Part shown: piece after piece, positions 1 to 64,000 of the stretch | How the letters are laid out: each line of letters begins with the position of its first letter | Numbering within the stretch: the stretch's first letter is position 1 | Source of the DNA: Promethearchaeota archaeon | Lineage (GTDB): Archaea; Asgardarchaeota; Lokiarchaeia; Sigyniarchaeales; SOKP01 | Length of the DNA: 64,000 bases | Reading direction: 5' to 3' | NCBI GenBank assembly: GCA_048941285.1 | Contig: JBHLNS010000004.1 | Span: 82,431-146,430, forward strand | The notes under the pieces: model-generated | The model's database searches: none | What the model saw: only the letters and a program-made list of their open reading frames with translations | Told to the model about the DNA's origin: nothing | Program-made: the position numbers and the translations under genes

Positions 1-2
1 TA

Positions 3-680
3 CAAGGATATTATTATATACAGAATATTGCTTCTATGCTTCCATCAATAATTCTTAACCCAAAATCAAATGATACCGTTATCGATATGTGTGCTGCTCC
101 AGGTAGTAAGGCAACACATTTAGCCCAATTAATGAATAATAAAGGTACATTAGTATTGTTAGATAAATCTAAAAATCGAATTCCTGCTTTAGAAGTGAAT
201 TTACGTAGATTAGGAGTAACTAATTCACTAGTATTAAATCTTGATTCAAATAAACTTCCAGAATTAAATATTAAAGCGGATAAGATACTTTTAGATGCCC
301 CGTGTACTGGAGAAGGACTTATAAGGCAAGATCCAAATAGAAAGAAAAGTAAAAAATTAAACGATATTAAGAGAATGGCCTCAATCCAGAAAAGATTACT
401 TCTTGTGGGGTTAAAAACGTTAAAACCCGCAGGTGAATTATTATATAGCACATGCTCTATTGCACCTGAAGAAAATGAATTGGTTATTAATGAGATCCTA
501 GAACAAGAAATAGATTATTCTATATCTGAGATAAACGAATATTACGGTGTTAATGGACTCACTAAAGTATATGGAAAGTCATTGAGAAAGGATTTAAGAT
601 ATTCACAGCGATTATATCCCCATATTCATGATACTATTGGATTTTTTTTATGTTTAATAAGGAAAAAACATGATAAGTAA
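3..680 (+). CDS. RsmB/NOP2-family RNA (cytosine-5) methyltransferase, 5'-truncated by the window edge
   Basis: The frame is open from base 3 (QGYYYIQNIASM...). Motifs DMCAAPGSK, LLDAPCTGEG and LYSTCS (both catalytic Cys) and GFF are present. Confidence 0.93.
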   Translation, partial: QGYYYIQNIASMLPSIILNPKSNDTVIDMCAAPGSKATHLAQLMNNKGTLVLLDKSKNRIPALEVNLRRLGVTNSLVLNLDSNKLPELNIKADKILLDAPCTGEGLIRQDPNRKKSKKLNDIKRMASIQKRLLLVGLKTLKPAGELLYSTCSIAPEENELVINEILEQEIDYSISEINEYYGVNGLTKVYGKSLRKDLRYSQRLYPHIHDTIGFFLCLIRKKHDK

Positions 681-683
681 TTC

Positions 684-1265
684 CTATTGCTTCTCTCTTA
701 GGTATTTTCCCTTATCGCTCAAATTGATTGCAACAAGGTCTTCAGGTTTTAGATTTTGAACTTGACTGCTATTTATAGTTGCTATACTAATACCAATTAT
801 TTCTCCTTCCTCATTAAAAACCAACAAAATGTCTTTTTCTTTATAATCGTAGGTTTCTTTTAAGATCATATTCTTTAAAATATTATTTCCATATAGAATG
901 GATTTTTCTCCCCTTTTATTTACATGCAAGTGTATAACATCAGAGATTAGATCGCTTTTGTACAAGAATTCTGCACCTTCTAAGCTTAAAAAGAATTCTC
1001 CTCTTTTTATTAGGCCAAAATATAAACCTACTAAAGTGATATTATCATAGATATTTAAATTTTTTAGTAAATTTTTTAATTCTTCAGAAAGTAAATATAT
1101 CTGAGGAAAATTCTTAATTGAGGTTTGTTTCTTGATTAAAATATATAAATTATCCTCAATTTCTCTAAAATTCGAAATGACATTTGAAGAAATTGTTGAA
1201 AGGGAATTTTTAATTATTTTTTTTTCAATTTGATTTAAATACCTAAAAATTTTAAAATCTTTCAT
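684..1265 (-). CDS. NIP7-like PUA-domain ribosome biogenesis protein
   Basis: Motifs GLYFG, F(F)LSLEG, GEKSILYGN and a C-terminal NLSDKGKYLR typical of Nip7. It lies next to the NOP2 homolog. Confidence 0.8.
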   Translation of the reverse strand: MKDFKIFRYLNQIEKKIIKNSLSTISSNVISNFREIEDNLYILIKKQTSIKNFPQIYLLSEELKNLLKNLNIYDNITLVGLYFGLIKRGEFFLSLEGAEFLYKSDLISDVIHLHVNKRGEKSILYGNNILKNMILKETYDYKEKDILLVFNEEGEIIGISIATINSSQVQNLKPEDLVAINLSDKGKYLREKQ

Positions 1266-1344
1266 TAGTAGGGAAAATAAAAAGAATTAAGAAGTTTTAT
1301 TATTATTAATCAATAAAGGTATTAAAAAATAGTGTTATCTAAAA

Positions 1345-2058
1345 ATGGGCATTCGTAAGATAGAAGATGAGATTGACTTAAAGGAAGCAATGAAAAAAAA
1401 AGCAACAGAGCTTAAAATGAAAGATCTCCAAGCAAAAGCATCTGTTGAAAAATTTACAAAAGATAAACTACAAGATTTAGCAAGAAGACATGGTGTTTTG
1501 TTAGCTCTAACACCAGAATTGAGAGAAGAGGTAAAAGATTTACAAAAAAAATATAATATTCCTTCTTCAAAAATCATTACTGATCAAATTACAGAACATG
1601 ATGTACTGAAAAAATTCTCCAAAATTGACTATCAAAAATTAGGGATGTTGGCATATCAAAGAGTCTTAATGAGTAAGGAAGAAACAGGAGGAATAATTCC
1701 ATTATCAGAAGTATTTGAACTAGTAAATACAGGAATATTGAAAGGAAATATAAGTGTCAAGGATGTTGAGAAAGCTTTGAAACTCTTGAAAAAAACAAGA
1801 GTAATTGAGGATATTACTCAATTAGATTCAGGAGGTATTATCGTACGATTCTTTCCGATTCAATATACTGCTGATGAATCAAAAGTTGTTGAGTTAGCAA
1901 AAGAAAGAGGAGTTCTTACTTTGGAAGATGTCTGTTCTAATTTGGGATGGTCTCAAGATAGATCGCTAAGAGCATTAGAATCACTTGAAAAAACAGGAAC
2001 TGCGAAATTCAGGGAAAATATTTTAACAGGGAAGCAATGGTACTTTCCATCTTTATAA
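1345..2058 (+). CDS. ESCRT-II subunit, Vps22/Vps36-like (EAP30) winged-helix protein
   Basis: ETGGIIPLSEV, SVKDVEKALKLL, LGWSQDRSLRALESL and terminal WYFPSL match Vps22/SNF8 features. It sits in an ESCRT cluster. Confidence 0.88.
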   Translation: MGIRKIEDEIDLKEAMKKKATELKMKDLQAKASVEKFTKDKLQDLARRHGVLLALTPELREEVKDLQKKYNIPSSKIITDQITEHDVLKKFSKIDYQKLGMLAYQRVLMSKEETGGIIPLSEVFELVNTGILKGNISVKDVEKALKLLKKTRVIEDITQLDSGGIIVRFFPIQYTADESKVVELAKERGVLTLEDVCSNLGWSQDRSLRALESLEKTGTAKFRENILTGKQWYFPSL

Positions 2059-2072
2059 GAAATAGATGATTT

Positions 2073-2975
2073 TTACTCTAATCTAATTTTAAATGCTAAC
2101 TGTCCATTTTCTAATTTTAAAATTTTAGCTTTCCGGTTTTTAGCTAAAATTCTAAATATTTCTTCAAGATCCTCAAGTGGAAGGGAACTAAAATCCTCTT
2201 GTTTTGCTTCTCTTAATTCATATATCATAATTGGCTCAATCTTTCCATTCTCATAACACCAATTATAAATTTCATCTGACCATGCTTCTAAAGTTTTCCA
2301 ATATATTCTTAGTCTCTTTTTTTCCTTTGAAATCCATTTTGCTTGATTTTGACTAATTAATTCTTCAGCGATTTCTTTTATGTATTCTTCTCTTTTTGTG
2401 AAATTTAAAAATGGTTTTCTAGAGCTTACTTCTCTAATGTAAATAATATGAAGAACAGCAAATCTCGCATAATCGAAAAGGACTTTTGCCCACTCTATTT
2501 TCCAAGAAGTATAATCACTTTTATTCTCCTTTTTATTTGGCATTGAATACATGAATTTTTTTCTTTCTTCTTCAAGCCAAGGATAAGCTTTCAATAAATT
2601 TTCATAAGCAGTTAACTTTTTTTCGATTAATCCTTTTTCACCAAGAATTTCCTCCTCAAGGGTTTGAAGTTCTTCTTCTACCTGTTCAGCGTGTTGCCGA
2701 TATAATTTCTGATCTATTTCTCCTAATTTTGAGGAGAGTATATTTTCCAGTTTATCAAATTCTTCTTCTAAATAATTTAATTCAGTAGATTTAATTTCTT
2801 CTTCATTAATGATTTGCTTTTGGGTTGCTTCAATTTCTAATTGTTCTTTCTCTTTTTTTAATAGTCTTAATCTAGCTAATTCTTTCCTTAATTCTTCTAA
2901 CTCCTTTTCAGCTTTTTCCTTGACAGCTTCAGGTATTTCTGCAGGTTTTTCTCTCTGTCTCTCCATTTCAACCAT
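2073..2975 (-). CDS. ESCRT-II subunit Vps25-like protein with a long N-terminal coiled coil
   Basis: The C-terminal half has W...W, IYWKTLEAWSDEIYNW, IYEL and LAKNRKAK, all Vps25-like. The N-terminal ~130 aa are E/K-rich heptads. Confidence 0.85.
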   Translation of the reverse strand: MVEMERQREKPAEIPEAVKEKAEKELEELRKELARLRLLKKEKEQLEIEATQKQIINEEEIKSTELNYLEEEFDKLENILSSKLGEIDQKLYRQHAEQVEEELQTLEEEILGEKGLIEKKLTAYENLLKAYPWLEEERKKFMYSMPNKKENKSDYTSWKIEWAKVLFDYARFAVLHIIYIREVSSRKPFLNFTKREEYIKEIAEELISQNQAKWISKEKKRLRIYWKTLEAWSDEIYNWCYENGKIEPIMIYELREAKQEDFSSLPLEDLEEIFRILAKNRKAKILKLENGQLAFKIRLE

Positions 2976-2984
2976 CGAATTTTA

Positions 2985-4199
2985 TTATATTTCTCCGAAT
3001 TCTTCTGCCCATTCGTTATATTGCTTTAACATCATTTTAGTTGTCATTGGTTTGACTTTCTTAAGAGTCTTCTTAAAATCTTTTAAATCTATATCTCTTA
3101 CATTAACTTCTTTGTCAGAATCTTCTAAAAGGCCGCTCATGTCTAACTCACGTACAGGTAGCATTATAACTTCACGACAAATATTTGCAATATCCCGACC
3201 TGAATATCCTTCAGTTCTTACTGCTAATTCAACGAAATCTTCATCTGTTAATGCAGAATTAACTCCTTCTGTGTGAATTTTAAAGATTCCTGCTCTTGCT
3301 TTTAAATCAGGAAGAGGTACATGCACTCTTTTTTCAAACCTACTCAACATTGCATTATCAATATCCCAAGGTCGATTAGTTGCTCCTAAAACTAATAATG
3401 GTTTGTCATAAGTTGATTTTAATCCTTGTATTTCGCTTAAAAGTTGAGTTTTTACCCTCCTTTCACCACCACTTTCTGAGCCTTCTCCCCGTTTTGTGGC
3501 AACTGAGTCTATTTCATCCATGAATATCAAACTTGGTGCTTTTAATCGGGCAACTTTGAATAAAGAACTTATTAGCTTTTCACTTTCCCCTAACCATTTA
3601 CTCAATAAATCTGCAGATGATGCACTAAAAAAGGTTGCCTTACATTCAGTAGCAGCAGCTTTAGCCAATAATGTCTTCCCACATCCTGGTGGTCCGAATA
3701 GCAAAATACCAGACCAAGGTTTTCTAGCACCTGTAAATAATTGTGGTTTCATAATAGGTAAAACTATTGCTTCCCTCAAAGCTTGCTTAACATTATCCAA
3801 ACCAGCAATGTCTTCCCATTTTATATTTGGAGATTCTGTAACGATTGTGCCTGATATAGTATCAATAAGTTCTTGTTCTTCTGAGGATACAGCAACAGAT
3901 GCAGAATCAGTACTCCCTTCATCTTTCACTGTATTTGCTTTAGGTACATATCTAGCACTTCTAGGGCCACCCAGATGAGATTTTAGAATTTTAGCACGTT
4001 CAACATATTCTTCAATATTTCGTTTACAGAGATTTCTCATTTGTGGGTTTTTATTATATTGCATAAACTGCATAAGAATTTCAGCTGCTCTCTGATACTT
4101 ATTAATAGCTTGTCTATATTTTCCTTGATTATCTAAAGCAACTGCTTCCTTAGCTGTTTGAACGGCATATTGATAGAGTTTCGAATCTACAGAGGACAT
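2985..4199 (-). CDS. vps4: Vps4 AAA+ ATPase with an N-terminal MIT domain
   Basis: MIT (AVALDNQGKY..AI..Y), WEDIAGL, Walker A GPPGCGKT, pore loop SKWLGESEK, Walker B FMDEID, ATNRPWDID and a C-terminal EEFG. Confidence 0.95.
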   Translation of the reverse strand: MSSVDSKLYQYAVQTAKEAVALDNQGKYRQAINKYQRAAEILMQFMQYNKNPQMRNLCKRNIEEYVERAKILKSHLGGPRSARYVPKANTVKDEGSTDSASVAVSSEEQELIDTISGTIVTESPNIKWEDIAGLDNVKQALREAIVLPIMKPQLFTGARKPWSGILLFGPPGCGKTLLAKAAATECKATFFSASSADLLSKWLGESEKLISSLFKVARLKAPSLIFMDEIDSVATKRGEGSESGGERRVKTQLLSEIQGLKSTYDKPLLVLGATNRPWDIDNAMLSRFEKRVHVPLPDLKARAGIFKIHTEGVNSALTDEDFVELAVRTEGYSGRDIANICREVIMLPVRELDMSGLLEDSDKEVNVRDIDLKDFKKTLKKVKPMTTKMMLKQYNEWAEEFGEI

Positions 4200-4396
4200 A
4201 ATAACTAAATCAAAACAATTTTTCTATTTAAAGCTAATCTAATCTGATAATTAATAATAATAATTTTATTAGTATATATCAAATTTTCTGTTAAAACAAC
4301 GAGAATAATCTCAATCGATATTAAATAATTATTGGTCTCCAAAAATAATTATATAAGACCGAAGTTTTATATATATTATATAATTACTAATAATTT

Positions 4397-5032
4397 TTGA
4401 TGAATATGGGTTTTCTAAAAGATCTCTCTGGTTGGTTAAGTGGAGGGAAAAAAAAAGACACGGTAAGGACCGCAACAGTCAAATTAAAAGTGTTTAATAA
4501 ACGCTTAATGAGACAGACTAAAAAAATGGAGATGTCAGCAAAATTAGCTAGAGATAAAGCTGTAAATCTCCGAAAACAGGGTGATATGCAAGGTTCAGAA
4601 TTTCACGCACGAAATTATCTCCAAGTAAAAAAGCAAGCACGTGCAATTGACCTCTTCAGAACAAATCTCGAGGGAATGGTCTTCAAATTAGAACAGGCTC
4701 ATGCTGTTAAGGATGTTGCAGAAATAATGAGGGGAATTGCTTCAAGTCTAGGTGCTTTAAAAAATCAACTTTCTATACCTCAACTTACAGAATTGATGAC
4801 TTCTATTGGTGTTGATATGGAAGATTTCGCTGTTACAGAGGAACTTACAACTGATGGTATCAATGATATAATGGTTGACACTGCTGTTACTGATACAGAT
4901 GTTAAGGAGGTTTTAGGGGAAATAGATGCTGAAATCCAAGTAGAAATGGGTGTTGCACTACCCACAGCAGGATCTGATGAGAAAATAGCCGAATTAGAGA
5001 AAGAGCTGAATCGTCTTAAATCAGATGAGTAA
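4397..5032 (+). CDS. ESCRT-III subunit, Vps2/24/46 (CHMP1-3)-like; probable start is the ATG at 4406
   Basis: N-terminal amphipathic MGFLKDLSGWL, a basic helical hairpin, an acidic C-half and a terminal MIM1-like ELEKELNRLK. Divergent from vps4. Confidence 0.9.
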   Translation: MMNMGFLKDLSGWLSGGKKKDTVRTATVKLKVFNKRLMRQTKKMEMSAKLARDKAVNLRKQGDMQGSEFHARNYLQVKKQARAIDLFRTNLEGMVFKLEQAHAVKDVAEIMRGIASSLGALKNQLSIPQLTELMTSIGVDMEDFAVTEELTTDGINDIMVDTAVTDTDVKEVLGEIDAEIQVEMGVALPTAGSDEKIAELEKELNRLKSDE

Positions 5033-5182
5033 TTAATTACTTTTATTAAATTTATATTAATTTTCTTATAGTTTCTGGTATTTTCTATTTTTAATTTTAA
5101 AATTAAAATATAAAAGAATTTTATTTATGATTAAATGATAATATATCATAATTAATCTAATTCGAAACATATTATATGTAAA

Positions 5183-5743
5183 ATGTCACAATATTCTTTT
5201 AAAGTAATTATAGTTGGGCCCCCAGCAGTAGGTAAGACAAGCCTTCTAAATAGATTTGTAAACAACGAGTTTGATTTAAGTTACAAACTAACTATTGGCG
5301 TTGATTTTTTAACAAAAAATATAGAATATGAACCATCAAAAATAGCAAAACTCCAAATATGGGATATAGGTGCTCAAGACCGATTCAAATTTCTGCATCG
5401 AAGTTTTTACGAAGGTGCTTTTGGAGCATTGGTTGTATTTGATCTTTCTAGACAACAGACATTTATGGGTATGAAGACATGGGTTTCTGAGATGCGTAGT
5501 ATTTTGCCAGATAACATTCCTAAAATTATCATTGGAAATAAATGCGATCTAATTCCCGATGTTGGACAGGTTATAGATAGAAATGAAGTAGAAGAATATA
5601 TAAAAAAAGAAGGCTGTAGATATATTGAAACTTCGGCCAAAACAGGAGATAATGTTGAGAAGGCTTTTTACGAGCTTACTCAAAACATGGTACAGAGAAT
5701 GGTAAATATTATTAGCAGTAATAAAGAAAGACAAATGAATTAA
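5183..5743 (+). CDS. Rab-like small GTPase (Ras superfamily)
   Basis: G1 GPPAVGKT, G2 TIGVDF, G3 WDIGAQ, G4 NKCD, G5 TSAK. No C-terminal Cys motif. Confidence 0.93.
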   Translation: MSQYSFKVIIVGPPAVGKTSLLNRFVNNEFDLSYKLTIGVDFLTKNIEYEPSKIAKLQIWDIGAQDRFKFLHRSFYEGAFGALVVFDLSRQQTFMGMKTWVSEMRSILPDNIPKIIIGNKCDLIPDVGQVIDRNEVEEYIKKEGCRYIETSAKTGDNVEKAFYELTQNMVQRMVNIISSNKERQMN

Positions 5744-5866
5744 CCACAAAAAATTAATTTTAAATCTTTACCAAAAATTCTCTAATAATATTTTCTTAGC
5801 AAAATTATTAAAAGACTATTTTCTATTTTAAACTTATTCTATATATCAATGTTATATATTTAATTA

Positions 5867-6889
5867 GTGAAATTTATGGATTATCCAGAATTAATCACCA
5901 TCGGAAGCAATACCTTAGATATATTGATTGAAATCGATGATATCTTGCGCTTTGAATTATTCGATAAAGAAATCATAAAAAAGTACACTGCTATTGAATA
6001 TTCTCGAAAATTGAATGTTAAAAATGTTAGATTTGTACCAGGAGGGTCAGGTGCCAATATCGCAGCAAATTGTTCGATGTTGGGTATAAAAACTGCATTT
6101 ATTGGTGTAATGGGTAGTGATTTTTCAGCAGAAATTTGTTTAACTGATATGAAAAAAAGAGGTGTAGATTTATCTAAAGTAATTCAAACTGATAAAGATA
6201 CAACAGCATTATCAATTATATTAAAAACTCCATGGGGAAAAGATAGAAGCATCCTTGCCTATAAGGGTGCAAATAATCTCTTAAAACCCTCAGATGTTAA
6301 TGAAGAACTTTTTAGTAATATTAAAGCATTTGCTTGGACCTCTTTAACTAAAGATGATGCTTGTAAAGCTATAGAAAAAGCGATAACTCTTACAAAGGAT
6401 AAGGGTGGTATGATTTTCGCTGCTCCAAGTATGTCAATTATTAAAAATGCTCCTAATTGGGCAAAAATCCTTATTTCTAATTCAGATGTAGTATCGATGA
6501 ATTTAGAAGAGGCTCAAGAATTTACAGGAGAAAACAAAAAAACTCTTATGATTAAAAACTTCTTGGAGATGGGAATTAAACTGATTTCTATAACTGATGG
6601 CCCAAATGGGTCAATCATATCAGATGGAAAGACAATAATAAATAGCGGAGTTTACAGTGCGGGAAAAGTTGAAGATACTACTGGAGCGGGTGACGCTTTT
6701 CTAGCTGGAATCTTAGTCTCTTGTTTAAATAATTTTTCTCTTGAAAAAACTTCAAAAATGGCTACAGCAATGAGCTTCTTGGAATGCAAAGAAATTGGAG
6801 TTCGCGAAGGATTACCCAACAGTTTAGAAGAACTTGAAAACTTCATAAATAATAATACTATTAAACAAGTTATTTCGGAGATTATTTAA
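5867..6889 (+). CDS. PfkB/ribokinase-family carbohydrate kinase
   Basis: PGGSGANIA, NLEEA and DTTGAGDAF motifs. Confidence 0.92.
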   Translation: MKFMDYPELITIGSNTLDILIEIDDILRFELFDKEIIKKYTAIEYSRKLNVKNVRFVPGGSGANIAANCSMLGIKTAFIGVMGSDFSAEICLTDMKKRGVDLSKVIQTDKDTTALSIILKTPWGKDRSILAYKGANNLLKPSDVNEELFSNIKAFAWTSLTKDDACKAIEKAITLTKDKGGMIFAAPSMSIIKNAPNWAKILISNSDVVSMNLEEAQEFTGENKKTLMIKNFLEMGIKLISITDGPNGSIISDGKTIINSGVYSAGKVEDTTGAGDAFLAGILVSCLNNFSLEKTSKMATAMSFLECKEIGVREGLPNSLEELENFINNNTIKQVISEII

Positions 6890-6922
6890 TTCTGTCAAAA
6901 AATATAAAATAGATGTTTTTGC

Positions 6923-7807
6923 ATGAAAAAGTCAAAATATTTAAGATCCGTTATAATTTTTTGTGTTTATTGTATATTTTGGGTAGGAATTTCTATAGCA
7001 ATGTCAAGAATTTTGGGTTATGGCGTAAATTTATCACCAATAATTCCTTTCAGAGATGCAGGCTTGGAAATTGGATTTATTTCTATTCTATTTTTACCAT
7101 TAGCATCAATAGTAGGGACATTAATAGGAGGATATTTGTTTACTCCATTATATCTATTTTCACACACAAAAATATTTAGAAATCGATATGAGTATGGAAT
7201 TAATATTAAACCAAATTACGAAAAATTCAAATTTGCATCTCAAGGATTGTTTACTTCCTTAATGGCAATTAATATTTCTTTACTTTTATTGAATCCTGAT
7301 TCAGTCCGCTTAATAATTGGAAATTTTAGCATTCTGCCTCAAAACTTAACACCTGATCATTATACAATCGCTTTTGTTATATTATTGGTTTTTACATTCG
7401 CTTTCACTAATTTATTATTCTCTCCTACTTGGTTTTTGATGGATTCAGGAATTCTTTATTCAAATAAAATGAAATTAACTCAAACAAATAAACCTCTAGA
7501 AATTAGATCAGTAGGAAGATGGTATGAACAATTTTTAAAAGGGTATGCGGGCGTCTCTGTTTTACTTTCATATATTGAGTTTATCACTATCTTTTTCATT
7601 GCAGCTGGTAATAATCTAGCATTATTTATTATTGAACTGATAATGTTTATCCCGTTTCCATTCATACTAATTATTCCATCTATTCCTGCTTTAATTATAT
7701 TAGATAAAATTAAAGAAAAAAGAAGTAATTACATTCTAAATAAGGCAAGAAAACTTGGAATTGCAGATACAATGGAAGTTTCAACTACTCTTAAAGAAGA
7801 AATTTAA
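6923..7807 (+). CDS. Hypothetical multi-pass membrane protein
   Basis: 294-aa ORF with about 6 hydrophobic segments. Confidence 0.75.
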   Translation: MKKSKYLRSVIIFCVYCIFWVGISIAMSRILGYGVNLSPIIPFRDAGLEIGFISILFLPLASIVGTLIGGYLFTPLYLFSHTKIFRNRYEYGINIKPNYEKFKFASQGLFTSLMAINISLLLLNPDSVRLIIGNFSILPQNLTPDHYTIAFVILLVFTFAFTNLLFSPTWFLMDSGILYSNKMKLTQTNKPLEIRSVGRWYEQFLKGYAGVSVLLSYIEFITIFFIAAGNNLALFIIELIMFIPFPFILIIPSIPALIILDKIKEKRSNYILNKARKLGIADTMEVSTTLKEEI

Positions 7808-7888
7808 ATCCTATTCTTTTTGTTAATAGTCGCTTTTTTAGAATCATTAAATTTTAATTTTTTAATGTATTCTTATTAATGTTACCAT

Positions 7889-7960
7889 GCGCTCTTAGTA
7901 TAGTGGTAAGTATGCCAGGTTGCCAACCTGGCGACCCGGGTTCAATTCCCGGAGGGCGCA
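7889..7960 (+). tRNA. tRNA-Gly (GCC)
   Basis: Cloverleaf with acceptor GCGCTCT/AGGGCGC, anticodon arm CCAGG-TTGCCAA-CCTGG and T arm CCGGG-TTCAATT-CCCGG. CCA is not encoded. Confidence 0.97.
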
Positions 7961-8071
7961 TATTTTTAACTATATCCTAACGGATATTTAATAAAAGGCG
8001 AAATGAAATGAATAAATTATTATACAAGTAAATTATATATTAATCTATTAATCCATTTTCTTTGTGCAAAA

Positions 8072-9088
8072 ATGAATGTAGATATATCAGATGGTATTGA
8101 AAGTGGGGATATTATAATTAAAGTGTTAACGACAAATACTTCAATGTCATCATTATTAACAGATGAAAAATTTGAAGGGAAAGTAATACAACCTCATTCA
8201 AATGCGAGTAAATATATCGGAGAACATGGGCTTGCATTAAGTATAGAAATAACACAAGAAGACGAAATAAAAAAATATTTGCTGGATGCTGGGGGTCCTA
8301 AAAATTCAGTAATATCTAACGCGGAAGCTATGGGTATAGATTTCAAGGATTATAATAAACTAATCTTGAGTCATGGTCATATAGATCATTTTGGTGGTTT
8401 GATAAATATCCTACCCAAACTAAAAGAAGAATGTGAATTAATTTTAACCCCAGAATCTTATAATCAAAACATTATTTTAGTTCCAAAATCAAATCAAGAT
8501 TTTTATTCTCCCGAAGTGTTAACAGAAAAATTCCATGAATTAGAAAAAGAAAATAAGTTTAGATTTAATATTAAATTGCCATCGCTGAATAGAAAAATAA
8601 TTGAAAACTTAATAGAGCAAAATAAACTTAAAATTACAATGACTCAAGATCCTATTAAATTATCCTCAGGGATCACGACAAGTGGAGAAATTGAAATTTT
8701 TGATGAGAATGAACTTACGAAAGGGATCTATTTAATGAAAAGTAGAAAAGAGTTTGCAAAAAACACCTTTAGAGACGAAATTTCAATTTATATTAATGTG
8801 AAGGATAAAGGACTTGTAGTAATTACCGGATGCGGGCATGTAGGAATCGTGAATACAATAAAACATGGCCAAAACTTAACGGGAATAAATAAAATATATG
8901 CTTTAATCGGTGGATTTCATAAAGAATGGGAAAAGATTGAAAATATTAAGGAATCCGTTCTATTTATTGAAAATTTAAATCCAGAAATAACTTGTGGGAT
9001 GCATTGTACTGGATTTGAATTTAACAAAATTATGTCTAGACATCAATCTCATACGCTCGGTATTGTTGGAACTGAATTTCATTTATAG
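8072..9088 (+). CDS. Metallo-beta-lactamase-fold hydrolase (DHPS/MJ0301-like subfamily)
   Basis: EHGL, LDAG, SHGHIDHFGG, TGCGHVG, GGFH and HCTG motifs. Confidence 0.9.
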   Translation: MNVDISDGIESGDIIIKVLTTNTSMSSLLTDEKFEGKVIQPHSNASKYIGEHGLALSIEITQEDEIKKYLLDAGGPKNSVISNAEAMGIDFKDYNKLILSHGHIDHFGGLINILPKLKEECELILTPESYNQNIILVPKSNQDFYSPEVLTEKFHELEKENKFRFNIKLPSLNRKIIENLIEQNKLKITMTQDPIKLSSGITTSGEIEIFDENELTKGIYLMKSRKEFAKNTFRDEISIYINVKDKGLVVITGCGHVGIVNTIKHGQNLTGINKIYALIGGFHKEWEKIENIKESVLFIENLNPEITCGMHCTGFEFNKIMSRHQSHTLGIVGTEFHL

Positions 9089-9138
9089 TCTGATATTTAT
9101 TTTTTAGGTTTATATTACCTAGAACTTCTGTGAAGATA

Positions 9139-9301
9139 TACATAGGATATGTACAAAATAGCGTGAAAGGTCTGTTTCACGAACTTTTAAAAAATTTTTC
9201 ATCAAATTGTTTTTCATACAATTTAATATATAACATTGATTCAATGATAGAATGATATTTTAAAATATCTACATTTTCGTGAGGCAAGGCACGAAAATAT
9301 A
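9139..9301. terminator. Cluster of hairpins/palindromes between convergent genes (possible terminator or structured RNA)
   Basis: TACATA/TATGTA at 9139-9153, CGTGAAA/TTTCACG at 9162-9181, palindrome GATATTTTAAAATATC at 9254-9269, and ATTTTCGTG/CACGAAAAT at 9273-9298. Confidence 0.35.
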
Positions 9302-9428
9302 CAAGCTATAACTGAAGCTGTCCATAAATATAGAATATATCGAAAATAGGTTTAATTTTTTTTTTAAAATTCTCTATTTTTATAATTGAATATTAATATT
9401 CCCTTCGAAACTCAACGTTAATTAGTAA

Positions 9429-10283
9429 TTACAATAATCCTAGGAGATCAGAAACTCCCCCAATTTTAGGAACCTCGATTTTAAAATAGTCACGAACAAT
9501 ATCAATTAAGAAAGTCAAATATGGTGTTGCTATTTTTTCATCATGCTTTTCTGAGATAAGATTAATCAACATTTTAGATGTTAATGGTTTTCCTTCCTGC
9601 TTTTGAATAAATTCTAGTATGGATGTAGAGTATTCATATGCTTTATTTATTTCATTTCTTAATATAATTAAACCTGCCATCAAATCATACTCTGCGAAGA
9701 ATTTTTGGACTATAACGCGTTCATTCTCTAAGTCTTTTAGATTGATTACTTTATCCTTATCTCTGATAACTTCCCTATTTTTAAAAACAAGATAATCTTC
9801 AAAATAATTTCTGTTTTTTTTATAATCCATTTCAGACATCATTTTTAAATCAAAATCGAAAGAATTCTGAGTAATATATTTAAAGAAATTGAGAATATGA
9901 TTATAAAGAAACTCTTGATCAGAGAGTATCAATGTCTTCTTTCCAAGAAACATCGCTCTAAAAAGATAGGCCATTAATATATCGGGGATATTGAGTTTAA
10001 TTAGATCGAACTTAATTGTATCCGTTTGGGGAGTAGGCATTTCTTTTGTTTTATTTTTAATTTCACTTTCAGGAAGTTCAATCTTAAAATCGGCTACTAA
10101 GCAATCTCTTACGACTAAATTCTTGTCTACATATGCGATAAATGAATGGTCGCATATCATACCTGCAGCTATATTGATTGCTAAGAGTCCTTTAGTAACA
10201 TTTTTAGTAGCCTCATCTGAAATCTCTATATGATCCCATTTCGTGCAGAGGGGACACCGAATTTCAATTCTCGCCATATTCAA
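9429..10283 (-). CDS. Hypothetical protein with an N-terminal Zn-binding module (CxxC...CxH)
   Basis: CPLC...CDHSF at the N-terminus and an alpha/beta C-terminal part. Confidence 0.8.
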   Translation of the reverse strand: MNMARIEIRCPLCTKWDHIEISDEATKNVTKGLLAINIAAGMICDHSFIAYVDKNLVVRDCLVADFKIELPESEIKNKTKEMPTPQTDTIKFDLIKLNIPDILMAYLFRAMFLGKKTLILSDQEFLYNHILNFFKYITQNSFDFDLKMMSEMDYKKNRNYFEDYLVFKNREVIRDKDKVINLKDLENERVIVQKFFAEYDLMAGLIILRNEINKAYEYSTSILEFIQKQEGKPLTSKMLINLISEKHDEKIATPYLTFLIDIVRDYFKIEVPKIGGVSDLLGLL

Positions 10284-10423
10284 TCAGAAAATAAATTTTA
10301 TTGAATATATATAACAAAAGTTATATTTGTTTTATTACAACCTTATGTTTCTATAATAAATGTTGTATTATCACTTTATAAATTTGTTTTATAATAACTC
10401 ATACTTTAAGTTACATAACAATC

Positions 10424-10903
10424 TTAAAGTCTCCGTACGCGCCCATAATTTCTCTCTATCAAATTTGCAAAAAGTAAACAAATTATTGCACTTATCACTT
10501 CTGCAGTTAAAAAAGCCATAGAATGAGATAAAAACAATACAGAGATAAAGAATGTGCTAAAAAAGAAAATGTTAAACAAGATAAAAGTTATCAACAATGG
10601 TTTTGTAATTGGAAAATCTAAAAATTTTTTAAACTTTGTACTTCTGCTAATTGTTTTACGAAATCTACTTCTTAATTTTTCTCTTCTCTCGACTTGGGCA
10701 TAACTCTCAAAAATTATAAGAGTAGCATAGAAGAGTGCTAACCAAATTCCAATAGGAATTAAAACTGCTACAACATGGTTTCCCATAGATAAGAAATATT
10801 GACCAATATATATAAAATATAATTGGGATATCCCACTCATTCCTAATAACAGTAAAAGAATCCCAAAATATTCCTTTGATGTCCATCGAATTCTTATTGG
10901 CAT
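10424..10903 (-). CDS. Hypothetical 4-TM membrane protein
   Basis: Four hydrophobic segments with a basic central loop. Confidence 0.75.
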   Translation of the reverse strand: MPIRIRWTSKEYFGILLLLLGMSGISQLYFIYIGQYFLSMGNHVVAVLIPIGIWLALFYATLIIFESYAQVERREKLRSRFRKTISRSTKFKKFLDFPITKPLLITFILFNIFFFSTFFISVLFLSHSMAFLTAEVISAIICLLFANLIERNYGRVRRL

Positions 10904-10927
10904 ATTTCTGTTTCCTTACTTATTTAA

Positions 10928-11004
10928 TGGTGGGCCCGGCGCGATTTGAACGCACGACCTTCCGCACGTCAAGCGGACGTCATACCGAGCTAGACCACGG
11001 GCCC
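10928..11004 (-). tRNA. tRNA-Val (GAC), CCA encoded
   Basis: The reverse complement reads GGGCCCGTGGTCTAGCTCGGTATGACG-TCCGC-TTGACGT-GCGGA-AGGTCGTGCGTTCAAATCGCGCCGGGCCCACCA. Confidence 0.97.
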
Positions 11005-11279
11005 TTTTATTTAATGTTATGAATAATGTATTTAATCGTATGTAATTTATAATATTAAAAAATAAATATTTTATTAGTCCAAAGGTTTCACATTTTAAAA
11101 CATTTATTTTTCATATTTTCGACTTAGATTTGTAAATCTCATATCATTTAATAAAATTACCCCATATAGCGTGTCTTATCAAATTAACAATTAGATGTTC
11201 AAATAAGTTAACTGAGTACCAAAACTTCCTAATGACAATTTGAACTCTTCTGAATAAAATCAGAAATAAACCTTTTATA

Positions 11280-12635
11280 TCATTTTTCCTGCAATTTTTT
11301 TTTACTTTTTGGTTCTTTCAAACCAATATAACCTCTAATAAATGATTTTAAAACCTGTGTAATATACCAAAGTCCGCTTTCTTTAAAAGGTATAGCTATA
11401 AAGTGAGTAAGCCTATAAGTCAACATATCTTTTTTTTTAATTCCTAAGAATTCTCCTAGTATGCTAACCCAGTTTCTTACTGGAATGCGCTTATTCGTTA
11501 ATCCTAATGCGGAAGTAAATCCATCTCCGAAGATTGATATCACTGCATGACAACATGGACATAATGTACATAACATTTCAGCATTTGACTCAACTGCTTC
11601 GTCGATAATTGGTAAGATATCTTTTTTTACTATAAGCTTTAAAGGATTTTTTGATTCTCTAATTATACAATATAAATCACAGAAGGAGCTCGTTTTATGA
11701 TGTTTCATTTCTGAGATTTTTACAGTTGGTAGTAGTGAAAAGAGATTTCTTATACTTGATACATCTCCACTATGTACAAGGTGACAAGAATCATGAATCG
11801 TAATTACTTGAGATTCAGCTCTAAATTTACTTATGAATTTTTTATTTTCAGGTTTTTTTAAAATTTCCGCGATATAATCTGCTGCATAGATGATCTCCAA
11901 GTCATAATCTTGAATAAGTTGTGGTGCAAGTTTTTTAAGGCCATAATAACAAGTCGCGCAGTAGACCATTACTTTTTTTGTATTAAATTTCTTAATTTCA
12001 TCAACCAAGTTTTTTAAAAGATATTTTCCATATTCGAATTTTCCAAGACCAAATAAAACTGCTCCACAACACACTAATTTATCATATAAGCCTTCAATAA
12101 GACCAAAGTTAAGATTTAATTTACAGAATATGTCAAGTAATGTATAATATTGATTCTCCAGCATTTGGATGCCACAACCTGAAAAAAATATTACTTCACG
12201 TGTTTTTGGTATTCGATATTCATCATATTTCTCTCTATTTAACCTGGGAATCAAAAAATTATTTAAATTTAGTATAATATGTGCTAGTCTCCTTCCATTA
12301 ATGAATCTCTCAAATAGAGAAGGAATATTATATGGAAGCCATGTATATTTTTTGTTTAATTGAGATAATTCAAATCTAATGGTCGAAAGGCGTTCTGTTA
12401 GATCTAAATTATTTATACAGGATATCTGGCAATTTTTGCAATATACGCATGATTTTAAAAATTTCTTAATCGATTTAACATTTTTTTTATCCAATTTATT
12501 CTGGAAAAGATTTTTTAAGGTCTTATGAATCGAGTATTGCGTTGTTTTATAAGCATAACAATTTTTATAGCAGATCCCGCATTCGGTACATTCCTTAATA
12601 TAATATTCTTTAAATTTAGAAAAATCATTAGTCAT
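11280..12635 (-). CDS. HdrD/GlpC-like Fe-S protein (2x[4Fe-4S] plus CCG domains)
   Basis: CTECGICYKNC and CVYCKNCQISC, then SGC..CCG..CATC and HDSCH..CPCC. Confidence 0.88.
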   Translation of the reverse strand: MTNDFSKFKEYYIKECTECGICYKNCYAYKTTQYSIHKTLKNLFQNKLDKKNVKSIKKFLKSCVYCKNCQISCINNLDLTERLSTIRFELSQLNKKYTWLPYNIPSLFERFINGRRLAHIILNLNNFLIPRLNREKYDEYRIPKTREVIFFSGCGIQMLENQYYTLLDIFCKLNLNFGLIEGLYDKLVCCGAVLFGLGKFEYGKYLLKNLVDEIKKFNTKKVMVYCATCYYGLKKLAPQLIQDYDLEIIYAADYIAEILKKPENKKFISKFRAESQVITIHDSCHLVHSGDVSSIRNLFSLLPTVKISEMKHHKTSSFCDLYCIIRESKNPLKLIVKKDILPIIDEAVESNAEMLCTLCPCCHAVISIFGDGFTSALGLTNKRIPVRNWVSILGEFLGIKKKDMLTYRLTHFIAIPFKESGLWYITQVLKSFIRGYIGLKEPKSKKKLQEK

Positions 12636-12757
12636 TGTTGAGAAATCATTATGCTTCGGTGGAATTATTAACTAATAAAAAAATTAAAAAAAGAAAAATA
12701 TAACTGTTTACTAATAGGAAAACAAATAAGAAAATAGATTTAAAAATGGTAGGGTAA

Positions 12758-13300
12758 ATGTCAGCTAAAGTTAGAATAAGGAAAAAATATGGAAAAGAAC
12801 GAGTGATTTATGAAATTAAAGAGAGTTTAGAACATAAAATGGTTCTGAGACTCGAAGCTCCACTTATTGGGTTAATCGCTTTTAGTTTTGCGCTTTGGGG
12901 TTCGAAAATTTTCACGGCACTTTCACCAGGGACAAGTTTGATTTTTCAAATCAGTGGTTATACCATTCATCTACACCACTTTCATTATGGTATCATCGCA
13001 TTAGCAATTGGATTAGTACTTACATTTTTTGAGGGACGCTGGTTTGCACGAATTGAACACATTCTATTTGGGGCGGGTTTAGGTTTTATAGTTGATGAAT
13101 ATTGGTTACTTTTAATATTCGATGATTCGACATATTTCGGTCCCGAATCACAATTTATTTCCGTCATGATAGGACTCGTAATTAGTATAATTTATGCGAT
13201 AATAATAATAGGAATTTATTTCATAACCAAGGAAGAACGAAAAATTTGGCACGAATTATATGATGTTGTTAAATCAGATAAATTTGAAATTGATATATAA
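12758..13300 (+). CDS. Hypothetical membrane protein with a His cluster
   Basis: About 4 TM segments, HLHHFHYG and G.G.GFIVDE. Confidence 0.75.
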   Translation: MSAKVRIRKKYGKERVIYEIKESLEHKMVLRLEAPLIGLIAFSFALWGSKIFTALSPGTSLIFQISGYTIHLHHFHYGIIALAIGLVLTFFEGRWFARIEHILFGAGLGFIVDEYWLLLIFDDSTYFGPESQFISVMIGLVISIIYAIIIIGIYFITKEERKIWHELYDVVKSDKFEIDI

Positions 13301-13586
13301 TATCATTAATTTAATTAATGTAAGATAATGTAAATTGGTTTTTTCATATTTTTGTTCAAATAAAATGCTAAAAACAGTATAAAGGAAAGCTAACAACGGA
13401 AAATAAGAAAGATATTCAAAGAAAATGATCTTGCTTTAATTCTTTTATTTTTAATGCTCTTCTTAAGAAATGTCGTCTCTTTAAGAAAAATTCTACTTAA
13501 CGAGATAAGCTATATTAACACATTGATATCTCCAAATAATTCACTCATTTCTTAAAAATAGAATAAAAAAATAAATTATTAGCTGT

Positions 13587-14822
13587 TTATGCTTTTTTTT
13601 CTCGTAAAGCTCTAATCATAGGTAAATCATTTCCAGAAAGAATTTCTAACATTGCTCCGCCAGCTGTTGATATAAAAGAAACTTCATCTGCTTTTCCTGC
13701 CATTGAAGCTGCAGCACCCATTTCACCGCCTCCGATTATTGTAAGTGCTTTATTTTTCTTTGTAGCAGCTACCATAGTATTAACAATTTCATTTGTGGAT
13801 TTTCTAAACACTTCTTTTTCGAATATACCTGGAGGACCATTTGCTACGATAGTTTTGCATTTCATCAAGATATCATTAAATTTTTCTACCGTTTTGTGAC
13901 CAATATCTCCCGTTGTTGTGTTATATGTCCCAGCCTCATCTATTCCAATTTCTTTTCTATTACCGTTTTCATCTATAACTAAATCTTCTGGAAGAATAAT
14001 TTTATCTTTGTATTTTTCATAGGTATCTATTATCATAGCTTTATTTGCTTCTAGATCTTCAGCGATTATTTTATGATTCGGTTCTCCCATGTTTTTACCT
14101 AAAGCTTCAAAAATTAATATAGCTGTTAATCCAGAGCATAGAGCGTAATCTAATTTTTCATTATCAAAATTGTACTTCATTGCTTTAAATTTATCAATTG
14201 CTTTTGCTCCGCCTATTAACATTGCCATAGGTTTTTCAGGTTCTTGCATTATCTTTTTTAATGCATATAATTCATCAGCGGTTATTGGTCCTGCCATCAT
14301 CTTAGGCCATCCTACGATGGATGCATGAGCTCGATGAGCAGCTCCAAAAGCGTCAACAATAACATAATCTACTAAGGGATATAATGTTTTTATCATCTCA
14401 GTATTTTCAGCTTCAGAAAAATCCTTATAGTTTTTCATCTCTCCTTCAAATTTTCGAACGTTATCAAGAACTAAAACTTCTCCTGGTTTAAGATCTTTAA
14501 TTGCTTGAACAGCTTGTTGACCAAATATATCTTTTACAAATTTTACTGGACGACCAAGATGTTTTTCGATCTCTTTAGCATGGATGTCTAAATCAGTAAA
14601 ATCTTTTTCTCCAGGGCGAGATTGATGAGCTAATATTATCACTGCACTCTTTTTAAAATACTCATTAAGAGCGGGTACAAGAGCACGAATTCGAGGAGAA
14701 TCTCTAATCTCCATTTTGTCTAAATCTATGTTAGAGTTAATATCGACACGCATTAAGATCTTTTTACCTTTCAATTTAACATCTTTAAAAGATGTATAGT
14801 CAATTTTCATATGTTTCCTCAC
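13587..14822 (-). CDS. pgk: Phosphoglycerate kinase
   Basis: RVDIN, AHQSRPG, DAFGAAHRAHAS, GGAK, NGPPG.FE and ISTAGGA motifs. Confidence 0.97.
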   Translation of the reverse strand: MRKHMKIDYTSFKDVKLKGKKILMRVDINSNIDLDKMEIRDSPRIRALVPALNEYFKKSAVIILAHQSRPGEKDFTDLDIHAKEIEKHLGRPVKFVKDIFGQQAVQAIKDLKPGEVLVLDNVRKFEGEMKNYKDFSEAENTEMIKTLYPLVDYVIVDAFGAAHRAHASIVGWPKMMAGPITADELYALKKIMQEPEKPMAMLIGGAKAIDKFKAMKYNFDNEKLDYALCSGLTAILIFEALGKNMGEPNHKIIAEDLEANKAMIIDTYEKYKDKIILPEDLVIDENGNRKEIGIDEAGTYNTTTGDIGHKTVEKFNDILMKCKTIVANGPPGIFEKEVFRKSTNEIVNTMVAATKKNKALTIIGGGEMGAAASMAGKADEVSFISTAGGAMLEILSGNDLPMIRALREKKA

Positions 14823-14967
14823 TTTAACTTAGGATTTAAAATTGAATGAATAGTAATTTATAATTATTTTGAGTAATTATTATCTTTTTTCTAAAATTAG
14901 TAAACTACAAAATTTATGTTTATTTACTGATTTTAATTAAAACAAATTTATGGTAGGATTAGGTTAA

Positions 14968-15747
14968 ATGAGTGAAATTAAAAACATTCTTTTAAAATTA
15001 CTTGAAAAAGAAATATCTTTAGAAGATGCAGAGAAATTATTAAAGGCAAATTTAATTGAGGAGGTAGGCGATTTAGCAAAATTAGATATTTTTCGTCAAA
15101 CCAGAACAGGTAGTCCGGAAGTAATTTTCGCTCAAAATAAATCCTCTCAAATGTTAATAGATATTGTTTCCCAATTTCTGAAAAGTAAAAAATTCGCTAT
15201 AATTTCTCGTTATAATGAGGCTCAAAAAGCCTTAATTCTTGAGCAATTCAGGCATAATAAAGATTACGTAATCGATGTTAATGAATTAGGAAAAATCATG
15301 ATTATTAAAGAATCTACACATGAATTTGAAAATAAAGGAGGAATTGTTGGAATTATTACAGCAGGGAGCTCTGATATTCCCGTGGCGGTTGAAGCCGAAG
15401 CTATCGTAAAAGCAATGGGATGTAGAGTTATTTCTAGTTATGATGTAGGTATTGCGGGTATACATCGAATTTTTACGCCGTTAAGTAATATGATAGCAAA
15501 TGGTGTACATGTCATTATAGTTTGTGCAGGTATGGAAGGAACTCTTCCGGGTGTAGTTGCTGCTCTTGTTGATGTTCCGGTTATAGGCGTTCCAATCTCG
15601 AGTGGTTATGGTATTGGTGAAAAAGGTAAGGGTGCTTTAATCACTATGCTACAATCATGTTCTCCAGGATTACTAGTGGTGAACATCGACAATGGATTTG
15701 GCGCAGGCGCTTCCGCTGCCATTATTGCAAATAAAATTGCAGAATAA
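14968..15747 (+). CDS. larB: Nickel-pincer cofactor biosynthesis protein LarB
   Basis: RTGSPEVIF, AGSSD, DVGIAGIHR, AGMEGTLP, GYG, CSPG and VNIDNGFGA motifs. Confidence 0.94.
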   Translation: MSEIKNILLKLLEKEISLEDAEKLLKANLIEEVGDLAKLDIFRQTRTGSPEVIFAQNKSSQMLIDIVSQFLKSKKFAIISRYNEAQKALILEQFRHNKDYVIDVNELGKIMIIKESTHEFENKGGIVGIITAGSSDIPVAVEAEAIVKAMGCRVISSYDVGIAGIHRIFTPLSNMIANGVHVIIVCAGMEGTLPGVVAALVDVPVIGVPISSGYGIGEKGKGALITMLQSCSPGLLVVNIDNGFGAGASAAIIANKIAE

Positions 15748-15905
15748 TTTTAATTTGCTATTTAACATATATTTATTTCTTTAGAGACGTAATCTTTTAT
15801 CGATCCTCTCATTTTATTCTAATTTCACTTAGAAAAATTATATAAATATTCGGGTTTAAATTTCACTTAATTAATCATTTTATAAATTCAAAAATAAAAT
15901 AAAAA

Positions 15906-16577
15906 GTGAAATTTATGGTTACACCAGAATCTCAAGCTGCTTTAGACCATCTTCGTCAGTTAAATCAAGACTTAGGATGGTATATTATTCCACTACTCGC
16001 TATTGTGCTATATATTTATGGCGTAGAAATTAAAAATGCTAGAGAAACCGGAAATTGGAATACTGTTTTTGCAGGACTAACAGTATTAGGTTTAGATCTC
16101 ATTAATGAAATATGGAATGGACTTGTCCTTGCTTTTACCAATTACTCCGCTTTTTGGACTACCCCAGGAGCAAGTGCTTATATAATTTTAGTTGGATGGA
16201 ATATTGAAATTGCTTTTATGTTTTCTATCGCCGGTATTGTTTTTGCTAAGTTTTTACCAGAAGATAGGAATAAAAAAATCCTCGGACTTTCTAATCGATG
16301 GGCTATGGCAATTGGTTTTGCTTTATTTTGTGTAATTGTTGAAATTTTCTTGAATATTGGAAATTATTTAATATGGGTATATCCATGGTGGAATTGGTAT
16401 AATCCAATCTTAATTTTTCTATTTGGATACTTTCATTTCTTTGTAGGAGCCTTTTATGTACATGATTTACCAGAGAGAAAATCAAAATTGAAATTTGTTG
16501 GAATAATCTATGCTATAGGTATTGGACTTTTATGTATTTTTCTGCCTTTAGGTATTGCGGGAATAATAAATTTTTAA
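15906..16577 (+). CDS. Hypothetical multi-pass membrane protein
   Basis: About 6 TM segments, Trp-rich, with intramembrane acidic residues (DLINEIWN, NIEI, IVEI). Confidence 0.78.
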   Translation: MKFMVTPESQAALDHLRQLNQDLGWYIIPLLAIVLYIYGVEIKNARETGNWNTVFAGLTVLGLDLINEIWNGLVLAFTNYSAFWTTPGASAYIILVGWNIEIAFMFSIAGIVFAKFLPEDRNKKILGLSNRWAMAIGFALFCVIVEIFLNIGNYLIWVYPWWNWYNPILIFLFGYFHFFVGAFYVHDLPERKSKLKFVGIIYAIGIGLLCIFLPLGIAGIINF

Positions 16578-16860
16578 AAAATCTTAATTCTAATTTTTCT
16601 TTTAATTTTAATTAAACAAATTTCTAATTAAATATCTAAACATCTAATGAATTTATTTACTTAAAGTGAAGGACGGAATTATTCAAAGCTTTATCCCTTT
16701 TCAATATTGAGAAATAAGACGTTTCAGTATCTTGAAAATTCACAAATTTAAGATAGATAAGTATAAAAAGGTATATTAATATAATAAATATTGAACTTAT
16801 TTTTGAATTAATTATATAAAAAATCTATAAAAATTGTAAGAAGAAGTAGTTGAGACCCCG

Positions 16861-17403
16861 ATGGTCGCATCTATTGATCATATTGAACTTTTTGAAAAAT
16901 CTAAAAAGTTATTTGAAGATGGTGACATCATTAGTACTTTAGAGAACTTTGAGAAAGCAATGGAACGCATTGATCGTTCACAATTAAAAAATAAATTAGA
17001 ATATATTCAATTTTTGGAATCAATTCTAAATCACTGTAGAGAAAATAATTTACCTGAAGAAGAAGCATTAGTTTTAAGAGCATTAGGAAGAACTTACTCG
17101 CTTTTTAAACAATACCCTGAAAGTATGAAATATCATTACCAATCATTAAAAATTCAGAAGAAACTCGGTAAAAAATTAGAAACTGCTGAAGGATTAGTAT
17201 TCTTTGCTGAGGATCTTGAAGTATCTGGAAATTTCGATAAATGCATTCAAGCATTTCAAGAAGCCTCAGAAATATTTCAGGGATTGGGTAAATTAAGGAA
17301 AGTCAAAGAAATCAATAAAGAAATTACAAGATTAGAAGCCTTTTCAAGAGAAATGGTTGAAGATGAGTATATACTACATAAGTTTAATGTTGATAAATAT
17401 TAA
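16861..17403 (+). CDS. Tetratricopeptide-repeat protein
   Basis: TPR-like helices such as LRALGRTYSLFKQYPESMKYHYQSLKI. Confidence 0.8.
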   Translation: MVASIDHIELFEKSKKLFEDGDIISTLENFEKAMERIDRSQLKNKLEYIQFLESILNHCRENNLPEEEALVLRALGRTYSLFKQYPESMKYHYQSLKIQKKLGKKLETAEGLVFFAEDLEVSGNFDKCIQAFQEASEIFQGLGKLRKVKEINKEITRLEAFSREMVEDEYILHKFNVDKY

Positions 17404-17463
17404 ATCATAAAACAAGTGAATTCATTAATCAACTATTTTTTTTTCTTATTTTTATTATTAAAA

Positions 17464-18765
17464 CTACTCTATCAAGTCTTCCGAAATTTTGTTAAAGATT
17501 TGTTTCATTTCAGCATTAACCATTAACTCAACCTTTTTTATAGAAAGCCCCGCGTCTTTACTTATTCTCTTAAGATCTTCATATTCTGGTTTGATATTAA
17601 CAATTTCTAATCCCTTTTCTGATTTAATAAATGAGATTTTATAATCAACATCGTAAATTTTTTTATTTATTTCAATACTTTTCTTTTCAATTTTCCTACT
17701 TACACAAACTCGATTAATGATATTGAATCTTACTCCTAATGTTCCTAATTGATGTACAATTTTTTCAATCAACTTAAAAGTGTGCTCTGGATAACAAAGA
17801 ACTTTTATTATATGGCTAGGTCTATTTTTTTTCGTTATACTAGGAAATATTTGGATATCAAGTATATCTTCCTTTTCAAAATTAGTAATGAGATTTCCAA
17901 GAATTTCTCCAGATATGTCATCTACATCCGTTTCCAATACACAAACTTCTTCAATATACTGTTGTAAAGAGTGGGTTAAATTATATCCTTGAGATTCTTT
18001 TTCCTCACCATAGATTAATCTTAAAACATTTAGGAAATTATCAAATTTCTTTTGTCCTGTGCTATAAACTGATTTTATAATTTTCATCTCACTAGGATAT
18101 TGAAGAATTTGGGGTTTTAAGTTTACTAATAATGCTGCACCTGTGGGGGTAACTAGTTCAGAATCTATAGGGCCTCCAACTGTCAATATATTTGATTTTT
18201 CTAAAATCTTTAAAGTAGCTGGGGCAGGAATAGCTAACATCCCATGTTTTGTATTGATATTTCCACCACCTAAAGGAATTTTACTACAAGAAATTCTTAA
18301 TCCGTCTTTAAAGCCATTAATCTTATCAAGAACCATTGCTACTCCGATAATATCTATAAATGTATCAATCGAACTTAATTCATGCAAATGAACTTTCTCA
18401 ATTAAATCTCCATGAACATCTGCTTCAGCTTTAATTAAAGAGTTTAAAACGTTTTTCGCATATTTTTTTGCTGGGTCGGTCATTTTAGACTTCAATAGAT
18501 AATTATTTAATGAATCCTGCAAACTTTTAGCTGTTCTATGATCTTTTGTTTCTTCAATGTCTATTTTTAATTGATTCAGTTGAATTCCACTTCGTTCTGT
18601 ATGAATCAATTCAATATCCAACTTTTTAACATTAAGAAGAGTCTTTTTTATAGTCCTTAATTCACGTAAAATTAGATCAGGGTTTGGGATTAAACCAAGA
18701 AGCCCCGCAAGGAACATATCACCAGAAATTCCAGAGTTAAGTAAATCAATATATAATATTTTCAT
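17464..18765 (-). CDS. larC: Nickel insertase LarC (full-length, C1+C2)
   Basis: SGISGDMFL, HLHEL, HG.L.IPAPAT, ELVTPTGAA, ETDVDD, KKNRP, TLGVR and KPEYED motifs. Confidence 0.95.
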   Translation of the reverse strand: MKILYIDLLNSGISGDMFLAGLLGLIPNPDLILRELRTIKKTLLNVKKLDIELIHTERSGIQLNQLKIDIEETKDHRTAKSLQDSLNNYLLKSKMTDPAKKYAKNVLNSLIKAEADVHGDLIEKVHLHELSSIDTFIDIIGVAMVLDKINGFKDGLRISCSKIPLGGGNINTKHGMLAIPAPATLKILEKSNILTVGGPIDSELVTPTGAALLVNLKPQILQYPSEMKIIKSVYSTGQKKFDNFLNVLRLIYGEEKESQGYNLTHSLQQYIEEVCVLETDVDDISGEILGNLITNFEKEDILDIQIFPSITKKNRPSHIIKVLCYPEHTFKLIEKIVHQLGTLGVRFNIINRVCVSRKIEKKSIEINKKIYDVDYKISFIKSEKGLEIVNIKPEYEDLKRISKDAGLSIKKVELMVNAEMKQIFNKISEDLIE

Positions 18766-18835
18766 TTTACTATTATTTCAAGAATGGTTCATTACTCAAA
18801 ATTTTATGTGATAACAATTTTATAATTATATTATC

Positions 18836-18864
18836 TTTTTAATAATATTAAGAATTATTAAAAA
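18836..18864. promoter_or_regulatory. Inverted repeat in the larC / 18896 divergent promoter region (candidate operator)
   Basis: TTTTTAATAAT-N7-ATTATTAAAAA. It is all A/T, so it could be chance. Confidence 0.25.
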
Positions 18865-18895
18865 TAAATTATACTTTCAAGTTTAGGACTCAGAT

Positions 18896-19630
18896 ATGTC
18901 AGAACTGCAAACCCTTAAAGCTTACTTAACCCAATTACCTGCAACATTGCTAAAATTGCTAAATGTCGCCCCTCCTCATAATACAATTCCAGAACCAATT
19001 CCAGATATTTTAGAATTGTATCAAGGAATCGAGCGTATTACTATAAATTTAATAGATAATTTTGGTCTTTTTGAGATCACCTACTTAAAACCCCAATTTA
19101 TGATAGCCAATTCAGAAGTAATGCTACTCCTAAGCACTAAAAACCCATATACGTTAGGAGTTTTACATCAATTAATTTATGGTGGGTTTGAAGTTGAACC
19201 AAACGGATTTCATCTCTTAAAAGCCTTAAATAAAGGTGGGAAATCGTCTTGTTTAATTGGCAGACAAAAAGATATAGAAAGATATGATGGTGGCACAAAA
19301 TCTATTGCTAAAGATACTGATATGAGTACTTGGGTTGAATCGGCAAAAGTTATTAATACACATGATCTTTCATGGATGCACTATCTAGATTTTGAGAATT
19401 TGCATAAACAGCAACAGCAATTAAAGCAAAGAACTCCAGAAGATTTAATTGAAAAATTAATTAATAGAACTGACAAATGGATTTTGGGCAATTATAAACA
19501 ACTTAGACCGAATTCATTAATGATTATTATAGGAGACCATGGAAGAGTCAAACTTGATTTAGAATACAGTGGTAAAATTGCACAATGGCGAGAAGCAAGT
19601 GTACCAATTGCTATACTAATAAGAAAATAA
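18896..19630 (+). CDS. Compact alkaline-phosphatase-superfamily (NPP/PglZ-like) protein
   Basis: First-strand LIDNFG, D...H, IIIGDHG and a terminal VP, the outline of an AP core. Confidence 0.6.
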   Translation: MSELQTLKAYLTQLPATLLKLLNVAPPHNTIPEPIPDILELYQGIERITINLIDNFGLFEITYLKPQFMIANSEVMLLLSTKNPYTLGVLHQLIYGGFEVEPNGFHLLKALNKGGKSSCLIGRQKDIERYDGGTKSIAKDTDMSTWVESAKVINTHDLSWMHYLDFENLHKQQQQLKQRTPEDLIEKLINRTDKWILGNYKQLRPNSLMIIIGDHGRVKLDLEYSGKIAQWREASVPIAILIRK

Positions 19631-19663
19631 TTCTGCTTTGTTTTAATTAAATTTAACACCTAA

Positions 19664-20185
19664 TTGGTTAAAATGGAAGAATATAGAAGATTTACAGTTT
19701 CTCTTCCTCAAAATTTATATGATGAGTTTGAGGAATTTAGAAATAAGTTGGGAATTTCTAGATCTGATGCCATTAGAAAAGCTATGCATCTTTTTATGGT
19801 CCAGGAAGAAAATATTTCTGTAGCCTCAGAAAACGTAGTAGGATGCATAGCAATAATAATGGCTCATGAACATGTCGACATTGATCATCAACACTCTCAT
19901 GAAGAAATAGAAGACTCTGGTCATAATCATGATTATAGTTCAAGGTCTATTTATGCGAATGTTCAACAAACAGATGAAATCTTAAAAATTGATATACAGC
20001 ATCATTTTCACGATATTATTATTTCTACCATGCATGTCCATTTAGAATATAAAAAATGTTTAGAAATAATTGCTTTATCAGGCCCATTTGAACGTGTAAA
20101 AAAGCTAAAAGACGATCTTCAGAAACTAAAAAGTGTGTTATCAATAGGCTTTTTTATTATTGACAAAGACATAACTGAAAAGTAA
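19664..20185 (+). CDS. nikR: Nickel-responsive regulator NikR with a His-rich insertion
   Basis: RHH domain (RFTVSLP...SRSDAIR) and metal site QHH...HVH.....CLE. Confidence 0.92.
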   Translation: MVKMEEYRRFTVSLPQNLYDEFEEFRNKLGISRSDAIRKAMHLFMVQEENISVASENVVGCIAIIMAHEHVDIDHQHSHEEIEDSGHNHDYSSRSIYANVQQTDEILKIDIQHHFHDIIISTMHVHLEYKKCLEIIALSGPFERVKKLKDDLQKLKSVLSIGFFIIDKDITEK

Positions 20186-20442
20186 GGAAATAGGAATGAA
20201 GAAAGGAGAGAAATAAGAATAGAAAATTCCATTTTCTCAAGAAAGAGAATAAGGTATAAGGCGATTTGGGTCGGAATTTTTATTCTTTATTTTCTATTTG
20301 TGGGTTGTGTGTTCGTACTTAAAACATCCTCTTTTTATAATTTAAACATAAATGGAGTAACGAATTTGTAATTTTTATTTGAAAATTTAAAAAATCTAAT
20401 AAAATAAAGTAGGAAAAAAAAGTAAAACTTTTATTAAAAAGA

Positions 20443-20640
20443 TTATAAATCTTTTTCTTGGACTGTTTTTCGGTTATTAGCTTTCGCACGCCCAATTGCT
20501 TTGTCGAGAATGCCAATTATAGCATCATTAAGAGCTGGACCATCTATTAAATCTCCACTTGTATTACATCCTTTACCTTTAATATATTCTCGAACTTTAC
20601 TTTTCACAAAAAGGGCCTCGACAGCTGCCTTTTTAGCCAT
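20443..20640 (-). CDS. Short alpha3-truncated histone-fold protein
   Basis: VKSKVREYIK..NTS...KAIGRAKANNRKTVQEKDL contains the RKT..D histone L2 motif. Strong AGGAGG ribosome-binding site upstream. Confidence 0.85.
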   Translation of the reverse strand: MAKKAAVEALFVKSKVREYIKGKGCNTSGDLIDGPALNDAIIGILDKAIGRAKANNRKTVQEKDL

Positions 20641-20649
20641 TTTTTTATT

Positions 20650-20655
20650 CCTCCT
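20650..20655 (-). promoter_or_regulatory. Shine-Dalgarno of the histone gene
   Basis: AGGAGG lies 9 nt upstream of the ATG on the minus strand. Confidence 0.7.
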
Positions 20656-21299
20656 ATAATGAGTTTAAAATGTTATAAATAAATTATTTAATTATTATTC
20701 CGTCTTCCTTATTTTTAAACTTTAAGGTTAGATCATCTTATACGATGAATAACAACCTTCTAAATGCAAATTTTGTAAAGTCAAAATTTTATAAAAACGA
20801 GAGTATATTTTAAAATCGATGATGAATTTAATGAGATATATTACTTTACTAATTGGACATAACAGATTTAATTAAGAAATTCGGTACTTTTTAATGAAAA
20901 TTATTTCTCTTAATGGAAAATCGAAGTTTAAACCAGATCTTCATAAACTAGGGATGGAATACTGGTGATACTTACCTAAAAACTATAATATAGATGATAA
21001 TAATCTATTAGATATTGAGATCCCAAAGAGTTTTAATCTTCTTGAGAAATATGACAGTTTTGAGGGCATATTTTGGCATTTTTATCAATTTGATATAAAA
21101 ATACCAATAAATACAAGATTAGTTGGAAAAATTTTATGGATTATTTTATTCCTATTTTCATTTTTTATATTTACTCGTTTGATTGATTACTTTCTCCATT
21201 ATGTTGAGAAAAAACCAAGTTATATGATATAATTTTCCTTAAAAACTATATAAAACTTAAAAGTCTGCTCTTTTTATAGTTATTTTTTAACTTGATATC

Positions 21300-22103
21300 A
21301 TGGGAATACAAGATGGTATGCCTTTACCCTCAATGATCAAAAGATCATATGAGAATACAAATATTCACAATTTATTTATATTTAACAGATCAGGTATCTG
21401 TTTTTATGGTAAAAATTTCACAGATTCTTTCCAAGTAGAGAAAAACCTAGTCTCCCCCTTTATTACTGCTTTAATGTCTTTTTCTAAGGAAATGATTGGA
21501 AAAAAATTTAAAACAATAAAAATGGGAGATGTTAAATTTGTCATTTTTGAAAAGGGGCTTATAAATTACAATGTTTTATGTGATGCAATAGAAAATGAAA
21601 TTTTCTTAGAGGAAGCAATAAATAAAATCAATAATCGAATTACAACATATTTACGTAAAAACAAAATTAAAATTGACGAGCAAATCGTATATGATGGTAT
21701 ATTTAATGAAATAATCGAGGAAACAATTGAAGATGCCTTTAGTAAAGAGTTCAACTTAAAAAATGAGGAGCAAATTATTCAATATATGAAAGAGTTAACA
21801 TTAATTGATGAAATTGACGGGGCGATTCTCCTAACTGACAGGGGAAAAGTATTATACTCTTCCTATAATAAATTATATCTAAAAAATTTTTTAAAAGAAG
21901 TTGAATTTCGTGTCAAAATTTATAACAATTCTATTTTAAAGCTTTTTTATACATTTAAAGATAAAAGATTCATATTTTCAGAATATATTCAGAATAAATA
22001 TTTAATAATTTTAGTTTTTAATTCTCATGTAAGGTTTGGAGTAGCTGAGCATTATTTAACTCGAATAGTAAATTCTGTCAAAAATTTACTTTCGAGTTCA
22101 TAA
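21300..22103 (+). CDS. Two-domain longin/roadblock-like protein
   Basis: N domain IHNLFIFNRSGICFY..F...LVSPFITALMSF; C domain IDGAILLTDRGKVLYSS. Confidence 0.7.
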   Translation: MGIQDGMPLPSMIKRSYENTNIHNLFIFNRSGICFYGKNFTDSFQVEKNLVSPFITALMSFSKEMIGKKFKTIKMGDVKFVIFEKGLINYNVLCDAIENEIFLEEAINKINNRITTYLRKNKIKIDEQIVYDGIFNEIIEETIEDAFSKEFNLKNEEQIIQYMKELTLIDEIDGAILLTDRGKVLYSSYNKLYLKNFLKEVEFRVKIYNNSILKLFYTFKDKRFIFSEYIQNKYLIILVFNSHVRFGVAEHYLTRIVNSVKNLLSSS

Positions 22104-22256
22104 TAAAAAATTTGAATTAGATAATTTGCTTGACTTTTAAATTTTTAAATTGCTAAGACCTATTTTAATTTAAATCTAATTTATGATTTATAAAAACTAA
22201 ATTAAAAAATTGCTATAAATACATCTAATTTGAAATTTGCATTAAAGTGAAAAATT

Positions 22257-22760
22257 ATGTCAAAAACAGAAAAAGGATTAAAAGAAGCATTTGCTGGAGA
22301 ATCACAAGCAAACCGAAAATATCTCGCTTTTGCTGAACAAGCTGATAAAGAAGGATTCCCTCAAATAGCAAAAGTTTTTAGAGCTGCTGCCGCTGCTGAA
22401 ACTGTTCATGCTCATAATCATCTTAGAGCCCTTGGAGGGGTCAAGTCTACAAAAGAAAATATCCATGAAGCAATAGAAGGTGAGCACTATGAATTCACAA
22501 AAATGTATCCTGAATTCCTTGAAGCTGCTAAGAAAGAGGGAAACAAAAATGCAGAGAGGACTTTTAATTACGCGAATGAAGTAGAAAAAGTTCATCATAA
22601 ACTATATAATTCAGCTCTAGAATCAATTCAGAAGGGTAAGGATTTAGAGAAAACTGACATATATATATGTCCCGTTTGCGGCTATACTCATGAAGGAGAA
22701 CCACCAGATAAGTGCCCTGTTTGTGGCGCAGTTAAAAAAGTTTTTAAAAAAATAGAATAA
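22257..22760 (+). CDS. rbr: Rubrerythrin
   Basis: AFAGESQA, ETVHA, EKVH and rubredoxin-like CPVCG...CPVCG. Confidence 0.95.
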   Translation: MSKTEKGLKEAFAGESQANRKYLAFAEQADKEGFPQIAKVFRAAAAAETVHAHNHLRALGGVKSTKENIHEAIEGEHYEFTKMYPEFLEAAKKEGNKNAERTFNYANEVEKVHHKLYNSALESIQKGKDLEKTDIYICPVCGYTHEGEPPDKCPVCGAVKKVFKKIE

Positions 22761-22794
22761 ACATTTTTTTCTTTTTTTTTTATATATTATAAAT

Positions 22795-24384
22795 CTAGAA
22801 AACCCAAGGGGTATAGCAATTTCTGATTTTTAATAGGTAATCATTAATAGAGAAATTCAATTCCTTTTCAGCCTTTTCAAGTGAAATTGGTGTGGCTCCA
22901 TTATTATAATAATTTAAGATTAGATCAGAAATTTGTTGATTTCCTAAAGAAATGATCGTCTGAAGCCTAGCATTCTTAATAATAAATTTCATATTTTTAA
23001 ATTTGAGTTTTATTGAGCTTATATTTTTTAACTCTCTCTCTAGTTTTTGATATTTTCCTATTAAAATATGCATATTTTCGTTTAAATAAAAAAATATTTC
23101 TTTCTCATAGGGAGTATTGAGTTTTGGAACAAAGGGATTAACATTTACTCTTAAAGAATTTCTCTCAAAGCCTAAATCATTTATCAGATTTAACAAATTG
23201 ATAATATCATTAATATTTTCCTCGTTCTCCTCCGGCAAGCCAATTAAAAAATACAATTTTATATTCTTTATTTGCGAATCCCTTATTCTAGTTAAAACTG
23301 AAATTATCTTTTCATCTGGTATCATTTTACCCAATGAATATCTTAAACTTTCAGAACCAGCTTCTGGGGCAATAGTTATAGTTTTAATATTTGCTTTTTC
23401 TAGTATTTGAATTAGTTCCGAATCTAAATGCTCAATCCGAATTGATGGAATTGTTAATCTTTTTCCTTGGGAAATTATCAGTTTACAAATTTCTTTAAAT
23501 TTTGGGTGAGATGAAACACAAGAGCCTATAAGGCTAATCGTTTCGAAATTAGAAAATTTAATTCCATTTTCAATAGTTTGTTTAATATTTTCATAACTTC
23601 TATTTCTGAACGGAGAATTATGAAAAGAACTAATACAGAATTTGCAGCGATAAGGGCATCCTCTATTTATTTCCAAAAAATAATTCTGCTCAAAAATCGA
23701 TCTTTCTCCTGAAGATTTGGAAATTAATTGAAAAATAGGAGTAGGGGAATCATCAAGGTTTTTAAGAATTGCTCTTTTAATTTTATTCTTAATTGTTGGA
23801 ATATAAATTCCTTCTAGTAACCCTACTCTATCCAAAAATTCTTTATGTGATAAATCATCATTCTTATAACTTTTAAAGATTTTAAAAAAAGATTTCAGAC
23901 TTTCTTCAGCATCACCAATGAATAAAATATCAAAAAAATTACTAAAAGGGATTGGATTTGAGGTGACTACGGGGCCTCCTCCTAAAATGATTGGAAATTG
24001 GACATTATTCTCAATTAAAGCGTTAAAACGATCTTGTGAAGTTAGAGGAATCCCGGCTTTCTCTAATATCCATAATATGTTCTTAAAATCATTCTCAAAA
24101 TGTATTGAGAAACCTAAAATATCAAATTCTTCTGGTAATATTTTATTTTCAAGTGATCGTAAATTATTTTTTGTATTATAGTCTTTCGAAGCAGGAAATC
24201 TCAAATTTATATTTTCCGGTAAAAAAATACGTTCACATGCAATATTTTCAAAAGAATTTATTAGGAAATAGAGAAGCCTAATGGTATATGAAGACATACC
24301 TAGTTTATGAGTGTTAGGATAAACTAAACCAAAAGAAAATTCAATTTTTCGCCAATCTTTAATTATTATGTTCTCAGTACTCAT
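22795..24384 (-). CDS. Radical SAM protein (B12-binding-like/YgiQ-type)
   Basis: RGCPYRCKFC, TIAPEAGSE, YFLIGLP and an N-terminal YPN..GMSS. Confidence 0.9.
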   Translation of the reverse strand: MSTENIIIKDWRKIEFSFGLVYPNTHKLGMSSYTIRLLYFLINSFENIACERIFLPENINLRFPASKDYNTKNNLRSLENKILPEEFDILGFSIHFENDFKNILWILEKAGIPLTSQDRFNALIENNVQFPIILGGGPVVTSNPIPFSNFFDILFIGDAEESLKSFFKIFKSYKNDDLSHKEFLDRVGLLEGIYIPTIKNKIKRAILKNLDDSPTPIFQLISKSSGERSIFEQNYFLEINRGCPYRCKFCISSFHNSPFRNRSYENIKQTIENGIKFSNFETISLIGSCVSSHPKFKEICKLIISQGKRLTIPSIRIEHLDSELIQILEKANIKTITIAPEAGSESLRYSLGKMIPDEKIISVLTRIRDSQIKNIKLYFLIGLPEENEENINDIINLLNLINDLGFERNSLRVNVNPFVPKLNTPYEKEIFFYLNENMHILIGKYQKLERELKNISSIKLKFKNMKFIIKNARLQTIISLGNQQISDLILNYYNNGATPISLEKAEKELNFSINDYLLKIRNCYTPWVF

Positions 24385-24419
24385 ATAAAAAAACTTTGAA
24401 ATAACTTATAAAATATTAA

Positions 24420-25226
24420 TCAATTATGAATATTTGAACCGCGTTCTGCCTTAATTCTTTTAATTTCTTTAACAATTAATGGTAAAATAGTTCCGGTTTT
24501 ATTATTAATAACAATATCTGCACGATCATCTAAATATGTCGGTTCATCATTCACAATAATTAGTTTTCCTCCTTCACTCAGAGTATAGAGAGGTAAATCA
24601 CAAATTGGTGCCACTGTGAGTGAAGAACCTGCTATTAGCATGACATCTGATTTCTTTGCTAAATCTACTGACATATATTTTTCAAAATTTGGAAGACTTT
24701 CTCCAAACAATACTACTGATGGTTTTAAAGGAGCTCCACAGTAATTACAACCTGGGGTTTGCCTTTTTTCTTTTTTAATTTTACGCAGAATTTGTTCTTT
24801 AGTATAACTTGCACGACATCCTAAACACGTAAATCTATTAATATTTCCATGAACTTCATAAACAATAATGTTTCCCGCTTTTTGATGTAATTCATCTATA
24901 TTTTGAGTAATAATAGCTTTAATTATATTTAATTTTTCAAGATCTGCGATAGCATAATGACCTGGATTTGGTTCCGCATTAAATAAAGTCGGAGCAATTT
25001 CTTCAGCCATTTTCCAGAATTTTGATGGATCGGCTAAGAAGGATTGAATACTTCCATATATCTTAGGTTTATATTTTTTCCATATTCCACTATCTCCTCT
25101 AAAGTCTGGAATTCCAGATTCGGTTGAAATACCCGCTCCGGTTAATACTATCGCATATTTTGAATCGTAGAGCAACTCCGAAGCTTTCTTAATGCTTTCT
25201 TTCTCTTTCAGTTGTAAATTTTCCAT
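24420..25226 (-). CDS. cobB: NAD-dependent protein deacylase (sirtuin)
   Basis: GAGISTESGIPDFR, TQNIDELH, HG, CxxC...CxxC and GSSL motifs. Confidence 0.95.
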   Translation of the reverse strand: MENLQLKEKESIKKASELLYDSKYAIVLTGAGISTESGIPDFRGDSGIWKKYKPKIYGSIQSFLADPSKFWKMAEEIAPTLFNAEPNPGHYAIADLEKLNIIKAIITQNIDELHQKAGNIIVYEVHGNINRFTCLGCRASYTKEQILRKIKKEKRQTPGCNYCGAPLKPSVVLFGESLPNFEKYMSVDLAKKSDVMLIAGSSLTVAPICDLPLYTLSEGGKLIIVNDEPTYLDDRADIVINNKTGTILPLIVKEIKRIKAERGSNIHN

Positions 25227-25425
25227 TTTTTAGTCGAATAATGGTGTTTAAGTTTTTAATGTATTTAATTCTAATAAAATTTATACTTATAGTTTAAATC
25301 TTTATAATCTTCACGAAATTATCCACTTTTTATCAGATTAAATCAAAAAAGCTTAAAATATCAGATAATTTTTACTATAATAAGAGAAAATTAATTGATC
25401 TTCTACTTACTTAAAAACTTCCCTT

Positions 25426-26334
25426 ATGATCTCTTCTTTCAGTATTATCTTAGAGAATGATATACTCTATTGTTCAGATGAAAAAAAATATAATGCGTTT
25501 GAGATAATTTTATTTACCGAGAAACTTTTACGCAGTATAAATCCTAAAAATACTTGGCGTTTAAGGAAAATTTGTCTAAAGCACAAAAAGATTGGCAGAG
25601 AAAGGATTATCGTTGAACACATTGTCACAAAAGCAGGTCAAAATATATTCTTCTGCAGTATTGGGAATTTTAGTGTAGGATCAACTGAATCTTTTAAAAT
25701 GCTTAAAGATTTCGCTAATCAGGTTCAAGTTCAATATAATGATTTAGATAGATTGAATTTTTCTGCTAAAGAACCTACATTCGAGGACGTTATTAAACTG
25801 ATTACAGATTATTTAAGAGATAAATATTTAGATCCCCTAGAAGAAGAAATAATTTATGAAGAAGCTATAAATAATGCGCAAAATATGATATTGTATGCAG
25901 GGATATCTGCTCAAGGATTACCAATAGTTTCTCAACTTTTTGATTCTAATCTTTTAAGAAATTTAAATAGAGATCAAACTAATGAAAATATTGAATTATA
26001 TAGCTCAGATTTATCTGCTAAATTAGCTACAATTTCAATGAACACCCAAATCCGTGCGAAAACAAAAATTAAAGAAATACATATTGAAGATACTGAAAAA
26101 CTGCTAGACAATAATAATAAAAAAATAATATTATTCGGAAATATAAATGGCTATTCAGTAGATTTTATCGCTACTGGTAATTTTTATAAAGTAAAAGCAA
26201 TTTTTAAGCAATTAAAATCAAAGTTATCTTTGGATTCTGCATTTAGCGAAGAATTCAAAGGAGATTTAAGACCTTTCAAACATTTAAAATATTATCTTGA
26301 TGAAGTTGTAAAAGATTTTGATCAAATAAATTAA
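25426..26334 (+). CDS. Hypothetical two-domain protein (longin/roadblock-like)
   Basis: Two alpha/beta modules beginning MISSFSIILENDILY and ILYAGISAQGLPIVSQ. Confidence 0.6.
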   Translation: MISSFSIILENDILYCSDEKKYNAFEIILFTEKLLRSINPKNTWRLRKICLKHKKIGRERIIVEHIVTKAGQNIFFCSIGNFSVGSTESFKMLKDFANQVQVQYNDLDRLNFSAKEPTFEDVIKLITDYLRDKYLDPLEEEIIYEEAINNAQNMILYAGISAQGLPIVSQLFDSNLLRNLNRDQTNENIELYSSDLSAKLATISMNTQIRAKTKIKEIHIEDTEKLLDNNNKKIILFGNINGYSVDFIATGNFYKVKAIFKQLKSKLSLDSAFSEEFKGDLRPFKHLKYYLDEVVKDFDQIN

Positions 26335-26358
26335 ATATATATAGATTTAGATTTTTTT

Positions 26359-27651
26359 ATGAAAGCAGTAATACTAGCCGCAGGAGTAGGTAAGAGATTA
26401 AGGCCGATAACCTCATCAAGGCCTAAACCAATGATCCCATTACTAGGAAAGCCCCTTCTAGAACATACTATAATAGGACTTAAAAATGTGGGAATAGATC
26501 GATTCTTAATTGTTGTCGGTTATAAGCAAGAAATTATAAAAGAATACTTTGAGAAAAGCTCACAACAATTAAATGTTAAAATAGAATACATCACTCAGCA
26601 TGAGTATTTAGGAACAGCCCACGCTACTGGTTATGCCAAAGATTTTGTTAAAGATGAAAGTTTTCTGATGATGTATGGTGATTTATTTGTTGATCCTAAA
26701 ATCTTTCAAGTAATATTAAACAAATTTAATGAAAATGATTATGAAGGATTAATCACATTAATGAAAGTAGTTAATCCCCAAGATTATGGGATTATCAAAT
26801 TAAACTCTAAAGGTTTAGTTAAACAAATAATAGAAAAACCCCTTCACGAAAAACAAGTGGGAAATCTAGCGAATGCCGGAATATATCTATTTAAACCTTC
26901 GATTTTTAAAGCCATTGAAAGAACCCAAAAATCCACTAGGAATGAATACGAATTTACTGATTCTATGGAAATATTAATCAATGAATTTGGTGGAAAAATT
27001 ATTGGCTGTTCTATAAATGATTATTTCTGGAACGATATTGGATTACCATGGCAACTTTTTGATGCGAATAAGTATCTTTTAGATGGAATAGAACATCAAA
27101 TTTTGGGAGAAATCGAAAAAAATGTTCAAATTCAAGGAAATGTCAATATCGGAAAGGGTACTATAGTAAGATCAGGTTCCTATATTCAAGGTCCATGTTA
27201 TATAGGTGAAAATAATCTCATCGGACCAAATGCATTTATACGACCTTATACATCTATTGAAAATAATTGTCATATTGGAATGTCTGAGCTAAAAAATTCA
27301 ATCATTTTATCTAACACTTCCATTCCGCATTTTAATTATGTAGGTGATTCAATTTTATGCGAAAATATTAATCTAGGGGCAGGTACTAAAATATCAAACC
27401 TTAGATTTGATAACAAAAATATAAAAATGAAAATTAATCAGAAAACAGTTGATTCGGGTAGAAGAAAACTAGGAGTAATAATTGGACCTAATTCTCAAAC
27501 GGGAATTAATGTAAGTATAATGTGTGGTAAAAAGATAGGAGAAAACTCTATTATTGGAGCACACACACTCATTAACGAAGATATACCCTCAAATTCTCTC
27601 TATTATCAAGATTCTAATGGAAATTTAAAAAAAGAAATCAATCCATTTTAA
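26359..27651 (+). CDS. glmU: Archaeal bifunctional sugar-1-phosphate nucleotidyltransferase/acetyltransferase (GlmU-like)
   Basis: LAAGVGKRLRP..PKPM, YGD, EKP, hexapeptide repeats, HFNYVGDS and GAGT. Confidence 0.9.
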   Translation: MKAVILAAGVGKRLRPITSSRPKPMIPLLGKPLLEHTIIGLKNVGIDRFLIVVGYKQEIIKEYFEKSSQQLNVKIEYITQHEYLGTAHATGYAKDFVKDESFLMMYGDLFVDPKIFQVILNKFNENDYEGLITLMKVVNPQDYGIIKLNSKGLVKQIIEKPLHEKQVGNLANAGIYLFKPSIFKAIERTQKSTRNEYEFTDSMEILINEFGGKIIGCSINDYFWNDIGLPWQLFDANKYLLDGIEHQILGEIEKNVQIQGNVNIGKGTIVRSGSYIQGPCYIGENNLIGPNAFIRPYTSIENNCHIGMSELKNSIILSNTSIPHFNYVGDSILCENINLGAGTKISNLRFDNKNIKMKINQKTVDSGRRKLGVIIGPNSQTGINVSIMCGKKIGENSIIGAHTLINEDIPSNSLYYQDSNGNLKKEINPF

Positions 27652-27675
27652 ATATATAGATGTGATTTTATATTT

Positions 27676-29433
27676 TTATTGAATAGCTATCTGTTCTTGG
27701 AATTTTGGTACTTCTCTTTTCCTAAATTCACGGATTAATTTGATAAACTTCAAGGGTTTGCCAGTATAATTAAGTTCCCTTAAAGCTTGCTCTTGGTAAG
27801 CTATGAAAAGTTTATTAGAAAATTCTTCCCAATCTCTGCAAATTGATAAGGTTTTTTCATCAGATCTTAGAAGACTCTCATGTGACATTATTTTACTGAA
27901 TTCTGATGAATATTCTTCAATGAGATCTGGATTTGATCCCGATAATAAATCTCTACAAAAATCTTCAGCAGGATACCATTCTTTTACTCTTGAAAAATCA
28001 CGGTGAATTTGAGTAAGGAGGACATTTCTTGGCCCTTCCCATAATTCCATAATCATGGAATCTCTGTGAAAGCGAGGAGATGAAAGGAAATCTTCCATAA
28101 TACCATGCCCTCCATAAAATGAAATTGCTTTTCGTATCATTGTAGGGGCTTCATGAGCTACAACAATTTTCTGTAGCATAATTAATTCCCGTAATCTAAA
28201 TCGACGTTTGCGTTCCTCGATATCTTTAACTTTTTGTAATTCTCTTATTCCACTAATAAGTTCTTCATTGAAATGAATATATTCAGAATATATTTTGAAG
28301 CAACCCACTGCAGTTCTTTTAGCAAATTGCTCTAGTTCATTTATTTGATTTATCATCATTGGAAAGGAAGATATAGATACACCAAAAGCTGTTCTAAATT
28401 GTGAATATAATACTGCTTCTCTTACAACTCGTAAAGCTCCTGCAGCCATTCCAAAAGCTACATGAAGTCTAGATAAAGAAAGAACAATCCCTACAATATC
28501 AGCCAATCCTTTTTCAAGTGGACCTATCGGATATGCAACAGCTCCATTATATGTAATCTCTGCTGTAGGTAATTCAGCAGTTCCAAGTTTTTGTTTTAAC
28601 CTATCAATTGTGTATGAATTCCTAATTTCTTTTCCTTTATTACCAGGTAACCACGAAGGCACTGCAAAAACTGCAATTCTAGTAGACGATGGAGTGTTTT
28701 TTGGTTTTGCAGATACAATCGCATAATCTGCTTGAGTAGCTGAGCAGAAGAATTTTTGACCATAAAGTCTCCATACATTAGATATTCCATCTTTCCCTTC
28801 CTCTTTTTCGAATACAGCTTCTACTAAGTTGGAGGGAACATCACTGCCCCCTTGAATTTCACTTACGAATTGAGCAGCAAGTTGATATTCTCCATCTTCA
28901 CCATCCCTTATAGATTTTAGAATTTTTTTAGCCTCCAAGCTCAATGTGTCTTCATATTTTTGCATAAGTTCGACAGCTCCATGAGAACAGGCAACCGGGC
29001 ACATTACTCCTGATTCTCCATTTTCATAAAGTAGAAACATTTTAGCAAATCTACTCCAAGCAGAATTTCGAGCATGATCAAAAAGACCAAGACTGAATAC
29101 CTCTTTTTCTAAAATCTTTGTCTCTAAACATCTTTCAATTCGATCAATCCGGTGATTATGTGCATCATAATGTTTCATTTTAGTAACTTTCGTTCTATTT
29201 TCAAGTTCATTAGCTTTATCCGCGAGATCTCGAAATCTAAAAGAAACATATTCACTTAGACCACAAAGATCTCTATGTATTTTTTCATACTCTTCGTTTG
29301 GAATATATTTTTTAATGAGAGCTTGTAAAAATTCATCATCTTTATAATAATTAAAACGATCTCTTACAAATAAAAAGTCATCAAAAGTATATTCATTATT
29401 GCGATTTCCTTCTTGAGAAGACATAACAAACAC
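27676..29433 (-). CDS. Acyl-CoA dehydrogenase family protein (AidB-like)
   Basis: CPVA, EIQGGSDV, G.KFFCS, RLKQKLGT, GGHG.MED and WEGPRNV motifs. Confidence 0.9.
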   Translation of the reverse strand: MFVMSSQEGNRNNEYTFDDFLFVRDRFNYYKDDEFLQALIKKYIPNEEYEKIHRDLCGLSEYVSFRFRDLADKANELENRTKVTKMKHYDAHNHRIDRIERCLETKILEKEVFSLGLFDHARNSAWSRFAKMFLLYENGESGVMCPVACSHGAVELMQKYEDTLSLEAKKILKSIRDGEDGEYQLAAQFVSEIQGGSDVPSNLVEAVFEKEEGKDGISNVWRLYGQKFFCSATQADYAIVSAKPKNTPSSTRIAVFAVPSWLPGNKGKEIRNSYTIDRLKQKLGTAELPTAEITYNGAVAYPIGPLEKGLADIVGIVLSLSRLHVAFGMAAGALRVVREAVLYSQFRTAFGVSISSFPMMINQINELEQFAKRTAVGCFKIYSEYIHFNEELISGIRELQKVKDIEERKRRFRLRELIMLQKIVVAHEAPTMIRKAISFYGGHGIMEDFLSSPRFHRDSMIMELWEGPRNVLLTQIHRDFSRVKEWYPAEDFCRDLLSGSNPDLIEEYSSEFSKIMSHESLLRSDEKTLSICRDWEEFSNKLFIAYQEQALRELNYTGKPLKFIKLIREFRKREVPKFQEQIAIQ

Positions 29434-29533
29434 TTGTAATAATTTTCTAGATTAAAAAAAGTTATTCAGATTATTAAAAATAACTATCTAAATAAGAAGC
29501 TCTTAACTTTGAATTTTTAATTCTTAATTCAAG

Positions 29534-30328
29534 TTACATATCTTCTTCATCTTCTTCGTTTACTACAAGTTCTTCTTCCCCAGCAGGAATAGGTGTTTTG
29601 GGTTTGGGTTGTACCAGTTTCTTTACATTTATTCTTTCAGATCTCTTTATTTCTGATTTTCTTGATCTCTTTATATCAACTTCTACAATTTCAAATTGGT
29701 CATCTGGAATTACTTTATCCTCCCCTCCTTCAGGTATAGAAACAAGTTTGCTCTTGATGATTACAGAGTTCGACAATGGATAAATAGTTTTACCTACTCT
29801 TTGAATTTGGTTTTGAAATTCTCCATATATCATCCCTGCTATAAATTTTTCATGATTTAGACTTTTAGCAAATTCCCTAAGAATCTCCCTTGTTATTTTC
29901 CTTATTAAAATTTGTTGACTACTTCTTGCTCTTTTAATAGTAGTACAAATCATAGTTAAGCGGAATATATAACCATCCTTTGTTGTTAAGTTGATAATTG
30001 ACTGTATTTTTGTGCTTCCTCTACCAATTAAAGATCGTATGAAATCATTAGTATATTGGTGTCCAACAAATATGCTGTTGCATTTTTTTGCTTCGTTATT
30101 AACTTCAACAATTCTGAATTTTAGTTTCAAACTAATATCAGAGTATCTTCCTGTGAAATCATATAGTAACGCTTCAATGGTTCTCCCCAATAAAGTATCT
30201 TCTAAGCCTATTACTTCCCCTATCTGTTTGAAGTTAAATGTTTTTGGTGAGATAATATGATACCAATTTTTATCTTTAAATGTAACTTTTTTTGTTTTTG
30301 GTTTCTTTTTCCTTGCTTTTGAACTCAA
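29534..30328 (-). CDS. rps3ae: 30S ribosomal protein eS1 (S3Ae)
   Basis: K.WY.I.SP, GRTIE, KLKF, TKDGY and IYPL motifs. TTG start with a GGAGG ribosome-binding site. Confidence 0.95.
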   Translation of the reverse strand: MSSKARKKKPKTKKVTFKDKNWYHIISPKTFNFKQIGEVIGLEDTLLGRTIEALLYDFTGRYSDISLKLKFRIVEVNNEAKKCNSIFVGHQYTNDFIRSLIGRGSTKIQSIINLTTKDGYIFRLTMICTTIKRARSSQQILIRKITREILREFAKSLNHEKFIAGMIYGEFQNQIQRVGKTIYPLSNSVIIKSKLVSIPEGGEDKVIPDDQFEIVEVDIKRSRKSEIKRSERINVKKLVQPKPKTPIPAGEEELVVNEEDEEDM

Positions 30329-30342
30329 TTTACTTCCTCCAT

Positions 30343-30801
30343 CTATCTTGCTACTAATGTTCTTATCTTTTCAGAGTCATATTTAAAATCTAATGGAAGT
30401 TTCTTCTTCTTTTTATAGTATTTTATCAACCGATATATCTTACTCTCTGTGCGATTCAATCCTTTTCTTGCTTCCAGGTCTTTATGATTCGTTTCTAGAT
30501 GTTTTCTAATTTTAAGAGCTTTTCTTACTAAATTTGCCAGTTCTTCTGGTAAAGGAGACTTAATCTCGTTTTCTTCCAGGATCTGAGTTACTTTTTTGCC
30601 GGTTACCAATTTAACTAATGGTACGCCTCGTGAATCTCTCATTAGTGTACCTATCATAGATTTTGACTGTCCCCTCCTCGCTAATTTAATAACTTCATTT
30701 TCAACTTCTTCTGGAGAGAGTTCCACCCATGTAGGTTTTTCTAATCTTGCCGGGCGTGTACTGCCTGATTGTCCACCTTTTCTTGAATGCATCCGAGCCA
30801 T
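30343..30801 (-). CDS. rps15: 30S ribosomal protein uS15 (archaeal S15/S13e)
   Basis: MARMHSRK.G.SGS, LPEEL, HKD and ESKIYRLIKYYK. Confidence 0.97.
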   Translation of the reverse strand: MARMHSRKGGQSGSTRPARLEKPTWVELSPEEVENEVIKLARRGQSKSMIGTLMRDSRGVPLVKLVTGKKVTQILEENEIKSPLPEELANLVRKALKIRKHLETNHKDLEARKGLNRTESKIYRLIKYYKKKKKLPLDFKYDSEKIRTLVAR

Positions 30802-30959
30802 TTTTGCGTTCTTCCTTTTATATTGCAGTTCTTATAAGATGTAATATAAAATAAATAAAGAAATATACAAAATAAACTTTTTGAATGTTCATTATTACAA
30901 ATGATTCAAACCTTATTTAACTCGAATATCTAAATAAACATTAAGCGATTATAGTAATT

Positions 30960-31544
30960 ATGAGTATGGATCAAAAAATTCTCTATTTTGTTACTGGTAA
31001 TATTCATAAATACAATGAAATTCATACTTTTTTTAAAAAAGAAAGCATCAATTATATTTTAAAACAAAGAAGTATCAAAACTATTGAAATTCAAGCAAAA
31101 TCAGTCAAAGAAGTAGCATTATACAAATTAGAAAGTATAAAAGGGCAAATAAATGGGTCTTATTTTATTGAAGATGCAGGGTTTTTTGTAGATATTCCAC
31201 TTAATGGTTTTCCAGGAGTATATTCATCATATATTATGAAAACTATTGGTAATAGAGGAATATTAAAACTAATTGATGATTTTGAAAATACAAAAGCTCA
31301 TTTTACTTCAATCATAGCCCTATATTTTGAACCACTTGATAAAAACTTAATATTCGAAGGAAATGTTCATGGAAGAGTGGCAAAAATTGCAAGAGGTTCA
31401 GGTGGATTTGGATTTGATCCAATATTTATCCCGAATATTAGACCTGATAAGACATTTGCGGAATTAAAAACAGAAGAAAAGAACGAAATCTCCCATAGAG
31501 GGCAAGCTTGGAATAAATTCTTAAGATTCCTTAAAGGATTATAA
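30960..31544 (+). CDS. rdgB: XTP/dITP diphosphatase (HAM1/RdgB)
   Basis: TGN..K, EDAG, GFPGVYS, GFGFDPIF and SHRG motifs. Confidence 0.95.
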   Translation: MSMDQKILYFVTGNIHKYNEIHTFFKKESINYILKQRSIKTIEIQAKSVKEVALYKLESIKGQINGSYFIEDAGFFVDIPLNGFPGVYSSYIMKTIGNRGILKLIDDFENTKAHFTSIIALYFEPLDKNLIFEGNVHGRVAKIARGSGGFGFDPIFIPNIRPDKTFAELKTEEKNEISHRGQAWNKFLRFLKGL

Positions 31545-31576
31545 TATTAAAAAAAAGGAGTTTATAAAATTCTTTT

Positions 31577-32089
31577 CTAATCTCGAGGTAAAAACACACT
31601 AACTATACCTAGGCCACCACCGACCAATAATAGATATCCTCCAATATCTACTAGATCATTAGGTAGTATTTGTAATGGAAATATTCCTAATAGGTTATTT
31701 GTGCCAAAAACATTCTCTATCCATAAAATTCTATCGAGTATATCACTACTTGTAAATAACAATGCTATCCCAATACCAATCGGCATAATTGAACCTAAAA
31801 TTGCTAATGTCCGGTTTTTTATACCTGCTATTTGTATTACTCCAGAGGCCAAGAAAAAGATTAAGAAACCAGCAATTATATAAATGGCAAATCCTGGTAT
31901 CCCTAATAGTATTCCATATGCGTCAGCGTTTGTAAACATGTTTGGGAGATTATTTATTATACCTAAACCATTGGAATAAAATGTTGGTGGTATATTTGGT
32001 GGAATATCCATTCCATACCAAGAAAAAACATAAGTAGCGATAATCGTAACTATTCCTGCTACTAAACTAGTTAATTTTCCAGATTCCAT
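31577..32089 (-). CDS. Hypothetical 4-TM membrane protein
   Basis: Gly-rich hydrophobic segments. Confidence 0.75.
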   Translation of the reverse strand: MESGKLTSLVAGIVTIIATYVFSWYGMDIPPNIPPTFYSNGLGIINNLPNMFTNADAYGILLGIPGFAIYIIAGFLIFFLASGVIQIAGIKNRTLAILGSIMPIGIGIALLFTSSDILDRILWIENVFGTNNLLGIFPLQILPNDLVDIGGYLLLVGGGLGIVSVFLPRD

Positions 32090-32279
32090 TATAAAATACC
32101 TTATTTAATTTTTAATTCATGTATTTTTTTTAAAATTGCTATTTATAATTAATCGATTGATTATATATAACTTTAATACATTAGCATTTGATAGATTAGT
32201 AAAGAAATTTATTTAAAAAAAAATACATGATTTTTAGTATCTGAATTGTGCATTAAATGGTAGTTAGAGCATATTTGAT

Positions 32280-35270
32280 TTAAAATGTCTGCCTAAAGAT
32301 ATCCATAATGCTTTTCTTGTAAAAATATTTCACTAAAATTATATAAATTCCAAGAAATGCGAATGAAATTGATAATATAAACACTCTTAATAAAGTTTCT
32401 ATGGGGATTGAAAAAATAATAGGCATTTCCGTCATTAAACTCATATTAGATTCAAGTAAATATCCAGTATAAGTACCAATGATTGTCCCCATAACTCCCG
32501 CAGAAAGTAGAGTAATCATGCTTTCAATTAAAAACATATTACGAACGTTTCGAGTTTTCATCCCCATCGATCTTAGTATCCCAATCTCAAATTTTCTTTC
32601 TAAAATAACTGCATACATGCTGCTTATAAGGCCAAAAATGCTAATGATTATTGTGAATGTTAAAATCAATTCCATCAAAAACGACTGTCTTTCAGTCATC
32701 GCTTTAAAAAAATTAATCTTGGAAATTGCATCATCAATAATGATATCCTTGTCTTGATACATAGTATTTATATCATCTTTAGTCTCCTCAATGTTTTCTT
32801 CAGTTTTATCAACAAGGTTTAAAAATATTTTATCTATTATCATATTAGGGGCTCCAGGGTTTTTAACCTTCATCAAACGCATGTAATTCTCTAAAGAAAC
32901 CATAACACCTCCGCCATTAGCAGACATTTCATTACTTCGAAAGTTGTAAAATCCAGGAATCCCCCCCGAAATTCCAACGACCCGAAATAATGTGACATTC
33001 CCAGGTGCTAATGGCCCATCATCATAATCTTCAGGTCTAAAAAATGTTAAACGAATATATTCTCCTACTTCTTTAATTCCTACATAATCCGCAATCGATT
33101 TAGCAATTATGCATGTATTATTATGTGTGAATAATTCATTAAATGAATAATCAGTGTTACTACCTTGGCTTTTCCAAATCAACAAATTTTGATCAATTAA
33201 ATCAACAAAATCATTATTTATACCTATAAATCCTGCCTCCACAACATCAAAATCCATCATGTCTCCTGCTGTTGTTTTGAATTTTGAATCATCTTCCTCT
33301 CCAAAAAATTGAAATATGTTCATCATTTGTTCGGTGGAATCACTACTAAAACCTACTTGCCCCTCACTAACTTCAAAAAGTGTTGCCAGAGTTGCTTGAA
33401 GATCAAACGTATTATGAAGTGAAACAGCTAACTTATCTATACCTGGTAAGTTTTCTAATTCGTTAACCATATCAAGTGTTAAAGCACTTTCTGGGGTATA
33501 AAAATTTTGATTCATTAAAACTAAATCTGATCCATATTGAAATCTTAAATTCAGATCCATATTTTCAGATTCCATTTTAGTTACACTTGTAATAAAAAAA
33601 ATAAAAGAAAAACTAATAGAAAACATAATCACAGTGCTCGTATTACGTCTTCTATATCGTTTTAACGAAATGCTTATAATATTGCTATATTTTCTAATAG
33701 CAGGTGATATTATACCTAGAAAGACTTTTTGAATTATTGGAATCACTCCTATTGAGGCAAAAACCAATCCAATTACAATAGCTGCTAATAAGCCAATAAA
33801 AAGTGCTGAAGTTAACATAAAATCTCCAGTAACAAATATATTTGGCATTAAAACAAACACAATCATTCCAATTGTAGCTATCGCAATACCTGTAAGAAAA
33901 CTTTTGACATTCATACTTCCTTCCTTTTTTATTTCCCATCCTTCTTCCTTAGTTTGAAAAGGTGTAATTGATTTAATAATATCTAACTTTGCTGTTTTTA
34001 AAGCGGGTAATAAAGATATTGCCAATGATACAAATGTTCCTATTGAAAATGTCATTATAAGCGTATCAGGCTGAATAACCCATTCTACTTCAGTGAATTC
34101 AAATTGAAACTGATATAGAGGAAATATAGACTGAGCAATCGGTTTCATCAATGTAAACCCGAGGATCATTCCTAATATTGACCCAATTAAACCTAACATC
34201 AATCCCTCAAATAAAACCATTTTAATACAATAAGCTTTTCTACTTCCAACTACACGAATAACCCCAAATTCTCTAACTCGTTCTTCAACAGAGGTAGATA
34301 GAATGCTGTTTATCAAAATACCCGTTATAAGTGTGGAAAGAATTGTGATAAACCAAAACATTATTGTCACTGTCATTAAAAGAAACTGACCACCCTCAAG
34401 TTCTTCCAACTTTGGTAGACTTACTGTAAACTCGTTCAGATCTAATCTTTCTTGGATATTAGATCCAATTTTTCGAAGTCTTCTGGTTGTTAAATCCAAA
34501 TTACTTGCGTCATATACAGCTCTAGGGTTATTTATAGTTCCTACTATGAAATTTATTAAACTATCTCGTTTTAGGAAACTCTGAGCTTGTTGTATATTAA
34601 CAAGAATTAATGAATTTTCAAATTGCATAAACTTAAGATCTTGAATGCAAATTTCAACTACAGTTAAGTTTAACTCATACGTTTGATATTTTAAATATAT
34701 ATTATCTCCTCTACTTACATTAAGGATTTGTGCCACATTCCATAATATAACACATTCCCCATTATTTGGCTCATCATCATATATCTCATTTGTTTCTTCT
34801 CCTTGTTCATCCACAATTATCAGATCTCCCATATTTCCATTTGTAGCCTCTTCAATAAAGTTAAGGCCGTATAATTGTAGCGAGCCACTAGTGTTTATAT
34901 TTTCTGAAGTAGTCTCTACCAACATCATAATACGAGGAAATAATTTTTGAACCCCCTCAACATCTTCTAATTCATTATTAATAATCTGCTCATCAAAGAA
35001 AGGATCATAAGTCAAATCTGTTTGAATAGTTCGTGTAATCATAATATCTGATTTTCCTGTTGATGATGTAACATATAAAAGATAATTGTAATTTACTGTG
35101 TCATTTAACATTCCAATAGTAGTTAATAGAAATAATGAAACTGCAATTCCACATACCCCAAAGAGAGCTTTAGCTTTATCTCTCTTGAGATCAAGCCAAG
35201 AATGTTTGATAATTTGTAGATTTATTCGCTTTCTCAGTTTATACAAGAAATTTCTTAAATCCATAATCAC
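32280..35270 (-). CDS. MacB/FtsX-type ABC transporter permease (two FtsX repeats, two large extracellular domains)
   Basis: ERVREFGVIRVVG and ERKFEIGILRSMG coupling motifs; TM1-ECD-TM2-4 architecture present twice. Confidence 0.92.
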   Translation of the reverse strand: MIMDLRNFLYKLRKRINLQIIKHSWLDLKRDKAKALFGVCGIAVSLFLLTTIGMLNDTVNYNYLLYVTSSTGKSDIMITRTIQTDLTYDPFFDEQIINNELEDVEGVQKLFPRIMMLVETTSENINTSGSLQLYGLNFIEEATNGNMGDLIIVDEQGEETNEIYDDEPNNGECVILWNVAQILNVSRGDNIYLKYQTYELNLTVVEICIQDLKFMQFENSLILVNIQQAQSFLKRDSLINFIVGTINNPRAVYDASNLDLTTRRLRKIGSNIQERLDLNEFTVSLPKLEELEGGQFLLMTVTIMFWFITILSTLITGILINSILSTSVEERVREFGVIRVVGSRKAYCIKMVLFEGLMLGLIGSILGMILGFTLMKPIAQSIFPLYQFQFEFTEVEWVIQPDTLIMTFSIGTFVSLAISLLPALKTAKLDIIKSITPFQTKEEGWEIKKEGSMNVKSFLTGIAIATIGMIVFVLMPNIFVTGDFMLTSALFIGLLAAIVIGLVFASIGVIPIIQKVFLGIISPAIRKYSNIISISLKRYRRRNTSTVIMFSISFSFIFFITSVTKMESENMDLNLRFQYGSDLVLMNQNFYTPESALTLDMVNELENLPGIDKLAVSLHNTFDLQATLATLFEVSEGQVGFSSDSTEQMMNIFQFFGEEDDSKFKTTAGDMMDFDVVEAGFIGINNDFVDLIDQNLLIWKSQGSNTDYSFNELFTHNNTCIIAKSIADYVGIKEVGEYIRLTFFRPEDYDDGPLAPGNVTLFRVVGISGGIPGFYNFRSNEMSANGGGVMVSLENYMRLMKVKNPGAPNMIIDKIFLNLVDKTEENIEETKDDINTMYQDKDIIIDDAISKINFFKAMTERQSFLMELILTFTIIISIFGLISSMYAVILERKFEIGILRSMGMKTRNVRNMFLIESMITLLSAGVMGTIIGTYTGYLLESNMSLMTEMPIIFSIPIETLLRVFILSISFAFLGIYIILVKYFYKKSIMDIFRQTF

Positions 35271-35286
35271 ACTCTATTAATTTTTT

Positions 35287-38200
35287 TTATATATCTAGAA
35301 CGCTAAATTTCTTTTTTTTACTTTTAAACTCTCTCGGAAATTTACCTTCTTCGGCTAAAATTGCCTCAACTTCTTCTTTTTCCTTTCTGATTAACCTAAC
35401 ACCTTTACATTTTTTATTTTTACAATAATAATTCTCTCCTGGTGCGTCTTTTAGAAACCATCTTCCACAGTTCGAGCAGTTATATGCAGCATAAATTTGG
35501 TCATGCTCACAAATAGGGCACATTATATCAAATTTATTCGAGTAAAACCATGATCTACATGATTTGCAGTATAAGGTTAAGGGTTTTTGAAGTTCTTCTT
35601 CTTGTTCGATTAATTCTATTCGTTTTATTACTTGATCTTTATCAATATCTTTTAATCTAATTTTTTCAGCACGAATATTTTTTATATTTTGAATCCAAAT
35701 TTTTCCTTTCTTCTCAGCAAAGATAAAAAGTGATATCATTACAACACCTATAACTCCGATTAAAATAATATATGGCCCCCATAGAAGCCACCATCTTACA
35801 TTATTCACTGATACGTTTATAAATGACTCTGCTTTATTTCCTTCTTTATCATAAGCCACTATTCTAATTTCAAATGGGCCATCATTATAATTGGCTGTAT
35901 TCCAATTAAATTCTAATAATCCTATACTATTATTAAAATTGAGTTTACTTCGATCAACACTTATATTATTTAGAAATATATAAATTCTTGATTCATCTAA
36001 TCCAATATTATCAGTTATATTTGCTCTTATCACGACTAATGATTTAAGATTAATCTCAGGTTCAGGATTCATTATTCTTATTTCTGGAGCAATAAAATCT
36101 GAAGATTTATCATAACCTAGATAAATATTAGATAATAGCCATCCATATCCTATTCCAATTATATTATTATTTGAATGTAAAGTGAACATCACCATTATAT
36201 CTTCTCCAGAATACTGAGATATATCAAATCTTTTACTTCCAGAGAGATCCTCACTATCATATGTAAATTCTTTAAGAATAATCCATTTTTCTCCAAAATC
36301 TTTTGATATTGAAATAATGCACCTATCTAATTGTTCTTCGGGTTGATAAAATTCATTTTGTAAAGAAATTTCATAATCAAATTCAAGATAGACTTTATAT
36401 TTACTTCCGAGATGTAAAGGACGAGTTATTAAATTACTATCCCAATTAATTCCATATCCCTGTTCAAAACCACCATAACTCTGGCCTCTACCTCCATATA
36501 GGTATGGTTGGTTAAGACGGGTTATTGGATGCCAAGTGTTATCTGCTTTAAACCAAGCAGTATTTTCTTTTGGAGATGGGCTACCTGATATATAATAGTC
36601 ATCTAGGTGTGTATTTGAAAATTCATATCCAATATTTTTGCCATCTTTAAATAGATTAAAATATAGAGGATTTGGGTTAATAAATTTAAAAAGAGAATTA
36701 TTTTTATTATATAATGGGGTTGAATTCACATATTTACCATCAGAAACATGAAATCTGAATGACTGACTTGAAATTTCTTCTAATAATACAGATCTGGTAA
36801 AATAAATTCCCCAATCTATAAAATTATTTGAGCTAGCATTCCAATCTCCATAAATATTATACATTGAATAATTAGTACTATCTAATTCTAGATATACAAA
36901 TTCAGGATAATTATTATCTAAATCAAAATATTCCAAAGAAAAAGTATACTTCTGGTATTTAGAATCTTGAGTGAAAGGGATATTATTATTTATATCAAAT
37001 TTTATTAGTGGGTAATTCTCATTAGTATAATTTACTATTGCAAAATAATCCAAAATAAGCCCTTTATAATTTACAGAATCAAATTCCTCATCAAGAGCAG
37101 TATCGAATCGAAATTGCACGAAATTTCCAATATATTGGGTTAAATTTATTTCTTCCATAAACCATTCCTGTTCAATATTTGTATAGGTTTCTAAAGTTAC
37201 CCAACCTGTCCAATTTAGATTGATTTGTAAATAAATAAAATCCCCTGAGTTCAAACTTACTCTAAATCCAAATTTTGCATAAGGTTTAGTATGTATCTGG
37301 TTGATATCTGTTAAATTGTACAAAGGACTGATTAATGTGCCATTTGGATACGGATCCTCAGTTACTCTAATAGGTTGATATGTATAATTATCCGGATTAT
37401 TATGATAAGTACCAAAATACATGGAATGCCAAGAATCTTTATATATTCTTGATCTATTATCATTAATATTATTTTGAGACATTATTTCCCATCCAATGCC
37501 AGTATATGTCCAATTACCAATTCCATCATTAAAATTATGATAATTAGGAAATCGAATACTATCTGTTGGGAATTCAATTTTAATATTGAATTGTTTACTA
37601 TATGGAAATCTTGTTGTAAAAGAACCGTCACTCGCAACAAAAAAGTAATGATATATTCCAGATCTGGGAAACTGAATATAATCACTCATAAAGATTGCCC
37701 CATCAGTGTAAATGTTATCCAGAGCATAAAGTTGAGTTAAGGAATAATTTCTTGATAATTCTAAAATAGATACATAAACCTCTTGAGGTGGGACATTTGA
37801 AGTATCATTATCAAAATATTCAATGTAAAATCTATAACTATCAATAGTATAGTTTTTCTGTGGCTGGCCTCCCATATATTCTTGAAGACTCATTACAGTT
37901 GTATTTTTAGACCCTTCAAAATAATTAATTTCAGCTATTCTCAATTCAGGCCTAAAAAGATTATTAACTGTTGAAATATTTAAGGTAAAATCACTAGTTC
38001 CCTCAATTGCTTTCACAATTATAACACAGTTAGTCTGATTATTTTTTGGAATAAAATAGAAATTATCAAAATCCCCATACCATTTTCGTGATGACTGTAG
38101 GAGAATTGGTTCTCCATATTGATTAGTTTCATTTGAAAATAAGAAAAAATCGAAATTTGCTTCTGGGGTATCAACTGATAAACTAAATGAATACTGAACA

Positions 38201-40113
38201 TCTTCAGTTAGTTCAATTTGGCGAGCAAACACATGTTTACCCAGAGGATTTACTTCGGAACTTACTAAATGATCGCTAACTACACTATTTACCATCATAT
38301 TTCTAATAAGAGCATCAATCGCAGCCTGAAGATTTATTCTTCCATACCCTTCATGAATATCTTTTAAACCAACAGTCATTGGAGAGATGGATAATGATGG
38401 AGAATATTCACTTTCATCAACAGATGTAGAAGGATCATCTTCTCTTTGAAGATTGGTTTCTGAAGCTGTCATCAATAAAATTGCCTTAACATATTTAACA
38501 TATTTTGTTAAATCAAGATTATTCCATTGATTCCAATTATTCCATCTTGCTTCTATTAATATATTAATAGCTGCCGATACTATTGCTGTTGCAATTGAAG
38601 TTCCATAGGATGCAGTAGCTTTATCAATTTCTTCACCAGCTCCAATTATCGAACGGTGCCCCGGTATTTTACTTCCACCAGGAGCAACAATATCTGGTTT
38701 AATTATATTTTCCACATTTTCACCTATACTACTATAAGATGTAACTTGATCTTTATCATTTATAGCTCCTACTACTATGGCATTTTTATTTTCTGCTAAT
38801 TTATTTAAGGAATTTGAAAATTCAATACCGTTATTACCTGCCGCAATAACTACTAAAACACCAGTCTCAATTACATCATCTATGGCGGCATTTGCAGTTA
38901 TTAGATCTTCTCCTAAAGTACCAATACTTAAGCAAACACTAATGATATGATCTATATCCCTATTTTCGATTACACTAGCTAAAGCTGATATTAAATCGGA
39001 TGTATATCCTCTTCCAGATTGATTTAAAATTTTATAAGCAACAATTTTTGTAGCATTGGCTATCCCTGTAAAATAATTTCTGTTTTCAATTGGGTATTCA
39101 GGAAAATAAGTAATTTTTGTATCGAAAGAAAAACTAGGTTTGCTTTGAATTAATTTATGATATTTCAGATATAGATCATAAACACCTAGGTTATCTTGGG
39201 TGAGAGCTTGGTTTATAATATAATAACTACCAGGAATTTCATTATAAGAATTTTGAACTAAAGTTTCATTATAATATAATTCAAACCAAAATTTATCGAT
39301 TCCGGGAGTTTCTAATTCCCAGGAAGAATTAATTAGAATATTTGAACCTACTTTTGACGCATTAAAAGAGAAAATCTTTAACTTAAAATTTCCTGGGGCT
39401 GAGTATTCTCCAAATAATTCGATATGAGAATAATTCCCTTTAATTTTAATTGTTGAAGGGATAATTGAATCATATCGATCTATTCCTGTTCCAGTAATAA
39501 TTGAAGATATTAAAGTACCATGCCCATTATCATCAGATATCGGTTGAAAATCGACAAAGTTTTGCCAACCTACAATATCTCCACTTAAATCTAAAGGACT
39601 ATATCCATCTGGAAAAAAATTATGATTAGGATTAATACCAGTATCCAATACTGCGACAGAAGAGTCTGTATTACCTTTTAGTCCATCTAAAAACCATGTT
39701 GAGTTGACAGCACCAACTTGAATTGAGGCATAATTCATTTGGGCTTCTAATATTTCATTATTTTCTATTGTGGCATCCGGAAAATCATTTTGAAAAGCTG
39801 TCTTATTCGATTCTAAAGGCATAATACCTGCAAATCCTGAAGTGGATATAAATTTATTATTCCATTCCTCATTAATAGTTCCTCCATAATATTCAAAACG
39901 AGATGTGACTGAACTATTATATGATTGTTTCTTAAAGGAGACAATAATATTTTTACTATATAAACCTGAATTTAAAGGATTTTTCTCCTTTTGTGAGTTA
40001 TTTGATAATTGAGAAGTGAATCTACTTGAATTGGGGAAATAATGAAAAATACAAGTAAATGAAATTATTAAAATAATCAATAAAATAATGGAATATTTCT
40101 GTTTCTTCATCAA
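35287..40113 (-). CDS. Membrane-anchored multidomain S8 (subtilase) peptidase with a cytoplasmic Zn-finger tail
   Basis: Signal/TM, I9-like propeptide, VLDTG, HGT, AAGN, KPDIVAPG, GTS, beta-rich repeats, a TM, then CKSC/CPIC/CSNC/CKNKKC. Confidence 0.9.
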   Translation of the reverse strand: MMKKQKYSIILLIILIISFTCIFHYFPNSSRFTSQLSNNSQKEKNPLNSGLYSKNIIVSFKKQSYNSSVTSRFEYYGGTINEEWNNKFISTSGFAGIMPLESNKTAFQNDFPDATIENNEILEAQMNYASIQVGAVNSTWFLDGLKGNTDSSVAVLDTGINPNHNFFPDGYSPLDLSGDIVGWQNFVDFQPISDDNGHGTLISSIITGTGIDRYDSIIPSTIKIKGNYSHIELFGEYSAPGNFKLKIFSFNASKVGSNILINSSWELETPGIDKFWFELYYNETLVQNSYNEIPGSYYIINQALTQDNLGVYDLYLKYHKLIQSKPSFSFDTKITYFPEYPIENRNYFTGIANATKIVAYKILNQSGRGYTSDLISALASVIENRDIDHIISVCLSIGTLGEDLITANAAIDDVIETGVLVVIAAGNNGIEFSNSLNKLAENKNAIVVGAINDKDQVTSYSSIGENVENIIKPDIVAPGGSKIPGHRSIIGAGEEIDKATASYGTSIATAIVSAAINILIEARWNNWNQWNNLDLTKYVKYVKAILLMTASETNLQREDDPSTSVDESEYSPSLSISPMTVGLKDIHEGYGRINLQAAIDALIRNMMVNSVVSDHLVSSEVNPLGKHVFARQIELTEDVQYSFSLSVDTPEANFDFFLFSNETNQYGEPILLQSSRKWYGDFDNFYFIPKNNQTNCVIIVKAIEGTSDFTLNISTVNNLFRPELRIAEINYFEGSKNTTVMSLQEYMGGQPQKNYTIDSYRFYIEYFDNDTSNVPPQEVYVSILELSRNYSLTQLYALDNIYTDGAIFMSDYIQFPRSGIYHYFFVASDGSFTTRFPYSKQFNIKIEFPTDSIRFPNYHNFNDGIGNWTYTGIGWEIMSQNNINDNRSRIYKDSWHSMYFGTYHNNPDNYTYQPIRVTEDPYPNGTLISPLYNLTDINQIHTKPYAKFGFRVSLNSGDFIYLQINLNWTGWVTLETYTNIEQEWFMEEINLTQYIGNFVQFRFDTALDEEFDSVNYKGLILDYFAIVNYTNENYPLIKFDINNNIPFTQDSKYQKYTFSLEYFDLDNNYPEFVYLELDSTNYSMYNIYGDWNASSNNFIDWGIYFTRSVLLEEISSQSFRFHVSDGKYVNSTPLYNKNNSLFKFINPNPLYFNLFKDGKNIGYEFSNTHLDDYYISGSPSPKENTAWFKADNTWHPITRLNQPYLYGGRGQSYGGFEQGYGINWDSNLITRPLHLGSKYKVYLEFDYEISLQNEFYQPEEQLDRCIISISKDFGEKWIILKEFTYDSEDLSGSKRFDISQYSGEDIMVMFTLHSNNNIIGIGYGWLLSNIYLGYDKSSDFIAPEIRIMNPEPEINLKSLVVIRANITDNIGLDESRIYIFLNNISVDRSKLNFNNSIGLLEFNWNTANYNDGPFEIRIVAYDKEGNKAESFINVSVNNVRWWLLWGPYIILIGVIGVVMISLFIFAEKKGKIWIQNIKNIRAEKIRLKDIDKDQVIKRIELIEQEEELQKPLTLYCKSCRSWFYSNKFDIMCPICEHDQIYAAYNCSNCGRWFLKDAPGENYYCKNKKCKGVRLIRKEKEEVEAILAEEGKFPREFKSKKKKFSVLDI

Positions 40114-40125
40114 TTTAAAACACCT

Positions 40126-43100
40126 CTATTCATTATCTTTCATTATTTCATTAATTTCTTTATTTTGTTCTACATCAGTTATACCAACTTTAGAGTTTTT
40201 CGACATTATATTTAATTTTCCTCTTAAAGTATTATCTATCTTGAAAATTGATTCCCTTGAGCTAAGTTCAAAAATGTGCATTTCAGATCTTTCATATGCT
40301 CTTCTCTTTTTTTTATATTTTTTAATTTGCCATAAATAGATACTCAAAATTAGTAAACCTAATAATATTGGTAAAGCTAAATAGAAAAATTGTATAACTC
40401 TTGGAGTTATAATTTTTACTATTACTATATTTGAAGTTGCTTCATTTTCATATAAATAGTAAAATTTAATACATGCTGGCTTTAAACTTACCAAATTTTG
40501 TCTTCTACCTTTAATTGTATAATTAAACACTACCTTTTCACCTGGCTTTAAGGAAATTATTAACTTAATTAAGTTTCCTTTCATTAAAGAGAAATCAGCT
40601 TGAGAATAACTAATCATATCATTAACCTTTATATTCTCAATGCTAATTGTTCCTGTATTCTCTACTTCTATGAATACGATTATTTCATCTCCTATTTCAA
40701 TTTGATTTTTACTAACAGATTTTGTAATTTTAAAATCAATCTCTCCTAAGATTTTGAATGTTGAACTAGATATTTGTAGAGTTCTACTTTCTAAACTCTT
40801 AATGAAATTTATAGGAGGATAATAATATCCTTTCCACCCGATCTTTCTCAAAGTAATATTAAAGGAGATTGAATCATTTATGTCTTCAAAATAAGGTATA
40901 AAAGTGTCTATTCTTCTTAAATCTCCAAATTGATCATTCATCATTATGGAAAGATCTGGTATCTTTATACCTTCTGGGTCAATTTTTTTAATATTTATGG
41001 TAAGATTAAAGACTTCTCCGATTGCCGGGGCAATGTTATTCAAGTTAGCATAACTAATGTTAATAATTCTAACAAATGGAAATTTATCTTTGTAATTAAC
41101 AGGTGCTGAGATAAAAACTTGGTTAGTGAAACTGATTAATTTAGAAGAATTTCCTCCTTCAACATTTTTTGGATTATGATAAACTATTGAAATTTCACTT
41201 AAAGATATTGAATTCGGGATATAAAATGTAAAATTAATTGTTTTTTCTTCTGAAGGAGCTAATTTTGCCAAATAATATGATAGATTATTATTATTAATAG
41301 TGAAATTGTTAATTAGATCTACAATACCGGGGATTAATACTGAAATTGTTATATTCTTGGCAATTTCTGATCCGATATTCTTAAATTTAATGAAATAGGT
41401 ATTTAATTCACCTGGTTTGGTGCTGTAATCACTTAAATAGGAATTAGCAACAATTGATGCTCCTCCATAAGTACATAAAGGTATTGAGTTAGAGGTTCTT
41501 TCAAATTGTATATAACCTGATGAAGACCCATATATTACCTTTGATCCAGAATCATCATTAAAATTAATATCTCTTACCGAAAATTCAATATCTAAATCAT
41601 TGATAGAGATATTAAATTTTACTGTTCGAGACACAGTTATTTTAAAAAGGATTGTAAAGTTTTGTTGATCTAATGGATAAAATAGCCAGTCTAAACTATT
41701 ATTTTGATGAATAATTGAGAATGTCCATGTATTATTTATATTAGTTTCTAAATAAGGAGTCATATCTTTAAATTCTTCAATATTAAAATCGAAAATTTCA
41801 AAATTAAATGCTTCTAAGTCTATAGATGCATTTATATCTACAATAAAAGAAACTCTTTCTAATTTATTATTTTCAAAATCAATATCTGTTGTATTTTTAA
41901 AGATAAAATCTATGTCAACTCTTTGTTCAAAGAATTTTTCTACAGAACCAATTATCCAACTTTCATCATCAGTTGACAGAGCCATATCCGCGTTAGTACC
42001 ACTGAGAGGTATTCCAGAAATAATTTCAGGAGTTGTAGGTGCAGATTGGATTGTGAAATTGTCACGGTAAAAAGGAGTAAAGGAATCTAAATTAGCAATT
42101 GAATAATTATTGATTCTATACGATATTAATTTTCCAGGTTCTAATTTCCAATTATTATCATTCCATATGCTATAAGTATTTGTAAAAATATCTTTTAGTT
42201 CATTTGGAGTAAATCCTAAAGCATTTAAGGCTGTAATTAATTGAGGATAACCTGTAATAATAATATCAATAACATGGGCCATATCTTCATTATAGGGTGA
42301 TAAATTTGTTAAATTAAGGAAATCTGGATAAAACGTGTCAAAAATTCCGATACCAAAAGAATCAAAATAAAATATTCTTGGATCTTCATTGAAATTAAAA
42401 AAATCTTCTATAGAATCATATTGATTAGGATATTCTACACGAACTACATCCCATATAACATCTTGAAATTGATCTGCTAGTGGTTGATTTCCAAATGTAA
42501 GAAGAAGGAAAAAATCATTAAGTTCAATTGGAATTTGAGTAGGAACCCCCCATATAGTATCATTACCTACATTTTCTGCTGTTATATAATAAGAAAAATT
42601 ATGAAATGCACCATAAGTTGCATTTCCTCCAACAATTTCCTTTTTGAGTAATAAATTAGGTTCAGAATTAGAAATTGTATAGGTTACTGATAAATCTACT
42701 ATTGGATTCACAATTCCAGTTGGAATAAAAGATATCCCTTGGAAACCACCTAATTGTAAGAAATTTATTATATCACTAGAGTCTTTTAAATTAACTGGTT
42801 TAACATATGAACGCTTAATACCCTCCTCATCAACCCAAAAAAAATCAAATGAATAATCTTTAAGATCTTGAGTATCAAAATCAATCCCTGCAAGATAAAA
42901 AAGGAGTCCTAGTTGTTCTAGAAGATAATCGCTAAATTTAAAATTCTTTGGAGTTACATCAATAATTTCTGTACATAATATATTTATTTCAATATCACTC
43001 ATAAAAGCACCGATTAATGCGATATAGATTTTTTCACTAGGTGATAACGGGGCTCCGTTGTAACCTAAGGCATCCCATAAATTGAATTCATATTGATTTT

Positions 43101-44082
43101 TCCCAACTTTTTGTATTCCTTCATCCAAGCCTTCATATTGAATTGAAATAGTTGTGTAATGTGAATTATTTGAAAGTGTAAATGAACTTAGGATATCTAC
43201 AAATTGTTCTAATTCATCTTCAGAAACTGTAGCATTAAATAATTCTCCAAAATTTTCTAAGATAATGTCAAACTGATTAATTAGGTTCTTAATCTCTAAA
43301 TTTTCTAAGAAAGATAAGTCTAGAGCATCTAAATTAAAGTTTACCTGATCCATTGAGATATCATATTCTCCTTCAAAAAAGTCTAAAGAATTAAGGATCA
43401 TAATAGATGAAGAAATATAGTTATTTTGAATATAATCTTGGCTAGTTAAGCGGTTTATATCTAAAGCACTCCAATATCCATCCATTGGAAAATTATTCAT
43501 AAGCTCATCAAAAAAACACACCCAATTTGGACATAATCCAATAAAAGGAAAAAAGTTGGGTTCTGATACATTAATCATTATTAGATCAATCTTGAATTTT
43601 CTTCTGATTATTTCTAAAGCTCTTTCTGCTCTCATTTCAGCATCTTCAGGATTCAAGACATCATCATAAAAAAGAAATCCAACAAAATTGTTAAATCCTA
43701 CAAGAAATTGGGAGGGAATGTTACTCTCAGTTAAAATTCTTGGAAATATCTCAGGATTTATTCCATTTGACGCACTTATTAATAAATTACTTTTATAAAA
43801 GGCAGGATCATTTGAATCAAATTGAGAAAGAATATTTGTATCGTTTGTAAAGAGAGATTGCTTAATTATTGATTTATTCCCCGCAACAAATGCATTAATC
43901 TTTTCAGCATAAAGATCTGAGCCTGCAACATCAGAGAGATTTAAATTATTATATTCCGACCCTAGTACTAAGTCCTCTTTTATATTTTTATGTTTAATAG
44001 TTGTTTCTAAAACTAAATTTAAAGGGGTAATAAAAACCGTTGAAAGTAAAATGCAAATGATAATCAATTTATTTTTTTTCAA
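40126..44082 (-). CDS. Large surface protein with DUF11/BatD-like Ig domains and a C-terminal TM anchor
   Basis: Signal peptide; repeated ..K.......Y.I...N.G modules (ITAENVG, IKFKNIG, IEVENTG); TM FFYLALPILLGLLILSIYLW followed by a basic stop-transfer. Confidence 0.8.
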   Translation of the reverse strand: MKKNKLIIICILLSTVFITPLNLVLETTIKHKNIKEDLVLGSEYNNLNLSDVAGSDLYAEKINAFVAGNKSIIKQSLFTNDTNILSQFDSNDPAFYKSNLLISASNGINPEIFPRILTESNIPSQFLVGFNNFVGFLFYDDVLNPEDAEMRAERALEIIRRKFKIDLIMINVSEPNFFPFIGLCPNWVCFFDELMNNFPMDGYWSALDINRLTSQDYIQNNYISSSIMILNSLDFFEGEYDISMDQVNFNLDALDLSFLENLEIKNLINQFDIILENFGELFNATVSEDELEQFVDILSSFTLSNNSHYTTISIQYEGLDEGIQKVGKNQYEFNLWDALGYNGAPLSPSEKIYIALIGAFMSDIEINILCTEIIDVTPKNFKFSDYLLEQLGLLFYLAGIDFDTQDLKDYSFDFFWVDEEGIKRSYVKPVNLKDSSDIINFLQLGGFQGISFIPTGIVNPIVDLSVTYTISNSEPNLLLKKEIVGGNATYGAFHNFSYYITAENVGNDTIWGVPTQIPIELNDFFLLLTFGNQPLADQFQDVIWDVVRVEYPNQYDSIEDFFNFNEDPRIFYFDSFGIGIFDTFYPDFLNLTNLSPYNEDMAHVIDIIITGYPQLITALNALGFTPNELKDIFTNTYSIWNDNNWKLEPGKLISYRINNYSIANLDSFTPFYRDNFTIQSAPTTPEIISGIPLSGTNADMALSTDDESWIIGSVEKFFEQRVDIDFIFKNTTDIDFENNKLERVSFIVDINASIDLEAFNFEIFDFNIEEFKDMTPYLETNINNTWTFSIIHQNNSLDWLFYPLDQQNFTILFKITVSRTVKFNISINDLDIEFSVRDINFNDDSGSKVIYGSSSGYIQFERTSNSIPLCTYGGASIVANSYLSDYSTKPGELNTYFIKFKNIGSEIAKNITISVLIPGIVDLINNFTINNNNLSYYLAKLAPSEEKTINFTFYIPNSISLSEISIVYHNPKNVEGGNSSKLISFTNQVFISAPVNYKDKFPFVRIINISYANLNNIAPAIGEVFNLTINIKKIDPEGIKIPDLSIMMNDQFGDLRRIDTFIPYFEDINDSISFNITLRKIGWKGYYYPPINFIKSLESRTLQISSSTFKILGEIDFKITKSVSKNQIEIGDEIIVFIEVENTGTISIENIKVNDMISYSQADFSLMKGNLIKLIISLKPGEKVVFNYTIKGRRQNLVSLKPACIKFYYLYENEATSNIVIVKIITPRVIQFFYLALPILLGLLILSIYLWQIKKYKKKRRAYERSEMHIFELSSRESIFKIDNTLRGKLNIMSKNSKVGITDVEQNKEINEIMKDNE

Positions 44083-44097
44083 TTCCTTTTCCCTTTG

Positions 44098-47082
44098 CTA
44101 AACTGTTTCTCTATAAATTTCAACAATCTTTTGTTTTCTCGCTTTTCTTAGCAATATTTTCATTCCAAAGAAAATCATTAAAATCGACAAAGCATAAATT
44201 AAAATTATATTATTCCAAGGCACATAGAGAACATTGGGCATTCCCAATAACGTACCCATCATTTGGCTTGTAACCAACCAACTTGTAAGCCAACCCACTA
44301 TAATCCCTATAGTTCCACTGCTAATCATAATGATCAAGGATTCTAATATAAATAATCTATTAATTTCTCTCCCTTTAAGACCTAATGTTCTTACAATACC
44401 AATCTCTTTCTTTCTCTCTATTATGGTTGAATATGATGAAGATAATAACCCAAAAACACAAATAAATACAGTAGTAAGAGCTATTAATGTAAATAATGTA
44501 TCTAATACAAAAAAAGCTGACTGTTGTTGGGCTACGCTTCTGGCAAGATTGGTTATATCATAATTATATTCAGATTGATAATTTTCATTTATCATTCCTT
44601 CAATGATCAGAGATTTTGATACTTTATCTCCTCGGAGTTTAATAAAAACTCTGTCTAAATAAGGAATTGGTGGTATATCCATAATTTCAATATAAGTATC
44701 TTGAGAAATTAACACACCTCCTCTCTGTGCCATCATAGTAGAACCAGAAAATTCTTGAGAAAACCCAGGCATGCTTTTTGCAATTCCAACAATTAGAAAA
44801 GGATAAACTTCCTTTTCATCTCCTCTATATATAACTAAACGTACATTATCTCCCATTAACAAATTCATATCTAGGGCAATTGATTCAGAAATAATACAAG
44901 TGTGGATTTGATCATTGTAAAATAGCTCATTAAAAGACGAATCTTTACTTCCTGAAGTCATTTCAATATACTCACTTCTCACTGTGAATGGATACTCTTC
45001 GTCAATTCCAATTAAAGTTATCTCTTTTGTGGATAATCCAGCATAATCACCAATTTCAGCATTAAATTCTTTGTTTTCTTCTGCATAAATTTGGGTTAAT
45101 TGATAAGGCTTTGCTAAAACAGAGCTAACTTTTTCAATACCGTCTATTGCCATTAGCTCTTCTTCAAATTCAATAGTGAGAATTCTATTTGGATTTATTG
45201 ATGAATCTGCAGTCTGTAATTTTCCCTTATCAAAGAGACTGCTTTTTAAAATTTCATTAGAAACCATTCCACCACCAAAAATACCACCTCCTCCCGAATC
45301 TTCAGGTTCTTCCCATCCAGTAGTCTCCATAAGTAAATCTGATCCATATGCTAATTTTGTCATAGCTGTTGATTGTGCTGACAATGTATTAATAAGAGAA
45401 GAAGTGAAAATCACAAATGAGAAGGATAATGCAAAAATAATAATCGTACTTGAATTTCTACGCTGATAACGAAAAACAAAAATCTTTATCACATTATATA
45501 ATCTTCTAGAAATTGGTCTAAATGCTTCAATGATTAACCTTATTATAATAGGGATCAATCCTAATCCGGCGAGGGTTAAACCAATATTAAATATTAATAG
45601 GATTGCAATTAAGGTCCCTGCAAATAGAGTCAAATCACTTGAAACCATAATTCTAGGAATTACGTAAAAAACAAAACCGCCATTAAAAGCTAATATTAAA
45701 CCAATTAGTATCAATTTATAGTTAACGGTAGCTTTTTTTTGTAAATGATATAATGTATCTTCATGACGATAGGGATGAATTGATTCAATTAGTTGAAGAC
45801 GCATCACTTTATAAGCTGGAGCGATACTAACGATCATACCTACACTAATACCCATGATATATGATATAATTATAGAACTCCACGTAAAAGAGAAAGGTAT
45901 TGTTCCAAATCCCAACATGCTCTGTGATACAACAGTATTAGCAAAAGGAATTATTACATAATAAGAGAGTAAGAATGCTGTTATAATACCTGAAATAGCT
46001 CCAAAATTACATAATAGAAAACCTTGCATTAATACGATAGCTAAGTTATATCTTTTATTCGCCCCTAAAGTGCGAAATATTCCAAATTCTCTGATTCGTT
46101 CTTCTACAGAGGTTTTTAAAATCCCATTAATTAAAACTCCAGAAATCATCATTGCCACAATTGATACAAATACAAATACTATGACTATAAATATGCTTAA
46201 TATTTCAGCATAGCCTAAAATCCGCAACTTGGGTAAATCTATAGTATACTCATTAATACCAATTGCCACTTGTATATCTGTGACAAAATTCTTCACTAAT
46301 ATTTTAGATGTTTCAAAATTTCTGATATCATATAGCTTACTACTATCTTTGAATGTTAAGATTAAATCATCACATTTTCCTTGAAATTCCTCGACTCCAA
46401 AATATTGATAGATGGTTTCAATGTCGACTACTATCAGGTTCCTATTACGATAACTTTCAGGCCATTTTAAATTAAAATCAAAAATTTTTGAAATAGTAAA
46501 ATTTTTTGTACGATATAAGGTATTATCTCCATGAGTTAATCTCATTCTAATTTCAATAGTGTCATTCTCAGAATATTTAATAATCTTATTAAATCCATGG
46601 TAGATTACGCATTGATCTAAAGATAATTCATCTAATTCTAATAATCCCCCATCAATTGGGTCTTTAAATAATCCAAAATTAATGGTATTCTCTAAAGTAA
46701 AATTAATTCCCGAGATCGTAGCCCACTCCTCCTCATCTGTTAAAAAATTATTAACATAGCCTCGTATTTCCATTCTTGGAATGAAATTATTTACTACATC
46801 AGATGCTTCTTGAATAGTTTTAATTATTGGTTCATAATCATAGTAAGAAGATCTATTACTAGGTTCTCCATTATAATGCCTTACAGAGATAACAGCATCT
46901 TGATTTCCTGAATCTATAGATAAATAGTCTACATAACCCACTGCAATTGAATCTGATAAAAATAAAACTACAGAAAGAAGACCAATAGAAATAAGCATTC
47001 CTATTATAGCCAGCAGTGTTCTAATCTTTTGTTTTTTTAAATCTTGAAACGCATATTTAAAAACTAGCTTAATGTGTGTCAT
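44098..47082 (-). CDS. MacB/FtsX-type ABC transporter permease (paralog of 32280..35270)
   Basis: ERIREFGIFRTLG and ERKKEIGIVRTLG; same duplicated architecture. Confidence 0.92.
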   Translation of the reverse strand: MTHIKLVFKYAFQDLKKQKIRTLLAIIGMLISIGLLSVVLFLSDSIAVGYVDYLSIDSGNQDAVISVRHYNGEPSNRSSYYDYEPIIKTIQEASDVVNNFIPRMEIRGYVNNFLTDEEEWATISGINFTLENTINFGLFKDPIDGGLLELDELSLDQCVIYHGFNKIIKYSENDTIEIRMRLTHGDNTLYRTKNFTISKIFDFNLKWPESYRNRNLIVVDIETIYQYFGVEEFQGKCDDLILTFKDSSKLYDIRNFETSKILVKNFVTDIQVAIGINEYTIDLPKLRILGYAEILSIFIVIVFVFVSIVAMMISGVLINGILKTSVEERIREFGIFRTLGANKRYNLAIVLMQGFLLCNFGAISGIITAFLLSYYVIIPFANTVVSQSMLGFGTIPFSFTWSSIIISYIMGISVGMIVSIAPAYKVMRLQLIESIHPYRHEDTLYHLQKKATVNYKLILIGLILAFNGGFVFYVIPRIMVSSDLTLFAGTLIAILLIFNIGLTLAGLGLIPIIIRLIIEAFRPISRRLYNVIKIFVFRYQRRNSSTIIIFALSFSFVIFTSSLINTLSAQSTAMTKLAYGSDLLMETTGWEEPEDSGGGGIFGGGMVSNEILKSSLFDKGKLQTADSSINPNRILTIEFEEELMAIDGIEKVSSVLAKPYQLTQIYAEENKEFNAEIGDYAGLSTKEITLIGIDEEYPFTVRSEYIEMTSGSKDSSFNELFYNDQIHTCIISESIALDMNLLMGDNVRLVIYRGDEKEVYPFLIVGIAKSMPGFSQEFSGSTMMAQRGGVLISQDTYIEIMDIPPIPYLDRVFIKLRGDKVSKSLIIEGMINENYQSEYNYDITNLARSVAQQQSAFFVLDTLFTLIALTTVFICVFGLLSSSYSTIIERKKEIGIVRTLGLKGREINRLFILESLIIMISSGTIGIIVGWLTSWLVTSQMMGTLLGMPNVLYVPWNNIILIYALSILMIFFGMKILLRKARKQKIVEIYRETV

Positions 47083-47123
47083 ACGACTAAGATAATTTTA
47101 GTTTTTATTTTAACTCGAGCAAT

Positions 47124-48302
47124 TTAATTTAAAATTAATAATTCTCCCTCAATTTGGCCAAAAGAGTTGTTTTCCTCAATTAGTTCTTGAAGAATATCAT
47201 TAAAATGTTCTGGTAAATTCATAATTATAGAATTTGGAATATTATTTTTAATATCACTTATTGGAATTTCTTTTTTACCTTGATTTGAATAAAGATATTG
47301 AAAAATCTTACTCTTACATTTTTCTTTATTAATGTCAGTCTCCTGCCTCCTTTTAAGCTGCATAATCTCAGTTTCTTTTAAGCCACCAATTTTACCTTCA
47401 TGTGTAAGTTTTCCATCTCTCATATGAAAAACTCTGGTTGCGAATTCTGAAACTGCGGCATCATGACTTACAGCAATAAAAGTTGCCCCACGTTTATTTA
47501 AATCTCTAAGAAGATTTAAAACCATGACGCCCGTTTTAGAATCTAAATCACCTGTAGGTTCATCAAGAACGCAAATTGCTGGGTCATTAGCAAAAGCCCT
47601 TGCTATAGCAACCCTTTGTTGTTCACCTCCACTCAATTCAGAAGGTGTATGATGTGCCCTTTCGTCTAAACCTACTAATCGCAACAAATCCATCGCTTTT
47701 TTTCTTTTACCTCGACGGCTTAATTTTCCTGAAAAATGTAAAGGAACCATTACGTTTTCCATAGCAGTCATCTGAGGAAGAAGGTTGTAAAATTGAAAAA
47801 CAAATCCAATTCTTTCACGTCTTATCTCTGCTAAATCATTATCTGAAAGCATTGAAATATTACGGCCCTCTAAGAATATCTTTCCTCGAGTGGGGGTGTC
47901 TAATCCACCGATCAAGTTTAAGAGTGTTGTTTTTCCTGAGCCTGATGGCCCCATTATATCAATAAAATCTCCATTATCTATCGTTAAATCAACACCTCGT
48001 AATGCTGCAACGGCTGTTGTTCCTAAAAGGTATGTTTTATGGAGATTTTCCACCACAATCAAATGATCATAGTCCTTTCCAGCCACTTTATCCTCCTTGA
48101 CATCCTTTTTAATTTTTTTTTTTTCAATACGAGATTGAGAAAGAATTTCTTCTTTCATATGTTTAGCTTCTTCTTCTTTCCTCCTTTTTTTCCACTTTTT
48201 AAAATTTTTAGAAAGTTCACCTTTCCAAATAGCTAATTTTCCCGTTTCTTCTTCAAATTGCTCCATTAAGGGTGTTTTTTTTATTATTGGTGATTTAGAC
48301 AT
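47124..48302 (-). CDS. LolD/MacB-type ABC ATPase with N- and C-terminal extensions
   Basis: GPSGSGKT, GFVFQFYNL, LSGGEQQRVAIARA, DEPTGDLD and SHD motifs. Confidence 0.95.
   Translation of the reverse strand: MSKSPIIKKTPLMEQFEEETGKLAIWKGELSKNFKKWKKRRKEEEAKHMKEEILSQSRIEKKKIKKDVKEDKVAGKDYDHLIVVENLHKTYLLGTTAVAALRGVDLTIDNGDFIDIMGPSGSGKTTLLNLIGGLDTPTRGKIFLEGRNISMLSDNDLAEIRRERIGFVFQFYNLLPQMTAMENVMVPLHFSGKLSRRGKRKKAMDLLRLVGLDERAHHTPSELSGGEQQRVAIARAFANDPAICVLDEPTGDLDSKTGVMVLNLLRDLNKRGATFIAVSHDAAVSEFATRVFHMRDGKLTHEGKIGGLKETEIMQLKRRQETDINKEKCKSKIFQYLYSNQGKKEIPISDIKNNIPNSIIMNLPEHFNDILQELIEENNSFGQIEGELLILN
48113..48124 (-). repeat. A12 homopolymer in the 5' coding region of the ABC ATPase
   Basis: 12 consecutive T on the + strand (GAA AAA AAA AAA ATT on the coding strand). 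Confidence 0.85.
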
Positions 48303-48537
48303 CTTAAATTCTCTCTACTCTTACTTTTTCTATTTACAGAAAAATCTACTTTTTCATACTAATTCATTTTTTAACTTTATAATATAATAATGGAAAAATA
48401 AACTTTTTCAGATTACTAAACTAGTACAGATATGAAAATTTTGAATCTCTTTTAAAAATTAAGGTTCTAATTTACTCGAAGAACTAATTTTCCTTATTGT
48501 ATCATAAGAATATTCAACTTATGAATTTTTTTTACTC

Positions 48538-48771
48538 TTACCGATATTTTATTATGAGAAAAAGCCCAATACATAAATTAATAAGAGCGAGTATTAAACC
48601 AACGAATAATATTGGCCTAGAAAATTTTGCAGGTATGTCAGATGGGATTCCTATTTGTAGAGTCAACATACGATAAATAAAAAATGATAGTACCATAGAA
48701 CCTGCGAAAAATCCAATAGCAATTAAAATAAAAATATAACCGGCTAATTTTCTTTTTTCCATTGGATTCAT
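48538..48771 (-). CDS. Small 2-TM membrane protein
   Basis: Two hydrophobic helices; AAGGT ribosome-binding site upstream. Confidence 0.7.
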   Translation of the reverse strand: MNPMEKRKLAGYIFILIAIGFFAGSMVLSFFIYRMLTLQIGIPSDIPAKFSRPILFVGLILALINLCIGLFLIIKYR

Positions 48772-48862
48772 TATTCATACCTTAAATTCTTAATTTTTAA
48801 TAAGAGAGGATTATTTAAGAATTCAAGGTTTCATTTATAGAGTGAAATAAGCTAATAAATCT

Positions 48863-49594
48863 TTAAACTTCATTCTTTTTCAAATAATTCAAAATTAAAC
48901 TGAATAAATTCTTTTCAGCATCTTTCTTTGTTTTAAATTTACCGGATTTTAGCTTCTTTGGAATTCTTATTAATTCCTTTTGTTTAGAGTTATCGAAAAT
49001 CTTCGGGTTCTTCGCAACCCAGATTGGATCATGCTCAAATCCACCTTTTTCATATTCAAGTTCAATATGAATATTTGTTTTAAATTTATCTTGCAAAAAT
49101 TCTAACAATTCATTTTTGCTAGAAATAAATGAATTTTCAATTAAAATGTTAAAATCTTCAAAAAAAGGGGCTATTAATATTTGTTCAACCAAAGTTAAAT
49201 TATAGTCTGAATCAAGAAATAAGGCACCACACAATGCTTCAAAAATATCAGCAAGAATTCTTGTCCCCTTTATTCTTTGATTTTCTGTTTTAAATATAAA
49301 ATCCTCTAAATTCATTTTTTTTGCTACACTTTTAAGAGCTTTATCACTCTCCAAACTTGCCTTGATCCTTGTAATTTCACCAGAATTTTTTACATCCATA
49401 TGGTATAGTTTTAATATAAAGATTATTTTAATCACAGCATCTCCTAATGTTTCTAAAAAATCATAACTAAGCTTTCCAGTGACATTTGCTAATTGTGGAG
49501 TAGTTAGAGCTTGAATTAAGAGATCTTCTTTTCTAAACTCGTATTTAATAATTTCTTGGAATTTCTTTAGTTTATCTTTATCAATCTCGAACAT
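48863..49594 (-). CDS. rnc: Ribonuclease III family protein (catalytic domain plus divergent dsRBD)
   Basis: QALT, LETLGDAV, ADIFEAL.GALFLDS, K..L.E..Q, G..H.P and KKDAE motifs. Confidence 0.88.
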   Translation of the reverse strand: MFEIDKDKLKKFQEIIKYEFRKEDLLIQALTTPQLANVTGKLSYDFLETLGDAVIKIIFILKLYHMDVKNSGEITRIKASLESDKALKSVAKKMNLEDFIFKTENQRIKGTRILADIFEALCGALFLDSDYNLTLVEQILIAPFFEDFNILIENSFISSKNELLEFLQDKFKTNIHIELEYEKGGFEHDPIWVAKNPKIFDNSKQKELIRIPKKLKSGKFKTKKDAEKNLFSLILNYLKKNEV

Positions 49595-49711
49595 TTATTA
49601 TTTTACTATTATTCTCAGCAAAATTTAAAAATTTAGAAGACACTTTATATAATTTTTAAAAAATGGTGAAACAAATAAAATTTTATAATTTAGATTAGCC
49701 TTTAATATAAT

Positions 49712-50143
49712 ATGGGAAGTGGAAATAAAGATAAAATACTTGAGATCATTAAAGATATTGAAAATAAGAATTCAGAAATGAAGGAATATCTCTCAAGTCT
49801 AAAGATTCTATCTAGAAATGATATGCTAAAAGAAATCACCAGAGATATTCTAAATCATAACTCTTTAATACAAGAACTCTTAGGTGGTGATACACAAATC
49901 ATTTCTAATGGAAATAGAGAGAAAACTTCAATCGATTACATTATTGAAGATTATTTTAATAAGGTTCAAGAATATCCAAATAAAAAAGTTATTTTTTTAA
50001 GAGAATTCCTTGAACTATTTCAAGATCGCATTGAAGAAAAAGATAAAAATGTAATTCTTAATTCATTACAAGATGAAGACAATAACGATAAATTAAAAGA
50101 AAGAATGATATTATTAGCAAATACTTTTGAGCTTGAATTATAA
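49712..50143 (+). CDS. Hypothetical helical protein
   Basis: 143-aa ORF rich in charged helical sequence. Confidence 0.7.
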   Translation: MGSGNKDKILEIIKDIENKNSEMKEYLSSLKILSRNDMLKEITRDILNHNSLIQELLGGDTQIISNGNREKTSIDYIIEDYFNKVQEYPNKKVIFLREFLELFQDRIEEKDKNVILNSLQDEDNNDKLKERMILLANTFELEL

Positions 50144-50545
50144 ATCAAACAATTTTAGTAAAACTAAAACATGTTTTATTCCCCTAATTTTTATTTTTCC
50201 TGATAATATTTTTCTAATCACTTTCCCCATTGTTACTTTTTCACTGCCGAGGAGTTCCATAAACATCGGAGTTGTTGTCTGTAATAATCCTTGCCATCCC
50301 GCATTCTTTTTTTTAATATTTTCCTTTGGTTCATTCTTTATGCCTTCTACATAGATTTTACCCTTATTCATTATCAACATCGCAGCCCATTTTCCATCTT
50401 TTGCATTTAAAAGAACTTTTTCTTCAGTATCTTTAAAAATATGTTTAAATTTTTCATTATCATTTAATGGTTCGACTTGTTTAGATACAATTCCTGCGAA
50501 ACCCCGTAATCGGTCTTTTTTTTCTTCAGTCATATTAATCTCCAT
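50138..50545 (-). CDS. SCP2 sterol/lipid-binding-like protein
   Basis: C-terminal F.ELL.......K.ILSGKIKIRG, typical of the SCP2 fold. Confidence 0.7.
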   Translation of the reverse strand: MEINMTEEKKDRLRGFAGIVSKQVEPLNDNEKFKHIFKDTEEKVLLNAKDGKWAAMLIMNKGKIYVEGIKNEPKENIKKKNAGWQGLLQTTTPMFMELLGSEKVTMGKVIRKILSGKIKIRGIKHVLVLLKLFDL

Positions 50546-50704
50546 TTTAAGTATTACTTTTTTGCTTTTTTGAAATTATTTTTCTAATTATAATTACTCT
50601 TAATACAATTTAAAAGTATAATTTATCAAAGTATAAAAAATTATTAATCAGGTAAAAACAAGGAAGAATAAGTGATCTAAACCTATTTATTTAAAGAAGC
50701 TTTC

Positions 50705-50968
50705 CTAATAGCCATCTCCTTCAGAAATTTCAAAGAGGTCTTCATATGCTTTACGATCTTCTCCAGAAATCCTCTCTCCCCTATAACCATCCTTTACTAC
50801 GATAGGAGCGCTTTCTTTCTCATCATGTCTGATCGTTTTAATTATTTTATAATCCTCTGTTTTTGATTTATCCAGGTCGAATTCCTGATCACATGCTTTA
50901 CAGTAAAGCTTCCCATCTTTAGGAACAAGCATGTTCCCGCATTCATCACAGAACCGTATTGCACTCAA
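50705..50968 (-). CDS. TFS/RPB9-like protein with the N-terminal Zn ribbon only
   Basis: FCDECGNML.P....L.CKAC; no C-terminal CxxC...DE...CxxC ribbon. Confidence 0.8.
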   Translation of the reverse strand: MSAIRFCDECGNMLVPKDGKLYCKACDQEFDLDKSKTEDYKIIKTIRHDEKESAPIVVKDGYRGERISGEDRKAYEDLFEISEGDGY

Positions 50969-51395
50969 CTCAGATTTTTTCTTTTAAATATTTAAACTTA
51001 TCGGTATATTAGGTTATTTTTAGCGTATTTTTTAGTTATCAGAAATATTAAAAAAGTATAACCTTTATAAATTTAACTTTTTATTTGTATTATCTGTTCG
51101 CATTTCACATATATAAAACTGTTGTTCAAATTATTAATTCAATATTAAAAAATATATAGAAATCAAAATCGAATTAAGGTGTACAAACCGCGATTTAATG
51201 AGAAATTATAATCCAGATTTGATAAAAAGACCATTTAATTAAATAAATATAAGATAAATTGAAATTAATTTGATTTATCTTATAGACTTTAAAAACTAAA
51301 ATAATTAAATTCTCTTTTTTTAATATAAAGAACACTTAAAAAATCACTAAAATATTATAAAACTATATTATATCATAATAAAAAAGGGAAAAATC

Positions 51396-52124
51396 GTGAA
51401 TAATAAAGATATGAATGAGGATGTTTTAATTATCGCACATAGAGGAGCGAGTAATCTTGCTCCTCCAAATACGTTAAAAGCTTTTCAAAAGGCAATAGAA
51501 TTAAGAGCAGATTATATCGAATTTGACGTCCACCAATCTAAGGATGGTGAAATTGTAATTATTCATGATGCTTATATTACAGACATAAATGGACAAGAAA
51601 ACTATATCAAAGAAATGGAATTAAATGAATTAAAGTTGATTAATATAGGAGAAGGCGAAAATATTCCAACGTTAAAAGAGTTAATTAAGATAGCTAAAGG
51701 AAATATTGGTTTACAATGTGAAATAAAAGCGACCAATTTCAGTGAAAATCTTGTAAAAATTCTAGAACAAGAAAATCTCATTAAAAATTCAATAATTAGT
51801 TCTTTCATATTTAAAGAATTATTGGAACTACAGAAACTAAATTCAAACTTAAAACTAGCATTGCTTATCCCACCTGAGATGGATTCTTCTCATAAACTAA
51901 TGAAGTACTCTCAAAAAGCTATTGATTCTAATTTTTATGCAATTCATCCATACTTCGGGTTGATTGATAGAGAATTTGTTAAATCGATTCATCAAAATGA
52001 TATGTTAGTCAATGTATGGACTGTAAATGAAGAATCGGAAATAAAAGAAGTATTAGAAATAGGAGTAGATGGTATTATATCAGATGATATTCAGCTAGTT
52101 AAACGAATATTGAATAGGAGCTAG
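51396..52124 (+). CDS. Glycerophosphodiester phosphodiesterase
   Basis: AHRGAS, EFDV, HD, EIK, WTVN and GVDGIISD motifs. Confidence 0.93.
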   Translation: MNNKDMNEDVLIIAHRGASNLAPPNTLKAFQKAIELRADYIEFDVHQSKDGEIVIIHDAYITDINGQENYIKEMELNELKLINIGEGENIPTLKELIKIAKGNIGLQCEIKATNFSENLVKILEQENLIKNSIISSFIFKELLELQKLNSNLKLALLIPPEMDSSHKLMKYSQKAIDSNFYAIHPYFGLIDREFVKSIHQNDMLVNVWTVNEESEIKEVLEIGVDGIISDDIQLVKRILNRS

Positions 52125-52212
52125 ATTTTACTTTTCTATTTCTTAATAAAATATTTTAGTTGAGTTTTATTTCTTTACCTAACAAAAACATCTCTTTTTA
52201 ACATATTTTGTT

Positions 52213-53697
52213 ATGTCGACAATTAAACAATCTCAGAAAAATGATTATAGCAAATTATTTTTTCCCAGGTCAATTGGAATAATTGGTGTAAGTAGTGATC
52301 CTGCAGGTGGAGGATTTTTTCTTAGATGTATGAAAAATCGATTTAAAGGGCCAATATATTTATTTAATCCCCGGCTAAATGGTAAGATGCTATACGGATA
52401 TCGAATTTATAGTTCTATACTTGAGATTTCAGAACCAATAGATTATGTAATTTTAGCGGTTCCAGCTAAACTATGCCCTAGATTAATGGAAGAAATTGGG
52501 CAACAACGAGTACCTTTTGTAACCGTTTTTGCTTCAGGTTTTCGTGAAGTAGGGCATGAAAATCTAGAAAAACAACTATTAAATATTGCACAAAAGTATA
52601 ATATTAGAATTATTGGTCCGAATTGTATAGGTGTCTATAATCCAAGAGGGGGATTATATTTTGCATATGAACAGTCTAAAAAGGCAGGAAATTTTAGTGG
52701 AGTTTTTCAATCTGGTGGGATTGCTCAAAACTTATCTCAATTAGCTGTTTCTTATGGGCTTCATATTTCAAAATTTATATCGGTTGGGAATTCATTAGAT
52801 TTATCTCCTGCGGAATTTTTAGAATACTTTCATAATGATGAACATACAAAAATTATTGGTTTATATATTGAAAATTTAAGATCTATTTCTCAGGGGAGGA
52901 AATTTCTTGAAAAGGCACTAAAATGTAATTTAAATAGAAAACCAGTGATCTTGTGGAGATCAGGATATGGTGAAGCAACTAAAAAAGCTATTTTATCTCA
53001 TACTGGGGGTCTTGCTGGAAATAACGAAATTTGGAAAGCAGTAGGTATACAAACGGGTAGTTGCATGGTCAATAACTCAAATGAACTTGCTGCTTTAGCT
53101 TCAGCTTTTAACTTGACACATTTGCCTGAAACACGAAATATAGGAGTAATAGGAATTGGTGGAGGCTCTACTATAGAAGCTATAGACCTCCTTGAGAAAT
53201 ATAATTTAAAAATACCTAATTTAACAGTGAAGACTATTAATAAAATGAAAAGATTTCTGCCAGATGTAAATACAAATGTTACTAACCCGCTTGATCTTGG
53301 TGGAGCGGGAATACAACCTAATATCTATTACCGTACTATTCTAGCTTTAGATAAAGACCCAAATATCTCTGCAATTGTCTTTATCAAAGACCCTGAAAGA
53401 TTTGGGGGCTTTCAAGAGATATTAGAAGAAATGGGGTATAAAGACATGGATTTGAACAAAGAGTTCATCAGATATATTTCAAAAGCAAAAAGAGTTTGTA
53501 CAAAGCCAATGTATTGTGTTATGTTAAAAATCAATGAAGGTTTTGAAGAATATAAAAGCCGATATAAATTTAAACTGAAACTATTGAATCGTAATGTCCC
53601 TGTATTTGAAAGTTTAGAATTAACGGGAACTGTTTTAGATAAAATTAATTCATATAGAGAATTCTTACAAAAACATGGAAAATACCCAAAGAGATGA
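52213..53697 (+). CDS. ADP-forming acyl-CoA synthetase alpha-like subunit (CoA-binding)
   Basis: PRSI.IIG.S, GPNCIG, QSGG, S.GN, SHTG (phospho-His) and NPLDL motifs. Confidence 0.9.
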   Translation: MSTIKQSQKNDYSKLFFPRSIGIIGVSSDPAGGGFFLRCMKNRFKGPIYLFNPRLNGKMLYGYRIYSSILEISEPIDYVILAVPAKLCPRLMEEIGQQRVPFVTVFASGFREVGHENLEKQLLNIAQKYNIRIIGPNCIGVYNPRGGLYFAYEQSKKAGNFSGVFQSGGIAQNLSQLAVSYGLHISKFISVGNSLDLSPAEFLEYFHNDEHTKIIGLYIENLRSISQGRKFLEKALKCNLNRKPVILWRSGYGEATKKAILSHTGGLAGNNEIWKAVGIQTGSCMVNNSNELAALASAFNLTHLPETRNIGVIGIGGGSTIEAIDLLEKYNLKIPNLTVKTINKMKRFLPDVNTNVTNPLDLGGAGIQPNIYYRTILALDKDPNISAIVFIKDPERFGGFQEILEEMGYKDMDLNKEFIRYISKAKRVCTKPMYCVMLKINEGFEEYKSRYKFKLKLLNRNVPVFESLELTGTVLDKINSYREFLQKHGKYPKR

Positions 53698-53701
53698 ATT
53701 A

Positions 53702-55459
53702 TTAATTATTGTCTTTCGTGGTCTTCCAAATCGGATCGTTAATTTGTAAAACTCTTCTTTGTACTTTGCCCACCATACTTTTAGGGATTTCTTCAATTAT
53801 TTGGACATATTTTGGACATTTATAATGAGTTATGTTTTCTTTACACCAACGAATCAAATCTTCAGATGTGACATGTCCTTTGGACTCATCTTTTAATTGA
53901 ATCCATGCTTTTACCATTTCACCAGTTTCTGGATCTGGCAGACCAGCAACAGCGACTTCTAGAACATCAGGATGTCCTCCTATTAGTTCCTCAACTTCTT
54001 TTGGAAAGACTGAATATCCTTTGTACTTTATCATCTGTTTTTTTCTATCACGAATAATAATTTGACCTTTTTCATCCATATAACCAATGTCTCCCGTTAA
54101 GCACCAAATTCGGTTATCCCACTCCCGAAGGGTTTCAGCTGTAGCTTTAGGGTTATTTAAATATCCTTTCATAACTTGGGGGCCACAAACACATATTTCA
54201 CCTGTATTTTCGATTCCATATCCTATAAGAGGGCCTTTCTTAAAATCTTCTGCATCAAAAATAGCCCAATCGACACCAGGGTAGGGTAATCCAATTGTTC
54301 CAGGGGTATCAGTACCATCAAAAGGCCCAGCACTCACAGCAGTTGTACATTCTGTTAGCCCATATGCTTCAACAAGTCTCCCTCCAGTAATCTTTTCAAA
54401 AGCATCTTTAACTGGCTTATGAAGAGGTCCAGCACCATTAACACATAAACGAAACATATTTTTAAGTTTAGGATTAGGATTGGTCTTTAAATAACGAGTT
54501 AAGCCTATAAAAAGGTTTTCTACTCCCGGTAAAATTACTCCCTTTTCAGGCCCTACTTCTAATATAGTATCTACAACATCTTTTAAAGATTCGGGTGGTC
54601 TAGGAAAAAGAATATTATAATCTCCTCCCTCAATAACAACATTTTGAACAATCGTCATACCAAAAGCATGAAACATAGGTAAGATTCCAATACATGCCAT
54701 TGGGTGCTGAGCATCTGGCATCCACATCACATTTTGTTTTGCATTAGTAATACAATTAAAATGTGTTATAATTGCGGGTTTAGGAACACCTGTAGTTCCT
54801 CCTGTCATTAAGTAAACAGCAGTATCATTGATAGGGTCAATTTCAACCTCGGGTATATCAACCTCACCTTTTTTTTGACATACATCAAGAAAATTTATAG
54901 CGCCTGGTACATCTCCCGTAGGGATTGTTCCATCGGCAATTAGTTGTTCTTTAATAGCAGGAGGAATAGCTGCTAGATCTACTATACAAGTAGATATAAT
55001 AAAATCAAATTTATATTGATCTTGAATTGGTTTAATTAATCCATACATGGCGTCCATACAAATTAATGCCTTTGCTTTAACTAGCTTCAGGACGTTTAAA
55101 ATTTCTAATGGTTTATATGTAGGGTTTATAGGAACGACTATTCCACCTAGCTTAACTATAGCAAAATAAGCTATTGAAAATTGAAAACTATTAGGAAGTA
55201 AAATCGCCACAACATCACTTTTTTTTATCCCTTGCCTTGATAAAGAGGTTGCTAGAGAGTCGGTGTATTTTCTAAACATACGATACGTCAAAAAAGTTTT
55301 AGAAAACCATATTGCTTTATTCTTTGCGTTTTCCTCCGTTTTCTGGTCAAACCACTCTCCTAAGCTAATCACTGGAAATTCGGGATTTTTTGGAACTCCT
55401 TCTTGATAATACTGAAACCAAGGCTTTCTATCACTAACCTGCCAGTTTAAATTATTCAT
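53702..55459 (-). CDS. Long-chain fatty-acid--CoA ligase (AMP-forming)
   Basis: TGGTTGVPK, YGLTE, TGDIG, DRKK and GKV motifs. Confidence 0.93.
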   Translation of the reverse strand: MNNLNWQVSDRKPWFQYYQEGVPKNPEFPVISLGEWFDQKTEENAKNKAIWFSKTFLTYRMFRKYTDSLATSLSRQGIKKSDVVAILLPNSFQFSIAYFAIVKLGGIVVPINPTYKPLEILNVLKLVKAKALICMDAMYGLIKPIQDQYKFDFIISTCIVDLAAIPPAIKEQLIADGTIPTGDVPGAINFLDVCQKKGEVDIPEVEIDPINDTAVYLMTGGTTGVPKPAIITHFNCITNAKQNVMWMPDAQHPMACIGILPMFHAFGMTIVQNVVIEGGDYNILFPRPPESLKDVVDTILEVGPEKGVILPGVENLFIGLTRYLKTNPNPKLKNMFRLCVNGAGPLHKPVKDAFEKITGGRLVEAYGLTECTTAVSAGPFDGTDTPGTIGLPYPGVDWAIFDAEDFKKGPLIGYGIENTGEICVCGPQVMKGYLNNPKATAETLREWDNRIWCLTGDIGYMDEKGQIIIRDRKKQMIKYKGYSVFPKEVEELIGGHPDVLEVAVAGLPDPETGEMVKAWIQLKDESKGHVTSEDLIRWCKENITHYKCPKYVQIIEEIPKSMVGKVQRRVLQINDPIWKTTKDNN

Positions 55460-55640
55460 TATCAGATCCCCATATCTTTTTTAAAGTACTAAATCCAATT
55501 TTAAATATTTAATGTTATTAGGATCTAATTCTATTGCTAAATCTATGCATTTAATTCCTTCATCATTTTTATTCTATTTAAATTTTACATTAATGACTAA
55601 AATCGATTTTTACTAGTAAAAAGCACCATTCATATATTTT

Positions 55641-56444
55641 CTATTGATCAACTCTAGTCACTTCAATCGGTCTCCCCGGACTACCTTGATAATAGAGCTT
55701 TCCCGGCTTTCCTCTCCAATTCTTATGTAAAACAGTATTTGGATAGATAACATTATCATTTGTAGTCAAGGCTCCGCAACCCATTATTGTTCCTGGATAG
55801 AATGTATTATTTTCACCTATTTTAATTTCAAGCATTGTAATCTTACCGAATATAGTATTTACCGCATGGCTAGAAAGACCTGTTGTAGGATAAAAGAAAG
55901 TATTGTCTCCAATTTCAGTGAATTCTAAACCTACGTAAGAGTCATTATAAATTACATTTTTCCCAATTTTATTATGACTAATTTTTCTAAGAGTTCGGTT
56001 AATTAACCATGGAAATGGAGACTTTGAAGTTAACCACATTGGATATTTTATTATAAACCCTCTTTTATGGTAATATTTCATCATTTTCCCTTCTTCACTA
56101 TGTACGTCATCAAGTACACGTCTAAATACCCCTTGCTTGGGTGGAGATTTTATATTCCATTTCCTTGCCCATATAGCAGTAAATTCAATTAAAACTATAA
56201 GATATATATAATAAAGGATCAAAAAAACAATGGGTAACATAATTAAATGAATAAGTGGACGTATTGAAAAAAGATTAATAAAGCCATACTCAAATAATAA
56301 GAAAAACCCCAAGCATACATAAAGGGGTACTAAAAAGCTAATAAAATTAATTTTGAAAAAATCTAAAGCGGGAAGTTCTACTGTCTTTTCAAGTTTTTCT
56401 TCAAAACTTGAATTCTTTCCTTTTTTTTGTTTATCAGCTTCCAT
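55641..56444 (-). CDS. Membrane protein with a C-terminal left-handed beta-helix (acyltransferase-like)
   Basis: Two TM helices, then IGKNV, IGDNT and IGENN hexapeptide-like turns and GSPGR. Confidence 0.7.
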   Translation of the reverse strand: MEADKQKKGKNSSFEEKLEKTVELPALDFFKINFISFLVPLYVCLGFFLLFEYGFINLFSIRPLIHLIMLPIVFLILYYIYLIVLIEFTAIWARKWNIKSPPKQGVFRRVLDDVHSEEGKMMKYYHKRGFIIKYPMWLTSKSPFPWLINRTLRKISHNKIGKNVIYNDSYVGLEFTEIGDNTFFYPTTGLSSHAVNTIFGKITMLEIKIGENNTFYPGTIMGCGALTTNDNVIYPNTVLHKNWRGKPGKLYYQGSPGRPIEVTRVDQ

Positions 56445-56606
56445 AATAATATATCTGAATATCGGATATAAAAAATTACTTATAGATCATAACATAATAC
56501 CCAATTTAATTATTTATAGAATAAAATCCAAACTTTTTAAGTTTATAATTAATTTGACTTTTCAATTTAGGAAATATTTCTAATTTCTCTACGGATAAGA
56601 ATACAA

Positions 56607-57818
56607 ATGAGAACAACCATCTTTAAATATCCCAAGTTATCTCCTTTATGGATTGCTGTTTTTATTGATATAATTGGATTTTCTATGATACTCCCTATGG
56701 GACCATTTATAGCAGAAAGTTTTTCCATTCCAATTTTTATAATGGGTATAATTCTTTCTGTAAATGCGATGTTCTCATTTATTTTTGGGCCAATCTTAGG
56801 AAAACTTAGTGATAAATATGGAAGAAGACCATTACTTTTAATCTCACAAGCGGGTACTTTCTTGGGATTTATTTTGCTTGCATTTTCAGGTTCAATATGG
56901 CTGTTAATAGTCTCAAGAGTTATTGATGGGATCTTTGGTGGAAATTTTCCAATTGCTAAAGCAGTAATAGGTGATGTGGTTCCTCCAAAAGACAGAAGTA
57001 TTCAAATGGCAAATATTGGAGTGGCGCATGTATTGGCTTCTCTTATTGGCCCTGGATTAGGAGGAATGTTATTTAGTATTGGTGGATTGTTATTGCCAGG
57101 ATTGTTTGCGGCAGTACTTTCTTTAATCACTATGATTATAACAATTTCAATTTTAAATGAAACTTGGCCTAAGGAAACGCGTGAATTAAACCATCAATTA
57201 AAGAAAGAAATTGTTATTAACATAACAAAAAATAAAGGAGCAATATGGTATTTAATATTATGGGGTTTTCATACAGCATCATTCATGATTGCTATGGCTT
57301 CACTTTCATTTTTTGCACAAATAGTTTTTGGAATAAAAGCATTTGAGATCGGAATATTGTTAATGATATCTGGAATTTTTCGAGCTATTGTCCGATTTAC
57401 TCTATTTAAACCAACGATAATGAAACTTGGAGAAAATAATGCTATAATACTTGGTTTAGGAATGTTTCTCATTTCATTTTTCCTTTTGGGTTTTTCTATA
57501 AATTTGGTAATGTTTTTTATTTTGATAATGATAATTAGCTTTGCTGCATCATTAACTCGCGGGCCATTGAATAGTAAGATAAGTCAATCAGTATCTCCCA
57601 TGGAGCAAGGAAAAATAAATGGTTTTTCTTCAGGTTTAGATAGTTTTGCTCAAATTATCGGGCCTTTACTAGGGACCATTATGCTTGACTTTTTTGCCCC
57701 GTATTTTCTGGGTTTTCTTATAAGTTCTGTAGCTTTAGTCCCATTCTTAATGGGTTTCAAAAAAATTCAATTAAAGCAGTATAATGTACCTGGATTAAAT
57801 CAAAATATGAGTAGCTAA
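56607..57818 (+). CDS. MFS transporter (TetA/DHA1-like)
   Basis: DIIGF, motif A GKLSDKYGRRP, and 12 TM segments. Confidence 0.93.
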   Translation: MRTTIFKYPKLSPLWIAVFIDIIGFSMILPMGPFIAESFSIPIFIMGIILSVNAMFSFIFGPILGKLSDKYGRRPLLLISQAGTFLGFILLAFSGSIWLLIVSRVIDGIFGGNFPIAKAVIGDVVPPKDRSIQMANIGVAHVLASLIGPGLGGMLFSIGGLLLPGLFAAVLSLITMIITISILNETWPKETRELNHQLKKEIVINITKNKGAIWYLILWGFHTASFMIAMASLSFFAQIVFGIKAFEIGILLMISGIFRAIVRFTLFKPTIMKLGENNAIILGLGMFLISFFLLGFSINLVMFFILIMIISFAASLTRGPLNSKISQSVSPMEQGKINGFSSGLDSFAQIIGPLLGTIMLDFFAPYFLGFLISSVALVPFLMGFKKIQLKQYNVPGLNQNMSS

Positions 57819-57831
57819 GATTAGCTAATAT

Positions 57832-58680
57832 TTATTCGTTACTTAAAAAGTCTATAATAAATTTATTTACTTCAAGACTCCGGGTTTTAGGAGATTCATG
57901 ACCTGCTTTTTCAATGATTTTAAGAACACTGTTAGGAATTCTTCTATGCATCTCTTCTGCATTGCTTTTTGAACAGACTCTATCATGTGAAGCAGCTAAT
58001 AATAATGTAGGACTTCTAATTTCATTTAATTTCTCTAAAGTATTAAATCCCTTTAAAGCTTCTATTTGGAGTTCAATATCACGGGGAGTAGGCATAAGTA
58101 TTGTACTCTCTCTTATCTCATCTTCAGCAGACCAGATTCCAAATAATTTTTTCTTAGGATTTGCTTTTAATTCTTTACGATATTTATGATAAAACCAAAT
58201 ATGAGCATTATCCCAAAAAGCTTTTTCTGGGTCTTTCTGAATAAGTTCTAATTGGTCTAACCTATTTTTTTTCAATAACTCTAAACCCACATTATCTGGA
58301 GCTCCACTTACAGTATTTACCAGAATTAACTTGTCGACATATTCCGAGTGTTGTAGAGTAAACTGCTGAGCAATCATACCTCCCATAGACGTTCCTAAAA
58401 CATGCGTTCTTTTAATGTCAAGGTAATCTAGCAACTCTTTTATATCATCAGCAAGATCTTCCATCCTGTAGGGTTCATTAACTCTTTCAGATTTTCCAGC
58501 TCCTCGGTTATCAAAAGCTATCACCTTAAACTTCTTGGATAAATCTGGGATTTGACATTTATAACCCTCTTTTCTTGCACCAAATCCTTGAATTAATATT
58601 ATTGGGTAGCCTTCACCAAATATTTTATAGCAGATTTCTATTCCGTTTACTTTAACAAAAAACTCTACCATGTAAATCAA
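57832..58680 (-). CDS. Alpha/beta hydrolase
   Basis: DNRGAGKS, GTSMGG nucleophile elbow, D and H of the triad. Confidence 0.92.
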   Translation of the reverse strand: MIYMVEFFVKVNGIEICYKIFGEGYPIILIQGFGARKEGYKCQIPDLSKKFKVIAFDNRGAGKSERVNEPYRMEDLADDIKELLDYLDIKRTHVLGTSMGGMIAQQFTLQHSEYVDKLILVNTVSGAPDNVGLELLKKNRLDQLELIQKDPEKAFWDNAHIWFYHKYRKELKANPKKKLFGIWSAEDEIRESTILMPTPRDIELQIEALKGFNTLEKLNEIRSPTLLLAASHDRVCSKSNAEEMHRRIPNSVLKIIEKAGHESPKTRSLEVNKFIIDFLSNE

Positions 58681-58686
58681 TATTTT

Positions 58687-59553
58687 TTATATTTTATTTT
58701 TAGATTTTAAAAATTTTATAATGTGTCGGTTTATTATATGGGGATATTCAAGTATTGATTGATGTGCAGCATTCTCAATTACAATAAATTCACTATTAGG
58801 AAGTAATTCATGAATTTTTTCATTCATCAATTTTGGGCATGATTTATCTTTATCAGCAGCGATAATCAACACTTCATGCTTAATTTCATGCAGTCTCTCA
58901 TACGTATTATGAGATGCTAAAGCTTCAGTTTGATGAATTATATCATTTTCAGTTGGACCATAAAGAGTTTTTTCTTCAACTAAGTCTTCTACAGACCAAA
59001 TATTATAAAATTTCTTTTTAGGATCATCATTCATTTGCTTCCAAAACCCCCGAGAATAACTGTGCTTAGCTCCGGCTAGGAAATTATTCAATGGATCTTT
59101 TTGCCTGGCTTTAATTCCCGCTATTGCATTTCTTTTATATATTTCGACCCCTTGATCAGGCGGAATTCCGGGTGGCGTCATTCCCGCAATTGTATTGATA
59201 AGGACAATTTTATTTATTCTATTGGGATATTTTAAAGCAAAATTTTGAACTATCATCCCCCCTAAACTATGACCAATAATGTGCGTCTTCTTTATTTTAA
59301 GATAATCTAATAAGCTATTGATATCATCAGCTAAAAGTTCCATTGTATAAACAACATCAGGTCTATCTGACTTTCCAGCGCCTCTATTATCAAATCTTAT
59401 TACTTTGAAATGTTCAGATAACTCAATAAATTGGGCACGCCAATGTTCTTTTCTATCACCGAATCCGTGCACTAATAGAACTGGTTCTCCTTCACCTTTA
59501 ACTTCATAACAAATTCTTATACCATTAACATTTTCAGCGAATAAATCACTCAT
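58687..59553 (-). CDS. Alpha/beta hydrolase (tandem paralog)
   Basis: HGFG, DNRGAGKS, GHSLGG, D and H of the triad. Confidence 0.92.
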   Translation of the reverse strand: MSDLFAENVNGIRICYEVKGEGEPVLLVHGFGDRKEHWRAQFIELSEHFKVIRFDNRGAGKSDRPDVVYTMELLADDINSLLDYLKIKKTHIIGHSLGGMIVQNFALKYPNRINKIVLINTIAGMTPPGIPPDQGVEIYKRNAIAGIKARQKDPLNNFLAGAKHSYSRGFWKQMNDDPKKKFYNIWSVEDLVEEKTLYGPTENDIIHQTEALASHNTYERLHEIKHEVLIIAADKDKSCPKLMNEKIHELLPNSEFIVIENAAHQSILEYPHIINRHIIKFLKSKNKI

Positions 59554-59794
59554 TAATCCTTAAAATTTACGGTTAAAAAATAATATTTCTAATTAACTTT
59601 CTAAAAATTCTAAAATTATTTGATTTACTAGCAGGTTTTAATGTTGCTGTCTTACTGGTTGATGGTTTTTTCGCCATTTCTAAACCTATGAAAAATGTTT
59701 TTTGAATTTTTACACTTTTTAAAATATTTTCATAATGCTATTTGAACACAACATCTTAATTGAATTAGTAAAACAAAAAGGTTTTAGAAAAAGA

Positions 59795-60838
59795 TTAAAT
59801 AATACAAATTGGAAATCCGCAATACTTACAATTTCCCTTTGAATCTAAAAATAATTCTTTAACACCTAAAATTTTTCTTTCTATAACTAATTTAGAACAT
59901 TTTGGACAATATGTATTATCATATTCAGTACTAGGTAAATTTCCAAGATATACATACTTTAAACCAGCTTCTTTTGCTATATTATAAGCATTATATAAAA
60001 GTTCTATCGGGGTTGGCTCTAAAAGTTCATACTTGGATGATTGATAGTGAGGAAAGAATCGGCTTATATGAAAAGGTGTTAACGGACCTAATTCATCATT
60101 AATTCTTTTAGCAATTTTTCCTACTATTTCATCCTTAGAATTAAATTCTTGTATCAAAAGAGTTGTAATTTCAACATGAATCCCAAGATCTTTTGCGAGT
60201 TTAGCATTTCGCCATACATATTCCACATTAGCGCCACAATACTTTTGAACCATGTTGAAATCTCCTTTTATGTCTATATTCATTGCGTCTAATCCTGCAT
60301 CTACTAAATCTCTTAAAACTTTCTTTGTCATGTATCCATTGGTTACATAGGTGTTATATAATCCGTTCTCTTTCGCTGAATTAAAAACTTCCAAGGAATA
60401 TTCAAACTCTAAAGTAGGTTCATTAAATGATATTGAAGTTCCCTCGCATTTTTTTTCTAAAGCAATCTCAATTAATCTCTGAGGAGAAATGAATTCTTCT
60501 GAGGAAGTAAATTCAATGGCTTTTGCTGGATTTGTTTTTGATAAATGATAATTTTGACAAAAAAAACAAGAAAAATTGCATCCATAAGTTCCTATTGTTA
60601 AAGCTTTGGTTCCTGGATAAAAGTGATAAAGAGGTTTTTTTTCGATAGGATTAAACGATAATGCGGGAATGAGGCCATAAACAATAGTATAAATCTGACC
60701 GTCTATATTAATTCGAGTTTTACAAAATCCAGTTTTACCATTTCCAATTTCACATCTTCTTTCACATGTTAAACATTGAGAATTATCTTCATCAACTTTC
60801 TTCATGTATTTAGCTTGTTTTATAAATTTTGAATTCAT
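59795..60838 (-). CDS. amrS: AmmeMemoRadiSam system radical SAM enzyme
   Basis: C.TC.R.C, PIEKKPLYHF.PG, CNFSCFFCQN, NEPT, YVYLGN and C-terminal CPKC/CKYC. Confidence 0.92.
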   Translation of the reverse strand: MNSKFIKQAKYMKKVDEDNSQCLTCERRCEIGNGKTGFCKTRINIDGQIYTIVYGLIPALSFNPIEKKPLYHFYPGTKALTIGTYGCNFSCFFCQNYHLSKTNPAKAIEFTSSEEFISPQRLIEIALEKKCEGTSISFNEPTLEFEYSLEVFNSAKENGLYNTYVTNGYMTKKVLRDLVDAGLDAMNIDIKGDFNMVQKYCGANVEYVWRNAKLAKDLGIHVEITTLLIQEFNSKDEIVGKIAKRINDELGPLTPFHISRFFPHYQSSKYELLEPTPIELLYNAYNIAKEAGLKYVYLGNLPSTEYDNTYCPKCSKLVIERKILGVKELFLDSKGNCKYCGFPICII

Positions 60839-61055
60839 CCAATATCAAGATTAATTTTTCATAACTTCTTAAAATATTTTGCCATTTTGAATTAACCTTT
60901 TGGATTCTCTCCTAAAGAAATATATTGGATTTTTAACCTAAGTGAATCTGTTTTAAAAAATAAAACAACATATAAAGAAATTTATCAAAAATTTTATCTT
61001 TCATCGTTCTAGTTCTCTTCATCGATCATCTTTTATATAGTGAAGAATTATTATA

Positions 61056-62252
61056 TTATTGGTTTCCATTTTTCTCTTGTTTTTTTAATTCACCTAAATA
61101 ATCTTCAATGATGAATATATCTTCACCCAACTCATCAGCAATTTCATTAATACTTCTTTTCTTTTCATAATATTGTGTTCTCACCCAACTCAATTTTTCA
61201 TTATGAGAATTTCCAATTAAAATACTAATTTTTACTAAAGCTAATCTTTTAGTTTTCTGCTTCAGGTTTGACAAGATTATATCTTCCAATCCCTTTTGAT
61301 ACTTTTCCTTCGTGGACTTTTTCTTTTTGGCAGATTTGTTTTTTCCTAAGATCTTTTTTCTAGTATCTTCAATAAATTCTTCTTGAGTCCTAATTTCTTC
61401 CAAGAATTCTCTTCTAATTATATTTTCTGCGCCACATTCATTACAAGTTTTTACTTCCAATGTAATACTTTTCCCACACATCTCACAATTATAAATCTGA
61501 TTTTTCAGATTAAGAAAATCTAATTCATTTTTCTTACGAACAGCTTTAACGATTCCCATATAATCATATATAATTGCAGTAATTATTAAGGGGAGGATAA
61601 TATATAATATTATTATAATTGCTATTCTAATATTACTTTCGGCACTTAAGAGATCTATTAACCACCAGAGCATAAAAAAAGTTCCTACTAATATTAAACT
61701 GTTACCATATTGAATAAATTTCTTTGAGGGCTTCATATAAATTATTCTTAATTGCTTCCTACTATAATATAATGCTAATCTAATCATATAAACAATTAAA
61801 CCTGCGAAGAATAAATATTCACATAAAGTTGTTGCTGATACCCCCAATTCACTAGTAAATCCAAGGAAAGGATTAAAATTAAGAGGATAAAGAGGTTTAA
61901 TATCAGTATAAATTACAGAGTCAAATAAAATATGAATATATATTCCGGTAAGAGATGCTAATAAGATTTTTATAAAAGATCGATCTTGTTCAAGCTTAAG
62001 AAATGACATAACGGGATTAAATATTTTTCTTAATAAGATCATTATACCCGTAAGAACAACGCCAATTATTGTACCTCCAATGAGGCTATGGAAAAAACCA
62101 TGGAGAGGGAGTTCTAAATGATAATATAATACCAATATGGGCTCAATATCGACGATAACACTAGCGATAAGAAAAGTAGGTAAATCAAGAAAACTAAGAA
62201 AAACTAATCCAAAAAATAAACCTGGGCCTAAATGATATGGTGTTAAAGGCAC
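61056..62252 (-). CDS. Membrane metal-dependent-hydrolase-like domain fused to a Zn ribbon and a C-terminal HTH
   Basis: MP.TP.H, D.E, HGFFHS and H...D in TM segments; CEMC/CNEC; YYEKKRSINEIADELG. Confidence 0.75.
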   Translation of the reverse strand: MPLTPYHLGPGLFFGLVFLSFLDLPTFLIASVIVDIEPILVLYYHLELPLHGFFHSLIGGTIIGVVLTGIMILLRKIFNPVMSFLKLEQDRSFIKILLASLTGIYIHILFDSVIYTDIKPLYPLNFNPFLGFTSELGVSATTLCEYLFFAGLIVYMIRLALYYSRKQLRIIYMKPSKKFIQYGNSLILVGTFFMLWWLIDLLSAESNIRIAIIIILYIILPLIITAIIYDYMGIVKAVRKKNELDFLNLKNQIYNCEMCGKSITLEVKTCNECGAENIIRREFLEEIRTQEEFIEDTRKKILGKNKSAKKKKSTKEKYQKGLEDIILSNLKQKTKRLALVKISILIGNSHNEKLSWVRTQYYEKKRSINEIADELGEDIFIIEDYLGELKKQEKNGNQ

Positions 62253-62391
62253 TATAATAAGGATTTAGATTTAAATTTATTGTCTTATAAATTGTATGCT
62301 ATCTATTTTAATTTTATTCTGTTTTAAAACAACTAATCAAAAATGGAAATATTTTCATTTATACATTTTGGATATAAATTATCTGGATGCA

Positions 62392-62964
62392 TTAAATTTT
62401 CGCAATGTCTTTTAAAACTTTCCCATTTTGGACAATTCCATAATCACAAAATGTAGTAGTTAACATCCGTTCGAATAATTTGTCCAATTCTCCCAATATT
62501 TTAGCAAAGTAGAAATTTATTACCCCTCCATGCGAAGAAATTAAGATCTTCTTATTAGAGTATTTAAAATCAATTTCATCGATTCTTTTTGAAAATCTTT
62601 CTAAAGCATGATTACAAGTTTCCCAATCATTAAACGATTGAGTCCTATTTTCAACACAGAGTTTCATAATCTTGACATACTCTTCTTTATTCTCGATAAA
62701 ACTTCCATCATCTCTCAATATCTCATTTAAGTTCTCATCTCGGATTATTTCTTTATTAAGCTTTACTGATAAAGGGTAGACGGTTTGATATGCTTTATCT
62801 TCATTTGAAGACATTATAATATCAACATCATTAAATAAATTCAATTTTGAAATGGCGAGGGCATCGATTTTACCTTTATTTGTAAGTTTCCAATGTGATA
62901 TTTTGATATTCCTATCAACTTTAGTTTCAGCATGTCTTAAGAATATGAAAATGTTATTTGGCAT
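62392..62964 (-). CDS. Histidine phosphatase family protein
   Basis: RHAET, LT..G, L.E and SHGG motifs. Confidence 0.9.
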   Translation of the reverse strand: MPNNIFIFLRHAETKVDRNIKISHWKLTNKGKIDALAISKLNLFNDVDIIMSSNEDKAYQTVYPLSVKLNKEIIRDENLNEILRDDGSFIENKEEYVKIMKLCVENRTQSFNDWETCNHALERFSKRIDEIDFKYSNKKILISSHGGVINFYFAKILGELDKLFERMLTTTFCDYGIVQNGKVLKDIAKI

Positions 62965-63033
62965 TGAGATAATAATTTACCTTGTTTTTAATATCTTAAT
63001 TACTAATATTGAGAATTATGCAATTGGTATTCT

Positions 63034-63849
63034 TTATTGTGCTATAATTAAAATTAATAAATATATAAGCATAAGATTTCCCAGGATAATTCCTACATCT
63101 TTTAATGATGTTCTGCCAAGCAAATTAGTCCGGGGTTTCCTATAAATATAAATGATTCCTAAGGGGAAAAAAACAATTGGCAAGAATATTAGATATTTGG
63201 TAATTATAAATGAAATTACTGTAATAGCCAAGGATATAATGCAAGCAATTAAAATTACCAATTGAGATGTTTTAGGCTTAAGCTTAGCTAATGAATCTCC
63301 ATCAATCATTTCATGAACCATCTGTCCTGTAAAAGCTACTGCAGTTATAGCTGTTAATATTAAGGATTCATTTAAGTTCATATATGGAAATATATTCATA
63401 AAAATATCTCCCGCATTAATCTTAATCATAAAATATGGTAAAATTATATGAGAAGTCCCTAATATGATATGATTAACAATTACAAGGGATTTAAACAAAC
63501 AATAGAAAATTACCATAAATACTATAATAATTAGATAAATCCCTACGATTGGACTAATTAAGATGGGATTCATAAAACACATTGTCCCAAGTAAAAAACT
63601 TGCAATAGCAAGAACCAATATCTCCTTTCTACTATATCCTTTTACTCTTTCTAGAGTTTCTTTTTCATTTGGATCTTTCATGTCTATTGCATCATTAAGA
63701 GTGTTTCCCGTTATAGCATAAAATCCAAAACCGGCTAAGATCCATATGTTAGTAATGATATCATAACCATTCAGATAAATACACAACAAACAAGGTATTA
63801 AAACAGAAAAAACGTATTCTACTCGAAGAAGCTTAAACCCCTTACTCAT
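63034..63849 (-). CDS. UbiA-family prenyltransferase-like membrane protein
   Basis: NTLNDAIDMKD Asp-rich motif, a second motif HEMIDGD, and about 8 TM segments. Confidence 0.75.
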   Translation of the reverse strand: MSKGFKLLRVEYVFSVLIPCLLCIYLNGYDIITNIWILAGFGFYAITGNTLNDAIDMKDPNEKETLERVKGYSRKEILVLAIASFLLGTMCFMNPILISPIVGIYLIIIVFMVIFYCLFKSLVIVNHIILGTSHIILPYFMIKINAGDIFMNIFPYMNLNESLILTAITAVAFTGQMVHEMIDGDSLAKLKPKTSQLVILIACIISLAITVISFIITKYLIFLPIVFFPLGIIYIYRKPRTNLLGRTSLKDVGIILGNLMLIYLLILIIAQ

Positions 63850-64000
63850 TAAAATAGAACACTTATTAATTTTTTATTCAAAGTTAATTTTTTATTATTT
63901 TTGAAATGATTTAAAGCTTTATTGTATGTTTTAACTATCGTGTACTTTGAATAAATTGAACGTCTTTTTTTTGTTCTTTTTCCCACTTTTTACGTTCTGA

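Follow-up and report, generated by a model that had tools for sequence, protein, structure and literature searches.

A subtilase with a predicted cytoplasmic zinc-ribbon tail as a candidate docking partner of a type VII ABC machine in a Promethearchaeota archaeon

INTRODUCTION

Furin and S1P/SKI-1 are type I membrane subtilases whose cytosolic tail talks to cytoplasmic machinery, and the mycosins (MycP) of type VII secretion are S8 subtilases with a C-terminal TM anchor that form part of an ATPase-driven membrane machine; their cytoplasmic end is very short and is not known to carry a zinc module. The Tk-SP-type subtilases of the solved structures 3afg and 9ues (depositor name 'Subtilisin-like serine protease') are presumably soluble, secreted enzymes. 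A transporter that carries a hydrolase is described in PMC12646458, where YbbAP-TesA is a solved 10-TM type VII ABC transporter. Loki-type Asgard archaea, according to PMC9834061, lack an ordered S-layer and bear many as yet unidentified 'complex surface proteins'.

Here we analyse a locus in a 64,000-nucleotide stretch of DNA from a Promethearchaeota archaeon (the whole stretch is called the window). Its arrangement is like that of YbbAP-TesA and FtsEX-EnvC (PMC12646458) in that a LolD-like ATPase and a 10-TM FtsX permease are encoded next to a hydrolase gene, and the permeases of the window share the YbbP-type arrangement of hydrophobic segments with two outside domains. Unlike those systems, the window's has two permeases, a second anchored giant protein and an archaeal host, and its hydrolase is a 1608-aa subtilase with an anchor of its own and a cytoplasmic tail that is predicted to be folded. 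YbbP itself was absent from the permease sequence matches at E<=1e-3. A search of full-text literature, covering main texts, found no description of the subtilase or of the operon architecture.

RESULTS

Anatomy and topology of the subtilase

The features of the locus are collected in Table 1. An earlier note, made from the letters alone, had drawn attention to positions 35287–35800, which comprise the stop codon and subtilase residues ~1439–1608, and had proposed a protease with receptor-like topology. Every string quoted there, including WWLLWGPYIILIGVIGVVMISLFIF, the four Cys pairs and the terminal KKKKFSVLDI, was found in the 1608-aa translation. The overall layout is established here: a signal or anchor at the N-terminus, an ectodomain of 1400 aa, a single C-terminal TM and a 143-aa tail with eight Cys.

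Table 1. Coordinates of the subtilase, its parts and the neighbouring genes in the window
Feature	Positions	Strand	Basis or remark
S8 subtilase gene, 1608 aa	35287..40113	-	TTG start; stop codon 35287-35289
N-terminal hydrophobic segment, residues 8-26, after KKQK	40036..40092	-	hydropathy 2.47
S8 catalytic domain, residues ~150-560	38434..39666	-	Pfam, 2 stretches, best 345-553
Rest of ectodomain, residues ~561-1440	35794..38433	-	contains weak Big_7 Ig-like match
TM helix WWLLWGPYIILIGVIGVVMISLFIF, residues 1441-1465	35719..35793	-	hydropathy 2.82; AF2 helix
Predicted cytoplasmic basic/acidic helical linker, residues 1466-1505	35599..35718	-	modelled as one helix with TM
Putative zinc ribbon 1, C1516-x2-C1519 ... 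C1532-P-x-C1535 (CxxCxxWF...CPxC)	35509..35568	-	conserved Cys; modelled hairpins
Putative zinc ribbon 2, C1546-x2-C1549 ... C1564-x4-C1569	35407..35478	-	conserved Cys
C-terminal helix (~1579-1588) and basic end with KKFSILD-type motif	35290..35406	-	alignment, AF2 model
ABC ATPase, 392 aa, LolD/MJ0796-type NBD ~80-308	47124..48302	-	extensions 1-79, 309-392
FtsX/MacB-type permease 1, 994 aa	44098..47082	-	PF02687 108.7 bits, PF12704 39.6 bits
DUF11/CARDB-type giant surface protein, 1318 aa	40126..44082	-	Pfam, hydropathy
FtsX-type permease 2, 996 aa	32280..35270	-	PF02687 111.6 bits

PF00082 matched the protein with E 6.5e-34 (Pfam; 118 bits against a gathering cut-off of 21.8), and DTG (157), HGT (198), GNNG (426–429) and GTS (504–506) were read in the translation, which keeps the S8 order of catalytic Asp, His, Ser and oxyanion Asn, with an insert of ~135 aa separating H198 from N427. 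D157, H198, oxyanion N427 and S506 were each invariant in 111 of 111 rows of a full-length alignment, in line with the intact triad and oxyanion Asn that the earlier note had read; the enzyme would thus be catalytically intact as judged by its sequence, anchored as a type I membrane protein with the protease outside. Hydropathy gave only two hydrophobic segments, residues 8–26 and 1448–1466. The first is a putative signal peptide or signal anchor and shows the weakest conservation anywhere in the subtilase (identity 0.19, gaps 24% in the full-length alignment). K/R residues sit N-terminal of the first segment and just past the second, with four of them in the 15 residues that follow the TM; the N-X-S/T sequons number 33 in the ectodomain versus one in the tail; and 8 of the 12 Cys lie within 54 residues of the tail, a clustering that far exceeds chance, with three in residues 27–1440. 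Hydropathy, charge, and the distribution of sequons and Cys all point to the proposed type I topology with a cytoplasmic tail. Beyond the protease, the ectodomain comprises ~900 residues that are beta-rich and probably glycosylated; residues ~561–1440 have 50–75% identity with almost no gaps among 111 orthologues, and they include an Ig-like Big_7 (PF17957) match at residues 1343–1416 (Pfam, E 8.4e-4, below the cut-off).

Affiliation of the catalytic domain

The closest solved catalytic domains were 9ues (E 2.8e-25) and 3afg (E 7.3e-25), aligned over residues 218–394 of a 491-aa query piece. These Tk-SP-type subtilases share the D/H/S triad, but their chains, of 427 and 539 residues, contain nothing equivalent to the TM, the zinc-ribbon tail or the 900 aa of additional ectodomain. 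A kinship with furin and S1P, which the earlier note had brought in for comparison, was rejected, because kexin, furin and S1P were all missing from the best 60 of the 92 PDB matches of the catalytic domain, where 9ues, 3afg and subtilisins are nearest, and because Pfam gave no P-domain family at E<=0.1 in the subtilase. The catalytic domain therefore appears to be of a prokaryotic, Tk-SP-like type and not of the kexin/S1P type. The mycosin model TIGR03921 matched the subtilase at E 2.9e-16 with 59.5 bits, below its cut-off of 278.75, which reflects generic S8 similarity.

The putative zinc-ribbon tail

The Cys pairs of the tail are CKSC (1516/1519), CPIC (1532/1535), CSNC (1546/1549) and CKNKKC (1564/1569), the last of which is CxxC in distant orthologues. 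All eight Cys were invariant in the 121 rows of an alignment built from the C-terminal 200 aa, which counts the window's own protein twice, and likewise in 40 of 40 rows of an alignment reaching down to 25–35% identity. Thus, with conserved Cys and a predicted cytoplasmic position, the tail showed neither an outside location nor variable Cys, the two outcomes that the earlier note had held to speak against it. W1522 and P1533 are also kept in 121 of 121 rows, W1522, D1538 and Y1544 are invariant surface residues, and identity to the query over residues 1501–1600 (0.61–0.71) is in the same range as that of the catalytic domain (0.67–0.75). Comparison of the two halves of the tail by hhalign gave E 1.9e-4 over 24 columns, and the module reads as two tandem copies of CxxCxxW[FY]...C(P)xC, presumably two consecutive four-Cys ribbons with two Zn. 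CxxCxxWF, CPxC, D1538 and Y1544 give the tail a distinct signature, and its distribution is distinct as well.

Two confident AF2 models of the tail (pLDDT 86 and 82) both show beta-hairpins together with the CxxC pattern, from which zinc binding is predicted. In the model m4053275ba888 (pLDDT 86), which includes the TM helix, a continuous 63-residue helix runs out of the TM (model residues 2–64), and the very C-terminal end of the tail has low confidence. The helix would cross the membrane and run on into the cytoplasm for ~40 residues, forming a rigid stalk that bears the two tandem zinc ribbons and a short basic C-terminal motif. This predicted folded double ribbon differs from the tails of furin and S1P, which are disordered and carry sorting motifs. 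The KKFSILD-type motif is found in family f1, apart from genus g2, and is absent from the orthologues of families f2 and f3.

A tail of this shape could act as a self-association or stability element, the coiled coil and ribbons clamping at least two subtilase chains and setting the oligomeric state of the ectodomain, with no further cytoplasmic partner. The helix continuous with the TM would suit such a clamp, as would the coiled coils that VIA-align ranks first when the entire tail is compared (Z 6.3–6.7), and two copies of the module in the G130 orthologue suggest a scaffold role. However, coiled-coil matches with Z below 8 are expected of any long helix, and VIA-align of the whole tail is swamped by the long helices and hence uninformative. 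Moreover, self-association leaves unexplained both the invariance of W1522, D1538 and Y1544 at the surface and the occurrence of the module on soluble vWA proteins (see below), and we consider it unlikely.

Like DZR, Zn_ribbon_6 and the PolD DP2 zinc module, the tail has two consecutive CxxC...CxxC patterns, here predicted to be ribbons; unlike DZR and Zn_ribbon_6 proteins, it scores below both family cut-offs (DZR, PF12773, 13.4 bits against 27.3; Zn_ribbon_6, PF07191, 14.8 bits for a 171-aa piece to 16.6 bits, against 25), and no Pfam family exceeded its threshold in the tail. Among 28 module sequences, sub-threshold Pfam matches at E<=0.1 were to Zn_ribbon_6 in 16 and to DZR in 8. The Foldseek comparison advised in the earlier note returned no PDB match at E<=0.001 with either the whole tail or the isolated module as query (best E 0.19). 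The best structural match of the module, a weak one, was PolD DP2 698–812 (Z 5.2, rmsd 5.6 A, 73 residues), followed by weak matches to rubrerythrin, MCM, Rpb12 and L40e-type ribbons at Z 2–3. The module profile reached E 0.0016 at best against PDB sequences (HVO_2753-like, over 33 residues), and Protein Atlas gave just DZR and zinc-ribbon look-alikes at 0.80–0.83, where 0.9 is the level above a mere lead. A RING, which had been listed as one option for the fold, found no supporting family or fold match: the eight ligands include no His, the halves form a tandem repeat, RING families were missing from the top 25 Pfam families matched across the 28 module sequences, and RNF4 rows appeared only at chance level (E 0.3 or worse, module profile against PDB sequences).

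Distribution of the tail and its module

The tail query gave 45 matches at E<=1e-3 among 1.84 billion (1.84e9) representatives, and eight of the nine long matches scanned (matches of 1456–1790 aa) carry PF00082. Apart from the subtilase family, the sole carriers of the module seen were cytoplasmic vWA proteins in sister lineages, a restriction that is established here; these proteins are soluble, ~700 aa long and carry it at the C-terminus (sister families). Searched against the window's own genome, the vWA-borne module had the subtilase tail as its sole match (E 2.7e-8). Its presence on soluble vWA proteins and this sole match support a cytoplasmic, portable interaction domain. Tail paralogues were not found in the own genome, the next rows having E 0.23 and E 0.59, the former falling in an ORF whose translation suggests an L-aspartate-oxidase-like flavoprotein. 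The vWA proteins of the sister lineages also bear a Cys/His-rich, RING-like stretch, as read from their sequences.

The tail might instead be a sorting or turnover signal for ubiquitin-like, ESCRT or vesicle machinery, comparable to the tails of furin and S1P. Such a role could draw on the RING-like stretch of the module-bearing vWA proteins and on the low model confidence of the basic motif at the C-terminus, as short linear motifs typically have. It is opposed by the absence of ubiquitin-binding zinc fingers from the top 25 families matched across the 28 module sequences, by a catalytic domain that is not of the kexin/S1P type and by the own genome's vWA protein, which lacks the module; this makes sorting very improbable.

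Carriers of the tail comprise 103 of the 134 genomes in family f1, 13 of 14 in f3 and the single genome in f2. Six of 53 same-genus genomes lack the tail, indicating that the operon is dispensable. At locus L016 of genome G189, only the last ~700 subtilase residues were found, far from the ATPase.

The five-gene operon

The operon runs from a LolD-type ATPase through a 10-TM FtsX permease, a DUF11 surface protein and the subtilase to a second FtsX permease, which begins 17 nt 3′ of the subtilase stop. The NBD of the ATPase matches MJ0796 (E 1.2e-68) and LolD (E 1.3e-60). Among the 120 ATPase matches listed, all but eight are exactly 392 aa long (the exceptions have 380, 389 or 391) and identity is 81–100%, both extensions included; the two extensions are conserved as strongly as the ATPase core. 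By hydropathy, permease 1 shows two large outside domains alongside ~10 hydrophobic segments, and the TM region of permease 2 matches LolC and MacB (E ~1e-8). In permease, outside domains and NBD alike, the neighbouring genes read as a type VII (MacB/FtsX) ABC system, with permeases that appear to be YbbP-like 10-TM proteins of the FtsX type and of which the subtilase would be a dedicated part. The DUF11 protein has a C-terminal TM followed by a cytoplasmic tail of ~68 aa.

The linkage of these genes is established here, and the operon is kept across one order. At related loci, permease 2 lies downstream of the subtilase in 27 of 27 cases and the DUF11 gene upstream in 22 of 27; four of the five loci where the latter is absent are contig ends. 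The complete five-gene order is present in G135, G138, G149, G175 and G276 and is split over two loci in G130, and the subtilases of G135, G138 and G130 have just ~29% identity to that of the window. The DUF11 protein is also missing from 15 of 20 tail-less genomes, some of them 98–100% complete, while a positive control of the search recovered it in four of four; thus the subtilase and the DUF11 protein are usually absent together. In metatranscriptome X20, two 151-letter contigs fall within the subtilase gene (36519–36665 and 36669–36817, with 1 and 0 mismatches), at most a hint of expression, as an RNA library can contain DNA and contigs carry no level.

The operon also bears on the possibility that the tail is a signalling output, in which binding or self-cleavage outside alters inner contacts, or intramembrane cleavage frees the tail, and the tail then acts on nucleic acid or on a regulator, as with membrane-tethered anti-sigma factors. 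The receptor-like topology, the basic character of the tail (32 K/R versus 23 D/E) and the weak likeness to the nucleic-acid-associated ribbons of PolD DP2, MCM and HVO_2753-like proteins would fit such a role. However, these ribbon similarities fall below significance, a DNA-binding domain beyond generic ribbons is absent, and the operon contains no gene for a regulator or an intramembrane protease; moreover, signalling fails to explain the tight linkage to an operon for an ABC machine. We regard it as highly unlikely.

Proposed docking of the tail to the ABC machine

We favour, at a probability of about 0.5, a reading in which the tail docks the subtilase to the cytoplasmic side of the type VII ABC machine, with a presumed coupling to proteolysis outside. 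The zinc-ribbon tail would serve as a protein–protein docking module, tethering the protease at the machine's cytoplasmic face, with the ATPase as the likeliest partner. The ATP-driven mechanotransmission of the permeases could then be physically coupled to outside proteolysis, as in FtsEX-EnvC and YbbAP-TesA, with the difference that the hydrolase would be held from inside. Zinc ribbons are generic as a class, a point that counts against docking.

The earlier note had named the ATPase extension among several possible inside partners, and this part of its proposal was taken up by predicting the complex of the ATPase with tail residues 1466–1608. The median score was 0.34 (runs 0.43, 0.34 and 0.26), a level at which a predicted complex fails more often than it holds, unless the pair was a likely one to begin with, and for which no interface is given; the best of three controls scored 0.00, and the grading is 'weak support'. 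In the calibration of this score, the mark was passed by 116 of 157 solved complexes and by 2 of 215 mismatched pairs, and scores of at most 0.60 held 18 of the 157 solved complexes and both passing mismatches. The runs share at least 72% of contacts, with partner pLDDT of at least 67.

The N-terminal extension of the ATPase and the KKFSILD end of the subtilase are both present in G000, G175 and G276 and both missing in G149, G135, G138 and G130. This co-variation, perfect in seven genomes, was rejected as evidence since it may be a single evolutionary event, and it is further weakened because the N-terminal motif also sits on other proteins: it occurs on unrelated proteins of ~280–330 aa, including in genomes without the subtilase, and 146 of the 154 genomes of the order, i.e. 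nearly all, have a match to it.

A doubtful extension of the docking reading is control from inside to outside, in which the ATPase extensions would grip the tail with its C-terminal motif and the ATP cycle would switch or reposition the outer protease, perhaps together with its DUF11 partner.

DISCUSSION

Because the operon is kept across one order and two of the carriers of the tail, G135 and G138, are single-contig genomes, it is a defined and testable candidate for one surface assembly of the Loki type. The operon likewise broadens the type VII ABC scheme in which a motor works with a hydrolase outside the cell, as in FtsEX-EnvC and YbbAP-TesA, to a hydrolase that would itself span the membrane and expose a folded zinc module on the inner side. 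If the tail docks on the ATPase, the subtilase would offer a simple case, in a prokaryote, of a single-pass membrane protease connected to an energy source in the cytoplasm. If control runs from inside to outside, a cytoplasmic ATPase would govern extracellular proteolysis through a single-pass, receptor-like protein, and this would be an Asgard-specific machine on an S-layer-less surface, in the closest prokaryotic relatives of eukaryotes.

Topology and catalytic domain of the subtilase

The best-supported reading of our analysis is that the subtilase is part of a type VII ABC machine, anchored to its cytoplasmic face by the tail, the residues 1466-1608 that follow the TM segment. The gene lies in a window of ~29% G+C, and the span singled out in the earlier note comprises its stop codon and the last ~170 residues. 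All the strings quoted there (the hydrophobic stretch, the four Cys pairs and the C-terminal end) were found in the protein (see table). Pfam assigns it to Peptidase_S8 with 118 bits (cut-off 21.8), and the full-length alignment of 111 rows was nearly gapless, with 50-75% identity to the query. D157, H198, N427 and S506 were invariant (111/111), in agreement with the intact triad and oxyanion Asn reported earlier. A word-indexed search with residues 1420-1608 returned 130 proteins at E<=0.01, almost all of ~1500-1630 aa, and the source names, where given, were S8 peptidase with a Promethearchaeota, Lokiarchaeota or other Asgard label.

Only two segments exceeded the hydropathy threshold, 8-26, preceded by KKQK, and 1448-1466, followed by AEKKGK. 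The ectodomain contains 33 N-X-S/T sequons and 3 Cys, compared with 1 sequon and 8 Cys in the tail. Hence, the receptor-like topology proposed from the sequence holds in prediction, and the tail is probably cytoplasmic, irrespective of cleavage at the N-terminal segment. A kinship with furin/S1P-type convertases was not borne out. Because the nearest catalytic domains are 9ues/3afg (E ~1e-25) and classical subtilisins, with no kexin, furin or S1P among the best 60 of 92 PDB matches, and because Pfam found no P-domain, the eukaryote-like aspect appears to be a topological analogy and not descent. On the mycosin model, the protein scored 59.5, below the cut-off of 278.75.

Two 151-letter contigs from a sediment metatranscriptome (X20) match the gene at window 36519-36817 with 1 and 0 differing letters; these two short contigs from one metatranscriptome hint weakly that a near-identical strain transcribes it.

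The tail is a conserved, probable double zinc ribbon

When the final 200 residues were aligned (121 rows, the window's own protein counted twice), the eight tail Cys were identical in all rows, as were W1522, P1533, D1538, Y1544 and L1574. The Cys were also unchanged in a 40-row alignment with rows down to 25-35% identity, so the conservation on which the earlier proposal depended is found. Identity to the query in the 111 full-length rows was 0.61-0.71 for residues 1501-1600 vs 0.67-0.75 for the catalytic domain; the tail is thus conserved to the same degree as the catalytic domain. That it serves as a sorting signal is, in our estimate, improbable.

In the AlphaFold2 model from the 40-row alignment (pLDDT 86; 82 for the double zinc-ribbon module modelled alone), the TM helix extends unbroken to about residue 1501; beyond it, two pairs of beta-hairpins lead to a short helix and an end of low confidence. 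Self-association of the tail through this helix is an alternative that we consider unlikely. By hhalign, the halves of the module match each other (E 1.9e-4, 24 columns) and repeat the pattern CxxCxxW[FY]...C(P)xC in tandem. Structure searches gave no significant match (best Foldseek E 0.19); the top VIA-align match, also not significant, was the PolD DP2 zinc module (Z 5.2, rmsd 5.6 A, 73 residues), followed by single zinc ribbons at Z 2-3. RING and DZR had been named as possible folds: the tail is zinc-ribbon-like, with sub-threshold Pfam matches to Zn_ribbon_6 (16/28 sequences) and DZR (8/28), and RING was absent from the 25 families most matched by the 28 module sequences. Because of the tandem CxxC repeat, the lack of a significant structure match and the solely sub-threshold Pfam zinc-ribbon matches, the tail probably represents a separate kind of double zinc ribbon, with putative zinc binding.

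Only 45 proteins among 1.84 billion representatives matched the tail at E<=1e-3 (HMMER). In the 24 covered by a domain scan, PF00082 was present in 8/9 long matches (1456-1790 aa), and the non-subtilase matches with several matched stretches were Cys-rich or repeat proteins, which look spurious. In a survey of 400 genomes from the phylum, the strong matches were all in the window's order (103/134, 1/1 and 13/14 genomes in families f1, f2 and f3). Two sister families within the class gave weaker matches (E 1e-9 to 1e-14), which form the C-terminus of soluble proteins (691-724 aa, measured as stop-to-stop frames) with an N-terminal vWA domain, a weak Ssl1-like match and a Cys/His-rich, RING-like middle stretch (genomes G123, G124, G125 and G127). 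When the window's own genome was searched with this vWA-protein module, the sole match was the subtilase tail (E 2.7e-8), and the genome's own vWA protein (393 aa) is without the module. Because the same module thus ends soluble vWA proteins, it appears to be portable and cytoplasmic in its other context. A tail acting as signalling output, or being released, has in our view a low probability. The subtilase orthologue of G130 (L051:5687-10771, minus, 1695-aa frame) has two consecutive eight-Cys modules in its tail.

Features of the operon, the subtilase and the vWA proteins with the module
Feature	Position	Strand	Length or sequence
Gene 1, ABC ATPase		minus	392 aa
Gene 2, FtsX/MacB permease		minus	994 aa
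Gene 3, DUF11/CARDB surface protein, own C-terminal TM and ~68-aa tail	window 40126-44082	minus	1318 aa
Gene 4, subtilase	window 35287..40113	minus	1608 aa
Gene 5, second FtsX permease		minus	996 aa
Subtilase hydrophobic stretch	residues 1441-1465		WWLLWGPYIILIGVIGVVMISLFIF
Subtilase tail Cys pairs	residues 1516/1519, 1532/1535, 1546/1549, 1564/1569		
Subtilase C-terminal end			KKKKFSVLDI
vWA + module protein	L047:2636-4708	minus	
vWA + module protein	L048:1231-3402	plus	
vWA + module protein	L049:1030-3129	plus	
vWA + module protein	L050:1813-3900	minus	

The five-gene operon and the candidate partner

The subtilase gene belongs to a run of five genes on one strand. Comparison with 27 related loci of named public MAGs placed the second permease downstream of the subtilase in all 27 and the DUF11 gene upstream in 22; four of the five misses fall at contig ends and the fifth is L016. 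The complete order also occurs in G135, G138, G149, G175 and G276, and in G130 it is split over two loci; the subtilases of G135, G138 and G130 are only ~29% identical to that of the window. The DUF11 protein was also missing from 15/20 tail-less genomes, several of them 98-100% complete, and was found in 4/4 controls. The subtilase and DUF11 genes are thus usually missing together, the pattern predicted by gain and loss of the five-gene set as a unit, and the set is dispensable.

At L016 (CP070831.1; G189:C1, a single-contig genome), only the last ~700 subtilase residues adjoin the second permease and the ATPase N-terminus is ~1.5 Mb distant; the locus has either been truly rearranged or truncated, or was joined so during assembly. 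Residues 1120-1212 of the DUF11/CARDB protein match Pfam TRAP_beta (translocon-associated protein beta; 30.2 bits, cut-off 22.4). Directly downstream of the operon is a 170-aa multi-TM protein (window 31577-32089, minus), in the same place in only 7/27 loci, and a Ham1-type gene lies downstream on the opposite strand in 26/27.

The core of the ATPase resembles LolD and MJ0796 (E 1e-68 to 1e-60), and the permease TM regions match LolC, MacB, LolF, YtrF and FtsX. With ~10 hydrophobic segments and a pair of large outside domains, each permease mirrors the layout of YbbP, whose outside domains bear a hydrolase in the YbbAP-TesA structure from E. coli (PMC12646458). The 120 ATPase relatives listed share 81-100% identity, both extensions included, and all except 8 are exactly 392 aa.

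The ATPase had been among the partners suggested for the tail. Complex prediction with the ATPase and the tail both entered as alignments gave 0.34 (runs 0.43, 0.34 and 0.26) vs 0.00 for three control pairings. The prediction tool rates this as weak support, a level at which a pass is more likely false than true unless the pairing was plausible from the start; no interface was given. The tail may bind the ATPase. The f1-specific ATPase N-terminal extension and KKFSILD tail end co-occurred in 7/7 genomes checked, to which we give no weight because further small proteins bear the N-terminal motif too, among them those of two tandem ORFs at L059 (4342-5175 and 5509-6345).

The motif, like EEETGKLAIWKGE..K.F.KW, occupies the first ~50 ATPase residues (window 48066-48302, minus). 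The two tandem proteins (~277 aa; G000 contig C29) that carry it N-terminally combine an H-box-like stretch with a receiver-like C-terminus, and the motif occurs on many ~280-330-aa ORFs across the order, with a match in 146/154 genomes. It is probably a small undescribed N-terminal module common to the ABC ATPase and signalling-type proteins.

A full-text literature search found no description of the subtilase or its operon, and the Lokiarchaeum paper, in the portions consulted, speaks of unidentified 'complex surface proteins' and nothing more specific (PMC9834061). The five-gene set would encode a type VII ABC machine with the subtilase as a component, and the tail would fix the subtilase to the machine's cytoplasmic face, with the ATPase as the first candidate partner.
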